Source: Flexilinea sp.
Lineage (GTDB): Bacteria; Chloroflexota; Anaerolineae; Anaerolineales; Anaerolineaceae
Length of the DNA stretch: 64,000 nt
Direction: 5' to 3' (one strand)
NCBI GenBank assembly: GCA_041859835.1
Contig: JBFLFU010000003.1
Shown here: positions 1 to 64,000 of the stretch, piece after piece
Layout: each line of letters opens with the position of its first letter
How positions within the stretch are numbered: the first letter of the stretch is position 1
Made by a program: the position numbers and the translations under genes
Notes under the pieces: generated by a model
The model's input: the letters and a program-made list of their open reading frames with translations, nothing else
Database searches by the model: none
Told to the model about the DNA's origin: nothing

Positions 1-504
1 GGGAAAGATATCACCAGCGATTATGTCGATTCACAATCCCGCATGACCAGTCTGGAGACCACCCGCGATAAACTGTATGAGATTATGGAAAAGGCCGAGA
101 CGGTCGAAGAGACGCTCGATGTTTATATGGAGATCTCCAATATTGAATCTGAAATTGAGGTGCTGAAAGGCCAATTGGTGTACATGGAACAAAGCGCGGC
201 ACTGTCTTCGATTTATGTTTCGATTCAGCAGATTCCGCCGGAACGTGTAGTTGAGATTCGCGGTTGGGATCCGAAAGCAATTGTGAATGGTGCAATTCAG
301 GATCTGATCGATGCCTCACAAAAGCTTTTGGAACAGTTGATTTATTTTGTGATTTCGGTATTGCCGATTTTGCTGGTGATCGGGTTGCCGCTGTTCTTTA
401 TTATTCGCGCTATTGTTCGGGCCATCGTGCGCAGCGATCAGGCTGCAAAAAAGACCCGGAGCGAAGAGAATTCTGAGGTATCCGATTTAGGGAAAACGGA
501 ATAA
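1..504 (+). CDS. DUF4349 domain-containing membrane protein, 5'-partial
   Basis: Frame 1 is open from base 1 (GKDITSDYVDSQSRMTSLETTRDKL...IESEIEVLKGQLVYME...LSSIYVSI), a DUF4349-like coiled-coil pattern, followed by a C-terminal TM helix. Confidence 0.75.
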   Translation, partial: GKDITSDYVDSQSRMTSLETTRDKLYEIMEKAETVEETLDVYMEISNIESEIEVLKGQLVYMEQSAALSSIYVSIQQIPPERVVEIRGWDPKAIVNGAIQDLIDASQKLLEQLIYFVISVLPILLVIGLPLFFIIRAIVRAIVRSDQAAKKTRSEENSEVSDLGKTE

Positions 505-593
505 CCGAAATGATCATTGAGGGTCTCGAACGAAGTGAATGCAAAGCTCCGCCTTGAGACGGCGTTTTTACGCCGTTTGGAGAGTCGGGATGA

Positions 594-644
594 CAAATCG
601 ATTGTAATTTTGTGCGCATTGCGCACAAAATTACAATCGATTTG
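594..644. repeat. Perfect 25-bp inverted repeat with 1-nt spacer, probable bidirectional terminator
   Basis: CAAATCGATTGTAATTTTGTGCGCA-T-TGCGCACAAAATTACAATCGATTTG between convergent genes. Confidence 0.9.
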
Positions 645-683
645 AAAATGATATTTTTTTACTATTGACAATCAACCATAAGG

Positions 684-1276
684 TTAAAGGTTCCGTATCT
701 CTGCCGCCGCCCGTGCAACAGCAGTCACCCGGCGGATAAAATCTTCTTTGGCATCCGTGTATCCGTCGCGGTCAAATTCAAATTGATCTTTCAAATGATA
801 TTTTAGCCCGGCATATTCAGCAACGGTCTGTGGATGCGAACGCAGATAATCGCGGAAATAAATTTCATCCCAATCACCCGGATAGCGGATATGCAGATGG
901 GATGCCTGCCCAACAAAGCCCTTCAGTTCAGCGTGTACCCTTTCAGAAACATCAGATGCGGGGCGGGTTTCTCAGGCTGCGCCGAAACGAGATAACCAGC
1001 CGCACAGACGGATTGAATGAACCTGTGAAGGTCGGTGTCCGCTTTGATTTCCAGCAGCATGTCAATGGTGGGTTTTGCGTCCAGCCCGGGTACAGCGGTG
1101 CTGCCGATGTGGTTCAAGCGGACAATTGTATCAGCGCCGATTGCCGTTTCAAGAAAGCCTTTCTCCTGTTCGAACAAAGCCGGCCATTGCGGATTATAGG
1201 GTTCGACGATGATTGGAAAGAGCCGGCCAAGTTCCTGCCGGCTCATGTGTTCGAGCGTTTTGTTCATTTCTTCCAC
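684..1276 (-). pseudogene. GrpB (UPF0157) family nucleotidyltransferase-fold protein, frameshifted; start uncertain (1297/1276/1267)
   Basis: The N-half (YNPQWPALFEQEK, HIGSTAVPGLDAKPTIDM) stops at 923-925. The C-half (GFVGQASHLHIRYPGDWDEIYFRDYLRSHP...DRDGYTDAKEDFI...RNL*) continues in another frame to TAA at 684-686. The break coincides with a TTCAG-TTCAG duplication at 922-931. Confidence 0.8.
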
Positions 1277-1323
1277 GTTGACGGGGAATGAATTCATGTG
1301 TTCTTTTATCCGGAATTGTCCGA

Positions 1324-2637
1324 TCAATTTTTGAACAGGCGGTCGTAGGATTGCGGCGCGTATTTTGCCACATCTTCCGAATCGATGTAATTCTTTTTGC
1401 AGATCTGTTCGTAAAAATCAACCGATGGCCGGCGAATTCGCTTCTGGGTGGCGTTTTCAAACCCCCAAAGACCGAAACGGTAAGACCAGCCGCGTTCCCA
1501 CTCAAAATTGTCGACCAGTGACCAGTGATAATATCCGATGATGGGCAGGTTGGCGTTCCAGGCGCGCCACAACTGCGCCAGATGATCCGCGAGGTAAACC
1601 GGACGCAGACTGTCATCCGCGTTTTCGATTCCGTTTTCGGTTACGATGACCGGTTTTCCATAGGATGCAGCCCATTCCAACGCCTGATAGAATGACTCCG
1701 GCTGGTTTGCCATGAATTTGTGATCGCTGAGGGTCACACCCTCAGGAAAGCTCAAAAACTGATTGGCGTAAGCGCTCAATTTCACCTGACTCGCGGTATA
1801 GTAATTCAGCCCGACAAAGTCCATGGTTCCTTTTGCTTTTCGCAGCGATTTGGAGCGCAGCACAAAGTTCAATTTTCCTTTGGCAATGGCATTTATAAAG
1901 GAATTGTTGAAATTGGCGTCAAAAATTTTCGTCAGTGTGCGGTCACCAATGTTGTTTGTTTTAGGGGTCAGCCCATGATAATTTATCGCTATTCCCACTC
2001 GGGAATCCGGTATGCGGCGGTGAATGAATTCATAAGCCATTGCGTGTGCCTGTACCATATTGCTCAATGCTTTGAAGGCGGAAGGAACATCCAACTTTTT
2101 TCCCGGCGGAAAAAGGCCCAGCAGATACCCGTTAAGGATGTAGACGTTCGGCTCGTTGATGGTAATCCAGTCCTTAACAAACGGTTTCAACGCAGTGACG
2201 GTCTTTTCGACGTAATCCTGAAAGATTTCCGCCGCGTCATCCCGTTCCCAGCCGCCGGCTTCCGTAAACCACAATGGGTCGGTGAAGTGATGGAGTGTGA
2301 CCATCGGGCGGATTCCACTGGTGGCCATGCCCCGCAGGATTTCCCGGTAATGGTCCAACGCGTTTTCATCCCAGCGGTCATATTCCGGCTGGATGCGGGA
2401 CCATTCGATAGACATGCGGTGGGTATTTTGCCCGGTCTCGGCCGCGCGATCCATGTCCTCACGCCAGCGGCCGCCCCACCAATCGCAGGCCAGCCCACTG
2501 ACATCTCCATTCAATATTTTGCCTGGCGCAGCTTCCCAGGCGGTCCAATTATTCTTGTTCTGCCCTTCCACCTGGTGCGACGAGGTGGCGGTTCCCCAGA
2601 GGAATTTTTTCGGAAATGTGAAGATAGCTGATGGCAA
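1324..2637 (-). CDS. Glycoside hydrolase family 1 (beta-glucosidase-like), cytoplasmic
   Basis: FLWGTATSSHQVEG, RMSIEWSRIQP, acid/base motif TINEP, nucleophile motif VTENG, WSLVDNFEW; TTG start with AAGGAG RBS. Confidence 0.93.
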   Translation of the reverse strand: MPSAIFTFPKKFLWGTATSSHQVEGQNKNNWTAWEAAPGKILNGDVSGLACDWWGGRWREDMDRAAETGQNTHRMSIEWSRIQPEYDRWDENALDHYREILRGMATSGIRPMVTLHHFTDPLWFTEAGGWERDDAAEIFQDYVEKTVTALKPFVKDWITINEPNVYILNGYLLGLFPPGKKLDVPSAFKALSNMVQAHAMAYEFIHRRIPDSRVGIAINYHGLTPKTNNIGDRTLTKIFDANFNNSFINAIAKGKLNFVLRSKSLRKAKGTMDFVGLNYYTASQVKLSAYANQFLSFPEGVTLSDHKFMANQPESFYQALEWAASYGKPVIVTENGIENADDSLRPVYLADHLAQLWRAWNANLPIIGYYHWSLVDNFEWERGWSYRFGLWGFENATQKRIRRPSVDFYEQICKKNYIDSEDVAKYAPQSYDRLFKN

Positions 2638-2647
2638 GTCGTTCTCC

Positions 2648-4756
2648 TTAGTACAATATGGCTTGAATCATGTCATTGATTTCCTGGTCCGGTTGCGCCA
2701 GCGCGACGGGTTCCTCGTTTTTCTGCAGCACACAGGTCTCCAGCGGGGCATCCGTTCCATTGAGCTGGCAACGGACTTCTTTCTGCAGAATCCGACCGCT
2801 TTCTTTGTCAAACCAAAACCGGTATTTATTTTGCGGTGCATTGACAGCATTCTCACTTGCCGACAACACATGGGTAAAAGAATAACACCAGGCTGAAATT
2901 TTGTCCAATTGGCAAGCCGCAACCGGCTCAGCCTGTGCGTTTGTCGTAAGGAGGTCAATGAAATCACTGCCATGGAAAAAAGGGTACCGTATGACCGTCC
3001 CGCCAGGATCAGCCCGATTTACCACCAGTGCCTGCGGCAGGAGGATCTGGGTGTCCGGCAAATTCCAGGTCCCGCTGATCAAGGTCTCGTCATCCGGATT
3101 TTTCATCAACGTGATATTGCTGATTACAGTTCCGTCTCCCGCAACCTGATCCCAGGTCTCTTGAATAACATCCGTCACCTGCTGGTCTTTGTCTGCATGT
3201 GGAATCAACTCCGGAAATTCTTCGCCGGCAATCCCCAATTTGATCTCACTGCGCTGAAAAATCCAATTGGCTTGCTTGCTCAATTTATCGGAATAGGCGA
3301 CCAGGTTTTCAGCAACGGTGACCAGGTCGGGATTTCCGTCTGGAACGAGACCGGAGAAATCATAAGTAACCGGCACGGTGACGGAAGCTTTTTTTTCTGC
3401 GAGAATGAGCGTGTTCAGCGGCCGCCATTCAAAGGACCAGGCCCCGTCCAATCGGAATTCGACTGAATTCCAGCTGAATTCCAGCTCGGTTATGTCGGTG
3501 GTTTCCAAATGAAAATCGCAGGCGAATTGATCCGATTCAGGGACGAAACCGCATTCTACCGGCGAGAGCGGGGCGATATCCGGGTTACTTTCAAAATTGA
3601 TTTTTGATAGGGCATGATCGGCCTGAATGAAAAGCCGCAATATCGGAAATTCATGCCCTTCGTCATTTGCGGTATATACGGCATACCCGGTTACCCCGGC
3701 TTGAAAATCCTTTAATGGAATTTCCGCTTCGAGCTGCCCTGCAGTGCCAGGCTGGAGCGGTTCCGGAAACGTAAGCTGCAGGCTGCCGGTGGTGGTGCGG
3801 CGCAGATAGACATGATCCAATGAGACAATCAACGGCTGCGGAGTGTTGACTGCAAGGAATGTGTAAGCGTTTCCGGTGACGTATTGATCGTCATCCACAA
3901 TATTAAATCCATAGGAGGATTCCCGCTTCAGCGCATACTTTTTCCCATCGGGCGTCGCCAACGAAACCCAGCCGATTCTCACCAGTTGTTCATCTTCGCG
4001 GTTCAGATGGATCGCCGGCTGGATCATGGAGCGATTGGGGGTCTGAGCAAAATTTAAGAGACTGAAAGTGACGTCGTGTTTTGTGTCGCTGAGCGGTGAT
4101 TGTGTTTTTCGTACCTGTGCGTTTCCGTCCGCGAACTCCAGTACCATCACGGCGCCTTCCGCTAACGGTTCAGTGTCGAATGGCACCTGATTAAAATCAA
4201 ATGATACGGTTTTTGGCGTTTCGTCCGTCAGAAACTCCAGCAGGCCGGCGATGACGACCGTGTTTCCATTATCGATCAGGCTGAAATGAGAGCCTGAGCC
4301 GGGTGTGAGCCAATTTCCGGATGGCAGCCCCAATTCGGCAACCGGCAGGTAACTGCCATAAATGCGGCTGTCGTCCGAAATTTTTTCACTCCATTGTGGC
4401 GAGAGACCCCAAATGAGGAAGCGGATCCGGACCCGGTGCTCTTCCACCACGGCATCGTTGACTTCTAATGTCAATTTTTCTCCGCCCGTGGTAGTGATTT
4501 CCAAGCTTTGCGGGTTCTGCAGCGATGCGAGTGATTGATTCTCTCCGATCAGGGTCACATCATCGGCTATGTATTCCTGTGCGCAAATCGGGGTTGCTGT
4601 TGTCAGATACAAAAAAAAGCAAAATGCGAAAAAGAGCCAGTGGCTTTTGAATCGTCTATTTGCAGAATTATTCCTTTGTTGTAAATTAAAAACATTTTTT
4701 CGCAATTTAAAAAATCCTTCCAAGAGAGTCTTGCTTTTCATACCCATATCAAACAT
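2648..4756 (-). CDS. Secreted hypothetical protein (about 700 aa; start uncertain)
   Basis: Long ORF with signal-peptide-like WLFFAFCFFLYLTTATPICA-QE; no recognised domain. Confidence 0.65.
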   Translation of the reverse strand: MFDMGMKSKTLLEGFFKLRKNVFNLQQRNNSANRRFKSHWLFFAFCFFLYLTTATPICAQEYIADDVTLIGENQSLASLQNPQSLEITTTGGEKLTLEVNDAVVEEHRVRIRFLIWGLSPQWSEKISDDSRIYGSYLPVAELGLPSGNWLTPGSGSHFSLIDNGNTVVIAGLLEFLTDETPKTVSFDFNQVPFDTEPLAEGAVMVLEFADGNAQVRKTQSPLSDTKHDVTFSLLNFAQTPNRSMIQPAIHLNREDEQLVRIGWVSLATPDGKKYALKRESSYGFNIVDDDQYVTGNAYTFLAVNTPQPLIVSLDHVYLRRTTTGSLQLTFPEPLQPGTAGQLEAEIPLKDFQAGVTGYAVYTANDEGHEFPILRLFIQADHALSKINFESNPDIAPLSPVECGFVPESDQFACDFHLETTDITELEFSWNSVEFRLDGAWSFEWRPLNTLILAEKKASVTVPVTYDFSGLVPDGNPDLVTVAENLVAYSDKLSKQANWIFQRSEIKLGIAGEEFPELIPHADKDQQVTDVIQETWDQVAGDGTVISNITLMKNPDDETLISGTWNLPDTQILLPQALVVNRADPGGTVIRYPFFHGSDFIDLLTTNAQAEPVAACQLDKISAWCYSFTHVLSASENAVNAPQNKYRFWFDKESGRILQKEVRCQLNGTDAPLETCVLQKNEEPVALAQPDQEINDMIQAILY

Positions 4757-4789
4757 GATAGGAGTGTCAAAAGCAATAAACGATGTACC

Positions 4790-4841
4790 TTGTAGGGGCG
4801 ATCATCCCCGTCAGGGTGCTTCGCGACGATCGCCCCTACAA
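4790..4841. repeat. GTAG-type REP-like element, copy 1
   Basis: 14-bp inverted arms TTGTAGGGGCGATC / GATCGCCCCTACAA around ATCCCCGTCAGGGTGCTTCGCGAC; related copies near 21478 and 24890. Confidence 0.75.
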
Positions 4842-4946
4842 AGACGCTCGTATAAAAGGTTTTTCTTCTCCAAATTTTACTTTTGACTTTCATATCATTC
4901 TGGCATCGCAAGGATACAACCCTTCCTACAATTATAATTACGAAAT

Positions 4947-5603
4947 ATGAATCGAATTATGAGAACGGATCTGAATGGGATCGATGTACCGCTGACCGTC
5001 GCGGTGATGGGAGACACACATATTAAAAAGCCCCGAGGTGGTTTGGCATCTGACGATCTCGATGCGATTCGGGGCGTTAAGCCGGATTTAATCCTGCATA
5101 CCGGCGACATCGTGGATTTGAGCGTGTTGGACGCATTGGAGATGATCGCGCCGGTTTTCGCCGTGCGCGGCAATCGCGATTTTGCGCACTGGCGGCAACT
5201 TCCGGCCGTGCGGCTTTTTGAATATGGCGATACTGAAATCTGTCTGCTGCATGGGCATGGGACCCTTCCGCAATACCTGCGAATGAAAGTCAGTTATTGG
5301 CGCGGGAAGCTCAATCCGCGATTTATCTCCCGGCAATTACCGCCGGAAGCCGCCGAGTCTGACATTGTCCTCTTTGGACACTCTCATATTCCTCAGATAT
5401 GGACCGAAGATGGAAAATTGTTCATTAATCCGGGCGCGTTTTCTGAAGGAAGCCCTGGGGATCGTTTCCGGTTTCCCGCTTTTGCCTGGTTCCGGCTTGA
5501 ACCTTCCCGGCGAATTATTGCAGAAATACTGTTTAAACAAGACTATTGGCATGTATATTGCAATAAAGAAATTGATTGGAAGATTAATGGAGGAACGCTA
5601 TGA
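4947..5603 (+). CDS. Metallophosphoesterase, YfcE/MJ0936 family
   Basis: Motifs GDTH, HTGD, GNRD, HGH, GHSH, NPG. Confidence 0.88.
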   Translation: MNRIMRTDLNGIDVPLTVAVMGDTHIKKPRGGLASDDLDAIRGVKPDLILHTGDIVDLSVLDALEMIAPVFAVRGNRDFAHWRQLPAVRLFEYGDTEICLLHGHGTLPQYLRMKVSYWRGKLNPRFISRQLPPEAAESDIVLFGHSHIPQIWTEDGKLFINPGAFSEGSPGDRFRFPAFAWFRLEPSRRIIAEILFKQDYWHVYCNKEIDWKINGGTL

Positions 5604-5743
5604 GTGGAGGATGGGTTTTTGGTTTTTTCCTGGGTGTATTAGGTATTATCAGCCATTTTACTTATATCCGTTTCGCGTCCGAATATAATTACTGGCTTTT
5701 AGTAATCGGGTTCTTTTTGGTTTCCCTGAACGCCCGCCGTTAA
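5600..5743 (+). CDS. Small two-TM membrane protein, 47 aa (below the ORF-track cutoff)
   Basis: MSGGWVFGFFLGVLGIISHFTYIRFASEYNYWLLVIGFFLVSLNARR; GGAGGA 5 nt upstream; ATGA overlap with the upstream stop. Confidence 0.6.
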   Translation: MSGGWVFGFFLGVLGIISHFTYIRFASEYNYWLLVIGFFLVSLNARR

Positions 5744-5820
5744 CCGGATTGACGAAACAACAAAGGAAGCGCCGCAGGATATGACTTTCGGATCACGCGG
5801 CGTTTTTTGTGTTTATCAAT

Positions 5821-6585
5821 TTATCGATCCCCGTGATGGGTTTCGGCATGCTGTTTCCGCTTTTGAGCGAGGGCGGCAAACAGAACACTGAGGAAAAAAA
5901 GCAGGATCAGCGGCACCATCAGAATGATCATGTTGACCGGATCCACCGTTGGTGTGATGATCATAGCCAGTACAGCGCAGACGACAATGGCTTGTCGCCA
6001 GTTTTTCAGGAGTTGACCGGCGGTCAGGACGCCGATCCGTGCCAGGATGAAAATGATCAGCGGCATCTCAAAAACCACGCCAACCCAGAACAGCATATTG
6101 GTTACGAAAGAAATGTAATTGGCAGGACGGACTTCCGTTTCGATCCCCATGAATGAGGTGAGAAAAGGGATCGCTACCGGCAGCAGGACAAAGTACGCAA
6201 AGGCTACTCCCCCCAGAAAGAACAGAATCATCAGCGGCAGGAAGGTGAACAGGGTTTGTTTCTCGTTTTGTTTCAGCGCCGGCAGAATGAAGGCCAGAAT
6301 TTCATATAGAATGACCGGGCAGGCCAGGATAAACCCGCCAAGCAGTGCAACCCGAAAAACTGCGCTGACGTTTTCGGTGACTTCGATCGAGCGCAGCCGC
6401 TCCATTCCGCCAATCGGACGGGTCAATATTGCCATGATCGATTCGGCGAAATAAATGCAGATCAGTGCGCCGGCCAGCAAGGCGATCAGTGAAATGAAAA
6501 GCCGCTTGCGCAGTTCTGCAATATGCTCACCGGTGGCGGCAAGAAATTCTTTGAAGGTCAAGCGGTCTTCCTGCGGGTCACTCAC
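5821..6585 (-). CDS. tatC: Twin-arginine translocase subunit TatC
   Basis: HIAELRKRL, EILAFILPALKQNEK, FEMPL, MIITPTVDPVNM; six TM segments. Confidence 0.95.
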   Translation of the reverse strand: MSDPQEDRLTFKEFLAATGEHIAELRKRLFISLIALLAGALICIYFAESIMAILTRPIGGMERLRSIEVTENVSAVFRVALLGGFILACPVILYEILAFILPALKQNEKQTLFTFLPLMILFFLGGVAFAYFVLLPVAIPFLTSFMGIETEVRPANYISFVTNMLFWVGVVFEMPLIIFILARIGVLTAGQLLKNWRQAIVVCAVLAMIITPTVDPVNMIILMVPLILLFFLSVLFAALAQKRKQHAETHHGDR

Positions 6586-6983
6586 GATTCGTCCTCTCCG
6601 GAAGTGTTATGATCCTGAGTGTTTTCGGAATCGTCCGGTTTGTTTTTGCTGCCGATCACTTCCGTTGAGGCAGCGCGAACTTCCTTTTCCCTCGTCTGCA
6701 ATTCCTGATTAATGTCGTTGATTTCGTGGCGGGTTTTTGTCTGCAGTTCCCGCAGTTCCTTGTTGATTTCATCCAACTGGACTTCTTTCATAAGCTGCGA
6801 CGGGTATTGTTTAATTTCCTTGTACAGCCCGAAAAATTCCCGCCAGGCATCGGAACGGACCACTTTACTGATCAGACGCGCCAGGCTGCGTGCGCCGGAT
6901 TTCATGCGCTCCGGACCCAGGAAGATCAGCATGAAGATCAAAACAAGAATGAGTTCCGGCAGGCCAATGTTGAAGAAATTCAT
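6582..6983 (-). CDS. tatB: TatA/TatB family translocase subunit (TatB-like)
   Basis: FNIGLPELILVLIFMLIFLGPERM followed by an amphipathic helix; GTGA overlap with tatC. Confidence 0.8.
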   Translation of the reverse strand: MNFFNIGLPELILVLIFMLIFLGPERMKSGARSLARLISKVVRSDAWREFFGLYKEIKQYPSQLMKEVQLDEINKELRELQTKTRHEINDINQELQTREKEVRAASTEVIGSKNKPDDSENTQDHNTSGEDES

Positions 6984-7408
6984 GCTACAGATTATACCTT
7001 GGATCATTTTGCGAGACAGTTATCTCTCAAAAAGAAGATCTGAAATTCTCTTTATATTCCGGGGTAAAAACGTTACAATAGATAAAACGGTTGTTATCGT
7101 TCCCGCTACCGTTATCGTTTCTCCTGTTGAAATAAAACGGAACCTTCGTCGCCATAAATCTATATCAAATTGAAATAAGCACAGGCAGTGCGATCATGTA
7201 AAACTATTTCGCAGGAAAATTTCGTCAATCTGAATCATGATTTGAGAATGGAACAATTTACAGAGGGATACAGCCTCCCATAACAAGCATCAAGAACACT
7301 GTGCTCAAAAATCGAATTGCTGTTCCGCTACCCGATTATGTGAGACTGTATTTTTTTGCAATCCCAGAAAAAGGAGTGTTTCGGGTTTCTATTTGGAAAT
7401 GGAGAAAG

Positions 7409-9043
7409 ATGTTGAAGATATTTCTTGTCGAAGATGAAATTGTTGTGCGTCAGGGCATTAAAAACAAAGTCAACTGGCGCGAGCATGATTTAGAATTTGC
7501 CGGCGAGGCAAGCGATGGTGAATTGGCATATCCAATGATCCGGAATCTTAAGCCGGATATTCTCATCACGGACATAAAAATGCCTTTTATGGACGGTCTG
7601 GCGCTAAGCCGCCTGGTGAAGCAGGAGATGCCCTGGATCAAGATTGTGATTCTGAGTGGCTACGATGAATTCCAGTATGCGAAAGAAGCGATCAGCATCG
7701 GTGTGACGGATTATCTGCTGAAACCGATCACCAGCGCGAAAATTCTGGAAACAATTCTGCTGATCAAGAAAAATGTTGAAGAAGAGCGCGCTCAACAGCA
7801 CATGAACCTTCAATATAAGCTGGAAATGCAGGAGAACGAAGATTTTCAGCGGCAGAGATTTTTTTCCGAACTGGTCGAAAATGATTTGTCCGTTCCTGAA
7901 CTGATTCAGAAAGCAAAGAAACTTGAAATTGAATTAAGCGCCCGGAGTTATAACATCATTCTGTTCAAATGTTATCAGAATGAAGAGCATATCCGGGAAC
8001 CCTATTCCGAACTTGTTATTCAGATGGAAGACCAGATCCAGACAAATTTTTCGGTCAGGAATCACATGATTTTGTTTCGTCGGCCGCTTGAGGGCTGGGC
8101 AATTTTAATTAAGGGGAGTGAACGGGAGCCGGCCGCGGCGGTGACCCGGCGCTGTATTGCTGAATTAGAGGATCTTTTTACGGGTGGTCAAACCCCGGAC
8201 TATTTTATTGGCGTTGGTATGCCTGTGCAACGGTTGCAGCAGATCTCAACTTCTTTTGATGAAGCCAGCCGCGCTTTTGCTTACCGATACATCATCGGGA
8301 AAAACCGGACCTTCTTCTATAACGAAATTTCTCACGCTCCGTTTGTTCAGAATTCCGGACTCAGTCTTAAAACCCTGGACACTTCCAAAATTGACAAAAT
8401 GATCATTGATCGGTTTCTGAAAAGTGGTTTGTACAGTGATGTACTCCATTTTGTTGATGATTATTTCGAAAATGCCGGTGACGAACACCTGGATTCGTTA
8501 TTGTTCCGGCAGTATTTGGCAATGGATATTCACATTGGAGCGGCTGCATTCCTGGATGAAATCGGTATTGGAAAAGCGGCTTTGATTGAGCGCTGCGGGG
8601 ATCTGGACCGGATTACGGACGATCTTTCTTCTCTGGAAAAAACCAAAGCGCATATTGCCGCGGTGCTGTCATGCGCGTTGCAGTTGCGGGATCAATCCGC
8701 CAACCAAAAATATCATGGCTTATTATCTGAAGCTGAGACTTTTATTCAGAAAAATTTTCAATCAGAAAATTTGTCGCTGAATCAGGTGGCACGTTCCGTC
8801 AACGTCAGTCCGACCCATTTCAGTACGATTTTCAGTCAGGAAAAAGGCATTACGTTTATTGAATATCTGACGACTGTCCGAATGGACAAAGCGAAGGAAT
8901 TGCTGCGTTGTTCCAGTCTGAAAAGTTCGGAAATCGGTTATGCGGTGGGGTATAAAGACCCCCATTATTTCAGCTATATTTTTAAGAAGATTCAAGGTTG
9001 CACGCCTAAAGAATACCGCTCCGGAAAAAACATTGGTTCATAG
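7409..9043 (+). CDS. YesN-like response regulator (REC plus AraC HTH)
   Basis: MLKIFLVEDE, DILITDIKMPFMDG, YLLKP; C-terminal AraC HTH (LNQVARSVNVSPTHFS...VGYKDPHYFS); GGAG RBS before ATG at 7409. Confidence 0.92.
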   Translation: MLKIFLVEDEIVVRQGIKNKVNWREHDLEFAGEASDGELAYPMIRNLKPDILITDIKMPFMDGLALSRLVKQEMPWIKIVILSGYDEFQYAKEAISIGVTDYLLKPITSAKILETILLIKKNVEEERAQQHMNLQYKLEMQENEDFQRQRFFSELVENDLSVPELIQKAKKLEIELSARSYNIILFKCYQNEEHIREPYSELVIQMEDQIQTNFSVRNHMILFRRPLEGWAILIKGSEREPAAAVTRRCIAELEDLFTGGQTPDYFIGVGMPVQRLQQISTSFDEASRAFAYRYIIGKNRTFFYNEISHAPFVQNSGLSLKTLDTSKIDKMIIDRFLKSGLYSDVLHFVDDYFENAGDEHLDSLLFRQYLAMDIHIGAAAFLDEIGIGKAALIERCGDLDRITDDLSSLEKTKAHIAAVLSCALQLRDQSANQKYHGLLSEAETFIQKNFQSENLSLNQVARSVNVSPTHFSTIFSQEKGITFIEYLTTVRMDKAKELLRCSSLKSSEIGYAVGYKDPHYFSYIFKKIQGCTPKEYRSGKNIGS

Positions 9044-9064
9044 AATTCGGACCGACTCGAAATA

Positions 9065-10537
9065 TTGGAAAGGGATGTCTCAATCTTGAAATTCTGGAAA
9101 TCAAACCGTTTTTTCGACCGGATCCAACATTCGTCGCTTGGCGTTAAACTGAATGCGCTGATGACGATGATGATGATTGCCATGTCGCTCATCATTGTTC
9201 TCATGCTGACAGTTCTGATCAGATTCACCAACCAATATAATCTGATCGTGCAAAATCTGGTCACGGCCAGCGAATTCAATTTTGATTTTAAAGAGACGCT
9301 TGATTATAAAATGTACCAGTTTGTCATTGGCGATGGACGAAACTTCGACGAATTGGATCCGCTTTCCGATATTGTCATGGCGCGGAGTGTGGTCGAGAAA
9401 CTGAAACAGACAACCACCCGCAGCGACAGTCTGAAAAGGTTGAAAAACATTGAGAGTTTTCTGGAAAATCTGGAAAACAGAATTATCACCATCCAAAATA
9501 CCAGCGGTTATGAGATCAATATGACCAGTCTGGATTATGACGTCCGTATATTAACGGAAATGATTAAGGAAAAAGTTCAAGAGTATATTTTTTACGAGAC
9601 GAATGAACTGGCGGAGATTCAAAAGCGAACGAATCACGAGATCCGAATCACAATTGTTTTGCTGGTAATCAGCTCGATTTTTCTGCTGGTGTTGCTGTGG
9701 ATTGCCGCGATTTTAATTACGAACAGCATCACCCGACCGATTAAAATACTTGCGGAGAATATTCGCCTGGTGGGACGCGGGGACTTCACGGTTCGATCCG
9801 GTGAAAGCTATGATGATGAAATCCAAACACTCAATGATGCTTTTGATGCCATGGTCGGTCAAATTGGAAGTTTGTTGGAGGACGTAAAAGAAGAGCAGAC
9901 GAATCTGCGCCAGACTGAATTGAAATTGCTGCAGGCCCAAATTAATCCTCATTTTTTATATAATACATTTGACACAATCATTTGGCTGGCTGAGGACCAT
10001 CAGGATCGGCAGGTGGTGGAAATGATTACATCACTCTCCAATTTTTTCAGGACGACATTAAGCCGAGGAGAAGATGTTATCAGCCTGAAGGAAGAAGAGG
10101 TCCATGTCCGCAGTTATTTGGAGATTCAGCAGGCCCGATACCGCGACATTCTGGAATATGAAATTATCATTCCGGATATGTTGTCGCACTGCAAAGTACC
10201 GAAATTAACCTTGCAGCCGCTGGTCGAGAATGCACTGTATCATGGGATTAAAAAGAGACGAAGTATGGGCCGCATCACGGTTCAGGCTGAGGCTTGTGAC
10301 GGCCATCTGTGCCTGACAGTCAGCGATAATGGGGTCGGGATTGAGGCGGCAGTACTGGCAGAATTGAACGAGGCGATTTCAGACGGGAGCCGTTTTGGCT
10401 ATGGCTTGACGAATGTTCAGGAACGCATCCAGTTATATTATGGAGAGGCTTATGGGTTAGAAATCCGGAGTGAATATGACGTCGGGACCCGTGTGATTGT
10501 GCATCTGCCGCTTGAAATTATTCATCAGCAGGTTTGA
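9065..10537 (+). CDS. YesM/LytS-like sensor histidine kinase (two TM, HAMP, His_kinase, HATPase)
   Basis: LQAQINPHFLYNT, LQPLVENALYHG, DNGVG, GYGLTNV. Confidence 0.92.
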   Translation: MERDVSILKFWKSNRFFDRIQHSSLGVKLNALMTMMMIAMSLIIVLMLTVLIRFTNQYNLIVQNLVTASEFNFDFKETLDYKMYQFVIGDGRNFDELDPLSDIVMARSVVEKLKQTTTRSDSLKRLKNIESFLENLENRIITIQNTSGYEINMTSLDYDVRILTEMIKEKVQEYIFYETNELAEIQKRTNHEIRITIVLLVISSIFLLVLLWIAAILITNSITRPIKILAENIRLVGRGDFTVRSGESYDDEIQTLNDAFDAMVGQIGSLLEDVKEEQTNLRQTELKLLQAQINPHFLYNTFDTIIWLAEDHQDRQVVEMITSLSNFFRTTLSRGEDVISLKEEEVHVRSYLEIQQARYRDILEYEIIIPDMLSHCKVPKLTLQPLVENALYHGIKKRRSMGRITVQAEACDGHLCLTVSDNGVGIEAAVLAELNEAISDGSRFGYGLTNVQERIQLYYGEAYGLEIRSEYDVGTRVIVHLPLEIIHQQV

Positions 10538-10672
10538 GGCGCCGGAAAAAGACTTGTTGCCTGGGTTTTGCTAAGGCGGATTGCTGTAACGGTTCATAAT
10601 TCTTCCTGACATAATTATTTGTTGCATTTCAGTTCGAAACGCTCAGAGACGAATGGAAAGGAGTTGGCATCA

Positions 10673-11677
10673 ATGAGAGGCTATTGCAGGATTGGATTGA
10701 TTTTTTTAGTGCAAATTTGTTCTTTATCCGGATGCGGGATTTTGTCTCGTCCTACGGAAAATTCCCCGGAATCAACGGCGGAAAACGATTTGATTGTGGT
10801 GGGGTTTGCACAGATTGGCGCCGAGTCCGATTGGCGGGTAGCGAATACAGAATCGATCATGTCGACATTTACTGAGGAGAATGGTTTTGAACTGGTTTTT
10901 AATGACGGACAACAGAAATTTGAAAACCAGGTGAAAGCGCTGCGGAATTTTATTCAATTGGAAGTTGATTACATTGTTCTGGCGCCGGTTGTTGAGACCG
11001 GATGGGATACTGTGTTCGCGGAGGTGAAAGCGGCGAACATCCCGTTGATCATTTCGGATCGGTTTGTGGAGGTAAAGGATGATTCACTGTATACTGCCTG
11101 GGTCGGCTCGGATTTTTTAAGTGAAGGCGAAAAAGCGATTGACTGGTTGAACTCCTATTTGGAGTCGCAGGGACGGGCCGACGAAGAAATCAACATTGTT
11201 GAATTACAGGGGACATTGGGGTCGACAGCTGAGATTGGCCGGACGGAAGGGATTGCCAGAAAACTGGCCGAGAAACCAAATTATCACTTGATTGCGATTG
11301 AATCGGCGGATTTTATTCAATCCAAGGCGCGTGAAGTGATGGGTGTTTTGTTGCAAAAACATAACGAAATTGGCGTCGTGATCGCCCAGAACGATAATAT
11401 GGCGTTTGGCGCGATTGAAGCGATGAAAGCCGCCGGAAAAATTCCCGGCAAAGAGATTATAGTCATTTCTTTTGATGCGGTCCGGGCGGCATTTAATGCG
11501 ATGCTTGCCGGGGATTTGAATGTGTCTGTCGAGTGCAATCCGCTTCACGGTCCGCGGGTTGCGGAAATCATTCGCAAACTTGAAGCGGGGGAACCGGTTG
11601 AAAAAAAACGGTATGTCGATGAAGCGGTTTTTGACCAGGAAAACGCGGCGGAACAGCTCCCGGCCAGGACTTATTGA
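10673..11677 (+). CDS. YtfQ-like sugar-binding lipoprotein (probable sensor partner)
   Basis: Lipobox LSGC; VGFAQIGAESDWRVANT, VECNPLHGP; AAGGAG RBS. Confidence 0.85.
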   Translation: MRGYCRIGLIFLVQICSLSGCGILSRPTENSPESTAENDLIVVGFAQIGAESDWRVANTESIMSTFTEENGFELVFNDGQQKFENQVKALRNFIQLEVDYIVLAPVVETGWDTVFAEVKAANIPLIISDRFVEVKDDSLYTAWVGSDFLSEGEKAIDWLNSYLESQGRADEEINIVELQGTLGSTAEIGRTEGIARKLAEKPNYHLIAIESADFIQSKAREVMGVLLQKHNEIGVVIAQNDNMAFGAIEAMKAAGKIPGKEIIVISFDAVRAAFNAMLAGDLNVSVECNPLHGPRVAEIIRKLEAGEPVEKKRYVDEAVFDQENAAEQLPARTY

Positions 11678-11750
11678 CAAGTAAAAATCGGCATAATGTA
11701 AAAGGTTGGTAAAGAAAATCGAAAGAAAATTAACTTAATGTGAAAAGATA

Positions 11751-11812
11751 CAAAAAAAATCCTCTGATGTCAAAAGAATCTCAATTGAATATTTGCGGCG
11801 CTTCCTTACAAT
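11751..11812 (+). promoter_or_regulatory. Putative promoter TTGAAT-16-TACAAT with upstream imperfect direct repeat (candidate YesN-type site)
   Basis: TTGAAT 11785-11790, TACAAT 11807-11812; CAAAAAAAATC at 11751 and CAAAAGAATC at 11771. Confidence 0.35.
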
Positions 11813-11868
11813 AGAAATACATTCACGATATGCGGAGTATCCGCATCATGAGATCCTTAGGAGGAAAA

Positions 11869-12837
11869 ATGAAAAAGGTCGTTAGTTTGCTTGTTTGTGT
11901 CTTGTTGTTCGCGGGCGTGTTCGCGATGGCTGTCAGTGCTCAGAATGATCTGATCGTCGTTGGTTATGCCCAGGTCGGCGCGGAATCTGATTGGCGGACA
12001 GCCAATACCGAGTCATTTAAATCTACATTTGTCCCGGAAAATGGTTATGAATTGATTTTTGACGACGCTCAGCAGAAAGCTGAGAATCAGATCAAAGCGA
12101 TCCGCAATTTTATCCAACAGGAAGTTGACTACATTGTTTTGGCTCCGATCGTTGAAACCGGTTGGGAAACTGTTTTGGGTGAAGCCAAAGAAGCCGGCAT
12201 TCCTGTGATCCTCTCTGACCGTCAAATTCAGGTTACAGATGATTCTCTGTATGTGGCCTGGGTTGGTGGTAACTTCGTGAAAGAAGGCCAGGATTCCATT
12301 ATCTGGTTGAACGAATATGTGAAAGAAAACGGCCGTGAGGACGAAGATCTTAATATCGTACTGCTGCAAGGGACGATCGGTTCATCCGCTCAGATCGGCC
12401 GAACACAGGGTATTGAAGAAGGTATTGCCGCCAATCCGAAATATAATCTGCTGCAGAAACAGACCGGCGAATTCACTCAGGCGAAGGGTCAGGAAGTTAT
12501 GGAATCTTTCCTGAAATTATATGATGATATTGACGTCGTCATTGCCGAGAATGATGATATGGGATATGGCGCAATCGAAGCCATCAAGGCCGCCGGGAAA
12601 GTCCCCGGAAAAGATATCATTATGATCTCCTTCGATTCCGGACGTCGTGCTTTCGAAGCGGTTATTGCCGGTGATCTGAACGTAACCGTTGAATGTAATC
12701 CGCTCCACGGCCCGCGCGTTGCGGAAATCATTCAGAAATTGGAAGCCGGAGAAGAAGTGGAAAAAATTCAGTATGTTGACGAAAGCGTTTTTGATATCAA
12801 AAATGCCGCGGAAGTTCTTCCGACCCGTTTATACTAA
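11869..12837 (+). CDS. YtfQ-like sugar ABC substrate-binding protein (galactofuranose/arabinose-type family)
   Basis: VGYAQVGAESDWRTANT, VECNPLHGP; Sec signal ending VSA; AGGAGG RBS. Confidence 0.88.
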   Translation: MKKVVSLLVCVLLFAGVFAMAVSAQNDLIVVGYAQVGAESDWRTANTESFKSTFVPENGYELIFDDAQQKAENQIKAIRNFIQQEVDYIVLAPIVETGWETVLGEAKEAGIPVILSDRQIQVTDDSLYVAWVGGNFVKEGQDSIIWLNEYVKENGREDEDLNIVLLQGTIGSSAQIGRTQGIEEGIAANPKYNLLQKQTGEFTQAKGQEVMESFLKLYDDIDVVIAENDDMGYGAIEAIKAAGKVPGKDIIMISFDSGRRAFEAVIAGDLNVTVECNPLHGPRVAEIIQKLEAGEEVEKIQYVDESVFDIKNAAEVLPTRLY

Positions 12838-12856
12838 TTTATTGTGCTAACAAAAG

Positions 12857-12887
12857 ATGGCAGGTGGACTTCGCCTGCCATTCTTTT
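12857..12887 (+). terminator. Intercistronic hairpin plus U-tract after the SBP gene
   Basis: ATGGCAGGTG-GACTT-CGCCTGCCAT-TCTTTT. Confidence 0.6.
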
Positions 12888-12921
12888 CCCATACGATACA
12901 AATGAAAAGAGGGTACCCTAT

Positions 12922-14451
12922 ATGGTGGGCAAAGAATTATTGAAAATGCGTCACGTCAGTAAGTCTTTCCCGGGTGTTCGGGCGTTGAGTGACGTGGACT
13001 TCACACTGAGAAGCGGTGAAATTCACGCGTTAATGGGTGAAAACGGCGCCGGTAAATCAACACTGATTAAAGTTTTGACGGGTGTGGAAGATTTTGAAGA
13101 CGGTGAAGTAACCGTTTCCTGGAGCGAGGCTCCGTTAATCAATCATTCCCCGCAGGAAGCGCAGGCGAATGGGATCAGTACGGTTTATCAGGAAGTGAAT
13201 CTTTGTCCCAACCTTTCCGTTGCGGAAAATATCTTTATTGGCCGTGAACCGAAGAAGTGGGGATTAATTGACTGGCAGGCGATGAATGACGGCGCACGCG
13301 CAGTGCTTGCCGGTTTGAACCTTTCCCACATCGATGTGACGAAGTCGCTCGAACGCTATTCAGTTGCAATTCAGCAGATGGTTGCTATTGCCCGGGCGGT
13401 TGATATCGAATCGAAAATCCTGATCTTGGATGAACCTACCTCGTCGCTGGACGAGCACGAAACCGAGAATCTGTTTCAGCTCATGCGACAGATCAGGGAC
13501 AAAGGCGTCGGAATTATTTTTATTACCCATTTTTTGAACCAGGTTTATGAAATTTGCGATCGGATTACGGTGCTTCGCAATGGGATGCTGGTGGGCGAAT
13601 ATGCCGTGAAGGAACTGCCGAGAGTCCAGCTGGTTGCGAAGATGCTGGGGAAAGAGCTTGATGATTTAGCCGCAATCAAGAAAGGGTACGCCGAAGATTC
13701 CAATTCCGTTGCCAGGTCCGCTTTGATTGAAGCAAAAGGCATTGGTCACCGCGGCTCGATCAAACCATTCGATTTGGATATCTTCCCGGGAGAAGTGGTC
13801 GGATTATCCGGTCTTTTGGGTTCAGGACGTTCTGAATTGGCCCGGTCTATCTATGGCGCGGATCCGGCGGATAGCGGCGACCTGCTGGTGCAAGGGAAGA
13901 AAGCGAAAGTCAATGCACCGATTGATGCGATTCATCTTGGCATGGCTTATCTTCCGGAAAACCGAAAAGAGGAAGGTATTATCAGCGAACTTTCCGTTCG
14001 AGAAAATATGATGATCGCGTTGCAGGCCAAAAGAGGGGCGTTCCGTTTGCTCAGCAAAAAGGAACAGCTGGCGCTGACGGAAAAATACATTAAGTTGCTC
14101 CAAATCAAAGTGGCGGACGCGGAAGCACCGGTCAGGCAGCTCAGCGGCGGTAATCAGCAAAAGGTAATTTTGGCACGTTGGCTGATCACGGATCCTGATT
14201 TTCTGATTCTGGATGAACCGACGCGCGGGATTGACGTCGGAACCAAGACGGAGATCCAAAAATTGGTCCTGGAATTGTCCGAAGATGGGATGGCCGTCAT
14301 GTTTATCTCGTCCGAGATCGACGAAATGCTGCGCACAGTGAGCCGGATGTATGTCCTGCGGGACAGAGAAAAGGTGGGGGAATTAATGGAAGATGCGTTG
14401 ACGGAAAATCAGGTCATGGCAGCGATTGCCGGAGGAGAATCGAATGACTAA
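12922..14451 (+). CDS. Sugar ABC ATP-binding protein (YtfR-like, two NBDs)
   Basis: GENGAGKS, LDEPT twice, LSGGNQQK. Confidence 0.93.
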   Translation: MVGKELLKMRHVSKSFPGVRALSDVDFTLRSGEIHALMGENGAGKSTLIKVLTGVEDFEDGEVTVSWSEAPLINHSPQEAQANGISTVYQEVNLCPNLSVAENIFIGREPKKWGLIDWQAMNDGARAVLAGLNLSHIDVTKSLERYSVAIQQMVAIARAVDIESKILILDEPTSSLDEHETENLFQLMRQIRDKGVGIIFITHFLNQVYEICDRITVLRNGMLVGEYAVKELPRVQLVAKMLGKELDDLAAIKKGYAEDSNSVARSALIEAKGIGHRGSIKPFDLDIFPGEVVGLSGLLGSGRSELARSIYGADPADSGDLLVQGKKAKVNAPIDAIHLGMAYLPENRKEEGIISELSVRENMMIALQAKRGAFRLLSKKEQLALTEKYIKLLQIKVADAEAPVRQLSGGNQQKVILARWLITDPDFLILDEPTRGIDVGTKTEIQKLVLELSEDGMAVMFISSEIDEMLRTVSRMYVLRDREKVGELMEDALTENQVMAAIAGGESND

Positions 14452-15484
14452 GCTGTTTCGGAAAATCACCGGTTTTCACCTGTTTCTCCCCATTGTGGCG
14501 TTAGTGCTGGTTCTGCTTTTTAATTTGATCAAAACCCCCAATTTCTTTCAAATCACGATTCTGAACGGCACTTTGTACGGTTTTCTTATCGATATTATCA
14601 ACCGCTCCAGCGAGTTGGTAATTCTGGCCATCGGGATGACGTTGGTCGTGGCTGCTTCCGCAGGAACGGATATCTCTGTCGGGACTGTCAGCGCGGTCGC
14701 CGCGGCGATCATTTGCTACTCACTGGGCTCAAGTCAGGATAGTTACCAGATCCCCTATTTCGCTGGAATTGCGTTAGGGTTGGCCGGCGGATTGCTCTGC
14801 GGGATGTGGAATGGCTTTCTGGTTGCCAGGATGAAGATTCAGCCCATGGTGGCCACATTGATCCTGTATACAGCGGGACGGGGAATTGCGCAACTGATTT
14901 GTAATGGGCAGATCATTCATGTCGAAAAAAGCAGTTACCGTATTTTAGGCAGTTTTCTCCCGGGCTTCCCGCTGCCGACGCCGGTGATGGTGGCGGTGCT
15001 TGTGGTGGTTGCCACGGCTCTGATTCTGAAAAAGACGGCGCTGGGAATGTATATCCAGACGGTGGGGATTAACAGCAGGGCCGGACGTCTGGTCGGGTTG
15101 AATTCCAGACAGATTATTTTTATGGCTTATGCTTTTTGTGGTTTGTGCTCCGGAGTCGCGGGCGCCATTATGAGCTCGCGGATCGCGGCTTGCGACGCCA
15201 ACAATATTGGGAATAACATGGAATTAGATGCGATCCTTGCGGTCGCATTGGGCGGGAACAGTCTTGGCGGCGGCAGGTTCTCGCTGTTAGGTTCTGTGAT
15301 CGGCGCGGTCACGATTCAGGCGCTGACGACGTCACTGTATGCCATGCACGTCACTGCGGACCAGCTTCCCATCTATAAAGCGTTGGTGGTCGTGGTAATT
15401 GTGACGCTGCAATCCCCTGAGTTCAAGAAGTGGATTGGGTCTCTGCAGCGGAGGCGGGGCACGAAAGCTGAGGCGGCGAGATGA
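14444..15484 (+). CDS. Sugar ABC permease (YtfT-like)
   Basis: AGTDISVG, MELDAILAVALGGNSLGGG; multi-TM. Confidence 0.88.
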   Translation: MTKLFRKITGFHLFLPIVALVLVLLFNLIKTPNFFQITILNGTLYGFLIDIINRSSELVILAIGMTLVVAASAGTDISVGTVSAVAAAIICYSLGSSQDSYQIPYFAGIALGLAGGLLCGMWNGFLVARMKIQPMVATLILYTAGRGIAQLICNGQIIHVEKSSYRILGSFLPGFPLPTPVMVAVLVVVATALILKKTALGMYIQTVGINSRAGRLVGLNSRQIIFMAYAFCGLCSGVAGAIMSSRIAACDANNIGNNMELDAILAVALGGNSLGGGRFSLLGSVIGAVTIQALTTSLYAMHVTADQLPIYKALVVVVIVTLQSPEFKKWIGSLQRRRGTKAEAAR

Positions 15485-16503
15485 TAAAAAAGATAAAAAG
15501 CAGCATTGATGAAAATGCCTATTTGCTGATCATCACCATCCTGATGTTTGTCGTGATGTACGGATTGGGGATGATTATTTTTGCCGACAAAGGATTTGCA
15601 AAACCGCAGACCTTTCTGAATCTTTTCGTGAACAACGCGGGGTTGATTGTTGTCGCGGTCGGCATGACGGTCGTGATGATCACCGGCGGCATCGATATTT
15701 CAGTCGGTTCCGTTGTCGGACTGTCCTGTATGATGCTGGCGTATATGATGGAAAACATGAATGTGCCGGCATTTGCTGCGATGGCCATTGTTTTGGTGTA
15801 TGGGCTTCTGTTTGGCTCGATACAGGGCTTTCTGGTGGCTTATCTGCGGGTTCAGCCGTTTATTGTGACGTTGGCCGGAATGTTCTTCTGCCGTGGGCTG
15901 ACCGCGGTGATCAGCTCGGCCATGATCAATATCACGAACGCCACCTTTATGAAAATTTCCCAATTCAAGATCTATTTTCCGTTTCTCGCCACACTGAACA
16001 AAAAGGGTAAGCTGATCACGCCGTTTATTTATCCATCGGTGATTATTGCATTGATTGTCCTGCTGGTTTTCTTTGTGGTGCTGAAATATACAAAATTTGG
16101 CCGCGCTATTTATGCGGTGGGGGGAAACGAACAATCGGCGCTGTTGATGGGGCTGAACGTTCGCAACACGAAACTGAAGGCTTATATTCTGAACGGTTTC
16201 CTGGCGACGCTGGGCGGTATTCTCTTTTGTTTCAATACCAATGCGGGCTTTGTTGAACAGGCCCGCGGGTTTGAGATGGAGGCGATCGCTTCGGCTGTCA
16301 TCGGCGGGACATTGCTGACGGGCGGCGTCGGGAATGTGATCGGCTCACTTTTCGGGGTGTTGATTAAGGGAACGATCGAATCGTTTATTACCACGCAGGG
16401 GACGCTTTCTTCCTGGTGGACAAGAATTGTGATTTCGCTTTTGCTGGCTTTCTTCATTATCCTTCAAAGTGTGTTTGCTTCGATCAAGGACCGGAATCGG
16501 TAG
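15481..16503 (+). CDS. Sugar ABC permease (YjfF-like)
   Basis: GGIDISVGS, YAVGGNEQSA, EMEAIASAVIGGTLLTGG. Confidence 0.88.
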   Translation: MIKKIKSSIDENAYLLIITILMFVVMYGLGMIIFADKGFAKPQTFLNLFVNNAGLIVVAVGMTVVMITGGIDISVGSVVGLSCMMLAYMMENMNVPAFAAMAIVLVYGLLFGSIQGFLVAYLRVQPFIVTLAGMFFCRGLTAVISSAMINITNATFMKISQFKIYFPFLATLNKKGKLITPFIYPSVIIALIVLLVFFVVLKYTKFGRAIYAVGGNEQSALLMGLNVRNTKLKAYILNGFLATLGGILFCFNTNAGFVEQARGFEMEAIASAVIGGTLLTGGVGNVIGSLFGVLIKGTIESFITTQGTLSSWWTRIVISLLLAFFIILQSVFASIKDRNR

Positions 16504-16548
16504 GCAGTTAAATAGATCCGCCGGACAAAGCCTTCTATTTTCCCGGAC

Positions 16549-16611
16549 CGCAATCCGTTGCTCTGTTTTTTACCATGCTTCCCATGGTAAAAAACAGAGC
16601 AACGGATTGCG
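16549..16611. repeat. Perfect 29-bp inverted repeat with 5-nt loop, probable terminator of the sugar ABC operon
   Basis: CGCAATCCGTTGCTCTGTTTTTTACCATG-CTTCC-CATGGTAAAAAACAGAGCAACGGATTGCG then TTTTT. Confidence 0.9.
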
Positions 16612-16817
16612 TTTTTATGCTCAGCAAGTGTATCCCCGACGCCAATGTTGAATTATGATATGTTATATTCACGTATGATCGGCCCATCTGCGAGACAGGC
16701 CAGAGCATGTGGAAGAGTCGCAAGTACAGGGCCGATCCCTGTGCCGATTGATGTAAGTGAAACTGAATGCGGATATACGTTCTAATATCGATTTCTTAGC
16801 TGAAGGAGGAAATTAAA

Positions 16818-17594
16818 ATGAGACTTCATATGCAACGATGGATCTACAAACTATTGTTTTTTGTCATTCTATGTGCAGTCAGTGGGGGGCATGGCGTCAG
16901 CGCGCAGGCTGCGCTGCCCACCATATTGCCGGATATGCCGAAGCCGGCGGACTCGGCGTTGCTCAGCCAGACGGTGAGCGATATTACGGTAGAAATCACG
17001 CGAATTGGCTATGGGGATCAAGAAATGGCTAATTTCACCGAAAACCCGACAGCCGAACCCCTGCCTTACCGGAATGTTGTGGTTGACGCCTGTTTTACCA
17101 AACCGGACGACGGGGAATGGTTTCTGTATGCGGACCTTACGGACGGCTTTGAATTTGGAGAAACAAATGCTATTTCAATCAATTCGCTTTATGATCACCG
17201 GGTCGAAATCCAGGCCGACGGGAAAAAGATGGGTGAAGATTGTAAACGCTTCTATTATTTGATTCCAGCTGACCAGAAAATCACTTTCCCGCTTATGATC
17301 CGGTTCCGTCATATTTTTACACTTCCGCGTGAGGGAATGGGCACCTGCGAGAATTTTCTCTATCGGGTGAAAACCAGCCCGGCAGCGCAAACCGCCGGGA
17401 TCCAGGCGACGTGTGACGATGTCCAACCGCTAAGCGAATGGACGAGCAGCCAATTCGCTTTCAATCTTGTTTCGTACGATTCCCAAAAGGCAACACAGCA
17501 GGAAGCCAATCAGATCCTGCGGGATATACAAGCGGGTATCGTCTATGGCCCCTGGATTTTCACTATTGAGGGAGAAGATCTGTTTTCAGAATGA
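16818..17594 (+). CDS. Secreted hypothetical protein, 258 aa
   Basis: AAGGAGG RBS; signal peptide ending VSA-QA; several Cys in the mature part; ends GPWIFTI. Confidence 0.7.
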   Translation: MRLHMQRWIYKLLFFVILCAVSGGHGVSAQAALPTILPDMPKPADSALLSQTVSDITVEITRIGYGDQEMANFTENPTAEPLPYRNVVVDACFTKPDDGEWFLYADLTDGFEFGETNAISINSLYDHRVEIQADGKKMGEDCKRFYYLIPADQKITFPLMIRFRHIFTLPREGMGTCENFLYRVKTSPAAQTAGIQATCDDVQPLSEWTSSQFAFNLVSYDSQKATQQEANQILRDIQAGIVYGPWIFTIEGEDLFSE

Positions 17595-17643
17595 AAGGAG
17601 AATTTTGGGAGGAAATTGCTGTCATACGTTTGAAAAACGTATC

Positions 17644-17672
17644 TTGACCGGCTGAGAAAATCCGAATACACT
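17644..17672 (+). promoter_or_regulatory. Sigma70-type promoter of the metNIQ leader
   Basis: TTGACC (17644-49), 17 nt, TACACT (17667-72); predicted TSS about 17679; palindrome ATACGTTT-GAA-AAACGTAT at 17624-17642 just upstream. Confidence 0.65.
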
Positions 17673-17678
17673 ATACTC

Positions 17679-17835
17679 ATGTTGAATTATTCGAGGAACG
17701 GGTACGGAATGTTGATGTGCAGCCGCCAAACAGGGCGGTCGCTGAGCTTTGCGTATCCACAATCGGTATTTATTGGTTAATATTCTCCTGATGATTCGTG
17801 AGGCTCTTTTGTAATAAAAAGAGCCTCTTTTTTTT
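17679..17835 (+). promoter_or_regulatory. Attenuator leader: 33-codon uORF plus alternative helices plus intrinsic terminator
   Basis: uORF 17679-17780 MLNYSRNGYGMLMCSRQTGRSLSFAYPQSVFIG; terminator GAGGCTCTTTT/AAAAGAGCCTC plus T-run; antiterminator 17744-57 pairs with 17793-806. Confidence 0.7.
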
Positions 17836-17893
17836 GATAATAATCAATGCCGATCGAGTTCTTCAAACGAAAAAATCTCCGGAGAAGAATGTA

Positions 17894-18694
17894 GTGATAA
17901 AAATCCAGAATTTGTATAAGGTTTTTAAAACAGAAAGTGGACACTTCAAAGCGTTGGAAGATGTTTCACTTCATGTCGAGGCAGAAGATATTTACGGAAT
18001 CATCGGGATGAGTGGTGCGGGAAAAAGCACATTGGTTCGCTGCATCAACCTGCTGGAAGAACCGACCTACGGGGAGATCGTGATCGAAGGACAGTGCATT
18101 TTTCGGAAAATGAGAAAAAAGGCGGAAGAGGCTGAAGATCCTCAAGAGAATGTCCGCCTGACCGGATCGGATTTATTAGCATTGAGACGGGAAATTGGGA
18201 TGATATTTCAGACGCCAAATTTGTTAATGCAGCGGAACGTGGAGCGCAACATTGCGTTTCCATTGGAAGTTGCCGGCGTGCCGAAAGAAAAAATTCAGAC
18301 GCGGGTCGCTGAGCTGATGGATCTGGTCAGCATCAGCGAAAAAGCCCACAACTATCCCTCCCAGTTATCCGGCGGACAGCGGCAGCGCGTCTCCATTGCG
18401 CGGGCACTGGCGAACACCCCGAAAATTCTGCTCTGTGATGAACCGACCTCGGCTTTGGATTCGTTGACGACGAATCAGATTCTGGATTTGTTATGGGATA
18501 TCAATCAGAAATTGCGCGTCACCATTATTATGATTACGCATGAGATTGAGATCGTGAAAAAGATCTGCAACAAAGTGGCGGTGATCGATCAGACCCGGAT
18601 CGTTGAGCAGGGCGAAATCGGACAGGTTTTGCTGAATCCGGGCAAGGAAATTACCCGGCAGCTGCTGCGGGGAACGCGGGGGAATTATGCCTGA
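17894..18694 (+). CDS. metN: Methionine ABC transporter ATP-binding protein, lacking the C-terminal NIL domain
   Basis: GIIGMSGAGKSTLVRCINLLE, YPSQLSGGQRQRV, LCDEPTSALD; GTG start with GGAG RBS. Confidence 0.88.
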   Translation: MIKIQNLYKVFKTESGHFKALEDVSLHVEAEDIYGIIGMSGAGKSTLVRCINLLEEPTYGEIVIEGQCIFRKMRKKAEEAEDPQENVRLTGSDLLALRREIGMIFQTPNLLMQRNVERNIAFPLEVAGVPKEKIQTRVAELMDLVSISEKAHNYPSQLSGGQRQRVSIARALANTPKILLCDEPTSALDSLTTNQILDLLWDINQKLRVTIIMITHEIEIVKKICNKVAVIDQTRIVEQGEIGQVLLNPGKEITRQLLRGTRGNYA

Positions 18695-19388
18695 GTCATT
18701 ATCGTTTCTTCAAGCGATCGCCGACCTGCTGAGCGAATTCAAAGACTTGCTGGTGTTGGGAACCTGGCAAACGCTGTATGTAACATTTTTGGCGACATCT
18801 ATTGCCTACGTTCTGGGTACGCCGTTAGGAATTTTGGTGGTTGTGACCGCTCCCGGCTCAATCGCTCCTAATCGACCTGTACATGAAGTATTAGGCGGAA
18901 TCATCAATATCGGGCGTTCAATTCCTTTTATTATTCTGTTGGTTGCCCTGATCCCGTTTACAAGGTTGGTTGTTGGAACATCGATCGGACCCAACGCGAC
19001 GATTGTTCCGTTGACGATCGCTGCGACCCCGTTTGTGGCTCGCATGATCGAACAATCGCTGATCGAAGTGGAGAATGGACTGATTGAAATGGCACAATCC
19101 ATGGGCGCTACTTCCCGGCAAATCATTTTTAAAGTCCTGTTGCCGGAAAGTCTGCCTTCAATCATTCGTGGAATTTCGATCACGATTATCAGCCTGGTTG
19201 GGTATTATGCGATGGCTGGTGCAGTCGGCGGCGGCGGTTTGGGGGACCTGGCGATCCGCTATGGTTACTACCGTTATAAGTCCGACGTCATGTTTGTCAC
19301 CATTGTTTTGTTGGTCATCATCGTGGAAGTTATTCAACTTCTCGGGAATGGCGCCGCAAAGCGAATGGATAAGCGGAATATCCGCTGA
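18687..19388 (+). CDS. metI: Methionine ABC permease
   Basis: INIGRSIPFIILLVALIPFTR, AGAVGGGGLGDLAIRYGYYR. Confidence 0.93.
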   Translation: MPESLSFLQAIADLLSEFKDLLVLGTWQTLYVTFLATSIAYVLGTPLGILVVVTAPGSIAPNRPVHEVLGGIINIGRSIPFIILLVALIPFTRLVVGTSIGPNATIVPLTIAATPFVARMIEQSLIEVENGLIEMAQSMGATSRQIIFKVLLPESLPSIIRGISITIISLVGYYAMAGAVGGGGLGDLAIRYGYYRYKSDVMFVTIVLLVIIVEVIQLLGNGAAKRMDKRNIR

Positions 19389-19489
19389 TTGGATTGTTTG
19401 TTTTCTCTGTTGACGCTTCAGAGTTATCAGGAGACAGGACCGGTACTGTCCCTGAACAAAATGAAATTTTACAAATAATGAGGAATATC

Positions 19490-20347
19490 ATGAAAAAAAC
19501 TGCTGTTATTACCTTTGTCTTATTGCTCTCTGCAATCGTTCTGTCCGGTTTTGCTCCTTCTGCACAAACCGAAACCACCGTCGAATTTTCGAAGGAAAAT
19601 CCGATCACATTGAAAATTGGTGTGTCCCCGGTTCCGCATGCTGAAATTGTTGCGGTTGTGAAAGACGCGCTGGCTGAACAGGGCATCAACTTGGAAATCA
19701 TCGAATTTACCGATTATGTTCTGCCGAACACCGCTTTGGAAGATGGCAGCCTGGACGCCAACTTCTTCCAGCATCAGCCCTATCTGGATGACTTCAATAA
19801 GACTCGTCTGGCCGAGAACTCTAACTGGACTGAACTGGTTCCGTTGGTCTTCATCCACTTTGAACCGCTTGCGGTCTATGGCGGCAAAACTGCCAGCCTG
19901 GACGAATTGCCTGACGGTGCGAAAATCGCTGTGCCGAACGACACCACGAATGAAGCCCGTGCGCTCCTTCTGCTGGAAGCCAACGGTCTGATCAAACTCG
20001 CCGAGGGCAAAGGTCTTGAAGCGACTGCGAAAGATATTGTTGAAAATCCGAAGAACCTTGAAATCGTCGAACTCGAAGCCGCTCAGGTCGCCCGCGCGCT
20101 GGCCGACGTCGATTTTGCTGTGATCAATGGCAACTATGCTCTGGAAGCCGGTCTGACTGCTGACGACATTTTGGCGCAGGAAGCTCCGGATTCCGAAGCT
20201 GCCGTGAAATATGCCAACCTGGTTGCCGTCCGCAAAGGCGATGAAGAACTTCCCCAGTTTGTCGCGTTGGCTGACGCGCTGAAAACCGATGAAGTCAAAA
20301 CTTTCATTGAAGAAACCTATCAGGGTTCTGTCGTTCCTGTTTTCTAA
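19490..20347 (+). CDS. metQ: MetQ/NlpA family methionine-binding protein
   Basis: GVSPVPHAEI, EFTDYVLPN, DANFFQHQPYL, AVPNDTTNEARALLLL, AVINGNYA. Confidence 0.92.
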   Translation: MKKTAVITFVLLLSAIVLSGFAPSAQTETTVEFSKENPITLKIGVSPVPHAEIVAVVKDALAEQGINLEIIEFTDYVLPNTALEDGSLDANFFQHQPYLDDFNKTRLAENSNWTELVPLVFIHFEPLAVYGGKTASLDELPDGAKIAVPNDTTNEARALLLLEANGLIKLAEGKGLEATAKDIVENPKNLEIVELEAAQVARALADVDFAVINGNYALEAGLTADDILAQEAPDSEAAVKYANLVAVRKGDEELPQFVALADALKTDEVKTFIEETYQGSVVPVF

Positions 20348-20416
20348 GCAGCGGACACGATGAGAACAGGGCGTTGCTCCTTATGAGGGTGGCGCTTTGA
20401 AAAAAATGTCTTACAG

Positions 20417-20494
20417 CAGGCGGTGTGCAGAATTTGCGCGCCGCCTGATTTTTTAATCGCGTGTCAAGACAATACTTTTGACACGTGATTAAAA
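20417..20494. terminator. Two adjacent hairpins terminating convergent metQ and methyltransferase genes
   Basis: CAGGCGGTGTGCA-GAATT-TGCGCGCCGCCTG plus T-run; TTTTAATCGCGTGTCAA / TTGACACGTGATTAAAA. Confidence 0.7.
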
Positions 20495-20513
20495 TCTATC
20501 ACGGTCATTGGTT

Positions 20514-21332
20514 TTATGCTGCTTTTTTGCCGATCAGCAAGCCATGGTTACTGATGCCCAGAATTGACGGTTCTTCGCAGGTACGGATATGAAAATCGGC
20601 CCAGCGCTTGAAGTCATCGACGCGCATGGCGTTGATTTCTTCGGCCAGCAGCCTGCCGACGCCGTCCTGCGAGATGTGATGGAGGATCGTGAGATGCCGT
20701 TCCCGGGCGATCCGCTCAATCTCACCGGGCGTGGTGAACCAGGTGTCGGTCCAGAAGCAATCTTCGTCCGTTGAGCGCATGACGCCTTCTTCGATGATCT
20801 TTCGGAACCATTTCTCCTGCAGAAACTGTTTGTTTTGAGAGGCCAGATGGGCGAAAACAAAATGCTTATTCATATAGGCCAGGTAGAGCAGGCCTCCGGG
20901 TTTCAAGACGCGGCAGCATTCGGCCATCACCTTTTCCCGGTCTTCGGCCTCGGTCAGATGGTAGATCGGTCCCATGCAGAAGACATGGTCGAAGGTGTTG
21001 TCTGCAAAGGCGGAAAGATCCCGTGCGTCGTTCACGCCGGAGGTTATTTTGACGCCGTCAGCCAGCGCTTTCTGGTTGAGGATTTCGATATAGGATGGCG
21101 TGATATCCAATGCGGTGACGTTTAGTCCGCGAGCGGCGAAATGCAGCGCATAGGCGCCGGTCCCCGCCGCGACATCAAGGATACTTTCGCCTGTTTTCAG
21201 GTATTTGTTCATATAGACCAGCGCTGTCATGAATTCGAGCCGGCGGACGTTGTCCGCTGACAACCGCAGGTCTTCATCATAATTTTCGTAAGATTGAACC
21301 ACCGGGTTCATCTCAGCAATTGTTTTTTCCAT
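20514..21332 (-). CDS. Class I SAM-dependent methyltransferase
   Basis: ILDVAAGTGAY, VTALD, FDHVFCMGPIYHL, VLKPGG; GGGAG RBS before ATG at 21332. Confidence 0.88.
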   Translation of the reverse strand: MEKTIAEMNPVVQSYENYDEDLRLSADNVRRLEFMTALVYMNKYLKTGESILDVAAGTGAYALHFAARGLNVTALDITPSYIEILNQKALADGVKITSGVNDARDLSAFADNTFDHVFCMGPIYHLTEAEDREKVMAECCRVLKPGGLLYLAYMNKHFVFAHLASQNKQFLQEKWFRKIIEEGVMRSTDEDCFWTDTWFTTPGEIERIARERHLTILHHISQDGVGRLLAEEINAMRVDDFKRWADFHIRTCEEPSILGISNHGLLIGKKAA

Positions 21333-21477
21333 TTTTACTCCCGTATTTGTACCCGGTCGGTAGAGCACCGCCGAACCGGATGTTCTGTATTTATTATACA
21401 ATTGATTCGGCTGCCAAAAGCAGAATTTGGAGACGGCGCTCGCATTTGGAGAATAAAACCCTTTTACATGACCGCTG

Positions 21478-21512
21478 TGTAGGGACAGCGCATCCCCGTC
21501 AGGGCACATCGC
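21478..21512. repeat. REP-like element, degenerate copy 3
   Basis: TGTAGGGACAGCGCATCCCCGTCAGGGCACATCGC shares TGTAGGG and ATCCCCGTCAGGG with copy 1. Confidence 0.55.
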
Positions 21513-21616
21513 TTAATGCTTTTGATACCCATATCTCACACCACGTGCGATATAGATATGGGTGTCCTCTTACACTGGAGGCGAAGTCCGGCTGGTTGTG
21601 ATTTATAATCTACTGC

Positions 21617-23272
21617 ATGAAACGGAACCTTCTGGCATTTCTCACACGGTATGGCGTGATTCTCTTTTTTGTGCTGTATGCGCTGATCGGACTGATCAGC
21701 TTTGCTGATTACGGCTGCGGACCGGACGAGGGCATGGAACGGCAGACCTCGCTGGTCAATTTCAAATATGTCATTGAGAAACTCTCGTTGCCGGTCCCGG
21801 AGGCGACGACGCGCTGGCTGGCTTATCTGCCGGACCTGACGGAATACCGCGACCGTTACTACGGTACCGCGCTCCATTTCCCGTTGGTGCTGATTGAGGC
21901 TTTCGCCAACTTCCAGTTTGAACCGGCAGTGTTTTATGGAATGCGCCATTTATTTACTTTCCTGAATTTTTACCTTGGTGTGATCTGCTTTTATCTGTTG
22001 TTGAAAAAACGTTTGGGTAACCGTGGCTGGGCGTTGCTCGGTGCGGCCATGTTGGTGCTCTCGCCGCGTTTTTTTGCGGAGAGTTTTTACAATAACAAGG
22101 ACGTGCTTTTTCTTTCCTGGTATTTGATCAGCTGCTGGCTGCTGGTGCGTTGGTTTGAGAATAAGACCTGGAAGAATGCAGCATTGGCCGGCGTCGCGCT
22201 GGCGTTGACCTGCAACACGCGCCTGAACGGGATCATTTTCTTTCCATTGGCGGCCGGATTTTTCCTGATCGATTTTCTGCGCGGCCGCAGCCGGTCAAAA
22301 CGGGATTTTCTTTCCCTGGCGGTTCTTCTCCTGACGGCAGTGGCGGTTTTTTATCTGATAACGCCGAATTTCTGGGAAGCTCCGCTGCGGACGGCGCTGG
22401 AGACCTTTGCCTTCAATCGTGCTCATCCAAACCATGGCTCGGACGGCAATCTTTTCCTGGGGAGACTGGTGGATTCGACGCAGATGTGGTATTTTGTCCC
22501 ACTATGGATCCTGCTGACCACGCCTGTTCTTTACCTGGTTCTGAGCGGGATCGGATTGACCGCGTCGGCGATGCGCGGGCTGCATTCGTTGCGTTCGCTG
22601 CGGGGACGGATTTTGATGAATACCGGGCGACTGGATAATGCCGGTTTGATGGATCTGTTTCTGTTCTGCGTCGGTTTTTTGCCGCCTTTGATTATTATCG
22701 GGATGCGTGTAACCATCTATAATGGCTGGCGGCATTGCTATTTCGCTTATGGTACGATCCTCTATTTTGCCGTTCTGGGCGGCGACGCTATCTTCCGGCT
22801 TAAGATCCCCAACCGTTTCTGGCGTTCCGTCCGTACGGTCGGGCTTGCCGGTGCGATTGGACTGAGTTTCGCCGTGACGCTGGCTTGGATGATCGCCAAT
22901 CACCCCTATCAATATGTCTATTTTAATGCCTTCGTGCGCGAATATGCGGGGCATTTTTCCGGGGATTATTGGGGGATTGCTTCACGTGATTTATTGCGGT
23001 TTGTCGTGGAGACGGATGAACGGCCGTTGATTGTGATCGATCATTCTTATACGCAGACCGGCAGTATCAATCGCGGGTTGCTGGACGCGGTTGATCGAGA
23101 CCGCATTGATCTGGTTTATGATCCGGATGCGGCTGATTATATTCTGTATGGCAGGGATGATAAGCCGGGCGGTGCGGTGGAATTCGCGGGGTTTGAGCCG
23201 GTTTTCTCAATCCGGGTGGACGCGGACGAGATCGGCATCGTGTTCCGGCGCTTGGATCAGCGCCCGCAATGA
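21617..23272 (+). CDS. GT-C fold membrane glycosyltransferase (ArnT/PMT-like)
   Basis: About 12 TM segments; acidic pair in loop 1 (CGPDE); SPRFFAESFYNNKDV; IYNGWRH; GDYWG. Confidence 0.7.
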   Translation: MKRNLLAFLTRYGVILFFVLYALIGLISFADYGCGPDEGMERQTSLVNFKYVIEKLSLPVPEATTRWLAYLPDLTEYRDRYYGTALHFPLVLIEAFANFQFEPAVFYGMRHLFTFLNFYLGVICFYLLLKKRLGNRGWALLGAAMLVLSPRFFAESFYNNKDVLFLSWYLISCWLLVRWFENKTWKNAALAGVALALTCNTRLNGIIFFPLAAGFFLIDFLRGRSRSKRDFLSLAVLLLTAVAVFYLITPNFWEAPLRTALETFAFNRAHPNHGSDGNLFLGRLVDSTQMWYFVPLWILLTTPVLYLVLSGIGLTASAMRGLHSLRSLRGRILMNTGRLDNAGLMDLFLFCVGFLPPLIIIGMRVTIYNGWRHCYFAYGTILYFAVLGGDAIFRLKIPNRFWRSVRTVGLAGAIGLSFAVTLAWMIANHPYQYVYFNAFVREYAGHFSGDYWGIASRDLLRFVVETDERPLIVIDHSYTQTGSINRGLLDAVDRDRIDLVYDPDAADYILYGRDDKPGGAVEFAGFEPVFSIRVDADEIGIVFRRLDQRPQ

Positions 23273-23341
23273 ATGAATGGGCATCATTGAAGATCGGTGA
23301 CCTCATATTGCCGATCAACAACACAAAGTAATGGTAAAATA

Positions 23342-23370
23342 TTGTTTATCTAATTTTTACATGCTATAAT
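23342..23370 (+). promoter_or_regulatory. Promoter with extended -10
   Basis: TTGTTT-17-TATAAT with TG extension (TGCTATAAT at 23362-70). Confidence 0.6.
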
Positions 23371-23454
23371 CCGTTCCTATCACCTGCCGTTCACTCAGAT
23401 AATGGTGCAAAACCGGAAAGAGATCTTCCGGATAAAGTAGTAGTAGGAGGAAAT

Positions 23455-24645
23455 ATGAAAAAGTTTATTTCGTTATTTGTGTTATTGGCTGTATTGACAG
23501 TCATGCTGACAAGTGTTGCCTTCGCGGCCGATGAAGATTACCATATCGGTATTGTGACCGGTTCCGTCTCCCAATCTGAGGATGACAGACGCGGCGCGGA
23601 AGCATTTCAGGCCAAGTTCGGTGAAGACAGGGTCACACTGGGAATCTATCCCGACAACTTCACAGAAGAACTGGAAACCACCATTCAAACGATCGTGAAC
23701 CTTTCTGATGATCCTCTGATGAAAGCCATCATCGTCAATCAGGCAGTTCCCGGCACAACAGAAGCTTTCCGCAAAATCAAGGAAAGACGGCCTGACATTC
23801 TCCTCCTGGCAGGGGAAGCTCATGAAGATCTCCCCGAGATCAGCAGCGCGGCGGATCTGGTTGCGAACAACGACTTCGTTGCCCGCGGTTATTTGATCAT
23901 CCGCACAGCCCATGAATTGGGTGTTGACACCTTCGTTCACATCTCCTTCCCGCGGCATATGTCTTATGAGACAATGAGCCGCCGTGTCGCGATCATGCGG
24001 GCAGCCTGCGAAGAGTTTGGTATGGAATTCGTCCTTGAAACCGCACCGGACCCGACCTCTGACGTTGGTATTCCCGGCGCCCAGGCTTACATTCTTGAAA
24101 AAGTCCCCGAATGGGTTGAGAAGTATGGCACGAACGCTGCTTACTTCTGTACCAATGACGCGCACACCGAACCACTGCTCAAGCAGCTTCTTGCGTACGG
24201 CGGATACTTCATTGAGGCTGATCTCCCCTCCCCGCTCATGGGCTATCCCGGCGCGTTAGGTCTTGATCTGACCGCGGAAGCCGGCGATTTTGAGAAGATC
24301 CTCGCCAAAGTAGAAGCCGCTGTCGTTGAAAAGGGCGGTGCGGGCAGATTCGGTACCTGGGCATTTTCCTACGGCTACACCGTTTCCGCAGGTCTTGCAC
24401 AGCATGCCGCGAATGTTATCAATGGCGAGAGCGAACTTGCCGATATTGATGATCTCGCGAAAGCTTATGGCGAATTCTCCCCTGGCGCTGAATGGAATGG
24501 TTCCAGCTATACCAATGCTGAGACCGGCGTCAAATCCGACAATACTTTCCTGGTCTATCAGGATACCTACATCATGGGCGATCCCGGTTTCTACATGGGT
24601 TCCACTCAGATCGAAGTTCCTGAGAAGTATTTCACCGTCAAATAA
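23455..24645 (+). CDS. DUF3798 family ABC substrate-binding protein
   Basis: HIGIVTGSVSQSEDDRRGAE, FVHISFPRHMSY, CTNDAHTEPL, PSPLMGYPGALG; signal peptide ending AFA. Confidence 0.8.
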   Translation: MKKFISLFVLLAVLTVMLTSVAFAADEDYHIGIVTGSVSQSEDDRRGAEAFQAKFGEDRVTLGIYPDNFTEELETTIQTIVNLSDDPLMKAIIVNQAVPGTTEAFRKIKERRPDILLLAGEAHEDLPEISSAADLVANNDFVARGYLIIRTAHELGVDTFVHISFPRHMSYETMSRRVAIMRAACEEFGMEFVLETAPDPTSDVGIPGAQAYILEKVPEWVEKYGTNAAYFCTNDAHTEPLLKQLLAYGGYFIEADLPSPLMGYPGALGLDLTAEAGDFEKILAKVEAAVVEKGGAGRFGTWAFSYGYTVSAGLAQHAANVINGESELADIDDLAKAYGEFSPGAEWNGSSYTNAETGVKSDNTFLVYQDTYIMGDPGFYMGSTQIEVPEKYFTVK

Positions 24646-24675
24646 TTGAGCAATAGGCGGTTCTGTACGAAATTA

Positions 24676-24705
24676 GGGGGAGGGCACAATCCTCCCCCGT
24701 TTATT
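24676..24705 (+). terminator. Hairpin after the DUF3798 gene
   Basis: GGGGGAGG-GCACAAT-CCTCCCCC then GTTTATT. Confidence 0.6.
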
Positions 24706-24855
24706 GTTGATGTGGGTGTCAAGAGCAGGATCTCGATATGGTGTCCGATTTTGATGAGGAAATTTTTCTTATACAAGTGCTTTGCAGGAGTGGTGCGCGA
24801 ACATCCACATTATGTGGAAAATTGAATTCGCCATTCTGAACATTGCCACGCAGGA

Positions 24856-24932
24856 TTGCGCCATCGCGAAGCGCGAAGGCGCAACGGACGATCGACCCCG
24901 CCAGGGCGCTTCGCGGTGATCGCCCCTACAAA
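24856..24932. repeat. REP-like element copy 2 with adjacent GC hairpin
   Basis: TTGCGCC-A-TCGCG-AAG-CGCGA-A-GGCGCAA followed by GATCGACCCCGCCAGGGCGCTTCGCGGTGATCGCCCCTACAA. Confidence 0.7.
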
Positions 24933-24996
24933 ACATATCGTTAATGAATAACATTGACTTTTGATACTCCAATCATGTATCTATTGGGGTGCAGCT

Positions 24997-26583
24997 ATGA
25001 TAAATGACAAATCTCCCTTGTTGGAGATGCGAAATATCAAAAAGGACTTCTTTGGAAATCAGGTCTTGACCGATATTAACCTCACGCTGAAAAAAGGTGA
25101 GGTTCTTGGTCTTGTTGGCGAAAATGGAGCCGGCAAAAGCACCCTGATGAAAATCCTTTTTGGGATGGGTGTTATCAATGAAACCGGAGGATATGAAGGC
25201 GATGTTCTTATCAATGGTGCAAAGATCAAATTTGCCACACCTTTTGATGCGCTTGCGGCTGGCATTGGTATGGTCCATCAGGAATTTTCTCTGATTCCCG
25301 GGTTTACAGTTACCGAAAATATCCTGCTGAACCGGGAACCAATAAAGAAAAACATCGTTTCCGAGATTTTTGGCGAGCGGTTAAATACACTTGATATCAA
25401 AGAGATGACCGGGCGATCTGAAAAGGCTATTGAAAAAATGGGTGTCAGAATCGATGCGAATATGGTCATCAGCGATATGCCGGTCGGACATAAGCAGTTC
25501 ACGGAGATTGCGAGAGAACTCAGTAAGGATCAACTGGAACTGCTGATCCTGGATGAACCGACAGCGGTCCTGACAGAAAAAGAAGCGGAGGCGCTGCTGG
25601 ACTCTATCCGCGGTATGGCAGCAAGAGGAATTGCTGTAATTTTTATTACGCATCGATTGCAGGAGATTCTGACAATATGCGACAGGGTTGTGGTCATGCG
25701 GGACGGGTTTCTGGTCAAAGACATCCCCGCAAAAGAAACCGATGTCCCCGAAATCACGAAATGGATGGTGGGCCGAAGCGTCGATACTGCCGCAGCAGAG
25801 GTAAAGGCTGATTCTGACGCCAGGGTGATCATGTCCATCCGCAAGCTTTGGGTCGACATGCCCGGCGAGACGGTTCGCAACGTAAACCTTGATATCAGAG
25901 AAGGTGAAATCCTTGGGATTGGAGGGCTTGCCGGACAGGGGAAACTCGGGATCCCCAATGGCATTATGGGGCTGTATCCCGCAGGCGGAACCGTGACGTT
26001 TGATGACCAGGCATTCACGCTGAATAACCCAAGAAAGTCTCTGGACGCGTCAATCGCTTTTGTGTCAGAGGATCGAAGAGGGGTTGGTTTGTTACTTGAT
26101 GAGACGCTGGAGTGGAACATTGCTTTTCCTGCCATGCAGATACAGAACAAATTCCTCAAAACTTATTTAGGCGGTTTGGTTACGTGGAGGGACGAAAAAG
26201 CGATCCACGAAGTGACCCAAAAATATATTGACGAGTTGATGATCAAATGTACCAGCTCGCAGCAACAGACGAAAGAGCTCTCCGGTGGCAATCAGCAAAA
26301 GATTTGTCTTGCCAAGGCCTTTGCTCTGGAACCCAAGTTTCTTTTTGTGTCTGAACCAACGCGCGGGATTGATGTTGGCGCTAAATCCCTTGTTCTGGAT
26401 GCGCTTAAAAACCTGAATAGAGAAAAAGGGATCACAGTTGTCATGGTTTCCTCAGAACTTGAGGAACTCAGGCAGATTTGCGACAGGATTGCGATTGTTT
26501 CCGGGGGAAAAATCGCCGGGATTCTGCCAGCCTATGATTCCTCGGAAGATTTTGGCATGTTGATGGTCAGTCAGGTAAAGTAA
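24997..26583 (+). CDS. Sugar-type ABC ATP-binding protein (two NBDs)
   Basis: GENGAGKS, LDEPTAVL, LSGGNQQK, SEPTRGIDVG. Confidence 0.92.
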   Translation: MINDKSPLLEMRNIKKDFFGNQVLTDINLTLKKGEVLGLVGENGAGKSTLMKILFGMGVINETGGYEGDVLINGAKIKFATPFDALAAGIGMVHQEFSLIPGFTVTENILLNREPIKKNIVSEIFGERLNTLDIKEMTGRSEKAIEKMGVRIDANMVISDMPVGHKQFTEIARELSKDQLELLILDEPTAVLTEKEAEALLDSIRGMAARGIAVIFITHRLQEILTICDRVVVMRDGFLVKDIPAKETDVPEITKWMVGRSVDTAAAEVKADSDARVIMSIRKLWVDMPGETVRNVNLDIREGEILGIGGLAGQGKLGIPNGIMGLYPAGGTVTFDDQAFTLNNPRKSLDASIAFVSEDRRGVGLLLDETLEWNIAFPAMQIQNKFLKTYLGGLVTWRDEKAIHEVTQKYIDELMIKCTSSQQQTKELSGGNQQKICLAKAFALEPKFLFVSEPTRGIDVGAKSLVLDALKNLNREKGITVVMVSSELEELRQICDRIAIVSGGKIAGILPAYDSSEDFGMLMVSQVK

Positions 26584-26592
26584 GGGGACAGC

Positions 26593-27672
26593 ATGAATAA
26601 AATAGGTACTGACACGGTGGAACCTGCAGAAAAAAATAAAATCAATGAAATTATTCGCAGTTTTGGATTGCCAAGGCTGATTATTGCCGGATTTCTGCTG
26701 TTGCTCTTCATTCTGGCGCCGTTGGTCGGAGCAAATTTTTGGATGCAGCTGACCAATACGATTAATCGATTCAGTTGGAACGCGATCCTTGTCCTGGCCA
26801 TGGTACCGATGATCCATTCCGGTTGTGGCTTGAACTTCGGTCTTCCGCTCGGCATTATTTCCGGACTTCTTGGTGCTACGATTTCTATTGAGCTGGGTTT
26901 TACCGGCGCAATGAGTTTTGTTATGGCAATCGTCATAGCGACGCCATTTGCAGTATTATTCGGCACAGGGTACGGATGGCTGCTCAATAAAATCAAGGGC
27001 GGTGAAATGATGATTGCCACATACGTTGGGTTTTCCTCCGTCTCCTTTATGTGTATGATGTGGCTTCTGTTGCCCTATCACAGCCCGACTATGGTGTGGG
27101 GCCTGTCCGGCAAGGGCCTTCGTACCACGATCTCATTGGAAGGTTTTTATGATAAAGTCCTTGCCAATTTCCTGCAGATCAATATTGGGAAGTTGTCGAT
27201 CCCCACGGGGTCGCTTCTGTTCTTTGCTGTGCTGGCGCTGCTGATGTGGGCGTTTTTCCACACCAGGACCGGCACTGCGATGACGGCAGTCGGTTCAAAC
27301 CCCTCTTTTGCCAGGGCGGCCGGCGTCGATAATGATAAGATGCGGATGCTTTCGGTTATGATGTCAACCTGGCTGGCGGCGGTCGGCATTTTGGTTTATC
27401 AACAGGGATTCGGGTTCGTTCAGTTGTATATGGCTCCGTTCTATATGGCACTTCCCGCGGTATCGGCGATCTTAATTGGGGGCGCTTCGGTCAATAAGGC
27501 GTCCATTACCAACGTCGTTCTCGGTACTTTTCTTTTCCAGGGTATTGTGACCATGACCCCGACAGTGATGAATTCCCTGATTCATATGGACATGAGCGAG
27601 GTAATCCGGATCATCGTTTCGAACGGTATGATTCTTTACGCTTTGACCAGAAAGACAGAGAGAGCAAGATGA
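26593..27672 (+). CDS. ABC permease of the DUF3798 system
   Basis: MIHSGCGLNFG, AILIGGAS; multi-TM. Confidence 0.85.
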   Translation: MNKIGTDTVEPAEKNKINEIIRSFGLPRLIIAGFLLLLFILAPLVGANFWMQLTNTINRFSWNAILVLAMVPMIHSGCGLNFGLPLGIISGLLGATISIELGFTGAMSFVMAIVIATPFAVLFGTGYGWLLNKIKGGEMMIATYVGFSSVSFMCMMWLLLPYHSPTMVWGLSGKGLRTTISLEGFYDKVLANFLQINIGKLSIPTGSLLFFAVLALLMWAFFHTRTGTAMTAVGSNPSFARAAGVDNDKMRMLSVMMSTWLAAVGILVYQQGFGFVQLYMAPFYMALPAVSAILIGGASVNKASITNVVLGTFLFQGIVTMTPTVMNSLIHMDMSEVIRIIVSNGMILYALTRKTERAR

Positions 27673-28799
27673 GTGAGAAGATTGGACAAAAAAACAATGC
27701 CGGCAAGGAACTGAGCGGATTTATACGCAATAACACTGTGCCGATCATGTTTGTGATTATCTGCGCCATTTGTATTCCGCTCTCAGGATTTTCTCCGGGC
27801 TATCTTATGGACGAGATCATTACCCGAATGGGCAGAAACATCTTTCTGATCCTCAGCCTTTTGATCCCGATTATGGCGGGCATGGGGCTCAACTTCGGTA
27901 TGACGCTTGGGGCGATGGCCGGGCAGATCGGGCTGATCCTGGTCGCCGACTGGCAGATTTGGGGTATTCCCGGCATCATCCTTGCGATGATCCTCTCGAT
28001 TCCGATCTCTATCGGTCTCGGCATTCTTTGCGGAACATTTCTCAACCGGGCTAAGGGACGGGAAATGGTTACCAGCTACATCATCAGTTATTTCATCAGC
28101 GGTTTGTACCAGCTGGTGGTGCTTTACATGATGGGATCGATCATTCCGATCATCCATTCTTCCATTAAGCTGCCCAGAGGCTACGGGATTCGGAACACTA
28201 CCAGCCTTCTGAACATGCGGCAGTCTTTGGACAACCTGCTTGCTCTCCGGATTGGCGGCGTTAAAATTCCGGTGTTGACTTTCATTATTATTGCTGTGCT
28301 GTGCCTCGTCATCGTATGGTTCAGAAAGACCAAGCTTGGGCAGGACATGCGGGCTGTTGGTCAGGACATGGAAGTGGCGCGTGACGCGGGCATCAACGTG
28401 GATAGAACGAGGATTATCTCCATCGTGATCTCCACTGTGTTGGCCGGTTTCGGCATGATCATTTATCTGCAGAACATGGGCAACCTGTCAACCTATAACT
28501 CTCATTCGCAGATCGGTATGTTCTGCATTGCGGCGCTGCTCGTCGGAGGCGCGTCCGTTGACAAGGCTTCTATCAGCAATGTGTTTGTTGGCGTCATCCT
28601 GTTCCACCTGATGTTTATCGTGGCGCCTTCAGCTGGTGCGAAGGTTACGGGCGACTCCATGGTCGGTGAATATTTCCGCGTATTCATTTCCTATGGCGTT
28701 ATCACGATCGCCCTGATCATGTATGAGACGAAAAAGCGCAGGGCTAAAAGCGCGATTGGCCGTCAGCTTGGGTTGGAGCAACGGGAGGAGGAGGAATGA
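27669..28799 (+). CDS. ABC permease of the DUF3798 system
   Basis: AGMGLNFG, RKTKLGQDMRAVGQD, ALLVGGAS. Confidence 0.85.
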   Translation: MSEKIGQKNNAGKELSGFIRNNTVPIMFVIICAICIPLSGFSPGYLMDEIITRMGRNIFLILSLLIPIMAGMGLNFGMTLGAMAGQIGLILVADWQIWGIPGIILAMILSIPISIGLGILCGTFLNRAKGREMVTSYIISYFISGLYQLVVLYMMGSIIPIIHSSIKLPRGYGIRNTTSLLNMRQSLDNLLALRIGGVKIPVLTFIIIAVLCLVIVWFRKTKLGQDMRAVGQDMEVARDAGINVDRTRIISIVISTVLAGFGMIIYLQNMGNLSTYNSHSQIGMFCIAALLVGGASVDKASISNVFVGVILFHLMFIVAPSAGAKVTGDSMVGEYFRVFISYGVITIALIMYETKKRRAKSAIGRQLGLEQREEEE

Positions 28800-29269
28800 A
28801 CGCCAAACGGAGATTTCTGTTTCGGGCGGGCGCTGTTGTGCTGCTGGTCCTAATTGCGGGACTCATGCTGATTATCGGCAGAGGGCACACCGTGTATCTG
28901 GACAATAAGACCATTGAGTACGAAGGTCAGACTTATTCCCCCCCTTACAAAGTTGTGATATCTGTTGACGGTAAACAGGTTGCGAAACTCAATGCCAGAG
29001 AGCGGGGGATGGCGACGAATATCGGTCAAAAATTTACCATGTCTCTGGAAATTACGGATGTTAAAGGCGGCGATGAACGGACGACGTCCATGACGATTGA
29101 CCTGCCTTACAAGATGGATGGCATCCTGATTAATCTGTCCGCCTTGCTGGCCGGGCTGCCTGAAGAGGCATACCTCTCTGAATTTGTCATCGCACCTGTT
29201 GATACGGGCGCGGAGGAAGAGATCGTTACCGATGAGTTCGGCTTGGCGGAGGATGGAACGGATCTTTAG
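28796..29269 (+). CDS. Membrane-anchored accessory protein (DUF6672-like)
   Basis: N-terminal TM then GRGHTVYLDNK; ATGA overlap with the permease; acidic tail. Confidence 0.65.
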   Translation: MNAKRRFLFRAGAVVLLVLIAGLMLIIGRGHTVYLDNKTIEYEGQTYSPPYKVVISVDGKQVAKLNARERGMATNIGQKFTMSLEITDVKGGDERTTSMTIDLPYKMDGILINLSALLAGLPEEAYLSEFVIAPVDTGAEEEIVTDEFGLAEDGTDL

Positions 29270-29272
29270 TAA

Positions 29273-29321
29273 AAGGTTAAATAAAAATCACCCCTCAACG
29301 GGGTGATTTTTATTTAACCTT
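29273..29321. terminator. Bidirectional terminator with perfect 22-bp arms
   Basis: AAGGTTAAATAAAAATCACCCC-TCAAC-GGGGTGATTTTTATTTAACCTT between convergent genes. Confidence 0.88.
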
Positions 29322-29330
29322 ATTCCTGGT

Positions 29331-30611
<1,281 letters not shown>

Positions 30612-30737
30612 TCAACAGGCTAATTTTACTACAGGTCGGCAGGAATAAACGATTGCCCCAATCAAAGCTTAAATGCTGGTAGAATATGATCTCAGCCGGA
30701 TTGTGTCATTAATCGGCTGGAAGTAAGGAAGGCAGGC

Positions 30738-32105
30738 ATGAGAAAACCGATTGTGGCGCTGATTGGGCGGCCAAACGTTGGAAAAAGTACATTGTTTAAC
30801 CGCTTGTCCGGGACGCGCGACGCGATCGTCGATGACGTGCCCGGCACAACACGCGACCGTCTTTGGGGTCACGCTGAATGGTGCGGCGTTGAATTTGATA
30901 TTGTGGATACCGGTGGAATTGATCCGGATGCTGCCGGGAATAAAGAGCCGCTCTCGGTTGGTTCGGCCGATTTTATTCAGGCAATTAAGTCGCAGGCATT
31001 ATTGGCGGTTCGGGAAGCGGATGTGGTCCTCTTTTTGGTGGATGCGCTCACCGGTGTAACCACGGCGGATCATGAAATCGCAACGATTCTGCGAAGACAC
31101 CAGCGGGTGGTGGATGGAAAAGAGATGCCGCCCGTGTTGTTGGTCGTGAACAAAACCGATTCCGAACGACAGCGTGCCGGTGTGGCGGAGTTTTATGAGT
31201 TAGGGATGGGAGAACCGTTCCCGTTGTCGGCGGTCCATGGAACCGAGACTGGCGATATGTTGGACGCGCTGGTTGCGTTGTTCCCGGAGCAAGTTGAAGA
31301 AGTTGAAGACGATTCGGTGAAAATTGCGATTGTCGGAAAGCCGAATGTCGGAAAATCCAGTCTCTTGAACCGGTTGGTTGGAGAGGAAAGAGTGATTGTC
31401 AGTGATATTGCCGGGACGACACGGGATGCGATTGACACAAAGCTGGTCTATCAGGACATTCCACTGACGCTGATCGACACGGCCGGCATTCGCCGGCGGG
31501 GGAAAATTGAACCCGGCGTGGAAAAATTCTCCGTGATCCGGTCCATGCGGGCTATTGAACGGGCGGATGTTGCCTTACTGGTGATTGATGCCGTTCAGGG
31601 GATTTCCGTTCAAGACGCGCATATTGCGGGCTATATTCTGGACGAGTGGAAGAGCGTTGTGGTTATCGTCAACAAATGGGACGCGATCGAAAAAGACAAT
31701 TACACGATGCAAAACTACACGGACCGGATTCGCGAAGAATTGAACTTCATGGATTATGTTCCGGTGCTTTTTATTTCTGCTTTGAATGGTCAGCGGGTAG
31801 AGCGGGTTCTTCCGATGGCACTGGAAGTTCAGGAAGAACGATTGGCTCGCATTACGACTTCCGCACTGAATGAGGTGATCCATGAGGCACAGGATAAACA
31901 TCATGCGACCTCAAAATCCGGACGCTCGCTGCATATGTATTATGCCACGCAGGTCCGCAGTGACCCGCCGACATTCCTGATTTATGTGAACGACCCTGAA
32001 TTGGCACATTTTACCTATAAGCGATATTTGGAAAACCAGATTCGGGTGCGATTTAAATTTATTGGTACGCCAATCCGGTTGGTGTTTAAAGCAAGACGCC
32101 CATAA
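30738..32105 (+). CDS. der: Ribosome biogenesis GTPase Der
   Basis: Two G domains (GRPNVGKS, GKPNVGKS; DTGG, DTAG; NKTD, NKWD) plus KH-like tail; extended -10 TGGTAGAAT at 30677-85. Confidence 0.97.
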   Translation: MRKPIVALIGRPNVGKSTLFNRLSGTRDAIVDDVPGTTRDRLWGHAEWCGVEFDIVDTGGIDPDAAGNKEPLSVGSADFIQAIKSQALLAVREADVVLFLVDALTGVTTADHEIATILRRHQRVVDGKEMPPVLLVVNKTDSERQRAGVAEFYELGMGEPFPLSAVHGTETGDMLDALVALFPEQVEEVEDDSVKIAIVGKPNVGKSSLLNRLVGEERVIVSDIAGTTRDAIDTKLVYQDIPLTLIDTAGIRRRGKIEPGVEKFSVIRSMRAIERADVALLVIDAVQGISVQDAHIAGYILDEWKSVVVIVNKWDAIEKDNYTMQNYTDRIREELNFMDYVPVLFISALNGQRVERVLPMALEVQEERLARITTSALNEVIHEAQDKHHATSKSGRSLHMYYATQVRSDPPTFLIYVNDPELAHFTYKRYLENQIRVRFKFIGTPIRLVFKARRP

Positions 32106-32255
32106 GCAGAGGCTTCCCTGGATGTTGATATCAGTTCGTTTTTTACGCGCTGAGAAATTTTATGCAGCGTAAACATTTGTTAATGATCCTCTGATGAAAT
32201 GGGTGTATTATTAAGCCGTGTAAAAAACAACGTTGAATGGAGAGAATCGCGCAGC

Positions 32256-32858
32256 ATGGCAAGAAAACGACCGGCTCAAAAAGAAGAAAAAAAGAAAAAG
32301 ACAACCTGGGGTGTAATTTGGGAGTTAGTCCAGACGCTGCTGATGGCAGCGGTTTTATATTTTGCTATTGATTTTTGTATTGCGCGCGTTCGAGTCGAGA
32401 ATATCAGTATGGAGACCACCTTTACTGAAGGTGAGCTCCTGATGGTGAACCGGTTGAACTATAAATTTAATGAGCCCAAACGGGGTGATGTCGTGATTTT
32501 TGAAGCGCCGACTGCTCCCGGAAAAGACTATATTAAAAGGATGATTGGACTTCCCGGTGATAAAGTTACCGTAACAAACGGGAAGCTTTCTATTAATGGA
32601 AATGAAATCGATGAGAGTTGGGTCCATGAACCGATTAATTACAGCGGTGCATGGGTGGTCCCCGCGGATCAGTATTTTGTGTTGGGGGATAACCGTAACC
32701 ACTCATCTGATTCCCATAGTTGGGGGTTTGTCCCGCGAGAAAATCTGATCGGGAATGCTTTCTTCTGTTACTGGCCATTGAATCATATTCGTGTGATTGA
32801 CACACCGATTATATTGCCAGGAGAGGAAAAAAGTGCTGCAAACAGCAATGGAGGGTAA
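32256..32858 (+). CDS. lepB: Signal peptidase I
   Basis: VENISMETT (Ser), RGDVVIF, DYIKRMIG (Lys), GDNRNHSSDSH. Confidence 0.93.
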   Translation: MARKRPAQKEEKKKKTTWGVIWELVQTLLMAAVLYFAIDFCIARVRVENISMETTFTEGELLMVNRLNYKFNEPKRGDVVIFEAPTAPGKDYIKRMIGLPGDKVTVTNGKLSINGNEIDESWVHEPINYSGAWVVPADQYFVLGDNRNHSSDSHSWGFVPRENLIGNAFFCYWPLNHIRVIDTPIILPGEEKSAANSNGG

Positions 32859-32859
32859 G

Positions 32860-33150
32860 GTGGAAAAAAATATTGACCGGTACTGTTCAGAATGCCAGGT
32901 GGGTATCCCATATTTTGGCAGTGCCACCTATTTTACCTGGATTGACGATGAATTGATTACAGTTCCGGATTTTCCTTGTTGGATCTGTGATGTATGCGGG
33001 AAGCGGGACTGGGACACTCAGGCTTTGATGCAGTTGAATCTGCTCCTGAGTCCGAATGCAGGAAAAATTCAGTCGCGAAGGAAGCCGCTTCCGGCTGCCG
33101 AACCGGAAAGCAAGCCTGCCAAAACGATTCGGCGGAAGGCACTGCGGTAG
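32860..33150 (+). CDS. YgiT-type zinc-finger protein
   Basis: CSEC...VPDFPCWICDVCG; GTG start 1 nt after the lepB stop, GGAGG RBS. Confidence 0.65.
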   Translation: MEKNIDRYCSECQVGIPYFGSATYFTWIDDELITVPDFPCWICDVCGKRDWDTQALMQLNLLLSPNAGKIQSRRKPLPAAEPESKPAKTIRRKALR

Positions 33151-33200
33151 AGAACATAAAGAAAGAACGCGGATTCCGCGTTCTTTCTTTATGTTCTCTA
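33148..33200. repeat. Perfect 26-bp inverted repeat with 1-nt spacer, probable bidirectional terminator
   Basis: TAGAGAACATAAAGAAAGAACGCGGA-T-TCCGCGTTCTTTCTTTATGTTCTCTA between convergent genes. Confidence 0.9.
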
Positions 33201-33221
33201 AGTTTGATATCAGCCGCCGGG

Positions 33222-34568
33222 TCAGGGAGTCGTTTCAGGGATGGTTGTTTCTTCGGCATCAGCGACCGTGCTATCGCCGGTGTTCCCCACATCGATCTGA
33301 GCTGCCGCCAAATCAGTTGAACCATCCTCTATAACTGGCGCCAGTGTAATGTCAAATTGGCCCGATTTGCACACATCCGTCATATAATTGGCGTTTTGAA
33401 CAGCGACGGCGTCGTCCGGAATTCCCTGTATGATCGCCCGGACAATCTCCGTGGCATCCTGGCATTGGCCGGAACGCGCCAGTACCAGTCCATACATATA
33501 ATAGAGCTCCGGGACACGGTTGTCGTAACTCAGCGGAATTCCCTCAACCCGAACCCCATCTTTTGTAGTTCCACCCTGAATAGACAGTTTGAAATAATCA
33601 AGCGCCTGCTGATATTTTTCTGAACGGTAGTATTGGGTACCAAGGTTCCAATAAAAAGAAGTCTCTGTCGGCGCCAGTTTAATCGCATCCTCTGCCTGTT
33701 GGATGGCTTTGGCATATTCACCGTTCCCGCTATAAGTGCGGGAAATATAATATGGGGCCCAGGGATCATAGGGGTTTAGCGAGCGGGCCCGCTCAAACGC
33801 GGTTACCGCGTCCGCGTCCTGTCCTGCCACGCGCAAATTCCTCCCCAGTGCCAGATAGAGGTCGCCAATGTTTGGGTTGATCGAAATGGCGATCTGGAAC
33901 TCACTGATCGCGTCCTCATAGTTACCGGTGATTTCGAGCAGTAATCCTCGAGCCCGATGCGCTTCCATCAGGTTGTTGCCGTTTGCAATTGCCAAGCGGG
34001 AATATTCGGTTGCTTTTTCCAGCGTATCCAGGCTGTCCGCTCCGGAGTTGAATTGATCGACCAGAATCTCTGTGCGATAAGCGTAAATCAATGCGTTATT
34101 GGAATCGATCTCCAGTGCACGGGTGAATGCCGACTCGGCATCCAGATAATTATCCAGTTTCCCCAATGCCCAGCCGCGAATCGCGTGTGCGACGGCATTA
34201 TTACTGTTCAACAAAATCGCGTTTTCGGCGTTTTTCAGCGCTTCCGCATAATCTCCTTCGAATACCTGAAGCTTTGCGATGTTGATGTATGAGGTTGTAT
34301 TTTTCGGATCAGATTCGATCGCTTTTTCATAGAGTTCAATGGCGCGTGCGAAGCGCCCCTCTCTTTGGAACTGCTCTGCTTCAACCAGATAGGCCTCTGG
34401 TGGTGTGGTTGGCGTGTTTGTCGGGATGAATAAAGGCTGGGTCTCCGGAACGATGACCAGGCTGAAGTAAATCCCAGCTGCCGCAAGGACGAAAAGTACC
34501 ATAACTCTCAGTGGACTGGAGCGGCGTTTTCTTCCGTTATAGCGGTATTGCGACCCTTTTAAATACAT
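33222..34568 (-). CDS. Membrane-anchored tetratricopeptide repeat protein
   Basis: N-terminal TM, then many TPRs (AIELYEKAIESDP, AESAFTRALEIDS, AISEFQIAISINP). Confidence 0.85.
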   Translation of the reverse strand: MYLKGSQYRYNGRKRRSSPLRVMVLFVLAAAGIYFSLVIVPETQPLFIPTNTPTTPPEAYLVEAEQFQREGRFARAIELYEKAIESDPKNTTSYINIAKLQVFEGDYAEALKNAENAILLNSNNAVAHAIRGWALGKLDNYLDAESAFTRALEIDSNNALIYAYRTEILVDQFNSGADSLDTLEKATEYSRLAIANGNNLMEAHRARGLLLEITGNYEDAISEFQIAISINPNIGDLYLALGRNLRVAGQDADAVTAFERARSLNPYDPWAPYYISRTYSGNGEYAKAIQQAEDAIKLAPTETSFYWNLGTQYYRSEKYQQALDYFKLSIQGGTTKDGVRVEGIPLSYDNRVPELYYMYGLVLARSGQCQDATEIVRAIIQGIPDDAVAVQNANYMTDVCKSGQFDITLAPVIEDGSTDLAAAQIDVGNTGDSTVADAEETTIPETTP

Positions 34569-34931
34569 GCTTTTTCCTTTTTCAAACTGTTTGAAGTAGT
34601 CCGGATTTCGGTTGGACCGGACATATCCGCCGGTTTTCGGTAATACATAAAACCAACATCCCCGCTTTGTCCGAAAGAAGTATCCGGCGAATTTTGAAGG
34701 ATATCAGAAATATCTTCTTTTATCCGATATTGATTATTATAACGCCTGGAAACATGCCTAAACGGTTTCTATGTCGCTCAGAAGGCTTAGCGAGACAACA
34801 AAACGGAGGATGGTCCAATTTTTGACAATCATAAGCTTTGTGTCCTCAGTTTCAAAATGCTGGTTATTTTTTACAGAAGAATGTATAATATTTTTACAAA
34901 TTGGTAATATTTCTAATACTGATAAGGAGCT

Positions 34932-35957
34932 ATGATGAAGAAAATAAGCATTATTCTTGCCTTGGTGGTTGTTTTGGTCTTTAGTTTGCCTGTTATGGCA
35001 CAGGACACACTGAAGATCTGTCAGGTTACCGATATGGGCGGCGTGGATGACAAATCCTTCAATGAAACTGCCTGGAATGGTATCCTGAAAGCAAAGGAAG
35101 ATTTTGGCACCGAAGCCGTTGTGCTCGAATCAACCTCTGATTCGGATTATGCGGTCAACATTGATCAATTTATTGATGATGAATGTGACCTGATTGTTAC
35201 CGTTGGTTACCTGCTCGCTGACGCGACGACAGAAGCCGCACAGACCTACCCCGACTACAAATTCAGTATTATTGACTCCAGTGTTTCCCAGCCGAATGTT
35301 GTTGATCAGGTCTTCCAGACCGATGAAGCAGCCTTTTTGGCCGGGTATGTTGCCGCAGCGGTTTCCGAAACCGGTGTGATTGGAACCTTTGGTGGAATGT
35401 GCATCCCGACCGTCACGATTTTCATGGATGGCTTTGCCCGCGGCGCGGCTTACTATAATGAAGTCAAAGGCGCCGATGTGAAAGTTCTTGGTTGGGACAC
35501 CGAAAAAGTTGAAGGCACCTGTGTGGACTCCTTTGACGACCTTGAAAAAGGCAAGCAGGTTTCCATTACCATGATGGATCAGGGTGCTGATATCATTATG
35601 CCGGTGGCCGGCCCGGTTGGCGGCGGTACCATTGCTGCGATTGAAGATCGCGGTACCGGTATGGTGATAGGTGTGGACTCTGACTGGTTCTATACTTATC
35701 CCGAAAATACGGATCTGATCCTGACATCGGTTGTGAAGAAAATGGATGAGACCACATACGAAGTGATCGATTCCCTGATCAAGGGAACTTTTGCCGGCGG
35801 TAAACTGGTCGGTACACTGGAGAACCTTGGTGTTGACCTGGCTCCGTTCCATGATCTGGAATCCAAAGTCCCCGCTGAAGTTCTTGCTGAATTGGACGAT
35901 ATCCGCGCGAAGATTATCAGTGGTGAAATCGAACTGAACCCTGTATTCGCTCAGTAA
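34932..35957 (+). CDS. BMP family (nucleoside-binding) ABC substrate-binding protein
   Basis: DMGGVDDKSFNETAW, LIVTVGY, AAFLAGYVAA, IGVDSD, LTSVVK. Confidence 0.9.
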   Translation: MMKKISIILALVVVLVFSLPVMAQDTLKICQVTDMGGVDDKSFNETAWNGILKAKEDFGTEAVVLESTSDSDYAVNIDQFIDDECDLIVTVGYLLADATTEAAQTYPDYKFSIIDSSVSQPNVVDQVFQTDEAAFLAGYVAAAVSETGVIGTFGGMCIPTVTIFMDGFARGAAYYNEVKGADVKVLGWDTEKVEGTCVDSFDDLEKGKQVSITMMDQGADIIMPVAGPVGGGTIAAIEDRGTGMVIGVDSDWFYTYPENTDLILTSVVKKMDETTYEVIDSLIKGTFAGGKLVGTLENLGVDLAPFHDLESKVPAEVLAELDDIRAKIISGEIELNPVFAQ

Positions 35958-35973
35958 GCCTGATTGGAATATT

Positions 35974-36011
35974 CAAAAAAGGGGACGGGTATTCCCCGTC
36001 CTCTTTTTTTG
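35974..36011 (+). terminator. Intrinsic terminator after the BMP gene
   Basis: CAAAAAAGGGGACGGG-TATTC-CCCGTCCTCTTTTTTTG. Confidence 0.85.
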
Positions 36012-36382
36012 ATACCGAACCGTGGCTGATGATTCGCCTTTTGAAAAATTCTTTTGAACAAATACCACAAGGTACAGAAGGTAATGTCTCTTCGAAGGAA
36101 TTTGTCAAAACTGTGAGTTGTTACAATCAATGGACGAATTTCTCTCCGGATTCCAGAAACGCAAAATGGACGAAAAGCCGAAAAATCTGTTTGTGTTTTG
36201 AATAACCGAATCCGGGTAAAAGCTTGTGCAAATTAATGATGTTCTGATTATACTTTTTTAGAATGCAACCCAAAACACAGCGCATTATGTTTTGGGTCAG
36301 ATAAGCGGATAAAAGCTCCGCGTTATTTTGATCCACCTTTCCAACAATATTCTGGAAAACACTTGTCAGTGAGGTGAAACAG

Positions 36383-37942
36383 ATGGCACCAGTTCTTGAA
36401 TTGAAAGATATTACCAAACAGTTTCCCGGTGTCCTGGCGAATGATCATATTGATCTGCGCCTGGAAAAAGGCGAGATCCTGGCTTTGCTGGGTGAAAATG
36501 GCGCCGGAAAAACGACTTTGATGAATATCCTGTATGGATTGTATCAGCCGGACGAAGGTTCGGTTTTTATTAATGGAGAACCAATTGCGATCCATTCCTC
36601 GATTGATGCCATTAAGGCCGGTGTCGGGATGGTTCATCAGCACTTTATGCTGATTCCGGTCTTTACGGTGGCGGACAATATTATGCTGGGTGAGGAATCG
36701 GTAAAGTTTGGCGGTGTGCTCGATCGCAAGATTGCAAAGACAAAAATTTTGGAGATTTCGAACCAATATAACCTGAATGTCCCGCCGGATGCACTGGTAG
36801 CTGATCTGCCGGTCGGGGTACAGCAGCGGGTGGAAATCCTTAAGCTGCTGTATCGAGAAGCTGAAATTCTGATTTTTGACGAACCGACGGCTGTTTTAAC
36901 CCCGCAGGAGGCTGATGATTTATTCCGAATTATGCGGGGATTGACTGATCAGGGCAAATCGATCATTTTTATTACGCATAAACTGCGCGAAGTATTGGAA
37001 TATTCCGATCGGATCATGGTGATCCGCCGCGGAAAAGTGATTGGTGAGACACTTCCTTCTGAGGCCGATCAGGAAAAGCTTGCCGAGATGATGGTGGGCC
37101 GATCCGTGTCACTGACACAGGAGAAAATGAAATCCGAACCCGGCGAAATTGTGCTGGAGGCCGAGAATCTCGTGGTGGCGGATGCCACAAAGAAAATCAC
37201 TGTCCACGGGGTTTCATTCCAGTTACGGGCTGGGGAAGTTCTCGGTATTGCGGGCGTTCAGGGCAATGGTCAGACTGAGCTGGAAGAAGCGGTCACCGGA
37301 ATGCGGCAGGTCGAGAGCGGCAGTATCTCCATCCTGGGGGTAGAAAACAATAAGATCACGCCACGGCAGTTTGTCGACGCAGCCGGGGCGCATATCCCCG
37401 AGGATCGCCAGCGTGACGGGCTCATTCTCAGTTTTTCAGTAGAGGACAATCTCACTTTGTGTACGTTTCGGAAGCCGCCATTTTCTTCCGGCATTTTGTT
37501 GAACCACCAGGCAATTCGAGACAATGCCATGAAACTCATTCGTGATTTTGATGTGCGAACCCCCGGTCCATTGACAGAAGTTGGTGCGCTTTCCGGTGGG
37601 AATCAGCAGAAAGTGATTGTGGCGCGGGAATTAAGCCGGGAAAACCGTTTTATTGTCGCCTCCCAGCCGACTCGCGGTTTAGATGTCGGTTCCATCGAGT
37701 ACATCCATGGTCAATTACTGAATATGCGTGACAAGGGTTGCGGCATTTTGCTGATTTCTTCAGAACTGGATGAAATAATGGACTTGTCGGATCGTATTTT
37801 AGTGATGTATAAAGGCGAGGCTGTGGCGACTTTGGATGCAAATAAGGTGACAAAATCTGAAATTGGTTTATACATGGCAGGATTGCATCCTGAAATGGAC
37901 GCGTCTGCTAACGCGAATTCAATCGAGACAGAGGCAGTATGA
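36383..37942 (+). CDS. Nucleoside-type ABC ATP-binding protein (two NBDs)
   Basis: GENGAGKT, GMVHQHF, FDEPTAVL, LSGGNQQK, QPTRGLD. Confidence 0.92.
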   Translation: MAPVLELKDITKQFPGVLANDHIDLRLEKGEILALLGENGAGKTTLMNILYGLYQPDEGSVFINGEPIAIHSSIDAIKAGVGMVHQHFMLIPVFTVADNIMLGEESVKFGGVLDRKIAKTKILEISNQYNLNVPPDALVADLPVGVQQRVEILKLLYREAEILIFDEPTAVLTPQEADDLFRIMRGLTDQGKSIIFITHKLREVLEYSDRIMVIRRGKVIGETLPSEADQEKLAEMMVGRSVSLTQEKMKSEPGEIVLEAENLVVADATKKITVHGVSFQLRAGEVLGIAGVQGNGQTELEEAVTGMRQVESGSISILGVENNKITPRQFVDAAGAHIPEDRQRDGLILSFSVEDNLTLCTFRKPPFSSGILLNHQAIRDNAMKLIRDFDVRTPGPLTEVGALSGGNQQKVIVARELSRENRFIVASQPTRGLDVGSIEYIHGQLLNMRDKGCGILLISSELDEIMDLSDRILVMYKGEAVATLDANKVTKSEIGLYMAGLHPEMDASANANSIETEAV

Positions 37943-39255
37943 AGGAGAATCCCATGAAGATGACCAATAATGTACCAGATCAGGACAACAAGCCTGAACA
38001 GGGAACTGGTGAGATCTTCCTTGAGGAATTATCGAAGCGCCCGGGGCATCGGGAGGGCTTTTTCTCAAAATTCTGGGCTGCGATCCAAATTCCTTTTTTA
38101 GCAATTATTTCAGGTTTATTTCTTGGCGCCGTCATAATTATTTTGACGTCCAGCGATGTTTATTCGGCATTTGGAGAAGGATTCTGGGCTGGCATAAAAA
38201 CAACTTTCCAAATTGTCGGCAAAGCCTATAGCATGCTTTTTACCGGTGCTTTTGGCGATCCCGCCAGGATCGTTGAGGCTTTGAAAACCGGAGAGAAGAT
38301 TGACCGGGCATTTAAACCGATATTGCAAAGTCTGGTTGAAACGACGCCGTATATTTTTTCCGGCCTGGCCGTTGCGCTCGGATTTCGAGCCGGTGTATTT
38401 AACATCGGCGGAGAAGGACAAATCTATGTCGGGGCGCTGGCCGCGACGTTTGTGGGATATAACATCACCGGGCTGCCCGCTTATATCCACCTCCCGCTTA
38501 CGATTCTGGCCGCGGTTGTTGCCGGCGGCCTGTGGGGGTTCGTGCCGGGTTGGTTGAAAGCAAAGACTGGCGCGCATGAAGTGATTAATACGATCATGAT
38601 GAATTATATTGCTTTACGCCTGGTTGAGTATCTGCTAACGGGTCCGATGACAAAAGCAGGCAGCGGTGGGATGCCTATTTCCAATGCTGTGCAGGAATCC
38701 GCCAGACTTCCGTTGATATTCCCGAAACCATTGAACTTGCATTGGGGGTTCTTTTTCGCGCTGTTCATGGCGGTAGCGGTCTGGTTTTTTCTGTTCAAAA
38801 CGACAGGTGGCCGGATGCTCCAAATGGCTGGTGCGAACAAATTTGCCGCAAAATATGCCGGTGTGAATATCGGGGTTTGGATAGTGCTGGGGATGACGAT
38901 ATCCGGGGCCCTGGCAGGGTTGTGCGGAGCAACACAGGTATTGGGCGTGACGTATACCATGGGGTTGGGTGTTTCATCCGGATACGGGTTTAATTCGATT
39001 GCACTGGCGTTGCTGGCAAACAATAATCCGCTTGGATGTATCCTGTCGGCCTTTTTATTCGGTTTCCTGAAAACCGGTTCACGAAATATGATGTCTAATA
39101 CCGGAATCCCGCTGGATATTGTTTCTATTGTGCAGGCCTTTATTCTGATGTTTATTGCGGCTCCTGCGATTATTCGGACAGTTTTTCGCCTGAAAAACAG
39201 AAAAACCACAATTTCGGTTGAGGCGGTCAACGTTTCGAACGAAGGGGGGCAGTGA
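37939..39255 (+). CDS. Nucleoside-type ABC permease
   Basis: FNIGGEGQ, TGAHEVINTIMMNY, GYGFNSIALALL. Confidence 0.88.
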   Translation: MKENPMKMTNNVPDQDNKPEQGTGEIFLEELSKRPGHREGFFSKFWAAIQIPFLAIISGLFLGAVIIILTSSDVYSAFGEGFWAGIKTTFQIVGKAYSMLFTGAFGDPARIVEALKTGEKIDRAFKPILQSLVETTPYIFSGLAVALGFRAGVFNIGGEGQIYVGALAATFVGYNITGLPAYIHLPLTILAAVVAGGLWGFVPGWLKAKTGAHEVINTIMMNYIALRLVEYLLTGPMTKAGSGGMPISNAVQESARLPLIFPKPLNLHWGFFFALFMAVAVWFFLFKTTGGRMLQMAGANKFAAKYAGVNIGVWIVLGMTISGALAGLCGATQVLGVTYTMGLGVSSGYGFNSIALALLANNNPLGCILSAFLFGFLKTGSRNMMSNTGIPLDIVSIVQAFILMFIAAPAIIRTVFRLKNRKTTISVEAVNVSNEGGQ

Positions 39256-40517
39256 TGGAAACGAAAACTATTTTGGCGAAACGGAACGCCAGCGCTCGGG
39301 AACGTGTGGCCGGACTGATTTTTGTGTGTTTCGGCTTACTGGTTTTATTGGTTTTCAAAAATGGTCTGACTGCGAATACACTTTCAACCTTCGGGATGAC
39401 GCCCGGCGGCGTGACGCGCGGTGTTGTGGCTGACTGGCAAATCCAGTCCAATCTTGCTCTGACAATCTGTGGCGTTGTCCTGATGCTGATCGGAGCTTTC
39501 CAATTTTTATCCGGGTTTGGACGTGCCACCTTTTCCGTGCTGGTCTCGTGTTGTTTAATTTTTGTATTCGCTTTTCTGCTTTATGTTTCGGCGGATAAAC
39601 GGTTGAACCTGGCCGGGATGTTGTCCTCTGCGGTGGCAATGGCGGTACCGATCATTCTGGGGGGCTTCGGGGGGCTTCTGTGTGAGCGCTCCGGTGTGGT
39701 GAACGTTGCAATCGAAGGGATGATGCTGATGGGCGCGATGCTGGGAGCGGTATTTGGCTCCATCAGTAAAAATATCTGGATTGGCCTGGGCGCCGCTATG
39801 ATTGGCGGCGCGCTGTTGGCGACTGTCCATGCCTGGCTGTCGATCAAATACAAAATCAATCAGGTCATCTCCGGTACGGTGATCAATATTTTCTCCACCG
39901 GTATGACCAGTTATATTTCTTCGATGTACTTGCAGCGATACCAGAATCTTAATAAAACGCCTCGCTTCCCGAATGTTTCCATCCCGATCCTTGCGGATAT
40001 CCCGTTTATTGGGCCGATCTTTTTCAACAACAGCCTGTTTGTTTACGGGATGTTTTTACTGTTGATTATTCTGCAATTTGCTCTGTTCAGAACGCGTTGG
40101 GGTCTGCGCCTTCGCTCGGTTGGTGAGCATCCGAAAGCCGCTGATACGCTTGGAATCAATGTGTTTAAGACCCGCTATCAGGCTGTGATTCTGGGCGGCA
40201 TGATTGCGGGATTTGCCGGCGCCTATTTTTCACTGGGATCCGTCGGACGGTTTGACGAGGGGATGACAGCGGGAAAAGGCTTTATTGGTCTCGCTGCCAT
40301 GAATTTTGGAAACTGGAATCCGGTCGGTACAATGCTGGCCGGGCTGCTGTTTGGGTTTGCGGATTCGATGGCGACGTCTGTCTCTGTGCTCGGGTCCCGG
40401 ATCCCGGGTCAGTTTATCAATATGCTTCCGTATATCGTGACGATGGTGGTTCTGGCCGGCTTGGTTGGCGGCAGCGTTGGGCCGGCTGCGAGCGGGACGC
40501 CATACGAAAAGGAATGA
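39255..40517 (+). CDS. Nucleoside-type ABC permease
   Basis: ERSGVVNVAIEG, GLRLRSVGEHP, AGKGFIGLAA, MLPYIVT. Confidence 0.88.
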   Translation: METKTILAKRNASARERVAGLIFVCFGLLVLLVFKNGLTANTLSTFGMTPGGVTRGVVADWQIQSNLALTICGVVLMLIGAFQFLSGFGRATFSVLVSCCLIFVFAFLLYVSADKRLNLAGMLSSAVAMAVPIILGGFGGLLCERSGVVNVAIEGMMLMGAMLGAVFGSISKNIWIGLGAAMIGGALLATVHAWLSIKYKINQVISGTVINIFSTGMTSYISSMYLQRYQNLNKTPRFPNVSIPILADIPFIGPIFFNNSLFVYGMFLLLIILQFALFRTRWGLRLRSVGEHPKAADTLGINVFKTRYQAVILGGMIAGFAGAYFSLGSVGRFDEGMTAGKGFIGLAAMNFGNWNPVGTMLAGLLFGFADSMATSVSVLGSRIPGQFINMLPYIVTMVVLAGLVGGSVGPAASGTPYEKE

Positions 40518-40524
40518 TGTGAAT

Positions 40525-40566
40525 TGGAAATAAAAAAAGCGCCAGATGGCGCTTTTTTTATTTCCA
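40525..40566. terminator. Bidirectional terminator with perfect 20-bp arms
   Basis: TGGAAATAAAAAAAGCGCCA-GA-TGGCGCTTTTTTTATTTCCA between convergent genes. Confidence 0.88.
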
Positions 40567-40567
40567 G

Positions 40568-40909
40568 CTAAACTCTGCCGAAATCATCCTCGATGCGGAC
40601 GATGTCGTCTTCCGGGCAGATCCCCAGTTGCGTCTCAATCAGCACCAGCGGCAGCTCCGAGTCGTTCTTGACCCGGTGTACCTGTTCCTTCTCAATTTGG
40701 ATCACGTCCCCCACTTTGATCGGGAAAACCTTATCTCCCAAGGTCATTTTCCCGCTGCCTTCCACGATGACCCAAACTTCAGCGCGCAGATGATGGTACT
40801 GCAGCGAGAGCCGTTTTTGTGGAAATACCACAATCCGCTTGACACGGTATTTTGGTTCAAAGATATATTCTTCCCAGCGTCCCCAGGGGCGATTGTCAAA
40901 GTCGATCAT
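40568..40909 (-). CDS. Stand-alone cupin, phosphomannose isomerase type II C-terminal-like
   Basis: RPWG, RLSLQYHHLRAEVW, HRVKN, IETQLG, EDDIVRIEDDFGR; GAGGAG RBS. Confidence 0.85.
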   Translation of the reverse strand: MIDFDNRPWGRWEEYIFEPKYRVKRIVVFPQKRLSLQYHHLRAEVWVIVEGSGKMTLGDKVFPIKVGDVIQIEKEQVHRVKNDSELPLVLIETQLGICPEDDIVRIEDDFGRV

Positions 40910-41969
40910 AAATTCTCCTCCCATTTCCAATGCAATGCGAGATAATTTTATCGCATAAATCCGGATAGGAAATCCCGGCGGCTGCGGCCTCCTGCGGGAA
41001 CAGGCTGTTGGGCGTCATCCCCGGCAGTGTGTTGGCTTCGAGACAATAGAAATCCCCGTTGGATTCGGCTTTGAAATCGATTCGTGAATAGTAGCCAAGC
41101 TGCAGCTGGCGATGGATTTGCAGAGCGGATTGCTGGAGCGCTTTTGCCAGACTTTCCGGAATCTCTGCCGGGCAAACTTCGCGGGTCAGCCCAGGCTGGT
41201 ATTTTTTTTCATAATCAAACCAGCCTTCTTTGGGGATGATTTCGATCGGCGGGAGCGGCTGGCCGTCCAGAATGCCGACACAGAACTCCCATCCACTGAT
41301 ATATCCTTCTACGATCAATTCTTTGTCCAGACCGGCAGCGTTTTGAAATCCTGCCAGCAGCTCCGGCAGGGTCTGCGCGATGCTGACGCCGATGCTGGAT
41401 CCGCCGCGTGCAGGCTTGATAACGCACGGGAATCCGATGGTATCAATAATGTTCTCAAAATTCGCTTCCTGCGGTTCCGGAACCCAGATCCAGGGAGCTG
41501 TCGGCAGCCCGGCAGCGTGAAGAATCTGCTTGGTCAAATGTTTGTCCATCGCCAGCACGCATCCTTCAAAAGAGGATCCGGTGTAGGGAATGTTGAACAG
41601 ATCGAAAACAGCCTGAATTTGCCCGTTCTCACCCAGGCTGCCATGCAGACCCAGAAAGACACAGTCTGCCTGACGACAAATTTCCAGAACATTCTGCCCG
41701 ATCAACATTCCGGTATCCGGTGTTCGTTCGGTCCATATTTTTTTTAGGTCCGGGGGTGTTTTGGGTATTGCGTAATGACTGTCGACATAATCTGATCCGG
41801 TTTTGAATAATGAATCAAAACCGTCTGCGGGTTCTTCAATTCCAAGAAACGCATCGACCAAAACGACAGTGTGCCCTTTTTTGGCCAGCGCGTTACTGAT
41901 CAGGCACCCTGAAGACAACGAGACATCTCTTTCCTGCGAATAACCGCCTGCAAGAACAACTGCTTTCAT
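40896..41969 (-). CDS. ddl: D-alanine--D-alanine ligase
   Basis: GGYSQERDVSLSSG, LHGSLGENG, AMDK, KPARGGSSIGV, FDYEKKY, EANTLPGMT. Confidence 0.92.
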   Translation of the reverse strand: MKAVVLAGGYSQERDVSLSSGCLISNALAKKGHTVVLVDAFLGIEEPADGFDSLFKTGSDYVDSHYAIPKTPPDLKKIWTERTPDTGMLIGQNVLEICRQADCVFLGLHGSLGENGQIQAVFDLFNIPYTGSSFEGCVLAMDKHLTKQILHAAGLPTAPWIWVPEPQEANFENIIDTIGFPCVIKPARGGSSIGVSIAQTLPELLAGFQNAAGLDKELIVEGYISGWEFCVGILDGQPLPPIEIIPKEGWFDYEKKYQPGLTREVCPAEIPESLAKALQQSALQIHRQLQLGYYSRIDFKAESNGDFYCLEANTLPGMTPNSLFPQEAAAAGISYPDLCDKIISHCIGNGRRIYDRL

Positions 41970-42272
41970 AAACTTTCCTTTATTGAAAAAAATTGTGTTT
42001 CGCTTTGACAATTCGATCTCAGAAATTCGCAGCTTCGCGGGGCGTTGATTTCTGAATGCGCAAAAGGTACATTCACTGTTTTTCTTCGTATAGGGAACGG
42101 ATGATTTGAATTGCCATTGGCTTGGTTGTTATTAGAAATCACATGGATGATTCTAACACGCGGATGCGATAAAAAGGGATTAAAGGGTCGATAAAAGGAT
42201 TTTAAAATTAGGGATATCGGCATTGGGATGCGTAACAACGCCTGCGTTCCTGTCAAAAACAAGAAACGCAGG

Positions 42273-42325
42273 TTGACAGATCGGACAAATTCCGATAAGC
42301 TCATAAAAACTAAAAACGTTTTTAG
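42273..42325 (+). promoter_or_regulatory. lacI-family gene promoter and candidate LacI-type operator
   Basis: TTGACA (42273-78), 17 nt, TAAGCT (42296-301); perfect 16-bp palindrome CTAAAAACGTTTTTAG at 42310-25 just after the predicted TSS. Confidence 0.65.
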
Positions 42326-42458
42326 ATTACAATCAGTTTTGAAATTTGATAGATCACGCCGCGGTTGAGAAAACCGCTGAATGACGCGCTTTTGAATCGA
42401 ATAAAGCAGGATCCATCATCCATCGTGTATTTGGACTGTCAGGATTACAGGGGTTCAT

Positions 42459-43448
42459 GTGGCAATTACGCTGAAAGATATTGCAAAGGTTTGTAACGTT
42501 TCATATTCGACGGTGTCCCGGGCGCTGAATAACAAGAATATCCGTCCGTCGGCGAAGATGGATGAGATTCGGGAAACGGCAAAAGCGCTGGGTTACTCGC
42601 CGAATGTTCTGGCCATTCAGCTCGTCAAACGCCGTACCAAAATTTTTGGGCTGATCATTCCGGACATTGCGAATCCACACTATTCAGAAATTACCAAATG
42701 CGTCGAGGACGTAGCGCTTGAACATGGCTTTCAGGTCTTTTTATGCAATTCGGATTGGAATATTGCCAAAGAAAAACGATATCGCGATCTGTTAATTGAG
42801 CATCGTGTGGCCGGTATGATTGTGATGCCGGTATCGGATGAGAGTCATGTTTTGTTCCGCAACCTGGATATTCCGGTTACCCTGCTGGGCAGCCGGACGA
42901 AAGAGAGCAGCCTGAATACGGTTGTTATGAATAATGAGCAGGCCGCATTTCTGGCGACGGAACATTTGATCAAAAAGGGTTTCACCAGGCTGGCGTACAT
43001 TGGTCGACGCATTGAGAACTATACTTCTTCAGACCGTATTCGCGGCTATAAAAGCGCTTTGCAGGCATACGGGATTGCCGATCAGGCGGCGCATCTGATC
43101 CATAGCGATAGTTTTCAATTGGAAGGTGGTTATACTGCAACCAGGAAATTACTTGAACAGCCCAACCGTCCAAACGGTATTGTCGCTTTCAGCGATTTTA
43201 TCGCGATCGGCGCGATGCAGGCAGTAGAAGAAGCGGGCCTGGTTGTCGGAAGGGATGTCGGCATCATTGGCTTTGATAATGTGCTGTATGCCGCGCTGCC
43301 GAAAATCAATTTGACGACGGTGACGCCTTCGAATAAGGAGCTTGCCAGAAAAGCGGTAGAGATCATTGTGGAACAGGTGCAGGAAGGGACGAAAGCGGTT
43401 CAAAACGATTTGCTTCCTCCGAAACTGATTTTCAGGTCTACCTGCTGA
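42459..43448 (+). CDS. LacI family transcriptional regulator
   Basis: ITLKDIAKVCNVSYSTVSRALN, LGYSPN, IIGFDN. Confidence 0.93.
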   Translation: MAITLKDIAKVCNVSYSTVSRALNNKNIRPSAKMDEIRETAKALGYSPNVLAIQLVKRRTKIFGLIIPDIANPHYSEITKCVEDVALEHGFQVFLCNSDWNIAKEKRYRDLLIEHRVAGMIVMPVSDESHVLFRNLDIPVTLLGSRTKESSLNTVVMNNEQAAFLATEHLIKKGFTRLAYIGRRIENYTSSDRIRGYKSALQAYGIADQAAHLIHSDSFQLEGGYTATRKLLEQPNRPNGIVAFSDFIAIGAMQAVEEAGLVVGRDVGIIGFDNVLYAALPKINLTTVTPSNKELARKAVEIIVEQVQEGTKAVQNDLLPPKLIFRSTC

Positions 43449-43557
43449 AATGTGCCGGATGCGCGGCCCGGAAACGACCAATATTTGACACTCGGAGCAT
43501 GTTTTACCGGCAACTCATATTGTTTTGGAAGGCTCCTTCAGTTCTTCCCAAGAAGTC

Positions 43558-43623
43558 TGCAAACGTTTTATGTTTTTATTAAGGGATTGAAAACTTTCGC
43601 AAAAAATAAAAAAAACGCGTTTT
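43558..43623 (+). promoter_or_regulatory. Candidate LacI-type operators upstream of the ABC operon
   Basis: TGCAAACGTTTTAT at 43558-71 (same AAACGTTTT core as 42310) and AAAACGCGTTTT at 43612-23. Confidence 0.45.
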
Positions 43624-43682
43624 AAGTGGATTATTATCAATTTGGCCTTAAAAATATAGTATTCGTTTGAAAGGGAATAACC

Positions 43683-44705
43683 ATGAATTTCAGTAAAAGA
43701 ATCTCATCCTGCATTTTGGCATTTGCCGTATTGTTTGCCACCGTTGGTCTGGCCAGCGCAGCCTCTGAAAAGCTTTCCATTTATGCAGCTTTGAACGAGG
43801 ATGAAATTGCTAATTTTGTAACCAAGTTCAAGGAAGATACCGGTATCGAAATTGAATATGTTCAGGGTGGCGCAGGCGACATGGCCGCGCGTGTGCAGGC
43901 TGAAGCAGCTTCCCCGAACGCGGACGTTCTGGTCGGCGGCTCGGTTGATGTCTATATGCCGCTGGCAAAAGCCGGTTTGTTTGAACAGTATGATTCGCCG
44001 AACAATGATGCGCTGGATGCACGCTTCAATGATCCTGAAGGATACTGGCAGGGTTGGTACATGGGTGTTTTAGGCCTGGCCATCAACCGGGATCGCTTTG
44101 CAGCCGAACTGGCACCGCAGGGGCTTGAATATCCGAAAACCTGGGACGATCTGTTGGATTCCCGCTATGATGATTTGTTCATCACCAGCAACCCCGTGAC
44201 TGCGGGCGGCGGCTATATTTTTGCGGCCGACCAAATCTTTCGCCTGGGTGAAGACGCGGCCTGGGATTATTTCAAACAACTGGATCAGAACGTTCATCAC
44301 TACTACAAAGGCGCCGGTGATGTGATCATGCCGGTGGCAACAGGCGAATTCATTGTCGGTATGAGCTGGGTACATGATATTTACAAGCAGGTCAAAGCCG
44401 GCTACCCGATTGACATTGTTATTCCCGAACAGACTGCCTACGAAATTGGCGGCGTGGCCATCGTCAAGGGCGGCGCGAATACCGAAAATGCCAAGATTTT
44501 CATCGACTGGCTGCTGACCGAAGAAGTTGGAACGATGAATACATTGAATTCGAATCGCTATTCCGTGCTGCCGTCCGTTGCTTCTCCTGAAGGTCTGCCG
44601 GCAATCGATGATGTAAATCTGGTTGATTATGACCGGGCCAAGGCCGGTGAGATGAAACCTGCGGTTGTCGAAAAATTTGACGCTGAGATCGTTTCAAAAC
44701 GGTAA
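43683..44705 (+). CDS. AfuA/FbpA-family ABC substrate-binding protein
   Basis: PNADVLVGG, YPKTWDDLL, SNPVTAG, SWVHD, YEIGGVAIVKG, AKIFIDWLL. Confidence 0.8.
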   Translation: MNFSKRISSCILAFAVLFATVGLASAASEKLSIYAALNEDEIANFVTKFKEDTGIEIEYVQGGAGDMAARVQAEAASPNADVLVGGSVDVYMPLAKAGLFEQYDSPNNDALDARFNDPEGYWQGWYMGVLGLAINRDRFAAELAPQGLEYPKTWDDLLDSRYDDLFITSNPVTAGGGYIFAADQIFRLGEDAAWDYFKQLDQNVHHYYKGAGDVIMPVATGEFIVGMSWVHDIYKQVKAGYPIDIVIPEQTAYEIGGVAIVKGGANTENAKIFIDWLLTEEVGTMNTLNSNRYSVLPSVASPEGLPAIDDVNLVDYDRAKAGEMKPAVVEKFDAEIVSKR

Positions 44706-44877
44706 TCGACTTTTTCCTTCTGAATGCGAATAGATGCAATGGAATTTTCCCTTTGCATCTATTTGCTTCATTATCAATCCGAGACGTTAAGGATTGGTCG
44801 AAACGTAAAGGCCGAACTGATACCGTTTCCCTTGGCCTTCTACCAGACGTGAAAATATAAAATCCGGGAAATAGTGA

Positions 44878-46524
44878 ATGCGAAAAATTTGGACAAGCAA
44901 CAGTTTCAAGGAATTCTCACGATTAAAGAATGAACCGTTTCTCTTACTCGTCATCCTTTTTTTGATACTCCTGACCGGGTATTTTGTCATTTGGCCGGTT
45001 TTCAAATTGATGACTGTGGCCAATGTATCCGAATATTCCATTTTGTTTGAGACGCCGCGTTGGGGACGGGCATTGTGGAACAGTCTGAAAATGACGCTGA
45101 TTTCCACAATTTCGTGTACATTCGTAGCATTTATCTTCGCGTACACACTGTCGCGGCTGAATGTCCCGCTGAAGAAATTGTTCCGATTCATCACCCTGCT
45201 GCCGGTCGTTTCCCCGCCCTTTATTGTGGCACTTTCCTATATTCTGTTGTTTGGCGTTCAGGGGATCATCACCAAACGCTTGTTTGGTGTTTCTGTGGAT
45301 GTTTACGGTGTGTTTGGGCTTTGGGTCGTTCAGACGGTTACTTTCTTTCCGTATGCTTTTTCCGTTATTTACGGCGTAATGGTAAAAGTCAGTCCGAACC
45401 TGGAATATGCCGCCTACAACATGGGCGCGGGACGTTGGCAGGTGTTTCGGGACGTCTTCTGGCCTTTGTGCCGTCCGGGTGTGGCGGGAGGTGCATTGAT
45501 CGCCGCAATCAATGTATTGACTGATTTTGGAAATCCGTTGATTATCGGCGGAGATTTGGCACTGTTGCCGACAGAAGCGTATATGCAGATTGTCGGCTGG
45601 TACGACATGAAAACAGCTTCGATTTTGGCTGTTTTGATCTTGCTGCCTTCTTTTGTGCTCTTCGCACTGAATCGATATTGGGTCGGAAAGCGTTCTTACG
45701 TGACTGTGACGGGTAAGGAAAGTTCTTTGGAGCCTTATCCGGTGAATCCGATTTTAAAATGGGGCCTGTTTGCATTCTGTTTAGCGGTCTCGATTTTTAT
45801 CCTGGTGGTTTACGGTACTCTGGTCATTGGTTCTTTCACCAAAACCTGGGGGTATGACTGGTCTTTTACACTGCGCAACTATAGCCTGATTGGAGATAAG
45901 TTTGTCCAAATCTGGAACAGTATCCGCTTTGCGACGCTGTCAGCCGCATTTGATTCTATTCTGGCGATTATGCTTTCGTATATTGTGCAGAAAAAATCTG
46001 TCGGCGTCAATCGGATTCTGGACTTTTTGGCGGTTCTGCCTTCCGCGGTACCCGGTATGTTTCTCGGTCTGAGCTATGTGATCGCGTTCAACACGCCGCC
46101 GGTGAAGCTGACGAACACCAGCGCGATCATGGTGCTGGCGCTGACTTTTTGGAACCTGCCGGTCTGCTATCTGGCCAGTAACGCGGGGATTCAACAGATC
46201 GGCGATTCGGTTGAGGACGCGGCTCAAAATTTGGGGGCGAACAGTTTCCGCAGTTTTCTCAATGTAATCCTGCCGCTGCTGAAAGTCCCGTTTGTCTCCG
46301 GGTTTGTCCTTTCGTTTCTCCGTTCTGTCACCTGTCTGTCCGTTATCATCTTTATCTATTCTTCCAGGACAGCGGTCGGGACAACCTCGATTCTCGGACT
46401 GGTTTCATACGGGCAATGGGGAGCGGCTTCGTCTTTTACGGTTGTCTTGATCTCGATCGCCTTTGCGGTTTTAGGGTTCGCGCAGTGGTTTTTGCAGCGA
46501 CATGATACGAAATTAGAGTTATAA
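44878..46524 (+). CDS. AfuB/FbpB-type ABC permease (duplicated TMD)
   Basis: PPFIVAL, LEYAAYNMGA, DFGNPLIIGG, VEDAAQNLGA. Confidence 0.88.
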   Translation: MRKIWTSNSFKEFSRLKNEPFLLLVILFLILLTGYFVIWPVFKLMTVANVSEYSILFETPRWGRALWNSLKMTLISTISCTFVAFIFAYTLSRLNVPLKKLFRFITLLPVVSPPFIVALSYILLFGVQGIITKRLFGVSVDVYGVFGLWVVQTVTFFPYAFSVIYGVMVKVSPNLEYAAYNMGAGRWQVFRDVFWPLCRPGVAGGALIAAINVLTDFGNPLIIGGDLALLPTEAYMQIVGWYDMKTASILAVLILLPSFVLFALNRYWVGKRSYVTVTGKESSLEPYPVNPILKWGLFAFCLAVSIFILVVYGTLVIGSFTKTWGYDWSFTLRNYSLIGDKFVQIWNSIRFATLSAAFDSILAIMLSYIVQKKSVGVNRILDFLAVLPSAVPGMFLGLSYVIAFNTPPVKLTNTSAIMVLALTFWNLPVCYLASNAGIQQIGDSVEDAAQNLGANSFRSFLNVILPLLKVPFVSGFVLSFLRSVTCLSVIIFIYSSRTAVGTTSILGLVSYGQWGAASSFTVVLISIAFAVLGFAQWFLQRHDTKLEL

Positions 46525-46539
46525 CAGGAGACAGGCACA

Positions 46540-47622
46540 GTGAATTCATATATTAACTTTTCACATGTGACGAAGACTTTCGGCGCTTTCAAAGCGCTGA
46601 ACGATGTTTCACTGGAAATTCCACGCGGAACGTTTGTGACGCTGTTGGGACCTTCCGGATGCGGGAAGACGACACTATTGCGCTTGCTTTCCGGTTTTTC
46701 GGAACCGGATGCGGGAGAAATTCGCGTCGATGGGCATTTGATGAACAATCTCCCTCCCTTTAAACGCGGGACGCCTTTGGTTTTTCAGGATTATGCCCTG
46801 TTTCCGCACATGACGCTCTATGAAAATATTGCCTATGGTCTGAAAATCAAGGGGACGAAAAAAGAGGAAATTGACCGCCGGGTTGCGGAGATGTTGGAAT
46901 TATTTAATTTGCGCGGCATGGAACAGCGTTTTCCGAAACAATTGTCCGGTGGGCAGCAGCAGCGGGTGGCCATCGCGCGGGCGCTGATCCTGAAGAAAGA
47001 AGTGCTCCTGTTAGATGAACCATTGAGCAATTTAGACGCTAAACTTCGTGTAGACGTGCGAAATGAACTGCGCCAGATTCAGGAGAAACTCGGCATTACG
47101 CTCATTTATGTCACGCATGATCAGGATGAAGCGCTTTCGATGAGCGATCTGATCGCGGTGATGCAGGGCGGCAAAATTGAACAGATCGGGACGCCGTGGC
47201 AGATTTATTTCCGGCCTGAAAATCGGTTTGTGGCGGATTTTGTGGGAACGGTGAATCTGATTGAGGCACGGGTTGTGGCCGCTGAAAAAGAGCGGCTGAC
47301 CGTAGACTGGAATGAACAGCCCTTTGCTTTTCGTTATGAAGGCTCCGATTTTAATATCGGAGAGGCTATTGAACTGATGATTCGTCCGGAATGTTTCCAG
47401 ATTCATTCGCTTGGTGAAAATGAGCTGGTCGATGCGGGCGATCTGTCCGGTGAGGTGACTTTTTTCAGCTTTCTGGGACGCTTTATCCGTTACTTTGTGC
47501 GCGTCCATGAGCAGATATTGATTCTTGACGATTCAAATCCGGGTGAAGCCGGTGCGATCGAAGGCCCCGTGCGGGTGACCATTGACTGGGACAAAGTCCA
47601 TATCCTGAGGAAAAAGAATTGA
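46540..47622 (+). CDS. AfuC/PotA-type ABC ATP-binding protein
   Basis: GPSGCGKT, LSGGQQQRVA, LDEPLSNLD, YVTHDQDEA; TOBE-like tail. Confidence 0.92.
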   Translation: MNSYINFSHVTKTFGAFKALNDVSLEIPRGTFVTLLGPSGCGKTTLLRLLSGFSEPDAGEIRVDGHLMNNLPPFKRGTPLVFQDYALFPHMTLYENIAYGLKIKGTKKEEIDRRVAEMLELFNLRGMEQRFPKQLSGGQQQRVAIARALILKKEVLLLDEPLSNLDAKLRVDVRNELRQIQEKLGITLIYVTHDQDEALSMSDLIAVMQGGKIEQIGTPWQIYFRPENRFVADFVGTVNLIEARVVAAEKERLTVDWNEQPFAFRYEGSDFNIGEAIELMIRPECFQIHSLGENELVDAGDLSGEVTFFSFLGRFIRYFVRVHEQILILDDSNPGEAGAIEGPVRVTIDWDKVHILRKKN

Positions 47623-47632
47623 GAATGATTTA

Positions 47633-48580
47633 ATGCTGCAACTGGACTTTATCAATGTAGGGTATGGCGATTCGATTTTAGTACAATCATTTTCACAAGA
47701 GCGAACTTTTCGCATGCTGGTGGATTGCGGCGATGGGAGACCTGTTGTAAATTTGCCGGGACAGAGGAAGATTTCAACACTCGAATTTCTGCAAAAACGG
47801 GATATTCGTGAGCTGGACCTTTTGATCCTGACGCATATGCATAAGGATCATATCGGCGGATTTGCGGCCGTGGCGGATACCGTAGCTATTTGTGAGGTCT
47901 GGACCGGTTATCTCCCGGAAGAATCATTGTTTCGGATTTATTTGTCCGAAGCCGGGAAACTACCGAAGGAGAATGAACGGATCCTGAAGCCGATGTATCG
48001 TGTTTTTCAGACGCTGAACCAGTTGCGGGAAAAAGGTGTGCCGGTCCGTCTGATGCGCGGAGAGAACCGGTTTTCATTTTCGGACTTGGGGTTTGAATTG
48101 ATCGTTACAAGTGCCGGTGAAACACTTTTTCAGACGCAGAATCAGGCCTTTGAGGCCATTTCGAATGGCATCGGCAGCGATTCTTTGCCATTCAATATTC
48201 ATTCTGTGATGAATGATTCCAGTCTGCGGATCCGATTGTGCTATGGGATGCAGAGCGTGGAATTGCCGGGAGATTTTTGCGCAGCCGCCTGGCTGGAGAG
48301 CGCTATTCGGCCTTGTACGCTGCTGAAACTGCCGCATCACGGGCATGCGGATTCGATGACCGAAGCGCTTTTCAGCCAGCTCTCCCCGGCCGTGACGGTT
48401 ATCTCGGTATCAGATGACCGCGTGGACGACTGCCCGGCGAAGGCAGTTGTCGATCTGATCCGGCGAAACGGGAGTGAGCTGTTGTTTACCGGTCATGCGC
48501 CGGAGGATTTTTCGGAGACTGACGGGCATGAGAGCGTTCGGGTCATGCTGAATCAAGATTCGATTTATTGGGAAGTATGA
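47633..48580 (+). CDS. ComEC/Rec2-type metallo-beta-lactamase-fold hydrolase, no signal peptide
   Basis: FINVGYGDSIL, LVDCG, THMHKDHIGG, NDSS, GD, LKLPHHG. Confidence 0.8.
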   Translation: MLQLDFINVGYGDSILVQSFSQERTFRMLVDCGDGRPVVNLPGQRKISTLEFLQKRDIRELDLLILTHMHKDHIGGFAAVADTVAICEVWTGYLPEESLFRIYLSEAGKLPKENERILKPMYRVFQTLNQLREKGVPVRLMRGENRFSFSDLGFELIVTSAGETLFQTQNQAFEAISNGIGSDSLPFNIHSVMNDSSLRIRLCYGMQSVELPGDFCAAAWLESAIRPCTLLKLPHHGHADSMTEALFSQLSPAVTVISVSDDRVDDCPAKAVVDLIRRNGSELLFTGHAPEDFSETDGHESVRVMLNQDSIYWEV

Positions 48581-48582
48581 AT

Positions 48583-48622
48583 AAGTAAAATACTGCTCTA
48601 AAACTGGGGCAGTATTTTACTT
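48583..48622. terminator. Bidirectional terminator
   Basis: AAGTAAAATACTGC...GCAGTATTTTACTT (14-bp arms plus G-U pairs) between convergent genes. Confidence 0.8.
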
Positions 48623-48637
48623 TAATTGGCCGATTGC

Positions 48638-49414
48638 TTAGTCTTTGTTTTGTGTTTCGATCTTTTTCATCCGGCTGCCTACGAATTTCCCTAAAGCGAC
48701 GGGAAACAGATAGGTCATTTTCATCTGCAGTGATTGCGCCAATGAGTGACAGATAACGAAACTGTCTTTGTCAATGTTTTTGGCAAGCCCCTGCCCCACA
48801 ACTTGCGGGTCGACCTTAAATTCTTCCGGAACGGGCAATGGTTTTGACGAGTGCGTGCGTGTTAACGGCGGGTGCAGGAGGTGAAACGATATACCTGTAT
48901 TTTGATATTCAAGGTTCAAACATTTGGCCAATGCTTCGATCGCACCTTTGCTTGACGCGTATGGGCTGATATTTTGAAACCCTGTAATCCCGACGCCGGA
49001 GCTGGTAAACAGTATTTTCCCTTTATTCTGGCTTTTCATTATGGGTAATACCGCTTTGGTCAGGTGGATAGCGCCATAATAATTTACAGCAAAAACTTCC
49101 TGATAAACGCTTTCATCCGTTTCTTCCAGACTGCCAAAAGTACATTTGCAGGCGTTGTGGATTGCGAAATCGATTCTTCCCCATTTGGAGGATATTTCCG
49201 ATACGCATTTTTTAACGGTTTCACTGTCCCTGACATCGCAAAGAAAAGGCAGCAAATGATCAGGATTGTCTGTCGCGAGCTGCGTCAGGTTACTGATATG
49301 GACATCCAAGACAGCAACACGGCAACCGTCCCGGATAAACTGCCTGACCATTTCGTATCCGATGCCTTCATTCCCACCGGTGATGATAATATTTTTCACG
49401 GCGCTTTGTTCCAT
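48638..49414 (-). CDS. Short-chain dehydrogenase/reductase
   Basis: ITGGNEGIG, HNAC, YASSK. Confidence 0.88.
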   Translation of the reverse strand: MEQSAVKNIIITGGNEGIGYEMVRQFIRDGCRVAVLDVHISNLTQLATDNPDHLLPFLCDVRDSETVKKCVSEISSKWGRIDFAIHNACKCTFGSLEETDESVYQEVFAVNYYGAIHLTKAVLPIMKSQNKGKILFTSSGVGITGFQNISPYASSKGAIEALAKCLNLEYQNTGISFHLLHPPLTRTHSSKPLPVPEEFKVDPQVVGQGLAKNIDKDSFVICHSLAQSLQMKMTYLFPVALGKFVGSRMKKIETQNKD

Positions 49415-49431
49415 TTTGGCCTTCGATTTCG

Positions 49432-49689
49432 TTATTCTACTTCGTCTTCCTCATCAAATTCGTTGTCTTCATCATCCATGCTGATGATCAGCGCTTCGGC
49501 TTCCGGGACACGGTCTTCCGGCACAGCAATGGCAATCTGGCCTAAAATGCCAACGGACAGCCCGATGGTCGTCCCGAGGCTTTCCCGCATCTTTCGGCAG
49601 GGGATGTCATTCTCATTAAACATGGCTAGCATGAGTTCAGCCTCAACCTCATCCTCAGCCCAATAAACCGTCACAAATTTGTCCGACAT
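49432..49689 (-). CDS. DUF2007-like small protein
   Basis: MSDKFVTVY...EAELMLAMFNENDIPC...GQIAIAVPEDRVPEAEALI; acidic tail; ATG 1 nt after the upstream stop. Confidence 0.7.
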   Translation of the reverse strand: MSDKFVTVYWAEDEVEAELMLAMFNENDIPCRKMRESLGTTIGLSVGILGQIAIAVPEDRVPEAEALIISMDDEDNEFDEEDEVE

Positions 49690-49690
49690 T

Positions 49691-50908
49691 TTATTTTGCC
49701 TTTCTCCGGATCTGTGCGATCCGGTTTCTGAATTGTTCCGCTTTGGCCAGGCCGGACCATCTGCCGGTAGCCTCGTTTTCTTCAAGCAGCAGGATGCCTT
49801 TCTCCAGCAGCGCGATGGCCTGCTCCGGCTGCCCCAATTTCTCCTGCAGGCGGGCGGCTTCATAGCAGCTGAGAACGTCCCCGCTCGCTGCGAGCGCCTG
49901 ATAGACCCGCAATGATTCTTCCAGCGAACCGCGTTTGCGCAGTGTGGCGGCGGTCAGACGCCTTTCCGCGACTGAAAAAAGATTTTCGTCCAGGTAATGG
50001 GAGAGGTCCGCCTCCTCCGGGCTCAGCGATATGGCGGAGCGGTAAAATTCCGGAACGGACATGCGGTGCTCGTTGAGCGAATCGGGCTGATATAACCCCT
50101 TCCGGGTGATGCCGGAGAGGAAAAGCAGCAGCGCGGTCAGGCTCAGCACATCAATTTCATTGTGATAAGCGATCCCCTTCAGCCGATCCGCTTCCAGCGT
50201 GTTCAGGAATTCACGGTAGATCTCCGGCGCCATGAATCCGGGCACTTCGGCCTCTCCACGGCGGACTTTCAGAATTTCCTGCTCGATGGTCGCCAGGCGG
50301 CAGTTCGGCAGTGTCCGGCGCCAGAAACGCCGCGCGATCGGCAGAAAGTCGATATGATGGAGGCTGGCGCAGAAATCCGGGAAAAAGTGGAAATTGCCCC
50401 GACTGCGGATCATCGGGACGTCGAAGGATTTTCCGTTGTAGGTCAGAATGACCGGGAAACGGGCGAAAATGACCTCGATTTGATGGATAAAGGCTTTCTC
50501 GTATCCCAGATCCGGCAGAATGAGCTGATCGACGATATAGGCGTCGTCGGCGTAATATCCCATGCCGATCATGAAGATGAAAGCTGCCGCATCGCTGGTA
50601 AGACCGCTGGTCTCTGTATCCATCGCCAGCGTCTCTTCTTTTTTGATGTCGCTCCGTCCGATCAAGGCCCTGAAAAGGCCGGTGGGGGCCAATTCCTGAT
50701 CCATCCGGACACTGCCATGCGTATAGGTAAGCGGATAGCGGCGGCGATTGATAAAATAGGGACCGAAACGGTTTTCAGCGGTAAACCCTTCCGGAAAGGC
50801 CGCTTCCAGCCTACGAAAGACATCGCCGGTTTTTTGCGGCACAGCAGGTTTCTGCGGGAATCCCATCGTGACGCCCAACCGCTTTAGTTCGGAAAGAATA
50901 TCACTCAT
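49691..50908 (-). CDS. mrfB: MrfB/YprB-like DEDDh exonuclease (RNase H-like plus TPR)
   Basis: MDTETSGL, TYNGKSFD, HIDFL, YHNEIDVLSL; C-terminal TPR-like helices; overlaps the helicase stop. Confidence 0.8.
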   Translation of the reverse strand: MSDILSELKRLGVTMGFPQKPAVPQKTGDVFRRLEAAFPEGFTAENRFGPYFINRRRYPLTYTHGSVRMDQELAPTGLFRALIGRSDIKKEETLAMDTETSGLTSDAAAFIFMIGMGYYADDAYIVDQLILPDLGYEKAFIHQIEVIFARFPVILTYNGKSFDVPMIRSRGNFHFFPDFCASLHHIDFLPIARRFWRRTLPNCRLATIEQEILKVRRGEAEVPGFMAPEIYREFLNTLEADRLKGIAYHNEIDVLSLTALLLFLSGITRKGLYQPDSLNEHRMSVPEFYRSAISLSPEEADLSHYLDENLFSVAERRLTAATLRKRGSLEESLRVYQALAASGDVLSCYEAARLQEKLGQPEQAIALLEKGILLLEENEATGRWSGLAKAEQFRNRIAQIRRKAK

Positions 50909-53417
50909 AATGAAGGTTATTATAATCCGTCAGCAATCCATATCCTATCGCCAGCGCTTCCTGTTTGCCGCCGCTGCCGATCTCTCCGGCAGGACCGACG
51001 CAGCCCGGACAACCGTCCTCGCACTCACAGGAGTTGATCAGATCCAGCGTGGCCTGCAGAATGCGCTTGAATTGACGGAAAATGGCCTGTGAGAGTCCAA
51101 TTCCGCCCGGGATAGTTTCATAGATATAAATTGCGGATCGGCCTTCAAAATGCGGATCTTCCGGTGCGGGAAGCACATTCAGGTCGTTCCCGTCACATTC
51201 CAGGAAGAGCGTGGCAATCTGGTGAAAAGCGGAAGCAAATCCGGCCAGTCCGCTGCGCATTTTCACCGCCGCCTCAACCCGGTGATGACAATCCGGGCAA
51301 AGGGTGGTCAGGTTCTCCTCCCGATTCGCGTCCGCCGGGTTGGAGAAATTCCGGAAAGGAACGATGTGATGGACCTGCAAGGTCTGCACTGTTCCGGAAA
51401 TGCCGCAGAGCTGGCAGGCATTGTTATCCCGCCGGACAACGCTGCGGCGAATTTCCGGCCAGTCCCTGCCATAATCATTGGGGTCGTTGTGCCAATCGGA
51501 TTGTTCACGCAATTGATCCCGGAAATGCGTTTTCAACGCGATGATAAACGCTTTGGTATCCAGTACCACTTCCGGCAGATCGAGCGGAAACTGATCCAGA
51601 ATTTGGTGCGTGGTTTCATCCCGCTTGCGGTAGCCCGTTACCTGATCGGTAACCGTCACCGCAGCCGTCAGGATTTCGGCGTTCTCACCATCGGCCTTTT
51701 CCAGCACTTCATCCGGCGTAATGCCGGTTTGCCGGATGGCCTCCGTTGTGTAATGGGGACGGTATCGTTCCGCTGCGGCATAATTGTCGGTCAGGTTCAG
51801 TTCCCGGATGCGGTACGGCTCACCATTATGAAAGTAAATGGCGCCTTCATGAACCATCCAGTAACTTGAAGTGCGGTCCACTTCGCCGATGCGGGTTTTC
51901 GACCCATCCAGTGCGATGGTGAGGATGTCGATCCGCTCCAGACTGCTGTTTCGCAGTGAGACAGCACGCTGCGGCGAATCAGACTGAAACCAGAAATATT
52001 GCCCGCCGCTTTTCCGTGCGGCGCCGGAGGATACCAGGAAATCCAGCAGATCCCGCGTAGCTTCAACGGGCAGACTGCCATAGGCTTCGTTTTCAGAGAA
52101 AGGCGCTTCGAATAAAGCGCATTGCAGATGCTGGAAAAGGATCAGCAGGTTGTCCGGATCGATCAGCGCCGGTTCGACCGGCTGCTCCAGAATGAATTCC
52201 GGATGTTTCATCAGGTATTGGTCCACCGGATTCTGAGAAGCGACCAGGTAAAAAGCGGCATCCTGTTTGTTGCGGCCCGCCCGTCCCATGCGTTGGAAGG
52301 TCGAAGCGACGGAACCGGGATAACCGATCGAAATCACGCTGTCCATGCCGCCGATGTCCATGCCCAATTCGAGCGCATTGGTGGCGACGACGCAGCGGTT
52401 GGTGCCCTGTTTCAGCCCCTGTTCAATCGCGCGGCGTTCTTTCGGCAGATAGCCGGAGCGGTAGCCGTTGGCGTCCACACCAAAGTCGCGCAGGCGGCGG
52501 ACAGCGGTTTCAACCGATTGCCGTGATTGGGTGAAAACCAGCAGTTGATTCCGTTTTTTGAGGATATCCGCGGCCATTTTGGCCGTGGTATGAACAGCGC
52601 CGGCACGCAGATGCAGCGCCTCATCAACGATGGAGGGATTAATAAAGCGGACCGCGGTACGCCCGTTTCCGGAGGCGTCTTCCGCAATGGAAACGACGGG
52701 CTCCCCGATCAATTTTTCGGCCAGTGTCTTTGCGTTGGAAAGGGTGGCGGAACAAAGAATGTAGCGAGCCGGCGAAAGACCGGATGTGTAGCGGTTCAAA
52801 ATACGGTTTAAGCGCCGCAGCACATTGGCGATGTGCGAGCCGAAGATGCCGCGGTAGGTGTGCGTTTCGTCCAGTACGATGATTTTCAGGTTTTGCAGGA
52901 AGCGGTTCCAATTGGCGTGGTGCGGCAGAATTCCGACATGCAGCATATCCGGATTGGTCAGGATCACCCGTGCCCGGCTGCGGATGGCCGTGCGGCGGTA
53001 AGCGGGTGTATCGCCGTCATAAATGGCGATCTCCGCGGCTTTGTCGGGGATGAGCGCGGTCAGGCTGCGGTGCTGATCCTGTGTCAGCGCTTTGGTCGGA
53101 AAGAGCAGCAGCGCAGTGGCGGATGGATCCGAGCGCAGATTATCCAGAATCGGGACCTGATAACAGAGGCTTTTTCCGCTGGCAGTCCCGGTGGAGAGGA
53201 TGACATTCCTGCCATCAGCGATGGCCTGGAGCGCATCGAATTGGTGGCGGTAAAGAAAATGGATACTCTTTTGTTCCAGAATGGCGCGGATATCTTCAGG
53301 CAGCCAGGCCGGCAGCGGCACATATACCGCGTCCCTTTGCGGGATAACAGTGGAGAAGGCGATTTCCCCCAACGGCTGGAAATGCCTGGATTTTTCACCG
53401 GCTGTTTGTTCGCTCAT
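50901..53417 (-). CDS. mrfA: MrfA/YprA-like DEAD/DEAH helicase with DUF1998 and an inserted HNH domain
   Basis: GTASGKS, LFPTKALTQDQ, DETH, SAT, ELGMDIG, QRMGRAGR; YETIPGGIG and CECEDGCPGC; HNH insert at about aa 642-715. Confidence 0.85.
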   Translation of the reverse strand: MSEQTAGEKSRHFQPLGEIAFSTVIPQRDAVYVPLPAWLPEDIRAILEQKSIHFLYRHQFDALQAIADGRNVILSTGTASGKSLCYQVPILDNLRSDPSATALLLFPTKALTQDQHRSLTALIPDKAAEIAIYDGDTPAYRRTAIRSRARVILTNPDMLHVGILPHHANWNRFLQNLKIIVLDETHTYRGIFGSHIANVLRRLNRILNRYTSGLSPARYILCSATLSNAKTLAEKLIGEPVVSIAEDASGNGRTAVRFINPSIVDEALHLRAGAVHTTAKMAADILKKRNQLLVFTQSRQSVETAVRRLRDFGVDANGYRSGYLPKERRAIEQGLKQGTNRCVVATNALELGMDIGGMDSVISIGYPGSVASTFQRMGRAGRNKQDAAFYLVASQNPVDQYLMKHPEFILEQPVEPALIDPDNLLILFQHLQCALFEAPFSENEAYGSLPVEATRDLLDFLVSSGAARKSGGQYFWFQSDSPQRAVSLRNSSLERIDILTIALDGSKTRIGEVDRTSSYWMVHEGAIYFHNGEPYRIRELNLTDNYAAAERYRPHYTTEAIRQTGITPDEVLEKADGENAEILTAAVTVTDQVTGYRKRDETTHQILDQFPLDLPEVVLDTKAFIIALKTHFRDQLREQSDWHNDPNDYGRDWPEIRRSVVRRDNNACQLCGISGTVQTLQVHHIVPFRNFSNPADANREENLTTLCPDCHHRVEAAVKMRSGLAGFASAFHQIATLFLECDGNDLNVLPAPEDPHFEGRSAIYIYETIPGGIGLSQAIFRQFKRILQATLDLINSCECEDGCPGCVGPAGEIGSGGKQEALAIGYGLLTDYNNLHYE

Positions 53418-53423
53418 GATTGA

Positions 53424-53465
53424 ATTCTAATGCGAACGATGGAAAATTGGTGGAACTTATGTTCG
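53424..53465 (-). promoter_or_regulatory. LexA (DinR/Cheo-type) box and leaderless promoter of the mrfA operon
   Basis: GGAAC-TTAT-GTTCG at 53452-65 (minus strand CGAACATAAGTTCC); -10 TAGAAT (53429-24) lies 6 nt before the ATG, with no SD. Confidence 0.65.
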
Positions 53466-53602
53466 GAAATGAGCCGATATTACATACGCGTTAAGGTCAA
53501 CGGAGGCGAAGTTTTCAGGATACGCTGTCAGAGGGTTTCCGCAGGCGGAATATAGGGCCGCTGAAAGATTGGAAGCCCTCTGAACAGGAAAGAAAGCGGA
53601 GG

Positions 53603-53647
53603 AAAGCAAGCCATGAATCCAGTGTGAGATCAATGGCTTGCTTTTTT
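53603..53647 (-). terminator. Hairpin after ftsZ
   Basis: AAAGCAAGCCAT...ATGGCTTGCTTT inverted repeat. Confidence 0.6.
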
Positions 53648-53659
53648 TGGTTCTCATAA

Positions 53660-54841
53660 CTAATCCTTCGAAATCAGGCGCATGAACGGCGGAACATCCA
53701 GCTGATTATTGTTATTGTTGCGCAGGAATTCCGGCAGTTCACCCTGATTTTTATTCTCCGGTTGCCAGGCGCGTTCTCTTTTCCCGTTTCCCGAGTTCAT
53801 GGCCTGGCTGGCAGCGGTCCGATTGCGGAGTGGTTCTTTCCCCGCGGAACCGGACGCTGCCGCGACGGTCTGACTGGGCTGCGTTTGCGGCTCGTATCCG
53901 GTTGCGACGACGGTAACACGGATCTCGTCCTGCAGCGAAGGATCAATGACGGCCCCAAAGATGAAGTTGACATCCGGGTGCGCGCTTTCCTTGATGAGCG
54001 CGGCTGCTTCATTGACTTCGTACATGGTCAGATCATCGCCACCGGTGATGTTGAAGAGGATACCGCGGGCGCCGTCGATCGTGATGTCCAGCAGCCGGTT
54101 CGAAATGGCCATTTCGGCTGCGGCCCGGGCACGGTCCTCACCTTTTCCGACCCCAATCGCCATTAATGCGGCGCCGCCTTCGGACATGATGGTGCGTACG
54201 TCGGCGAAGTCGAGGTTGATCAGGCCGGGGACGGTGATTAATTCGGAAATACCCTGAATGCCCTGGCGCAGCACGTCGTCCGCCTGGCCGAAAGCCTGTA
54301 CCATGGTGACTTTTTTGTCGATGATTTGCATCAGGCGGTCGTTTGGGATGACGATGAGCGTATCGGCTGATTCTTTCAGGTTGCGGATCCCTTCTTCCGC
54401 GGATTTTCCTCTGCGCGGTCCTTCAAAGGTGAAGGGACGGGTGACGACACCGATGGTCAGCGCTTTCATTTCCCGGCAGATCTGCGCCACGACCGGCGCG
54501 GCTCCGGTGCCTGTTCCACCGCCCATACCGGCGGTGATGAACACCATATCGGCTCCGGCCAGCGCCTGGCGGATTTCATCCTTGCTTTCTTCGGCCGCGG
54601 CACGACCGATCTCGGGGTTCCCGCCGGCGCCCAGGCCGCGGGTGACTTTGTCCCCGATCCGGACCCGATGTTCGGCGCGGGAAACCAGCAGCGCCTGGGA
54701 ATCGGTATTGATGGCGATGAATTCAAGCCCCTGCATGCCTTCATCGATCATCCGGTTGATCGCGTTGCATCCAGCTCCGCCGATGCCGATCACTTTGATT
54801 CTCGCAGTGCTTTCACCAAAGTTTTGATAATTTTTTTCCAT
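53660..54841 (-). CDS. ftsZ: Cell division protein FtsZ
   Basis: [37 protein letters not shown]. Confidence 0.98.
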
Positions 54842-54918
54842 TTGATCCTCTTCTTTCTGAACTGTCCTAAACCATTGCGTTGTTTTAGTCGGAGTACTTT
54901 CCCGTTTATTTCCGTTTT

Positions 54919-56142
54919 CTATGGCAGTAAATACTTCAAAAAATTCTTCAGTTTGTCTGCGAATGCGTTCGCGTCCGGTTTCCCCGGTGTCGGTTCCGTG
55001 CTTTCCTGCATCATGAGTGTCCAGTAAATCAGTCCGACCGCGGTGGAAAAAGCCGGGCTGTCCAGCTGATCGATCATTCCGGACAGGTTTTCGGGCTTGG
55101 CGATGCGGACTGGCATACCCAGGATTTTAGACGCCAGTTCATCAATCCCTGGCAATAGCGCGGTTCCGCCGGTCAATACTAACCCGGCCGGCAGCAGATT
55201 ATCATACCCGGACCGCTTGATCTCCTGTAGAACGAGCTGGAAAATTTCCTCACAGCGCATTTGAATGATCTGCGCCAGCTCTTTCCGGCTGAATTTCATG
55301 GCCTCGCTGCGGCCGAAGGTTTTACAATAAAAATAGTCTTCTTCACCGATATATTCTGCCAGGGCATGTCCATGTATTTTCTTCACTTCTTCCGCCTGCG
55401 TGATCGGCAGATGAAAGGCCTGAGCGATGTCCGATGTAATATGGCTTCCACCGACCGGGATGACGTTGGTGTGCCAGACGTCCGTGTCAATGTACAGCGC
55501 CAGATCGGTTGTACCTCCGCCAATGTCACAGAGAACGACGCCCATCTGTTTTTCAATGTCGGTCAGTACGGCTTCGCCATCCGCCAGCGGTTTCAGCACC
55601 CATCGGTTGACATCAATTTCAGCTGTCATGATGCACTGGCGCAGGTTTTCGATGGATGAAGTCGCCGCGGTGATGATGTGCGCTTCAAGGTCGAGGCGTG
55701 AGCCGTACATTCCAATCGGCGCCCGGATGCCCTCCACGCCGTCGATACTGTATTTGCGTTGAATACAATGAACGATAAAGCGGTTATGCGGCGTGGGAAT
55801 TGCCTTGACCGCGTCAATAACACGGTTGACGTCGTATTGATCGATGACGCCTCCAACCACACCGATGGTGGCTTTGTTGTTGGTGGAGGCGATATGGGAA
55901 CCGGCGACGCTGACAACCGCGTTCGAGATTTCCAGCCCGGAGGTCCGCTCAGCTTTACGGATGGATTCCGCAATTGAAGCCGCTGCCAGTGGAATATCAA
56001 CCACGGTTCCTTTTTTGATTCCCTGAGAAGGTTCGATGCCAACGCCAAGAATCCGGACGCTGGTTTGTCCTTCAATCTGGGCGACCAGTGTGCATATTTT
56101 TGTGGTACCTACATCAATTGCGACAAGTATCTTTTTTTCCAT
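54919..56142 (-). CDS. ftsA: Cell division protein FtsA
   Basis: [33 protein letters not shown]. Confidence 0.96.
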
Positions 56143-56149
56143 AGCCACC

Positions 56150-57025
56150 TCACTGCGAAAACCGATAGTATGGCGCGTGTGTGTACTCCAGACTCACCAT
56201 ATCGGGCTCAATCTCTTCTTCGATAAAATATTTTTTCAGGCTTTCCGCCATCGCCAGTTTTTCATCCAATGCGTTATCATTGGATCCCAGCCACAGCCGG
56301 TATCCCGCGTCCGTATCCCAGCCGAATCCATTTTCGTAGGTATAAAAAAGTGTCTTTCCTTCCGGTAGAACGCCTCCGAAATTCAGGATGCTGCGGACGA
56401 CTTTGCTGCTGAATTTCGAGGGGACTTTGCGGTCGGAGCGGTTCTTTGCGCCGGGGAAACTGTCTCCCAGGACATAAATTTTGTCTCCCTCCGCCAGGTT
56501 TTCGTTCATGACTCGACCGTCCTGGTCGATCCAGAATTTGCTGCCGCCGAAATCCCATTCGACCAGCGCTTTCCGTTGCTGGATCAGAATGTTGACCTCG
56601 GAAGGGAACGCCACTGTGACGGCGATGTCACGAATCTCCGGATACCGTTTCAGCAGTGTGGACCGGATCAATTCGGGGTCAACCTGATAAATCGGCAGAT
56701 TCCGCAGCCCGGTGTAGTAGGTAATTTCCTCAACGCTCATTCGGGTTGAGCCGCTGACGACAGGCGCCTGCACCCGAAACCCGGGCAGAAAAGTGAAAGC
56801 GGACGCGGCCACCGCAAGCAGCAGGCTCAGGATCCCCGATACCAATCTTGCGTTCACTGCGTTCACTGCGTTCATAGAGTTGCGCTTCGCTTTCCGCATG
56901 CCGAACAGGTTTTCACTGTCGGAAAATGAAGCGCTGTCCCGGCGGATCTGCAGCCGGGCTGGCTCAGCCTGTGGAGGCTGATTTCTTCTCGAAACTCTTC
57001 TTTTTCCGTCCTGATTCTGCATCAT
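56150..57025 (-). CDS. ftsQ: Cell division protein FtsQ/DivIB
   Basis: Cytoplasmic N-tail, single TM, POTRA-like region; located between murB and ftsA. Confidence 0.8.
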   Translation of the reverse strand: MMQNQDGKRRVSRRNQPPQAEPARLQIRRDSASFSDSENLFGMRKAKRNSMNAVNAVNARLVSGILSLLLAVAASAFTFLPGFRVQAPVVSGSTRMSVEEITYYTGLRNLPIYQVDPELIRSTLLKRYPEIRDIAVTVAFPSEVNILIQQRKALVEWDFGGSKFWIDQDGRVMNENLAEGDKIYVLGDSFPGAKNRSDRKVPSKFSSKVVRSILNFGGVLPEGKTLFYTYENGFGWDTDAGYRLWLGSNDNALDEKLAMAESLKKYFIEEEIEPDMVSLEYTHAPYYRFSQ

Positions 57026-57055
57026 TTCGTATTCCTGATCTGTGTTTCCGGCTGT

Positions 57056-59338
57056 TCAGCTCAGAATCTCAATTTCCGGAACCAGGTCGATTCCGAAACG
57101 GGTCTTGACTTCGTTTTGTGCCAGATGAACCAGCGCCAGATAATCGGCGCTGGCGACACCGGGTTCGGTGATAATAGTGTTGCCGTGGTTCTCGCTGATA
57201 AACGCATGCCCGATCCGTTTTCCGCGCAGTCCGCAATCTGTAATCAGTTTTCCGGCATATTCATTGGGCGGGTTGCGGAAGACGGAGCCAAGGCTGCCTT
57301 TGCCTTCCGGATGAACCGTGCGACGTTTGGCGATGATTTCTTCCATCTTTTCATTCACTGAACATGGATCTCCGTTCCGCAATGAAAAGGTTGCGGAGAG
57401 AATGGTTCCGCGCAGCTCCTGCCGTTTGAATTTGCTTGAACGGTAGGAGAACCCCAGCGCGTCCTTCTCTAACGCGATCATTTCATGATTGTTCAGCAGG
57501 AACTTCACCGAGGCGATGACGGCTGCTGTTTCGGAGCCAAAGGCGCCGGCATTGCCATAAATCGCGCCGCCGAAGGTGCCCGGGATACCATAGGCCCATT
57601 CGTATCCCTCCAGACCGGCTTCCGCACAGGCCTTAACAACCGCGATCAGCGGGGTTCCGGAAGCGGCAGTGACGCGTGCGCCACCGGGAGTTTTCTCAAT
57701 GCATATATCATCCGCGCGATTCAAAATGGCAACCCCATCGAATCCGGCGTCACTGAACAATATGTTGGTCAGGCCGCCAAAAACGCGGAAATTCGCGTTT
57801 TTACTGTGATAATAACGCGCCATATCGGTCAGCGCTTCCGTGCTGTCCGCGATCAGCAGCTCTTTGGCAGGGCCGCCGCAGAGCGCTCTTGAATACGTGG
57901 ACAGTGGGACGTCCCGCCGGATTTTTTCAGCATACTTTTTCTGAAATTCGGCTCCGGCTTTCAATTCCGCGAGCGCAGCCGGACCGATTTTGTTGGCGTC
58001 TCCGGCGGATAATGTGATAACCACGTCGCCGGGCAGCATTTCTTTCCTGAGGATCTCCACCGCATGCGCATTGTCGGCGGCGAATATGGCCGCCGGATAA
58101 GCCGCGGTAAAGGCTGTTTTCAAATCTTCATTGCCGAAATCCTGTTGTTTTTCACGAGAAGCATAAATGTTCGTGACCAGTACCTGGTCCGCATCCGAAA
58201 AGGCGCTGCAGAATTCATTGAGCAGCGTTTTGGTCCGGCTGAACGTGTGCGGCTGCCACAGTGCCCAGATCCTTCCGGAAGGGAAAGCGTCGCGGGCGGC
58301 GGACAGGGTAGCTTTGATCTCGGTCGGATGGTGCGCATAGTCATCGATGATCGTGATGCCATTCCATTCCGCGATCTTCTCAAACCGGCGCGCAATGCCA
58401 TGAAAATTGGCGAATGCTGCGGCAGCCCGGGAGAGATCCAGCTCTTTAATTGCACAAATTGCCAGCGCTGCCAAGGCGTTGTAAATATTGTGCCTGCCGC
58501 TGACGGCCAGGCGGACATGGGCTGAACGGTCCATCCGGTTGTCCCGGAAATCGAATTCATAACAGCCATTAGCCATCAGGTTCAGGTTGACGGCCTGGAA
58601 GTCCGCCGGGGTGGTGAGTCCAAAGCGCAGCACCTGTCCTGAAGCAGCGGCGGTTTCAGCCAGCAGCGCTTGTTTGGGGTCATCCGCATTAAGTACTATC
58701 CAGCCCTGTGGCCGGGTGTTGCTCAGGAACTGCTTGAAGGCCGCCAGATAATCTGCTTCTGTGGGGTAGCAGTCCGGGTGATCGTGCTCGAACTTTGTCA
58801 CGACAGCGATCTCCGGGTGCAAACCGAGGAACATGCGATCATACTCATCCGCTTCGATTACGAACAATGGGCCGGTGCCGGCTGCGGCATTTTTCCCCAG
58901 ATCCCTGGGTGTGGAGCCGATAATGAAACCGGGGTTTTCCCCGAGGCTTTTCAGGATCCAGGCCAGCATGCTGGTCGTGGTTGTTTTCCCATGCGTACCG
59001 GCGATCGCGATGACTTCCCGTCCGGAAAGGATGCTGTCCAGAAAATCGACCCGCTTTTGGGTTGGGATGCCTTTTCTTTCCGCTTCCGTCAATTCCGGAT
59101 TATCTTTCCCGATGGCTGAAGAGTAGACGACCAGATCTGCGCCGGTGATATTTTCAGCCGTGTGACCGATATGGACGGGAATCCCCTGTTTCTCAAGCGT
59201 CAACGCCATTTCAGAAGCGGCGCGGTCCGATCCGCTGACAGAGACTCCCATCTCTTTCAGTGCCAGCGCAATCGCCGACATGCCGGTTCCGCCGATGCCG
59301 ATGATAAAAATCCGTTTTCCGATCAAATCTGCTCTCAT
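57056..59338 (-). CDS. murC-murB: Fused UDP-MurNAc-L-Ala ligase (MurC, N-terminal) and UDP-GlcNAc-enolpyruvate reductase (MurB, C-terminal)
   Basis: MurC: IGIGGTGMSAIA, AGTHGKTTT, EADEYD, DDYAHHPTEI. MurB: GIPGTFGGAIYGNAGA, FSYRSS, GSVFRNP, PEIEI. One continuous 760-aa ORF, junction near 57950. Confidence 0.9.
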   Translation of the reverse strand: MRADLIGKRIFIIGIGGTGMSAIALALKEMGVSVSGSDRAASEMALTLEKQGIPVHIGHTAENITGADLVVYSSAIGKDNPELTEAERKGIPTQKRVDFLDSILSGREVIAIAGTHGKTTTTSMLAWILKSLGENPGFIIGSTPRDLGKNAAAGTGPLFVIEADEYDRMFLGLHPEIAVVTKFEHDHPDCYPTEADYLAAFKQFLSNTRPQGWIVLNADDPKQALLAETAAASGQVLRFGLTTPADFQAVNLNLMANGCYEFDFRDNRMDRSAHVRLAVSGRHNIYNALAALAICAIKELDLSRAAAAFANFHGIARRFEKIAEWNGITIIDDYAHHPTEIKATLSAARDAFPSGRIWALWQPHTFSRTKTLLNEFCSAFSDADQVLVTNIYASREKQQDFGNEDLKTAFTAAYPAAIFAADNAHAVEILRKEMLPGDVVITLSAGDANKIGPAALAELKAGAEFQKKYAEKIRRDVPLSTYSRALCGGPAKELLIADSTEALTDMARYYHSKNANFRVFGGLTNILFSDAGFDGVAILNRADDICIEKTPGGARVTAASGTPLIAVVKACAEAGLEGYEWAYGIPGTFGGAIYGNAGAFGSETAAVIASVKFLLNNHEMIALEKDALGFSYRSSKFKRQELRGTILSATFSLRNGDPCSVNEKMEEIIAKRRTVHPEGKGSLGSVFRNPPNEYAGKLITDCGLRGKRIGHAFISENHGNTIITEPGVASADYLALVHLAQNEVKTRFGIDLVPEIEILS

Positions 59339-60435
59339 TATTTTCGCTTCCGTACGCTTAATTCTTCTAACAGCAGCGCAATGTTTCGCGCCGCATCGGG
59401 AACGGCCAGTTCCCGCATGGCTTTCTTCATTTGGTTCAGTTTTTCCCGATTCGCCATTAACTCGGTGACGATCGGACCGATCCGCTGCCCGATTTCCTCA
59501 TCCCGCAGCATGATGGCCGCGTTCTGTGAAACGAGATACTCCGCGTTTACCTTTTGGTATCGCCAGGCATAGGGATAAGGCACCAAAATGGCGGGCAGCC
59601 CGAACAATGGCAGCTCGCCCAGGGTGGAAGCACCGGCTCGCGAAAGGACCAGATCCGCCGCGGAAAATGCCGCTCCCATCTCTTCATGGAGATAAGGCGT
59701 AATATGATAATCCGAGGCGATGGCCGGATCCAGCGCTGTGCGAACCTGCTGTACTTCTTCCCAGTCCGGTTCGCCTGTGATGTGGATAATCTGACACACC
59801 GTGAGCAGTTTTTCAAGATTGGCCGTAATGGCGCGGTTGATGGACCTTGCACCTTTGCTGCCGCCGAAGACGAACAGGACCGGTTTCACCGGGGAAAGGC
59901 TGAAGCGTTCTTTGGCTTCTTCACGAGACCACTTCTGCAACCCGCTGCGGGTCGGATATCCGCTGATCACGACCCGTTTTTTCTTCGGGAAGTATTGCCG
60001 GCTTTGATCCGTCACGACCGCGATTGCATCCGCAAAAGCTGTCAGTGCTTTCAGAGCCAGACCGGGTTCGATATCCGGAACGAATAGCAGTTGCGGGCAG
60101 CGGATGCCGGCCAGTGCCATGGGTACCGCGGTATATCCGCCGGTGAAAAAAAGGACATCCGGTTTGAATTTGCGCAAAATCCGCAGCGACGCAAAAAATC
60201 CGGCCCAGAGCTTGAGAATGTTTCCCGGCAGCGCGCGCAGACTTACGCCATGAATCCCGGCCGCCGGAATGGCTGCATAGTTCAGGCCGGCTTGTTTCAC
60301 CAATGCCTCTTCCATGCCGCCTTCAGCGCCGACCCAAAGAATCGCGTCGTTTGGATTGTTATTTTTTTCTTGAATGACGGCCAAGGCTGGATACACGCCA
60401 CCCCCAGTCCCGCCTGCGCAAATTAATAATCGCAT
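59338..60435 (-). CDS. murG: MurG glycosyltransferase (alternative start 60468)
   Basis: AGGTGGGVYP, FTGGY, FGGSKGA, SRAGAST, LVPYP. Confidence 0.95.
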   Translation of the reverse strand: MRLLICAGGTGGGVYPALAVIQEKNNNPNDAILWVGAEGGMEEALVKQAGLNYAAIPAAGIHGVSLRALPGNILKLWAGFFASLRILRKFKPDVLFFTGGYTAVPMALAGIRCPQLLFVPDIEPGLALKALTAFADAIAVVTDQSRQYFPKKKRVVISGYPTRSGLQKWSREEAKERFSLSPVKPVLFVFGGSKGARSINRAITANLEKLLTVCQIIHITGEPDWEEVQQVRTALDPAIASDYHITPYLHEEMGAAFSAADLVLSRAGASTLGELPLFGLPAILVPYPYAWRYQKVNAEYLVSQNAAIMLRDEEIGQRIGPIVTELMANREKLNQMKKAMRELAVPDAARNIALLLEELSVRKRK

Positions 60436-61597
60436 CCGGTTCAGTCCTTTCTTTTTTAAGTTGTTCAATTGCAGAGATATGGGAAATGTTCATCAAAATC
60501 CCGATCCCTGTCATGGTACAAATCATGCTGGAGCCGCCAAAACTGATCAGCGGGAGCGCGTTTCCGGCAAACGGCAGAATGTTTAGCATAACGCCGATAT
60601 TGATAACCGCCTCGATTGAAATCCATAAAGTAATCCCCGCTGCCAGCAGTTTCCCGAAAGTATCCGGAGCATTTTTCGCGATGGCGAAACCGCGCCACAG
60701 GAGAATCAAATAGAGCGCAACAATCAAGGCGCCTCCCAGAAATCCGGTTTCTTCCAGGATGACCGCAAAAATACTGTCGGTCCACGGTACGGGCAACCCT
60801 GTCAGCTTTGCAACCCCTTTCCCGATTCCGGTCCCGGTCCAGCCGCCGCGCAGAATTGCTTCGACGGAACGTTGGATATGATAGGATGCTTCCTGCGGAT
60901 TGGAGAGTCCCAGCAGATAATCATTGATGCGGGTACTCACTTTTTCGAACAGGAAATATCCGCTGAAGAGCAGAAAAGCGCAGATCAGCAGCAGCACCCC
61001 GATGTACCTGACATTTCCACCGGCAACGTAGAACATGACCATACCGAGAAAAATGATTGTGACAGTGGCACTGATATCCGGCTGCAGGAAGATAAGTAAC
61101 GCCAGCACACCGATAATCAGGGCGACCGGCGCGAATCCCCAATAAAGATCGGCGAGTTTGTCCTGCTTTACGCTGAGCCAATAAGCCAGGTAAATCACCA
61201 GCGCGATTTTGGCCAGTTCGGACGGCTGGATTGATCCGCTGACAACGCTGCGGGTAGCTCCCTGGATTTCCGAAGGAAGGAACAGGACGACCAATAAGAG
61301 CAGCGTTGTTCCGCCGATGATCAGTGTGGCGACCTGCTTGAAAATGCGGTAATTCAGAATTGAGAGGGAGATCGCGATGATGGATCCGATGACGATCCAG
61401 ATGACCTGTCGCATCAGATAATACGTGCTGGTCCCATGCAATTCCAGTGAGCTTTTCCCGCTGGCTGAATAGAGCATCAGCAGACCGACGACCAAAAGGA
61501 CGATGACCGTCAACAACAACGGAACATCGATGAGCAATTTCGTCGATACTCTGGTCTGTTTGCTTTTCAGCAGGCTCACTTCAGTTGAAGTACCCAT
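60359..61597 (-). CDS. ftsW: SEDS protein FtsW
   Basis: SIQPSELAK, LQPD, TDSIFAVILEETG, LPFAGNALPLISFGGSS. Confidence 0.93.
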   Translation of the reverse strand: MGTSTEVSLLKSKQTRVSTKLLIDVPLLLTVIVLLVVGLLMLYSASGKSSLELHGTSTYYLMRQVIWIVIGSIIAISLSILNYRIFKQVATLIIGGTTLLLLVVLFLPSEIQGATRSVVSGSIQPSELAKIALVIYLAYWLSVKQDKLADLYWGFAPVALIIGVLALLIFLQPDISATVTIIFLGMVMFYVAGGNVRYIGVLLLICAFLLFSGYFLFEKVSTRINDYLLGLSNPQEASYHIQRSVEAILRGGWTGTGIGKGVAKLTGLPVPWTDSIFAVILEETGFLGGALIVALYLILLWRGFAIAKNAPDTFGKLLAAGITLWISIEAVINIGVMLNILPFAGNALPLISFGGSSMICTMTGIGILMNISHISAIEQLKKERTEPDAIINLRRRDWGWRVSSLGRHSRKK

Positions 61598-63030
61598 TCG
61601 ATAAAGGCCTTTCCCCGTTCTTCAAAATCTTTAAAAGCATCGTAACTGGTTCCACCCGGGGAGAGCAAGACGACGTCCCCGGCTTGTGCGAGCGAAGCGG
61701 CCGCCTGAACCGCTTCTTCCAATTCCTGACATCTGCGAATCGTGATGGCGGATTCCGGCCCGATTTCTTTTTGCAGTACCGTTTCGATCAGCGGCCCCGC
61801 TTCTCCGAAAAGCACCACTGCGCGGGCGCGATCGCGGACCGCCGCGGCGAGCGTCTCCCAGGGAAGATTTTTATCCCGTCCGCCCAACAGCAGCACAAGC
61901 GGCTGTGTGAAACTGTGGATGGCTGCCAGGGTTCGTTCCGGCGCGGTGGCAATCGAATCATTATACCAATCGGCGCCGCGAAACGTTCGGACCCATTCCA
62001 GCCTGTGATGGACGCCGGCAAAGTTTTCAACCCCTTTTTGCATAGCGTCGATCGGGAATTCGGCGGCGGTCGCGATGGCGCAGGCGGCCATCACATTGAA
62101 AATATTATGGGTACCGCGCAGGCGGATCATCTCAACCCGAAGCAGGTCTTTGACCTGCCCGCCGCACCAGCGGCGAATGACACCATTTTCCAGCCAGACC
62201 AGGGCAGCTTCCGGTCGTCCGGTCAGCTCAGATGGTTTTTCCATCCCAAAACTGATCAGCTTCCCGGAAATATACTGCCGCAGCGCCCAGGACCCGGCGT
62301 CATCCCGATTCAGGATCACGGTCCCTGAGGTATCCTGGAAGCGCAGAATATTCATTTTGGCCTCTGTGTAGGCTTCCATCGTACCGTGACGATCCAGGTG
62401 ATTGGGAGTGATGTTCAGCACCGCCGCGATCTGTGGGCTGATGGTGGTCAGCTCCAACTGAAAGCTGGAAAGCTCGAGGATTACGACATCCGCCGGCTGA
62501 ATTTTGTCCACTTCGGTCAATAGCGGATTACCGATGTTGCCGCCCAGCCAGACTTTTCTTCCGGCCTGGAACGTTTCACAGGCGTTTTTGGCAATTCTGC
62601 CAACCAGGGTCGTGGTGGTTGTTTTTCCGGAAGAACCGGTGATCCCGATCACCGGCGCTTTTACCGCGTTCACTTCGTTCAGGAAAAGCTGGGTATCGTT
62701 CAGGATCGGAATCCCTCGGCTCGCTGCTTCCCGCAGGATCGGAATGCGCAGGTCCGCGCCGCCGGTGACGCCAATGGCATCGATTTCGTCCAAAAGTCCG
62801 ATCGGATGTCCGCCGGTGACCCAACGAATCGGCAGATCCCGCAGCGCTTGCCATTCGTCCGTAAGTTTGTCGAACGGCTTTCGATCATTCAGGATGACGT
62901 GCGCACCTTTGCCGATTGCGTAGCGGATCACAGCCTGTCCCTGCCGGGCAGCGCCCAGCATCAGGATGGTCTTCCCGTTCCAATTGGCTTGATTCAAAAG
63001 GTTTTTCCCGTCTTTCACGTCGATCCCCAT
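61576..63030 (-). CDS. murD: UDP-MurNAc-L-Ala--D-Glu ligase
   Basis: ITGSSGKTTT, GGNIG, ELSSFQL, NITPNHLDRH, NDSIAT, LSPGGTSYD. Confidence 0.96.
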   Translation of the reverse strand: MGIDVKDGKNLLNQANWNGKTILMLGAARQGQAVIRYAIGKGAHVILNDRKPFDKLTDEWQALRDLPIRWVTGGHPIGLLDEIDAIGVTGGADLRIPILREAASRGIPILNDTQLFLNEVNAVKAPVIGITGSSGKTTTTTLVGRIAKNACETFQAGRKVWLGGNIGNPLLTEVDKIQPADVVILELSSFQLELTTISPQIAAVLNITPNHLDRHGTMEAYTEAKMNILRFQDTSGTVILNRDDAGSWALRQYISGKLISFGMEKPSELTGRPEAALVWLENGVIRRWCGGQVKDLLRVEMIRLRGTHNIFNVMAACAIATAAEFPIDAMQKGVENFAGVHHRLEWVRTFRGADWYNDSIATAPERTLAAIHSFTQPLVLLLGGRDKNLPWETLAAAVRDRARAVVLFGEAGPLIETVLQKEIGPESAITIRRCQELEEAVQAAASLAQAGDVVLLSPGGTSYDAFKDFEERGKAFIEWVLQLK

Positions 63031-63033
63031 TTC

Positions 63034-64000
63034 CTAAATCATCGCAATCGCGATGCCAAGCATCACAAACAGCAGCCCAACCAGCCAGAAACGCTGAACG
63101 ACCTGAACTTCGCTCCAACCCAACAATTCAAAATGATGGTGCAGCGGCGCCATGCGGAAGAATCGCTTGCCATGAGTGGCTTTGAAATAAATCACCTGAA
63201 TCATGACGGAGAGCGCTTCGCTGACCGGAATAATTGCGATAATCGGCAGTACCAGCAGATGGCCGGTGATCAATGCGACGACGGCCAGCGACGCCCCGAG
63301 CGCCAGGGATCCACAATCTCCCATGAACAATTCGGCGGGATTGACGTTGAACCACAAAAACCCGAACAACGCGCCGACCAGGATGAAACAAAATCTGCCG
63401 ACATAGGTCTGTCCGACCATCAGGGCGATGGCGCCGTAACCGGCGAACGCTGTCGCGGCGATCAACCCCGCCAGCCCATCCAGCCCGTCGGTCAGATTGA
63501 CCGCGTTGGACATGCCGACGATCAGAAATACGGCGAGCGGAATGAACCAGTTTCCGAGATCAATCGGGAGCGGATAATTCGGCCAGTAAATGGCTGAAAT
63601 ACGAAGGTAATATTTCATGATCCAGGCGATAAAAATGGCCACGGCAACCTGCAGCAGAAATTTTGTCTTGGCGCGCATGCCCAAGCCGCGGCGCGGTCCG
63701 CGGATACCTTCCCAGTCGTCCGCCGCACCGATCATGGCGTAAAGGATCAATGTGATCATCGGGAGCACAAAACTTTGTCCCATGATGTTGACGCCAAAAA
63801 GGTTGGCCGCGTTCAAAAGCACATTGACCAACAGGGTCGGAATGATGAACATGATCCCGCCCATGGTGGGGGTGCCCATTTTCAGCATGTGCGTGTCCGG
63901 ACCGTCGATCCGGATCATTTTTCCGATTTTTAACTTATGTAACAGACGGATAAACGGACTGCCCCAGATCACTGTCATCATAAAGCCAAGAATCGACAAT
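63034..64000 (-). CDS. mraY: Phospho-MurNAc-pentapeptide transferase, 5'-partial (start outside the window)
   Basis: KMGTPTMGG, ADD, NAVNLTDGLDGL, FMGDCGS, FRMAPLHHHFE. Confidence 0.96.
   Translation of the reverse strand, partial: LSILGFMMTVIWGSPFIRLLHKLKIGKMIRIDGPDTHMLKMGTPTMGGIMFIIPTLLVNVLLNAANLFGVNIMGQSFVLPMITLILYAMIGAADDWEGIRGPRRGLGMRAKTKFLLQVAVAIFIAWIMKYYLRISAIYWPNYPLPIDLGNWFIPLAVFLIVGMSNAVNLTDGLDGLAGLIAATAFAGYGAIALMVGQTYVGRFCFILVGALFGFLWFNVNPAELFMGDCGSLALGASLAVVALITGHLLVLPIIAIIPVSEALSVMIQVIYFKATHGKRFFRMAPLHHHFELLGWSEVQVVQRFWLVGLLFVMLGIAIAMI

Follow-up and report, generated by a model that had tools for sequence, protein, structure and literature searches.

Introduction

The 64,000-nt stretch of Flexilinea sp. 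DNA analysed here (the window) carries a metNIQ methionine transporter operon, preceded by a promoter, a short upstream open reading frame (uORF) with internal Met codons and an intrinsic terminator, raising the question of what this leader senses and how it controls the operon. Methionine genes are known to be under the control of SAM riboswitches, T-boxes or proteins such as MetJ and MetR, and ribosome-mediated attenuation is established for Trp, His, Phe, Leu, Thr and Ile/Val and, more recently and at the translational level, for Cys. We know of no validated attenuator for Met, and to our knowledge almost no cis-regulatory RNAs have been characterised in the Chloroflexota.

The preliminary description of the locus had proposed a methionine leader-peptide attenuator and noted that no classical Met leader peptide was known. 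Indeed, our literature search returned no established example. A leaderless metL peptide has nevertheless been predicted upstream of metNIQ in Streptomyces lividans TK24, with clustered Met (and Cys) codons (…RCMCRRMCAF), for which the authors proposed methionine dependence; no intrinsic terminator was found in Streptomyces (PMC8079986). This kind of system is thus already known and is not a new category. Leaderless leader peptides have also been predicted in Deinococcus deserti (PMC4007540), and leaderless poly-Cys small ORF (sORF) attenuators have been validated experimentally in mycobacteria, in which the stalled ribosome opens a structure sequestering the downstream ribosome-binding site, resulting in translational control (Canestrari et al., bioRxiv 10.1101/834739).

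Architecture of the metNIQ leader

The features of the leader and operon are collected in Table 1. The two promoter hexamers are separated by a 17-nt spacer, and the ATG of the uORF begins 6 nt past the end of the -10 hexamer, suggesting that transcription starts at or next to A17679. The uORF comprises 33 codons from the ATG at 17679 to the TAA at 17778-80 and contains ATG-TTG-ATG-TGC at 17709-20. Segment 1 pairs with CGUAUCC (17752-58) in helix 1:2 (7/7 pairs), and segment 2 pairs with segment 3 in helix 2:3 (13 of 14 pairs). The promoter, the uORF and its AUG-UUG-AUG tract, both helices and the terminator had been named in the preliminary description and were all recovered, position for position. 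The interval from the U-run to the start of metN is 58 nt. The best match of the metN product, which lacks the C-terminal NIL domain, is NCBIfam TIGR02314 MetN (1.9e-90, profile positions 1-244 of 343), and the start codon of metQ is uncertain (19478 or 19490).

Table 1 Features of the metNIQ leader and operon in the window
Feature	Position	Strand	Basis
-35 hexamer TTGACC	17644..17649	+	promoter scan
-10 hexamer TACACT	17667..17672	+	promoter scan
leaderless uORF, 'metL-like' leader peptide (predicted)	17679..17780	+	ORF list; MLNYSRNGYGMLMCSRQTGRSLSFAYPQSVFIG, then stop
segment 1 GGGUACG	17700..17706	+	5' strand of anti-antiterminator hairpin 1:2
putative regulatory Met codon tract AUG-UUG-AUG	17709..17717	+	invariant A/T/G columns in two alignments
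inner GC-rich hairpin GCCGCC-N6-GGCGGU	17722..17739	+	inside hairpin 1:2
segment 2 GAGCUUUGCGUAUC	17744..17757	+	3' half pairs with segment 1; whole pairs with segment 3
segment 3 GAUUCGUGAGGCUC	17793..17806	+	antiterminator 3' strand, overlaps terminator 5' strand
intrinsic terminator	17800..17835	+	terminator scan; 11-bp stem (17800-27), 6-nt loop, U8
metN	17894..18694	+	GTG start, SD GGAG upstream; ABC ATPase, 266 aa
metI permease	18687..19388	+	NCBIfam NF008049 MetI, 243.5 bits (cut-off 212)
metQ substrate-binding lipoprotein	19478..20347	+	NCBIfam MetQ/NlpA family, 1.4e-55

Comparison with known RNA families

Neither the window nor any of 17 related loci contained a match to an Rfam family at its gathering score, in line with the earlier statement that the leader has neither a SAM-I nor a T-box consensus, and a permissive search of 17550-17950 gave noise only. 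Members of the SAM families (SAM-I/IV, SAM-II/V, SAM-III, SAM-VI and SAM-SAH) were absent even at E <= 10 or E <= 1, and no covariance-model match to the T-box (RF00230) was obtained at E <= 10. As positive controls, more distant metN homologs subjected to the same search returned eight T-boxes and two SAM-I aptamers, the latter at loci L022 and L029 with 88-90 bits.

Homologous leaders in Flexilinea-like Anaerolineae

Homologs were gathered by MetN-anchored look-ups of the regions upstream of metN. The same leader was found upstream of metN in 12 diverged lineages, all of them Flexilinea-like Anaerolineae, with MetN proteins 66-84% identical to that of the window. They include the cultured Flexilinea flocculi TC1 (L002), which has its leader at 2784-2939 of that locus. 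The TTGAC(C/T) -35 element is conserved in most homologs, and in 16/16 leaders the ATG stands 6-7 nt after the -10 box, with no Shine-Dalgarno sequence (SD) ahead of it in any of these 16. Neither the bases between the -10 box and the ATG nor the codons after it are conserved, and the ATG therefore forms an island of conservation. In every lineage the ATG is in frame with AUG-NNG-AUG; the intervening N-terminal part of the uORF is 27, 30 or 36 nt long, differing by multiples of three, and is otherwise variable in sequence. Its other two frames carry stops, and no frame-0 stop was found in this part in 11 lineages (joint shuffle probability ~10^-3.2), a figure that, like our other statistical tests, overstates independence because the lineages share ancestry. 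Inspection by eye of the substitutions in two close pairs (L001/L002 and L003/L004) revealed no bias towards synonymous sites, indicating that the peptide N-terminus is not under amino-acid selection and that an argument of the dN/dS type is unusable here.

The Met tract reads AUG-NNG-AUG in all homologs, with UUG, AUG or GCG as the middle codon, and the codon preceding it is GGA in all lineages but one (GUU in L124). The conservation of Met and Cys codons anticipated in the preliminary description was borne out for Met and failed for Cys, as the codon following the tract varies by lineage between UGC, CGC and GCC. Additional Met codons occur repeatedly outside the tract; overall, 35 of 291 internal codons (12%) are Met, compared to 2.4% in the long ORFs of the window, a five-fold enrichment (binomial P = 1e-14). 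Only two or three of these codons are clustered as a regulatory tract, which counts against an attenuator, and the nucleotide-level invariance of the tract is explained by the single codon of Met alone. At the peptide level a G-x-G-M-x-M motif is conserved and the sequence downstream of the tract is not. In L125, a 1-nt deletion in the loop shifts the frame and yields a 20-codon uORF that still includes the Met tract, which, together with the unconserved downstream peptide, points to the codons rather than the peptide as the feature that counts. The GGA codon before the tract and the inner stem CCGCC/GGCGG are more conserved than coding alone requires, and this region may have an additional function at the RNA level.

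The leader appears confined to this clade in the material searched. A DNA-pattern scan of metagenomes gave 36 matches, of which only seven were real, all upstream of metN; the remaining 29 lay within GC-rich coding DNA and matched by chance, and the scan yielded one new lineage (L116) and no new genomic context. Among 75 more distant metN homologs, a search for Met-rich uORFs in the 450 nt upstream produced no convincing leader, the Met-rich ORFs at these loci being for the most part several hundred nt away from metN and showing no evident terminator in the 70 nt downstream of them; a leader of the same kind was thus not found outside the Flexilinea-like clade. A covariance model of the leader core (R1) matched the known leaders only, once in the window, and gave nothing in the 75 distant loci, L123 or L126. 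The metNIQ leader is also the only leaderless-type promoter-plus-ATG site in the 64-kb window, leaving common leaderless translation in this genome without independent support. Leaderless genes in Chloroflexi have been estimated at ~4.7% of genes, in 4/12 genomes (PMC3160421), a rarity that counts against the attenuator reading.

Alternative folds and their conservation

The whole leader folds with a minimum free energy (MFE) of -57.2 kcal/mol (z = -5.0), a value that 0/200 shuffled sequences attained. Hairpin 1:2 (17700-17758), with the inner hairpin included, contributes -27.2 kcal/mol, compared to -16.6 kcal/mol for the antiterminator helix 2:3 and -16.6 kcal/mol for the terminator. The much greater stability of 1:2 over 2:3 makes termination the default state, which in this model fits an attenuator and would be unexpected for an OFF riboswitch whose aptamer has no ligand bound.

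Alignment of the leaders gave the covariation that the preliminary description had called for, with compensatory changes in the terminated as well as the antiterminated fold. The terminated state has 91.3% of its cells paired, compared to 44-57% with slid partners, and eight pairs are changed on both sides; the terminator, present in all homologs, is 96.7% paired with five pairs changed on both sides, and the segment 1 pairing is 85.7% paired with 3/7 pairs so changed. The antiterminator is paired in 86% of cells (81% in the segment-3 tally), compared to 41-49% with slid partners, and five of its pairs are changed on both sides, for example UUGCG/CGUGA versus UUCAUG/CAUGAG. Five of the six pairs of the inner hairpin are invariant across 15 sequences, so that no covariation information comes from the inner stem. 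Hairpin 1:2 takes a shifted register in the L083-85 clade, and in each of the 15 sequences RNAalifold additionally pairs the Met tract itself with segment 2.

The switch between the two folds was modelled in silico by masking the Met codons as a stand-in for the stalled ribosome. When the transcript was ended at the terminator loop with the Met region masked, the MFE structure contained helix 2:3 in 15/15 leaders, whereas the same truncated transcript without the mask formed hairpin 1:2 in 14/15. Applied to the full-length leader, the mask left the terminator in the thermodynamic MFE structure of most sequences, so that the case for the switch is a kinetic, co-transcriptional one.

A candidate methionine attenuator and its rivals

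From the computed sequence elements, conservation and covariation, ORF maintenance, Met-codon enrichment and fold switch, we infer that the uORF is translated, that ribosomes stall on it and that the leader responds to methionine. The leader combines a short ORF with a credible start, maintained despite sequence drift and carrying clustered cognate codons, with a terminator before metN and an antiterminator exclusive with both the terminator and hairpin 1:2; in silico, a stall leads to the antiterminator, and either an absent ribosome or one at the stop codon leads to the terminator. On this basis the element is probably a trp-type transcription attenuator in which the ribosome senses methionine by way of the charging of elongator tRNA-Met, and sensing by ribosome stalling rather than by a riboswitch is the most likely reading.

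In the proposed mechanism, transcription would start at or next to the A of the ATG at 17679 to give a leaderless mRNA, from which a ribosome could translate the leader peptide immediately upon emergence of the 5' end. While the Met tract is free of ribosomes, the stable hairpin 1:2 would hold segment 2, leaving segment 3 to pair with segment 4 as the terminator and stopping transcription at U8 before metN. When charged Met-tRNA(Met) is scarce, the ribosome would stall at AUG-UUG-AUG (17709-17717), its footprint covering segment 1 together with the inner hairpin's 5' strand and thereby freeing segment 2, which would pair with segment 3 once this is transcribed, bar the terminator and let RNA polymerase read into metNIQ. 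When methionine is plentiful, the ribosome would reach the stop codon, where, as the preliminary description had it, it should mask segment 2. This part of the proposal suits 12/15 leaders, in which the distance of the stop from the segment 2 end is between -14 and +9 nt. It does not suit the window itself, whose stop (17778-80) is 21 nt downstream of that end and 13 nt before the start of segment 3; here the ribosome would sit just ahead of segment 3 and 1:2 would re-form behind it, with termination as the predicted outcome either way. A shortage of methionine should, in addition, reduce fMet-tRNA and with it initiation at the uORF, favouring the untranslated, terminating state, which counts against the mechanism.

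A new ligand-binding riboswitch (for SAM, SAH or Met, for instance), with hairpin 17700-17758 as the aptamer, the internal loop GAAUGUUGAUGUGC / GAGCUUU as the pocket, ligand stabilisation of 1:2 leading to termination and the uORF incidental, would agree with the high conservation of the inner stem and loop nucleotides and with the aptamer, antiterminator and terminator logic that the leader shares with OFF riboswitches; as no known class matches, it would have to be a new one. It is unlikely: it leaves unexplained the ATG at 6-7 nt after the -10 box, the frame kept over N-terminal parts of three lengths and the absent stops. The 3' side of the supposed pocket is unconserved (GAGCUUU versus AUGCUUC, CCGCUUC and UCGCUUC) and co-varies with the terminator strand instead, the 1:2 register is shifted in the L083-85 clade, and the middle codon of the tract changes at all three bases (UUG, AUG, GCG). 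Moreover, ligand-free 1:2 is already ~10 kcal/mol more stable than the antiterminator, and a close relative (L123, described below) has exchanged the element for a Met/Cys-rich uORF led by an SD. The earlier preference for a leader peptide over a riboswitch is thus upheld by the ATG spacing, the kept frame, the Met enrichment and the conservation of both folds with compensatory changes. Less likely again than a riboswitch is a translation-dependent attenuator that reads general translation capacity, or Cys or another signal, with the Met codons incidental. The UGC after the tract in the window and several lineages, the Cys as well as Met richness of the L123 leader and the role of MetNIQ-type transporters in sulfur amino-acid metabolism all speak for this reading, but CGC or GCC follows the tract elsewhere, AUG-NNG-AUG is invariant among uORFs that hold recurrent extra Met codons and 12% Met overall, and the regulated operon is a Met transporter. 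We give even less weight to a dual sensor in which Met-codon stalling and metabolite sensing would be integrated on one ~150-nt RNA, either because the hairpin (the GGA-AUG-NNG-AUG loop and the invariant CCGCC/GGCGG stem) would bind SAM or Met, or because the metabolite sensor would be the nascent G-x-G-M-x-M peptide itself.

Antitermination by a tRNA or a protein, in the form of a T-box-like element with an AUG specifier or of a protein binding the UG-rich tract, would draw on the AUG triplets, which sit in a hairpin's internal loop ahead of a terminator/antiterminator pair, and on the T-boxes that control met transporters in Lactobacillus and relatives. This seems highly improbable, given that the covariance model that detected eight T-boxes in the control loci gave no match here even at E <= 10, that the leader is only ~150 nt long with neither a Stem I platform nor a T-box sequence, and that a TRAP-like protein would have only three triplets available; the ATG at +1 and the conserved frame would also go unexplained. 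Least probable of the readings weighed is an independent small-protein gene with its own terminator, metNIQ being transcribed from a separate downstream promoter, for which the 58 nt between the U-run and metN in the window would leave space and with which the conserved peptide motif would agree. In L003, L004, L005 and L127, however, the metN SD and start codon lie within ~12 nt of the terminator U-run, leaving no space for a second promoter, so that transcription has to cross the terminator to reach metN. In L125 a frameshift alters the C-terminal half of the peptide, and an antiterminator co-varying with the terminator would be purposeless at a simple gene end.

Relation to known systems and a substituted leader

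Compared with the predicted metL of S. lividans, the probable attenuator described here is likewise a leaderless uORF with Met codons directly upstream of metNIQ; it differs in its complete and co-varying terminator/antiterminator and in its phylum, both elements being predictions, and its peptide gave no BLASTP alignment to S. lividans MetL at E <= 100. With the classical attenuators of E. coli (trpL, hisL, pheL, thrL, leuL and ilvL) it shares a short ORF with cognate amino-acid codons, three exclusive helices (1:2, 2:3 and 3:4, the last being the intrinsic terminator) and the logic by which a stall at the regulatory codons frees segment 2 and an untranslated leader terminates. Unlike these, it would use Met, has no SD, has its apparent start at the 5' end of the transcript, and precedes a transporter operon rather than a biosynthetic pathway in a member of the Chloroflexota. 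The mycobacterial poly-Cys sORFs are similarly leaderless amino-acid sensors that act by stalling upstream of sulfur amino-acid genes, but they carry runs of Cys codons, whereas the present uORF has Met codons and a single unconserved Cys, and its output is an intrinsic terminator with a U-run before the metN SD. The SAM-I and Met T-box leaders of Bacillota regulate the same genes with the same terminator/antiterminator output logic; there the RNA senses SAM or uncharged tRNA directly, whereas here the translated ORF would be the sensor.

With their covariation and preserved ORF, the dozen or so lineages provide the first comparative support for a complete Met-codon transcription attenuator, which would read the charging of Met-tRNA rather than SAM, and whose leaderless design would tie transcription initiation to a pioneer ribosome from the first nucleotide. 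Rfam has no entry for the leader element, and genome annotation could either miss its uORF or list it wrongly as a hypothetical protein.

An unrelated leader was found at L123, whose MetN is 90% identical to that of L127, a locus with the standard leader. It consists of an SD (AGGAGGAG), a uORF (MTNSCAMRMNMMCACVGSCYLCCVA, then stop) with four internal Met and six Cys, and a terminator, and is, judging by these elements, a putative functional analogue on the same principle. Taken with the S. lividans metL and the Flexilinea-like leader, the L123 uORF suggests a repeated origin of Met/Cys-rich leader peptides at metNIQ.

Anatomy of the metNIQ leader

The promoter, the short, putatively leaderless reading frame (uORF) 5' of metNIQ with its Met tract, and the three helices announced in the preliminary description are all present in the window at the coordinates given there. 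The four segments of the leader give an anti-antiterminator hairpin (1:2), an antiterminator (2:3) and an intrinsic terminator (3:4). The promoter scan returned only three promoter-like sites in 17300-18200, this one among them. The 166-nt leader has a minimum free energy (MFE) of -57.2 kcal/mol (z = -5.0 against dinucleotide shuffles), and the energies computed in the window are -27.2 kcal/mol for hairpin 1:2, including its inner GC hairpin, and -16.6 kcal/mol each for 2:3 and 3:4.

MetN (17894-18694) comprises 266 aa and aligns to positions 1-244 of the 343-position NCBIfam MetN profile, indicating that the C-terminal NIL/C2 domain is missing. In E. coli MetN this domain mediates inhibition by intracellular methionine. 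The Flexilinea-type MetN homologues are likewise short, all being 254-289 aa, and losing the NIL/C2 feedback could raise the importance of transcriptional control.

Features of the metNIQ leader, its relatives and its surroundings (L numbers denote sequences around metN in other genomes or metagenomes)
Feature	Locus	Coordinates	Strand	Sequence or detail	Basis
Promoter	window	17644-49 and 17667-72	+	TTGACC, 17-nt spacer, TACACT	promoter scan
uORF	window	17679 (ATG) to 17778-80 (TAA)	+	33 codons, peptide MLNYSRNGYGMLMCSRQTGRSLSFAYPQSVFIG	ORF list
Met tract	window	17709-20	+	ATG-TTG-ATG-TGC	read in window sequence
Helix 1:2	window	17700-06 with 17752-58	+	7/7 pairs	
Helix 2:3	window	17744-57 with 17793-806	+	13/14 pairs	
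Terminator helix 3:4	window	17800-27	+	11-bp stem, then T8	terminator scan
Met tract/segment 2 pairing	window	17709-17718 with 17746-17754		A2 columns 37-46 with 74-82	RNAalifold
metN, then metI, metQ	window	metN GTG at 17894	+	3' of leader	NCBIfam matches
TGTCA[CT] motif	window	17620-17625		TGTCAT	
TGTCA[CT] motif	L001, L002, L081, L082, L083, L084, L085, L116, L122, L130			same position	
Methyltransferase gene	window	20514-21332	-	convergent, 3' of metNIQ	
Methyltransferase gene	L124	172-981	same as metNIQ	directly upstream (L003/L124/L127 clade)	
Methyltransferase gene	L127	1980-2786	same as metNIQ	directly upstream (L003/L124/L127 clade)	
Leader peptide	L001			MKNLLMMGYGMLMC…	
Leader peptide	L081			MIKMIYFGYGMLMAGR…	
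Leader peptide	L082			MQTEERIINEYGMAMCSRRMWR…	
Leader peptide	L003			MFTKTFGNGMMMRDRRMGR…	
Leader peptide	L124			MNQYYFENVMMMRGRRMGR…	
Leader peptide	L084			MKTIERNGEGMLMRFR…FMF	
Leader peptide	L130			MLNVKTLEYGMMMAGRRMGR…	
Promoter	L123	leader region 190-400		TTGACA-17-TATCAT	
uORF start region	L123			5' UTR with SD AGGAGGAG	
uORF	L123			GTG…MTNSCAMRMNMMCACVGSCYLCCVA, then stop; 4 internal Met, 6 Cys	
Terminator	L123			AAGCCCGCCTCGCAATAGTGCGAGACGGGCTTTTTGTTT, strong	

Occurrence of the leader and Rfam searches

The nearest relatives of MetN, sharing 83% and 81% identity, belong to Flexilinea (Anaerolineae, Chloroflexota); next comes a group at 70%. The window is thus from a Flexilinea-like bacterium rather than a Firmicute. 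Leaders were collected upstream of metN in a species-representative genome collection (L001-L005), by exact-protein look-ups of MetN homologues 66-84% identical (L081-L085, L122, L124, L125, L127-L130) and by scanning metagenomes once for a DNA pattern. The scan gave 36 matches, seven of them genuine, all 5' of metN, and one lineage was gained (L116); the other 29 were rejected as chance occurrences in GC-rich coding DNA. A covariance model of the leader core (R1) matched once in the window and once per related locus in 18 of the 18 scanned, with no match in 75 more distant metN loci or in loci L123 and L126. These results make the element clade-restricted and, within the reach of the data, specific to metNIQ.

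The next MetN tier is represented by L126 (63% identity; neighbours typed as Anaerovoracaceae-like), where the region 1040-1215 holds a promoter (TTGACT-17-TAAAAT) and a short leader without obvious terminator, Rfam match or Met-rich uORF, suggesting that the attenuator ends at the edge of the Flexilinea-like clade.

The absence of SAM-I and T-box elements noted in the preliminary description was borne out. No Rfam family, tRNA included, reached the gathering score in the whole 64-kb window, a permissive search of 17550-17950 returned noise alone, with no SAM or T-box family, and 17 Flexilinea-type loci gave no match. The identical search recovered eight T-boxes and two SAM-I aptamers 5' of metN homologues from Lactobacillus, Erysipelotrichaceae and other Bacillota, which makes the negative result on the Flexilinea-type loci meaningful.

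Conservation of a Met-rich reading frame

The ATG lies 6 or 7 nt 3' of the -10 hexamer (TAAACT, TATAAA, TACACT, TAGAAT or CATAAT) in all 16 distinct leaders, none of which has a Shine-Dalgarno (SD) sequence before the uORF; transcription presumably starts at about this codon. Bases between the -10 hexamer and the ATG, as well as the codons past it, vary freely between lineages, so that the ATG stands as an island of conservation. It is in frame with the invariant Met tract, AUG-NNG-AUG, in every leader, and the pre-tract part measures 27, 30 or 36 nt, its length thus shifting solely by multiples of three. This variable portion is free of stops in frame 0 in 11 lineages (joint shuffle probability ~10^-3.2, the lineages being treated as independent, with 0.43-0.67 per lineage), and its frames +1 and +2 contain stops in most lineages. 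The 42 long ORFs of the window contain 2.4% Met codons; in the uORFs, internal Met codons make up 35 of 291 (12.0%; binomial P = 1e-14).

Met has one codon, and selection for Met codons hence predicts nucleotide invariance of both outer AUGs. Alignment of the orthologous leaders for Met and Cys codons, as proposed in the preliminary description, found both outer AUGs invariant, whereas the codon after the tract may be UGC, CGC or GCC; the middle codon varies too (UUG, AUG, GCG). Deletion of 1 nt in the hairpin loop of L125 shifts the frame, giving a uORF of 20 codons closed by a UGA where segment 2 begins, and substitutions between close leader pairs show no bias towards synonymous sites. The conserved feature is an open reading frame containing Met codons rather than a protein, and the post-tract peptide is unprotected.

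Covariation and folding of the RNA switch

In the 15-sequence leader alignment (A2), 91.3% of the cells of the terminated state (outer 1:2, inner hairpin and terminator) are paired, against 44-57% with the pairing partners slid, and eight pairs are changed on both sides, as in GGGUACG/CGUAUCC, GGUAACG/CGUUACC and GAAAACG/CGUUUUC. The antiterminator is 86% paired (41-49% slid) with five pairs changed on both sides; segments 2 and 3 read GCUUUGCG and CGUGAGGC in the window, and GCUUCAUGU and GCAUGAGGC in the L083-85 clade. The inner stem CCGCC/GGCGG, being invariant, says nothing about covariation. The RNAalifold consensus pairs the Met tract (AUG.UGA.UG) with segment 2 (GC.UUN.CGU) in 15/15 sequences, with one-sided changes only, in a register different from that of the co-varying outer helix, and such a shifted register is in use in the MFE structures of the L083-85 clade. 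Whichever the register, segment 1 adjoins or includes the Met codons; if the consensus pairing is real, the regulatory codons themselves would be the anti-antiterminator strand.

Per-sequence folding of the unmasked transcript, cut at the terminator loop, gave hairpin 1:2 in 14 of the 15 leaders. When a stretch of ~36 nt was masked to mimic a stalled ribosome, beginning 15 nt before the first Met codon and reaching 12 nt beyond the third, the MFE structure of the same transcript included helix 2:3 in all 15. At full length the terminator stays the thermodynamic optimum in most sequences, and the switch decision must therefore be kinetic, as in trp. The earlier proposal that a ribosome at the stop masks segment 2 suits 12/15 leaders, in which the stop lies -14 to +9 nt from the 3' end of segment 2, so that a terminating ribosome would cover it, but not the window, L001 and L122, where the stop falls 18-21 nt past segment 2 and 13-16 nt ahead of segment 3.

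Proposed mechanism and alternatives

The metNIQ leader probably acts by a trp-type attenuator mechanism, a reading put forward in the preliminary description and supported comparatively by the ATG position, the frame, its stop-free part, the Met enrichment and the covarying helices. The leaderless mRNA would be loaded by a ribosome, which at low Met-tRNA(Met) would stall on AUG-NNG-AUG and free segment 2, allowing the antiterminator to form and metNIQ to be transcribed. With ample Met, or without translation, 1:2 and 3:4 would form and transcription would terminate; in the window, L001 and L122, a ribosome at the stop would stand immediately before segment 3, leaving 1:2 to re-form in its wake. 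Expression of metN depends on read-through: in L003, L004, L005 and L127 an SD (GAGG) and the metN ATG follow within ~12 nt of the U-run, a gap in which no separate promoter fits, and the terminator is thus one of attenuation rather than the close of an independent gene.

Hairpin 1:2 is ~10 kcal/mol more stable than 2:3, making termination the default; in these folding models that balance suits an attenuator more than it does an OFF riboswitch whose aptamer is unliganded. The very conserved loop and inner stem speak for a new ligand-binding riboswitch, the alternative named at the outset, but this is unlikely, as it accounts neither for the start codon at +1 nor for the frame or the stop-free N-terminus, and the putative pocket lacks conservation on its 3' side. 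Slightly less likely is a translational sensor that is not specific to Met; antitermination mediated by tRNA or protein is very improbable, and an independent small gene the least probable reading, each being contradicted by specific observations, among them, for the small gene, the short gap between U-run and metN.

Relation to known systems

Leader-peptide attenuation is classical. The view that no classical methionine leader peptide is known agrees with surveys of Actinobacteria, which report none (PMC1262725), and with a broad attenuator survey, which leaves it unmentioned and gives only a T-box 5' of a methionine transporter (PMC2965389). It has to be qualified by Streptomyces lividans, where predicted leaderless leader peptides include a 29-aa 'metL' (…ARCMCRRMCAF) 5' of metNIQ, for which a Rho-independent terminator was not found (PMC8079986); this peptide has no similarity to the Flexilinea-type uORF family. 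Deinococcus deserti has 14 predicted leader peptides of the leaderless kind (PMC4007540). The leaderless poly-Cys sORFs of mycobacteria are validated Cys sensors acting via RBS accessibility (bioRxiv 10.1101/834739), unlike the intrinsic terminator switch of the metNIQ leader. The estimated frequency of leaderless genes in Chloroflexi is low (PMC3160421), and no further leaderless-type promoters were found within the 64-kb window. The metNIQ leader is not categorically new; it appears to unite Met specificity, a leaderless frame and a complete co-varying intrinsic terminator switch in Chloroflexota and, as a candidate for the methionine attenuator absent from the known repertoire, it is well supported.

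An unrelated leader of similar design

L123 and L127 encode MetN proteins that share 90% identity; L127 has the standard leader, L123 a different one without Rfam match. When the L123 leader is modelled, the 3' end of its uORF and the 5' strand of its terminator form an antiterminator, provided that no ribosome arrives at the stop codon. This leader, known from a single contig, is apparently a Met/Cys leader-peptide attenuator of independent origin and shows the design principle of the standard leader re-created in unrelated sequence.

Upstream motifs and neighbouring genes

Immediately 5' of the -35 hexamer, the window carries a perfect inverted repeat, ATACGTTT-GAA-AAACGTAT (17624-17642), with no counterpart seen in the upstream sequences of other lineages; it could be an operator or, though without a T-run, the transcript end of the upstream gene. 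A TGTCA[CT] motif (usually TTGTCA) keeps a constant position, -57 to -60 relative to the uORF ATG, in 11/16 leaders, even in clades with a differing -35 region; L004 carries a variant, GTCAT. The motif could serve as an activator or UP-type site, placing transcriptional control on top of attenuation. A gene for a class I SAM-dependent methyltransferase (UbiE/Methyltransf_11-25 type) recurs beside metNIQ, and a PMT_2 glycosyltransferase is also close by in the L003/L124/L127 clade and likewise in the window (21617-23272).

What the first reader, a model, noticed from the sequence alone, without database searches (positions are those of the whole stretch)
51270..51500. HNH endonuclease domain embedded in an MrfA/DUF1998 helicase: a possible self-contained incision-unwinding-resection repair system
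Seen: about aa 642-715 read WHNDPNDYGRDWPEIRRSVVRRDNNACQLCG...LQVHHIVPF...ANREENLTTLCPDCHHRVE, with two CxxC pairs and complete H-N-H residues, in frame between the helicase core and an intact CxCxxxCxxC DUF1998 motif (51000-51029), and with no intein splice motifs. The next gene is an intact DEDDh MrfB-like exonuclease. Established: Bacillus MrfAB is a UvrABC-independent mitomycin C repair pathway of a helicase and an exonuclease; as I recall its incision nuclease is unidentified. Inference: here the nicking activity is built into the helicase.
Basis: partly seen in the sequence, partly recalled or inferred. Interest (0 to 1): 0.85.

Follow-up and report, generated by a model that had tools for sequence, protein, structure and literature searches.

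The report
HNH nuclease built into MrfA helicase
A DNA-repair helicase of the MrfA family in this Anaerolineae (Chloroflexota) bacterium carries an intact HNH DNA-cutting domain inserted in its zinc-binding tail. The insert is kept in at least 555 related species and has not been described. It could be the cutting activity that published models of the MrfA/MrfB repair pathway lack.

Summary
Window 50901-53417 (-) encodes an 838-aa MrfA/YprA-type SF2 helicase, matching B. subtilis MrfA (PDB 6ZNP) at E 3e-156 with a model TM-score of 0.82. An ~88-aa insert (aa 635-722, nt 51252-51515) replaces the ~12-aa linker found at the CON/MZB junction in other MrfA homologues.

The insert is a true HNH domain: PF01844 above threshold, a ββα-metal fold, and closest to the phage GVE2 HNH nickase. 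The catalytic residues H684, N702 and H711 and the zinc ligands C668, C671, C707 and C710 are invariant in 119 of 119 homologues.

It is not patchy, not an intein and not mobile. At least 555 species genomes carry it, essentially all Anaerolineae including Caldilineaceae. It co-diverges with the helicase core (Mantel r 0.90) and is as constrained as the RecA domains. The closest HNH-less relatives sampled are named for other phyla.

An MrfB-like DEDDh exonuclease follows with an 8-nt overlap. This pairing holds in only 46 of 74 related loci.

The architecture was absent from the searched literature, including a 52,000-protein YprA family survey. A helicase-coupled nicking role in repair is plausible but inferred. 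This is a new variant of a known kind, of moderate to high interest.

The parts
50901..53417 (-). mrfA-HNH gene: 838-aa MrfA/YprA-family SF2 helicase with an internal HNH nuclease domain
   Evidence: Translation. Pfam domains. E 3e-156 to B. subtilis MrfA 6ZNP. AF2 model pLDDT 86.6, pTM 0.84. Foldseek TM 0.82 to 6znp_A.
52728..53249 (-). RecA1 domain (aa 57-230) with Walker A TASGKS and motif II DETH (aa 183-186)
   Evidence: PF00270 E 3.3e-30. G81, K82, D183, E184 and H186 are invariant.
52269..52568 (-). RecA2 / Helicase_C domain (aa 284-383)
   Evidence: PF00271 E 2.9e-17.
51948..52163 (-). Winged-helix domain (aa 419-490)
   Evidence: PF22982 WHD_HRQ1 E 1.9e-7.
51516..51947 (-). OB fold and CON connector β-sheet (aa 491-634)
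   Evidence: Aligns to MrfA residues up to 638. Long antiparallel strands E556-576, E580-600 and E616-628 in the AF2 model. Domain limits follow Roske et al., PMC7797055.
51252..51515 (-). The insert (aa 635-722). It has a clade-specific docking linker (W642, N647, Y649, G650, W653) followed by an HNH ββα-metal nuclease. Predicted general base H684, with H683, N702 and H711. Zinc site C668, C671, C707, C710.
   Evidence: PF01844 38.2 bits. Gap-free, with catalytic and zinc residues invariant in 119 of 119 homologues. The profile matches GVE2 HNH 5h0m at E 4e-9, where H93, N109 and H118 are needed for nicking. AF2 model of the insert alone has pLDDT 81, and all top Foldseek hits are HNH nucleases.
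50982..51251 (-). MZB/DUF1998 zinc-binding domain (aa 723-812) with C797-x-C799-xxx-C803-xx-C806
   Evidence: PF09369 E 2.2e-20. Aligns to MrfA 647-734. The cysteines are invariant.
49691..50908 (-). mrfB-like gene: 405-aa DEDDh 3'-5' exonuclease (exonuclease core aa 96-260, nt 50129-50623) with a TPR-like C-terminus. Its ATG overlaps the mrfA stop by 8 nt (ATGAGTGA).
   Evidence: PF13482 E 1.3e-30, with weak TPR hits at 347-377 that fall below threshold. E 1.7e-30 to MrfB 8UN9, with the DTET, NGKSFD and HNEIDV motifs aligned. Overlap read directly from the sequence.
53604..53643 (-). Stable hairpin followed by a U-rich tract just after the ftsZ stop. It is probably the ftsZ terminator, so mrfA-mrfB would be a separate transcription unit.
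   Evidence: RNA fold -23.1 kcal/mol, z -5.9, 0 of 200 shuffles as stable. Sequence.

Best explanation
This is the Anaerolineae orthologue of the DNA-repair helicase MrfA (YprA family). A phage-type, zinc-stabilised HNH nuclease has become a permanent domain of it, inserted at the junction of the CON connector and the MZB zinc domain.

Shown:
- The helicase core, WH, OB-CON and MZB modules are intact and MrfA-like.
- The HNH has all its catalytic and zinc-binding residues.
- The HNH is as conserved as the ATPase core and has co-diverged with it across a whole bacterial class.
- In this genome the gene is probably translationally coupled to an MrfB-type DEDDh 3'-5' exonuclease.

Inferred:
- The protein is a helicase-nuclease. 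ATP-driven 3'-5' translocation on one strand, as in B. subtilis MrfA, is coupled to single-strand nicking by the HNH. The nearest characterised relatives of this HNH (GVE2 HNH, Gme HNH, the IscB/Cas9 HNH and the group II intron En domain) cut one strand.
- In B. subtilis MrfA, CON and MZB help form the funnel through which the tracked strand enters, and the displaced strand is proposed to leave along MZB. The HNH would therefore sit at the leading edge of the motor, next to the single-strand/duplex junction.
- The likeliest role is to make the strand break that gives the helicase its loading site, gives MrfB a 3' end, or both. The break might be triggered when translocation stalls at a lesion. 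That would be a UvrABC-independent excision or processing reaction that needs no separate endonuclease.
For: - Architecture and MrfA identity.
- HNH is genuine: Pfam above its threshold. The profile matches the GVE2 HNH nickase at 4e-9, and also IscB, a group II intron maturase and McrA. The AF2 and Foldseek top hits are all HNH nucleases. H684, N702 and H711 align with GVE2 H93, N109 and H118, whose mutation reduces or abolishes nicking.
- Constraint: the insert is gap-free with 22 of 88 positions invariant. Its mean entropy is 1.40, against 1.27 and 1.24 for RecA1 and RecA2 and 1.79 for CON. dN/dS is 0.105, against 0.061 for RecA and 0.097 for the other accessory domains.
- Vertical inheritance: Mantel r 0.90 between insert and core distances, with 0 of 999 permutations as high.
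- Breadth: all 120 top homologues carry PF01844. At least 555 species genomes carry it, almost all labelled Anaerolineae, and Caldilineaceae are included.
- Comparison group: most other MrfA representatives have a linker of about 12 aa at the same site, and a few have inserts of 31-45 aa that are not HNH. The closest HNH-less relatives sampled that carry a name are from other phyla.
- Repair rather than defence context: the gene sits at the tail of the dcw cluster here, and next to DnaK, ClpB-like, MFS and similar genes elsewhere. PADLOC gives only generic helicase hits, and MrfB gives none.
- MrfB partner.
- Literature: published MrfAB models lack an incision enzyme and invoke unknown partners. 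The DNA funnel is formed by RecA2, OB, CON and MZB, and the displaced strand is proposed to run along MZB. An AF-Multimer model places MrfB at the 3' end of the bound DNA, at the opposite end from the funnel.
Against: - No biochemical data exist for any member. Nuclease activity, strand choice and ATP coupling are all untested.
- MrfB is not adjacent in 25 of 74 loci, so the nuclease-helicase-exonuclease trio is not an obligate unit.
- One lineage representative (P0152) has a degenerate HNH (HVYH, CGACY), so the helicase can persist without HNH catalysis.
- My NJ tree did not recover the HNH-bearing proteins as a single clade.
- A LexA-like box upstream of mrfA is not conserved in relatives, so there is no regulatory evidence for damage induction.
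- B. subtilis MrfAB works without a built-in HNH, so a built-in nuclease is not a general requirement of the pathway.
Confidence: 0.6

Rival explanations
1. The protein processes forks or recombination intermediates and does not do excision repair. The helicase-HNH would act like human ZRANB3 or archaeal Hef. It would translocate on stalled forks, D-loops, R-loops or flaps and cleave a strand at the branch point, with MrfB as an optional accessory.
For: MrfB is absent from 25 of 74 loci, so the helicase-HNH can stand alone. The ZRANB3 HNH is a weak match to the insert profile, E 0.0085. T4 endonuclease VII, which cleaves branched DNA, is among the structural neighbours. MrfA homologues are reported to have species-specific functions.
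Against: The closest HNH relatives are simple nickases and not branch-specific enzymes. The best-characterised homologue pair works in excision of mitomycin C mono-adducts. MrfB is adjacent in most loci.
Confidence: 0.2
2. It is an anti-phage or anti-plasmid helicase-nuclease effector, like Cas3 or DruE, and not a housekeeping repair enzyme. YprA-family helicases are used repeatedly in defence systems (DISARM, Druantia, Dpd, ARMADA).
For: Half of the YprA family tree is defence-associated and often carries fused nucleases. PADLOC gives partial hits to BrxH, DruE, DrmA and DpdF. The HNH resembles free-standing phage HNH genes at 44% identity.
Against: The protein is far closer to MrfA (525 bits over the full length) than to any defence helicase, where the hits cover only the ATPase core. 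It lacks the BrxA-like and zinc-binding inserts typical of the defence branch. Its neighbours are core housekeeping genes and not defence islands. The tight co-divergence of insert and helicase core fits a stable chromosomal gene better than a horizontally mobile defence gene. MrfB has no PADLOC hit.
Confidence: 0.12
3. The HNH has been co-opted as a non-catalytic zinc-binding or DNA-binding module. It would stabilise the canopy or grip DNA, like the extra zinc-binding motifs inserted into the OB-CON-DUF1998 region of defence YprA helicases.
For: Small zinc-binding inserts in this region are common in the family. One lineage (P0152) has lost the catalytic histidines but keeps the insert.
Against: The general-base His, the Asn and the metal-binding His are invariant in 119 of 119 close homologues and are kept in nearly all distant ones, together with the Cys4 site. 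A purely structural role would not constrain H684, N702 and H711.
Confidence: 0.08
4. It is a selfish element: an in-frame homing HNH endonuclease, or an intein remnant, that is tolerated in a surface loop.
For: HNH domains are typical homing endonucleases. The closest stand-alone relatives are phage HNH genes. In-gene HNH insertion elements exist in phages. This is a plausible origin for the insert.
Against: There are no intein motifs or Hint domain, and at 88 aa the insert is too small. It is present in every close orthologue and never degenerate among the 119. It co-diverges with its host, r 0.90. Purifying selection on it equals that on the other domains.
Confidence: 0.03

Closest known systems
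Bacillus subtilis MrfA (YprA), a DUF1998/MZB SF2 3'-5' DNA helicase of the MrfAB mitomycin C repair pathway (PDB 6ZNP, 6ZNQ, 6ZNS)
   Same: It shares the NTR-RecA1-RecA2-WH-OB-CON-MZB order. Sequence match is E 3e-156 at 33-40% identity, and Foldseek TM is 0.82 to the DNA-bound state. It has the Cys4 zinc motif and an adjacent MrfB-type exonuclease gene.
   Different: B. subtilis MrfA has an ~8-aa linker (residues 639-646) where this protein has an 88-aa HNH nuclease domain. No nuclease activity is known for MrfA itself.
Stand-alone phage-type zinc-finger HNH nicking endonucleases (Geobacillus virus E2 HNH, PDB 5H0M; Gme HNH, 4H9D)
   Same: This is the best sequence and structure match to the insert (E 4e-9, TM 0.63, 31% identity). 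It shares the W..R...RD..CxxC N-terminal helix, the (D/H)H-N-H catalytic residues and the [CxxC]2 zinc site.
   Different: Those are free-standing proteins of about 100-130 aa that work with phage terminases. Here the domain is embedded in a helicase and is preceded by a conserved clade-specific linker (W642, N647, Y649, G650).
Human ZRANB3 (SNF2 translocase with a C-terminal HNH, a structure-specific ATP-dependent endonuclease)
   Same: A DNA motor and an HNH nuclease in one polypeptide for genome maintenance. The HNH is a weak profile match, E 0.0085. The enzymology is from my own knowledge.
   Different: The motor family differs (SNF2 dsDNA translocase against an MrfA-type ssDNA helicase). 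The HNH is C-terminal and not inserted. The fusions are independent events.
Other helicase-nuclease fusions: Cas3 (HD plus SF2), archaeal Hef (SF2 plus XPF-type nuclease), DinG with an N-terminal exonuclease, Druantia DruE, and MrfA-MrfB fusion proteins
   Same: They follow the same design principle of coupling unwinding to cleavage. DruE and the MrfA-MrfB fusions belong to the same YprA family.
   Different: The nuclease fold and its position differ: HD, XPF, DEDD or PD-(D/E)xK-type domains at a terminus. None has an HNH inserted at the CON/MZB junction.
UvrABC nucleotide excision repair
   Same: The proposed logic is analogous: a translocase or helicase that verifies or stalls at damage, plus strand incision, plus removal of the damaged strand.
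   Different: The proteins are unrelated. In UvrABC, incision is by the GIY-YIG and RNase H-like/Endo V-like domains of UvrC, which is a separate protein.

Membership tests
MrfA/YprA (DUF1998) SF2 helicases, repair branch | SF2 RecA1 and RecA2 core with Walker A and a DExH motif II | tested here: met
   PF00270 E 3.3e-30 and PF00271 E 2.9e-17. TASGKS and DETH are present, with G81, K82, D183, E184 and H186 invariant.
MrfA/YprA (DUF1998) SF2 helicases, repair branch | C-terminal MZB/DUF1998 domain with the four-cysteine zinc motif | tested here: met
   PF09369 E 2.2e-20. C797, C799, C803 and C806 are invariant.
MrfA/YprA (DUF1998) SF2 helicases, repair branch | WH-OB-CON canopy architecture as in the MrfA crystal structures | tested here: met
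   WHD_HRQ1 hit. The AF2 model matches 6znp_A at TMt 0.82 over 836 columns.
MrfA/YprA (DUF1998) SF2 helicases, repair branch | Score above NCBIfam's curated threshold for the nearest equivalog model (TIGR03817) | tested here: not met
   630 bits against a cut-off of 874, matched in two stretches split by the insert. That model is a hypothetical equivalog, and there is no curated MrfA equivalog in the library.
MrfA/YprA (DUF1998) SF2 helicases, repair branch | 3'-5' DNA helicase activity and a role in mitomycin C or other damage repair | not testable with these tools
   This needs biochemistry and genetics.
MrfA/YprA (DUF1998) SF2 helicases, repair branch | Partner MrfB exonuclease gene adjacent | tested here: met
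   It is adjacent, with an 8-nt overlap, in the window. Among relatives it is adjacent in 46 of 74 loci.
HNH endonucleases (PF01844, ββα-metal fold) | Profile match above the Pfam gathering score | tested here: met
   38.2 bits against 21.4. HNH_2 also matches, 25.2 against 21.
HNH endonucleases (PF01844, ββα-metal fold) | Catalytic His (general base), Asn and metal-binding His are present | tested here: met
   H684, N702 and H711 align with GVE2 H93, N109 and H118. They are invariant in 119 of 119 homologues.
HNH endonucleases (PF01844, ββα-metal fold) | [CxxC]2 structural zinc site of the zinc-finger HNH subclass | tested here: met
   C668, C671, C707 and C710 are conserved (C710 in 99% of 119 homologues, the other three in all).
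HNH endonucleases (PF01844, ββα-metal fold) | ββα fold | tested here: met
   AF2 predicts strands at 681-684 and 703-706 and a helix at 708-717. The model of the insert alone gives HNH nucleases as its top Foldseek hits.
HNH endonucleases (PF01844, ββα-metal fold) | Metal-dependent DNA cleavage | not testable with these tools
   This needs an enzyme assay.
Inteins or homing-endonuclease insertions | Hint splicing domain, an N-terminal Cys/Ser, a C-terminal His-Asn followed by Cys/Ser/Thr, and patchy distribution | tested here: not met
   No Hint or intein Pfam hit. The junctions read ...FRD|QLRE... and ...KMRS|GLAG.... The insert is 88 aa. It is present in all close orthologues and co-diverges with the host protein.
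MrfB DEDDh exonuclease (neighbouring gene) | DnaQ-like core with DEDDh residues, plus a C-terminal TPR domain | tested here: met
   PF13482 E 1.3e-30. Match to 8UN9 at E 1.7e-30, with D97, E99, D163, H249 and D253 aligned to the B. subtilis motifs. The TPR is only weakly detected, with TPR_8 and TPR_2 below their thresholds, so that sub-feature is inconclusive.
YprA-family defence systems (DISARM, Druantia, Dpd, ARMADA, BRIGADE, TALON) | Conserved defence operon partners and defence-type domain inserts in the helicase | tested here: not met
   PADLOC hits cover only the ATPase core, and there is no hit for the neighbouring gene. The neighbours are dcw and other housekeeping genes.

The most novel reading that the evidence does not exclude
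HNH-MrfA is a self-sufficient damage-processing machine. The helicase stalls at a bulky adduct on the tracked strand, and the HNH, sitting at the DNA entry funnel, then nicks that strand. Together with MrfB bound at the 3' exit, this would complete a two-protein, UvrABC-independent nucleotide excision pathway. It would thereby show what kind of activity (a nickase) supplies the missing incision step of MrfAB repair in other bacteria.
Probability: 0.25. Interest if true: 0.8.

Novelty: new variant of a known kind. Interest (0 to 1): 0.6.

Why it matters
MrfAB is a recently discovered excision-repair route that does not depend on UvrABC. Its published models go from lesion recognition straight to unwinding and exonucleolytic removal. 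They name no enzyme that breaks the strand, and the authors invoke unknown partners.

A whole bacterial class has kept a catalytically intact nickase wired into the helicase for a very long time. That is a natural experiment pointing to where and when a cut may be needed, namely at the leading edge of the motor. It gives a directly testable system, because Flexilinea flocculi and Anaerolinea thermophila are cultured.

It also adds a compact helicase-HNH architecture, about 840 aa, to the known helicase-nuclease machines such as Cas3, Hef, ZRANB3 and DruE. Finally, it is a clade-wide trait, and possibly a clade marker, of Anaerolineae that a 52,000-protein survey of the family did not report.

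Tried and rejected
- **Intein or homing element:** rejected. There is no Hint domain and no splice junctions, the insert is only 88 aa, it is universally present in orthologues, and it co-diverges with the helicase.
- **SOS regulation:** a Cheo/LexA-like box, CGAACATAAGTTCC, lies 36-48 nt upstream of the mrfA ATG and is the only GAAC-N4-GTTC in the window. None of 68 related loci has one upstream of mrfA. I treat it as chance or lineage-specific and do not use it as evidence.
- **Conserved ftsZ-mrfA linkage:** tblastn found no FtsZ in any of the 80 related loci, which carry up to about 4 kb upstream of mrfA, so I found no sign that the dcw adjacency is shared.
- **Sigma-70 promoter scan of the operon region:** it found nothing.
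- **Monophyly of HNH-bearing MrfA:** an NJ tree of 136 representatives placed them in three or four neighbouring groups interleaved with HNH-less groups on long, star-like branches. It is not resolved, so a single origin is likely but unproven.
- **Naming the nearest HNH-less representatives by cluster look-up:** this returned no names. A homologue search from P0146 then showed other phyla.
- **Haloarchaeal plasmid helicases:** they aligned over 96% of the query and looked like possible HNH carriers, but Pfam and direct reading show no HNH.
- **L029 as a possible MrfA-MrfB fusion (1438-aa open frame):** rejected. It is only a stop-poor upstream frame in a high-GC contig.
- **dN/dS beyond the closest relative:** synonymous sites are saturated.
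- **3D geometry of the HNH relative to the DNA path:** I could not do this, because model coordinates are not exposed.
Full report
**1. Observation**

The minus-strand ORF 50901-53417 encodes 838 aa. This stretch maps to nt 51273-51494, and the CECEDGCPGC motif (aa 797-806) maps to nt 51000-51029.

Pfam gives these domains:

| Domain | Residues | Score |
|---|---|---|
| DEAD | 57-230 | E 3.3e-30 |
| Helicase_C | 284-383 | E 2.9e-17 |
| WHD_HRQ1 | 419-490 | E 1.9e-7 |
| HNH PF01844 | 668-713 | 38.2 bits (cut-off 21.4) |
| MZB/DUF1998 | 728-807 | E 2.2e-20 |

The best solved relative is B. subtilis MrfA/YprA (6ZNP), E 3e-156. Query 25-634 aligns with MrfA 27-638, and query 723-811 aligns with MrfA 647-734. 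So about 88 residues (635-722, nt 51252-51515) stand where MrfA has about 8.

By the domain limits of Roske et al. (CON 557-630, MZB 631-749), the insertion lies just inside the start of MZB, next to CON. No intein or Hint family was detected. The junction residues are not splice residues, and 88 aa is too short for an intein.

**2. The neighbourhood**

The next gene (49691-50908, -) starts 8 nt before the mrfA stop, reading ATGAGTGA. It is an MrfB-type DEDDh exonuclease:
- RNase_H_2 at E 1.3e-30.
- E 1.7e-30 to the B. subtilis MrfB exonuclease core 8UN9, with the DTET, NGKSFD and HNEIDV motifs aligned.
- Weak TPR hits at the C-terminus, where B. subtilis MrfB has its TPR domain.

Upstream on the same strand lies a complete dcw cluster: mraY, murD, ftsW, murG, a murC-murB fusion, ftsQ, ftsA and ftsZ. 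A very stable hairpin with a U-rich tail follows ftsZ (-23 kcal/mol, z -5.9). So mrfA-mrfB is probably its own transcription unit. Downstream are a short-chain dehydrogenase and a convergent ABC transporter. Nothing here resembles a defence island. PADLOC gives only ATPase-core matches for the helicase and nothing for MrfB.

**3. Is the HNH real and functional-looking?**

A profile of the insert finds these solved structures:
- the phage GVE2 HNH nicking endonuclease 5H0M, E 4e-9
- an IscB HNH, E 1e-6
- group II intron maturase En domains
- McrA
- weakly, the ZRANB3 HNH, E 0.0085

In the alignment, VHH(684), EN(702)L and CH(711) correspond to GVE2 DH93, DN109L and CH118. Mutation of those GVE2 residues abolishes or reduces nicking.

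The full-length AF2 model is confident (pLDDT 86.6, pTM 0.84). In the insert it predicts two strands (681-684, 703-706) and a helix (708-717), which is the ββα-metal arrangement. Its best PDB match is DNA-bound MrfA, TM 0.82. A model of the insert alone has pLDDT 81. Its top Foldseek matches are HNH nucleases, including GVE2 HNH, Cap5, Cas9 HNH, the Gme HNH nickase, T4 endonuclease VII and Cas5-HNH.

**4.

All 120 best homologues at 90% clustering, running from 100% down to 45% identity, carry PF01844. Where named, they are Flexilinea, Anaerolineae, Anaerolineales or Chloroflexota.

In an alignment of 119 near-full-length homologues the insert has no gaps. The following residues are invariant, apart from C710, which is conserved in 99%:
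- zinc and catalytic residues: C668, C671, H683, H684, P687, N702, C707, C710, H711, E715
- upstream residues: W642, N647, Y649, G650, W653, R663, D664

| Region | Mean column entropy | dN/dS vs closest relative L001 |
|---|---|---|
| Insert | 1.40 | 0.105 |
| RecA1 / RecA2 | 1.27 / 1.24 | 0.061 |
| CON | 1.79 | not computed separately |
| Other accessory domains | not pooled | 0.097 |

For the dN/dS figures, dS is close to saturation.

Pairwise distances in the insert track those in the RecA core, Mantel r 0.90, with 0 of 999 permutations reaching that value.

It gave 555 confirmed loci, and nearly all of the best 80 are labelled Anaerolineae. They include the isolate Flexilinea flocculi TC1, a MAG assigned to Anaerolinea thermophila, and Brevefilum, Leptolinea, Pelolinea, Longilinea and Villigracilis.

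A search of 1.84 billion cluster representatives shows a sharp split:
- About 40 of the best 150 representatives carry an insert of 85-103 aa, or 117 aa in the frameshifted P0155, with the HNH motif.
- Most of the others have a linker of about 12 aa at the same site, and a few have non-HNH inserts of 31-45 aa.

A longer-loop variant of the HNH includes Caldilineaceae. The closest HNH-less lineage sampled (P0146) has relatives named for candidate division CSSED10-310, Acidobacteriota, Dormibacteraeota and Methylomirabilota. Of its 120 relatives, none carries an HNH, and none of the roughly dozen with an organism name is Anaerolineae.

So the insert is neither patchy nor degenerate, and it is not mobile. 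It behaves as a fixed domain of the Anaerolineae orthologue. Three caveats remain:
- An NJ tree did not resolve HNH-bearing sequences as one clade.
- One representative (P0152) has lost the catalytic histidines.
- A few MAGs carry non-Chloroflexota labels. The 'Gemmatimonas' one is 67-70% identical to loci labelled Anaerolineales or Anaerolineae, so mislabelling or mis-binning is likely for it. The 'Trueperaceae' pair clusters with unnamed MAGs and is unresolved.

**5. Link to MrfB**

A profile search of the 80 loci finds MrfB immediately downstream in 46 of the 74 loci with enough flanking sequence. It lies a gene or two away in 3 more and is absent from the locus in 25. In those 25, the neighbours include DnaK, a ClpB-like ATPase, MFS transporters, an aminotransferase and a radical-SAM enzyme. 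The pairing is therefore frequent but not obligatory. I could not test whether MrfB is encoded elsewhere in those genomes.

**6. Mechanism**

The following is established from the literature:
- B. subtilis MrfA is described as a 3'-5' DNA helicase, following Roske et al..
- Its DNA enters through a funnel formed by RecA2, OB, CON and MZB, and the displaced strand is proposed to leave between MZB and RecA2.
- MrfB is a 3'-5' DEDDh exonuclease. An AlphaFold-Multimer model puts it at the MrfA WH domain, near the 3' end of the bound DNA.
- The published pathway model contains no incision enzyme, and the authors mention unidentified partners or recruitment factors.

The following is my inference. 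An HNH at the CON/MZB junction would sit at the front of the motor, at or near the single-strand/duplex junction. MrfB would sit at the rear. The nearest characterised HNH relatives cut one strand. The simplest reading is therefore a helicase-coupled nickase. It would create the break needed for loading and for MrfB entry, or cut the tracked strand when the motor stalls at a lesion.

Which strand is cut, whether cutting depends on ATP, and which lesions are targeted all remain unknown. Mitomycin C specificity should not be assumed, because MrfAB function is reported to be species-specific.

**7. Rivals**

- *Fork or branch processing, like ZRANB3 or Hef.* It fits the loci without MrfB and cannot be separated from excision repair by sequence alone.
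- *Defence effector.* The MrfA-like full-length similarity, the housekeeping context and the vertical inheritance argue against it.
- *Non-catalytic zinc module.* The invariance of H684, N702 and H711 argues against it.
- *Selfish element.* It is rejected as a present-day state but is a plausible origin. The closest stand-alone relatives are phage HNH genes at about 44% identity.

**8. Known or new?**

Full-text searches gave the following:
- MrfA with HNH, and DUF1998 with HNH, returned only papers on defence systems or unrelated proteins.
- HNH with helicase and Anaerolineae returned nothing.

The domain combination is visible in precomputed Pfam annotations, so it is 'in the databases'. I found no description or characterisation of it. 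I rate it a new variant of a known kind, an MrfA-family helicase that has become a helicase-nuclease.

**9. Verdict**

- I am highly confident (about 0.9) that this is a fixed, selectively maintained and catalytically competent-looking HNH domain in the Anaerolineae MrfA orthologue.
- I am moderately confident (0.6) that it works as a helicase-coupled nickase in DNA repair or processing.
- I put about 0.25 on the specific self-contained incision-unwinding-resection model.
- Interest is 0.6.

Noticed in passing
window 57056-59338 (-): A single 760-aa ORF fuses MurC (Mur ligase N, M and C domains, aa 10-446) to MurB (FAD_binding_4 and MurB_C, aa 495-759). It lies inside an otherwise standard dcw cluster: mraY, murD, ftsW, murG, murC/B, ftsQ, ftsA, ftsZ.
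   Followed up: no
window 53452-53465: A CGAACATAAGTTCC sequence lies 36-48 nt upstream of the mrfA start. It matches the Gram-positive LexA 'Cheo box' in 13 of 14 positions and is the only GAAC-N4-GTTC in the 64-kb window. None of 68 related loci has such a box upstream of mrfA, so it is probably chance or lineage-specific.
   Followed up: yes
window 53604-53643 (-): A strong hairpin (-23 kcal/mol, z -5.9) with a U-rich tail lies directly after the ftsZ stop codon. It is probably the terminator of the dcw operon. The built-in terminator scan missed it because of its long loop.
   Followed up: partly
window about 50000 onwards, compared with 1-50000: G+C content steps up from about 0.46-0.52 to about 0.54-0.56 at the point where the minus-strand block mrfB, mrfA and the dcw cluster begins.
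   Followed up: no
L081 (Haloarcula litorea plasmid NZ_CP119781.1) 2439-6466, and about 15 other haloarchaeal plasmids: Haloarchaeal plasmids carry a gene pair in the reverse order. The first gene is an MrfB-like exonuclease with an extra helix-hairpin-helix domain. The second is an 855-aa MrfA-like DUF1998 helicase without an HNH. A second DEAD/DEAH helicase lies next to them, close to ParA and an integrase.
   Followed up: partly
proteins P0152, P0129/P0139 and P0136/P0223 (representatives): The HNH insert comes in at least three loop-length variants between the HH strand and the catalytic Asn: a short form, a form with FGYxPGxNE added (which includes Caldilineaceae), and a longer 'FRAYVANPALR...' form. 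One representative, P0152, has a degenerate active site (HVYH, CGACY), suggesting inactivation in one lineage.
   Followed up: partly
L029, L054, L034, L061: Four HNH-MrfA loci come from MAGs labelled Trueperaceae, Gemmatimonas or Latescibacterota. The Gemmatimonas-labelled one is 67-70% identical to loci labelled Anaerolineales or Anaerolineae. The 374-aa fragment from the Latescibacterota-labelled locus is 63-65% identical to such loci and 68% to the Gemmatimonas-labelled one. Mislabelling or mis-binning is likely for both. The Trueperaceae-labelled pair clusters with unnamed MAGs and remains unresolved.
   Followed up: partly
L050, L057, L067, L074 downstream of mrfA: In several Anaerolineales loci that lack an adjacent MrfB, the gene directly downstream of HNH-mrfA is dnaK in the two scanned (Hsp70). 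L057 and L074 have an ORF of the same size in the same place.
   Followed up: no
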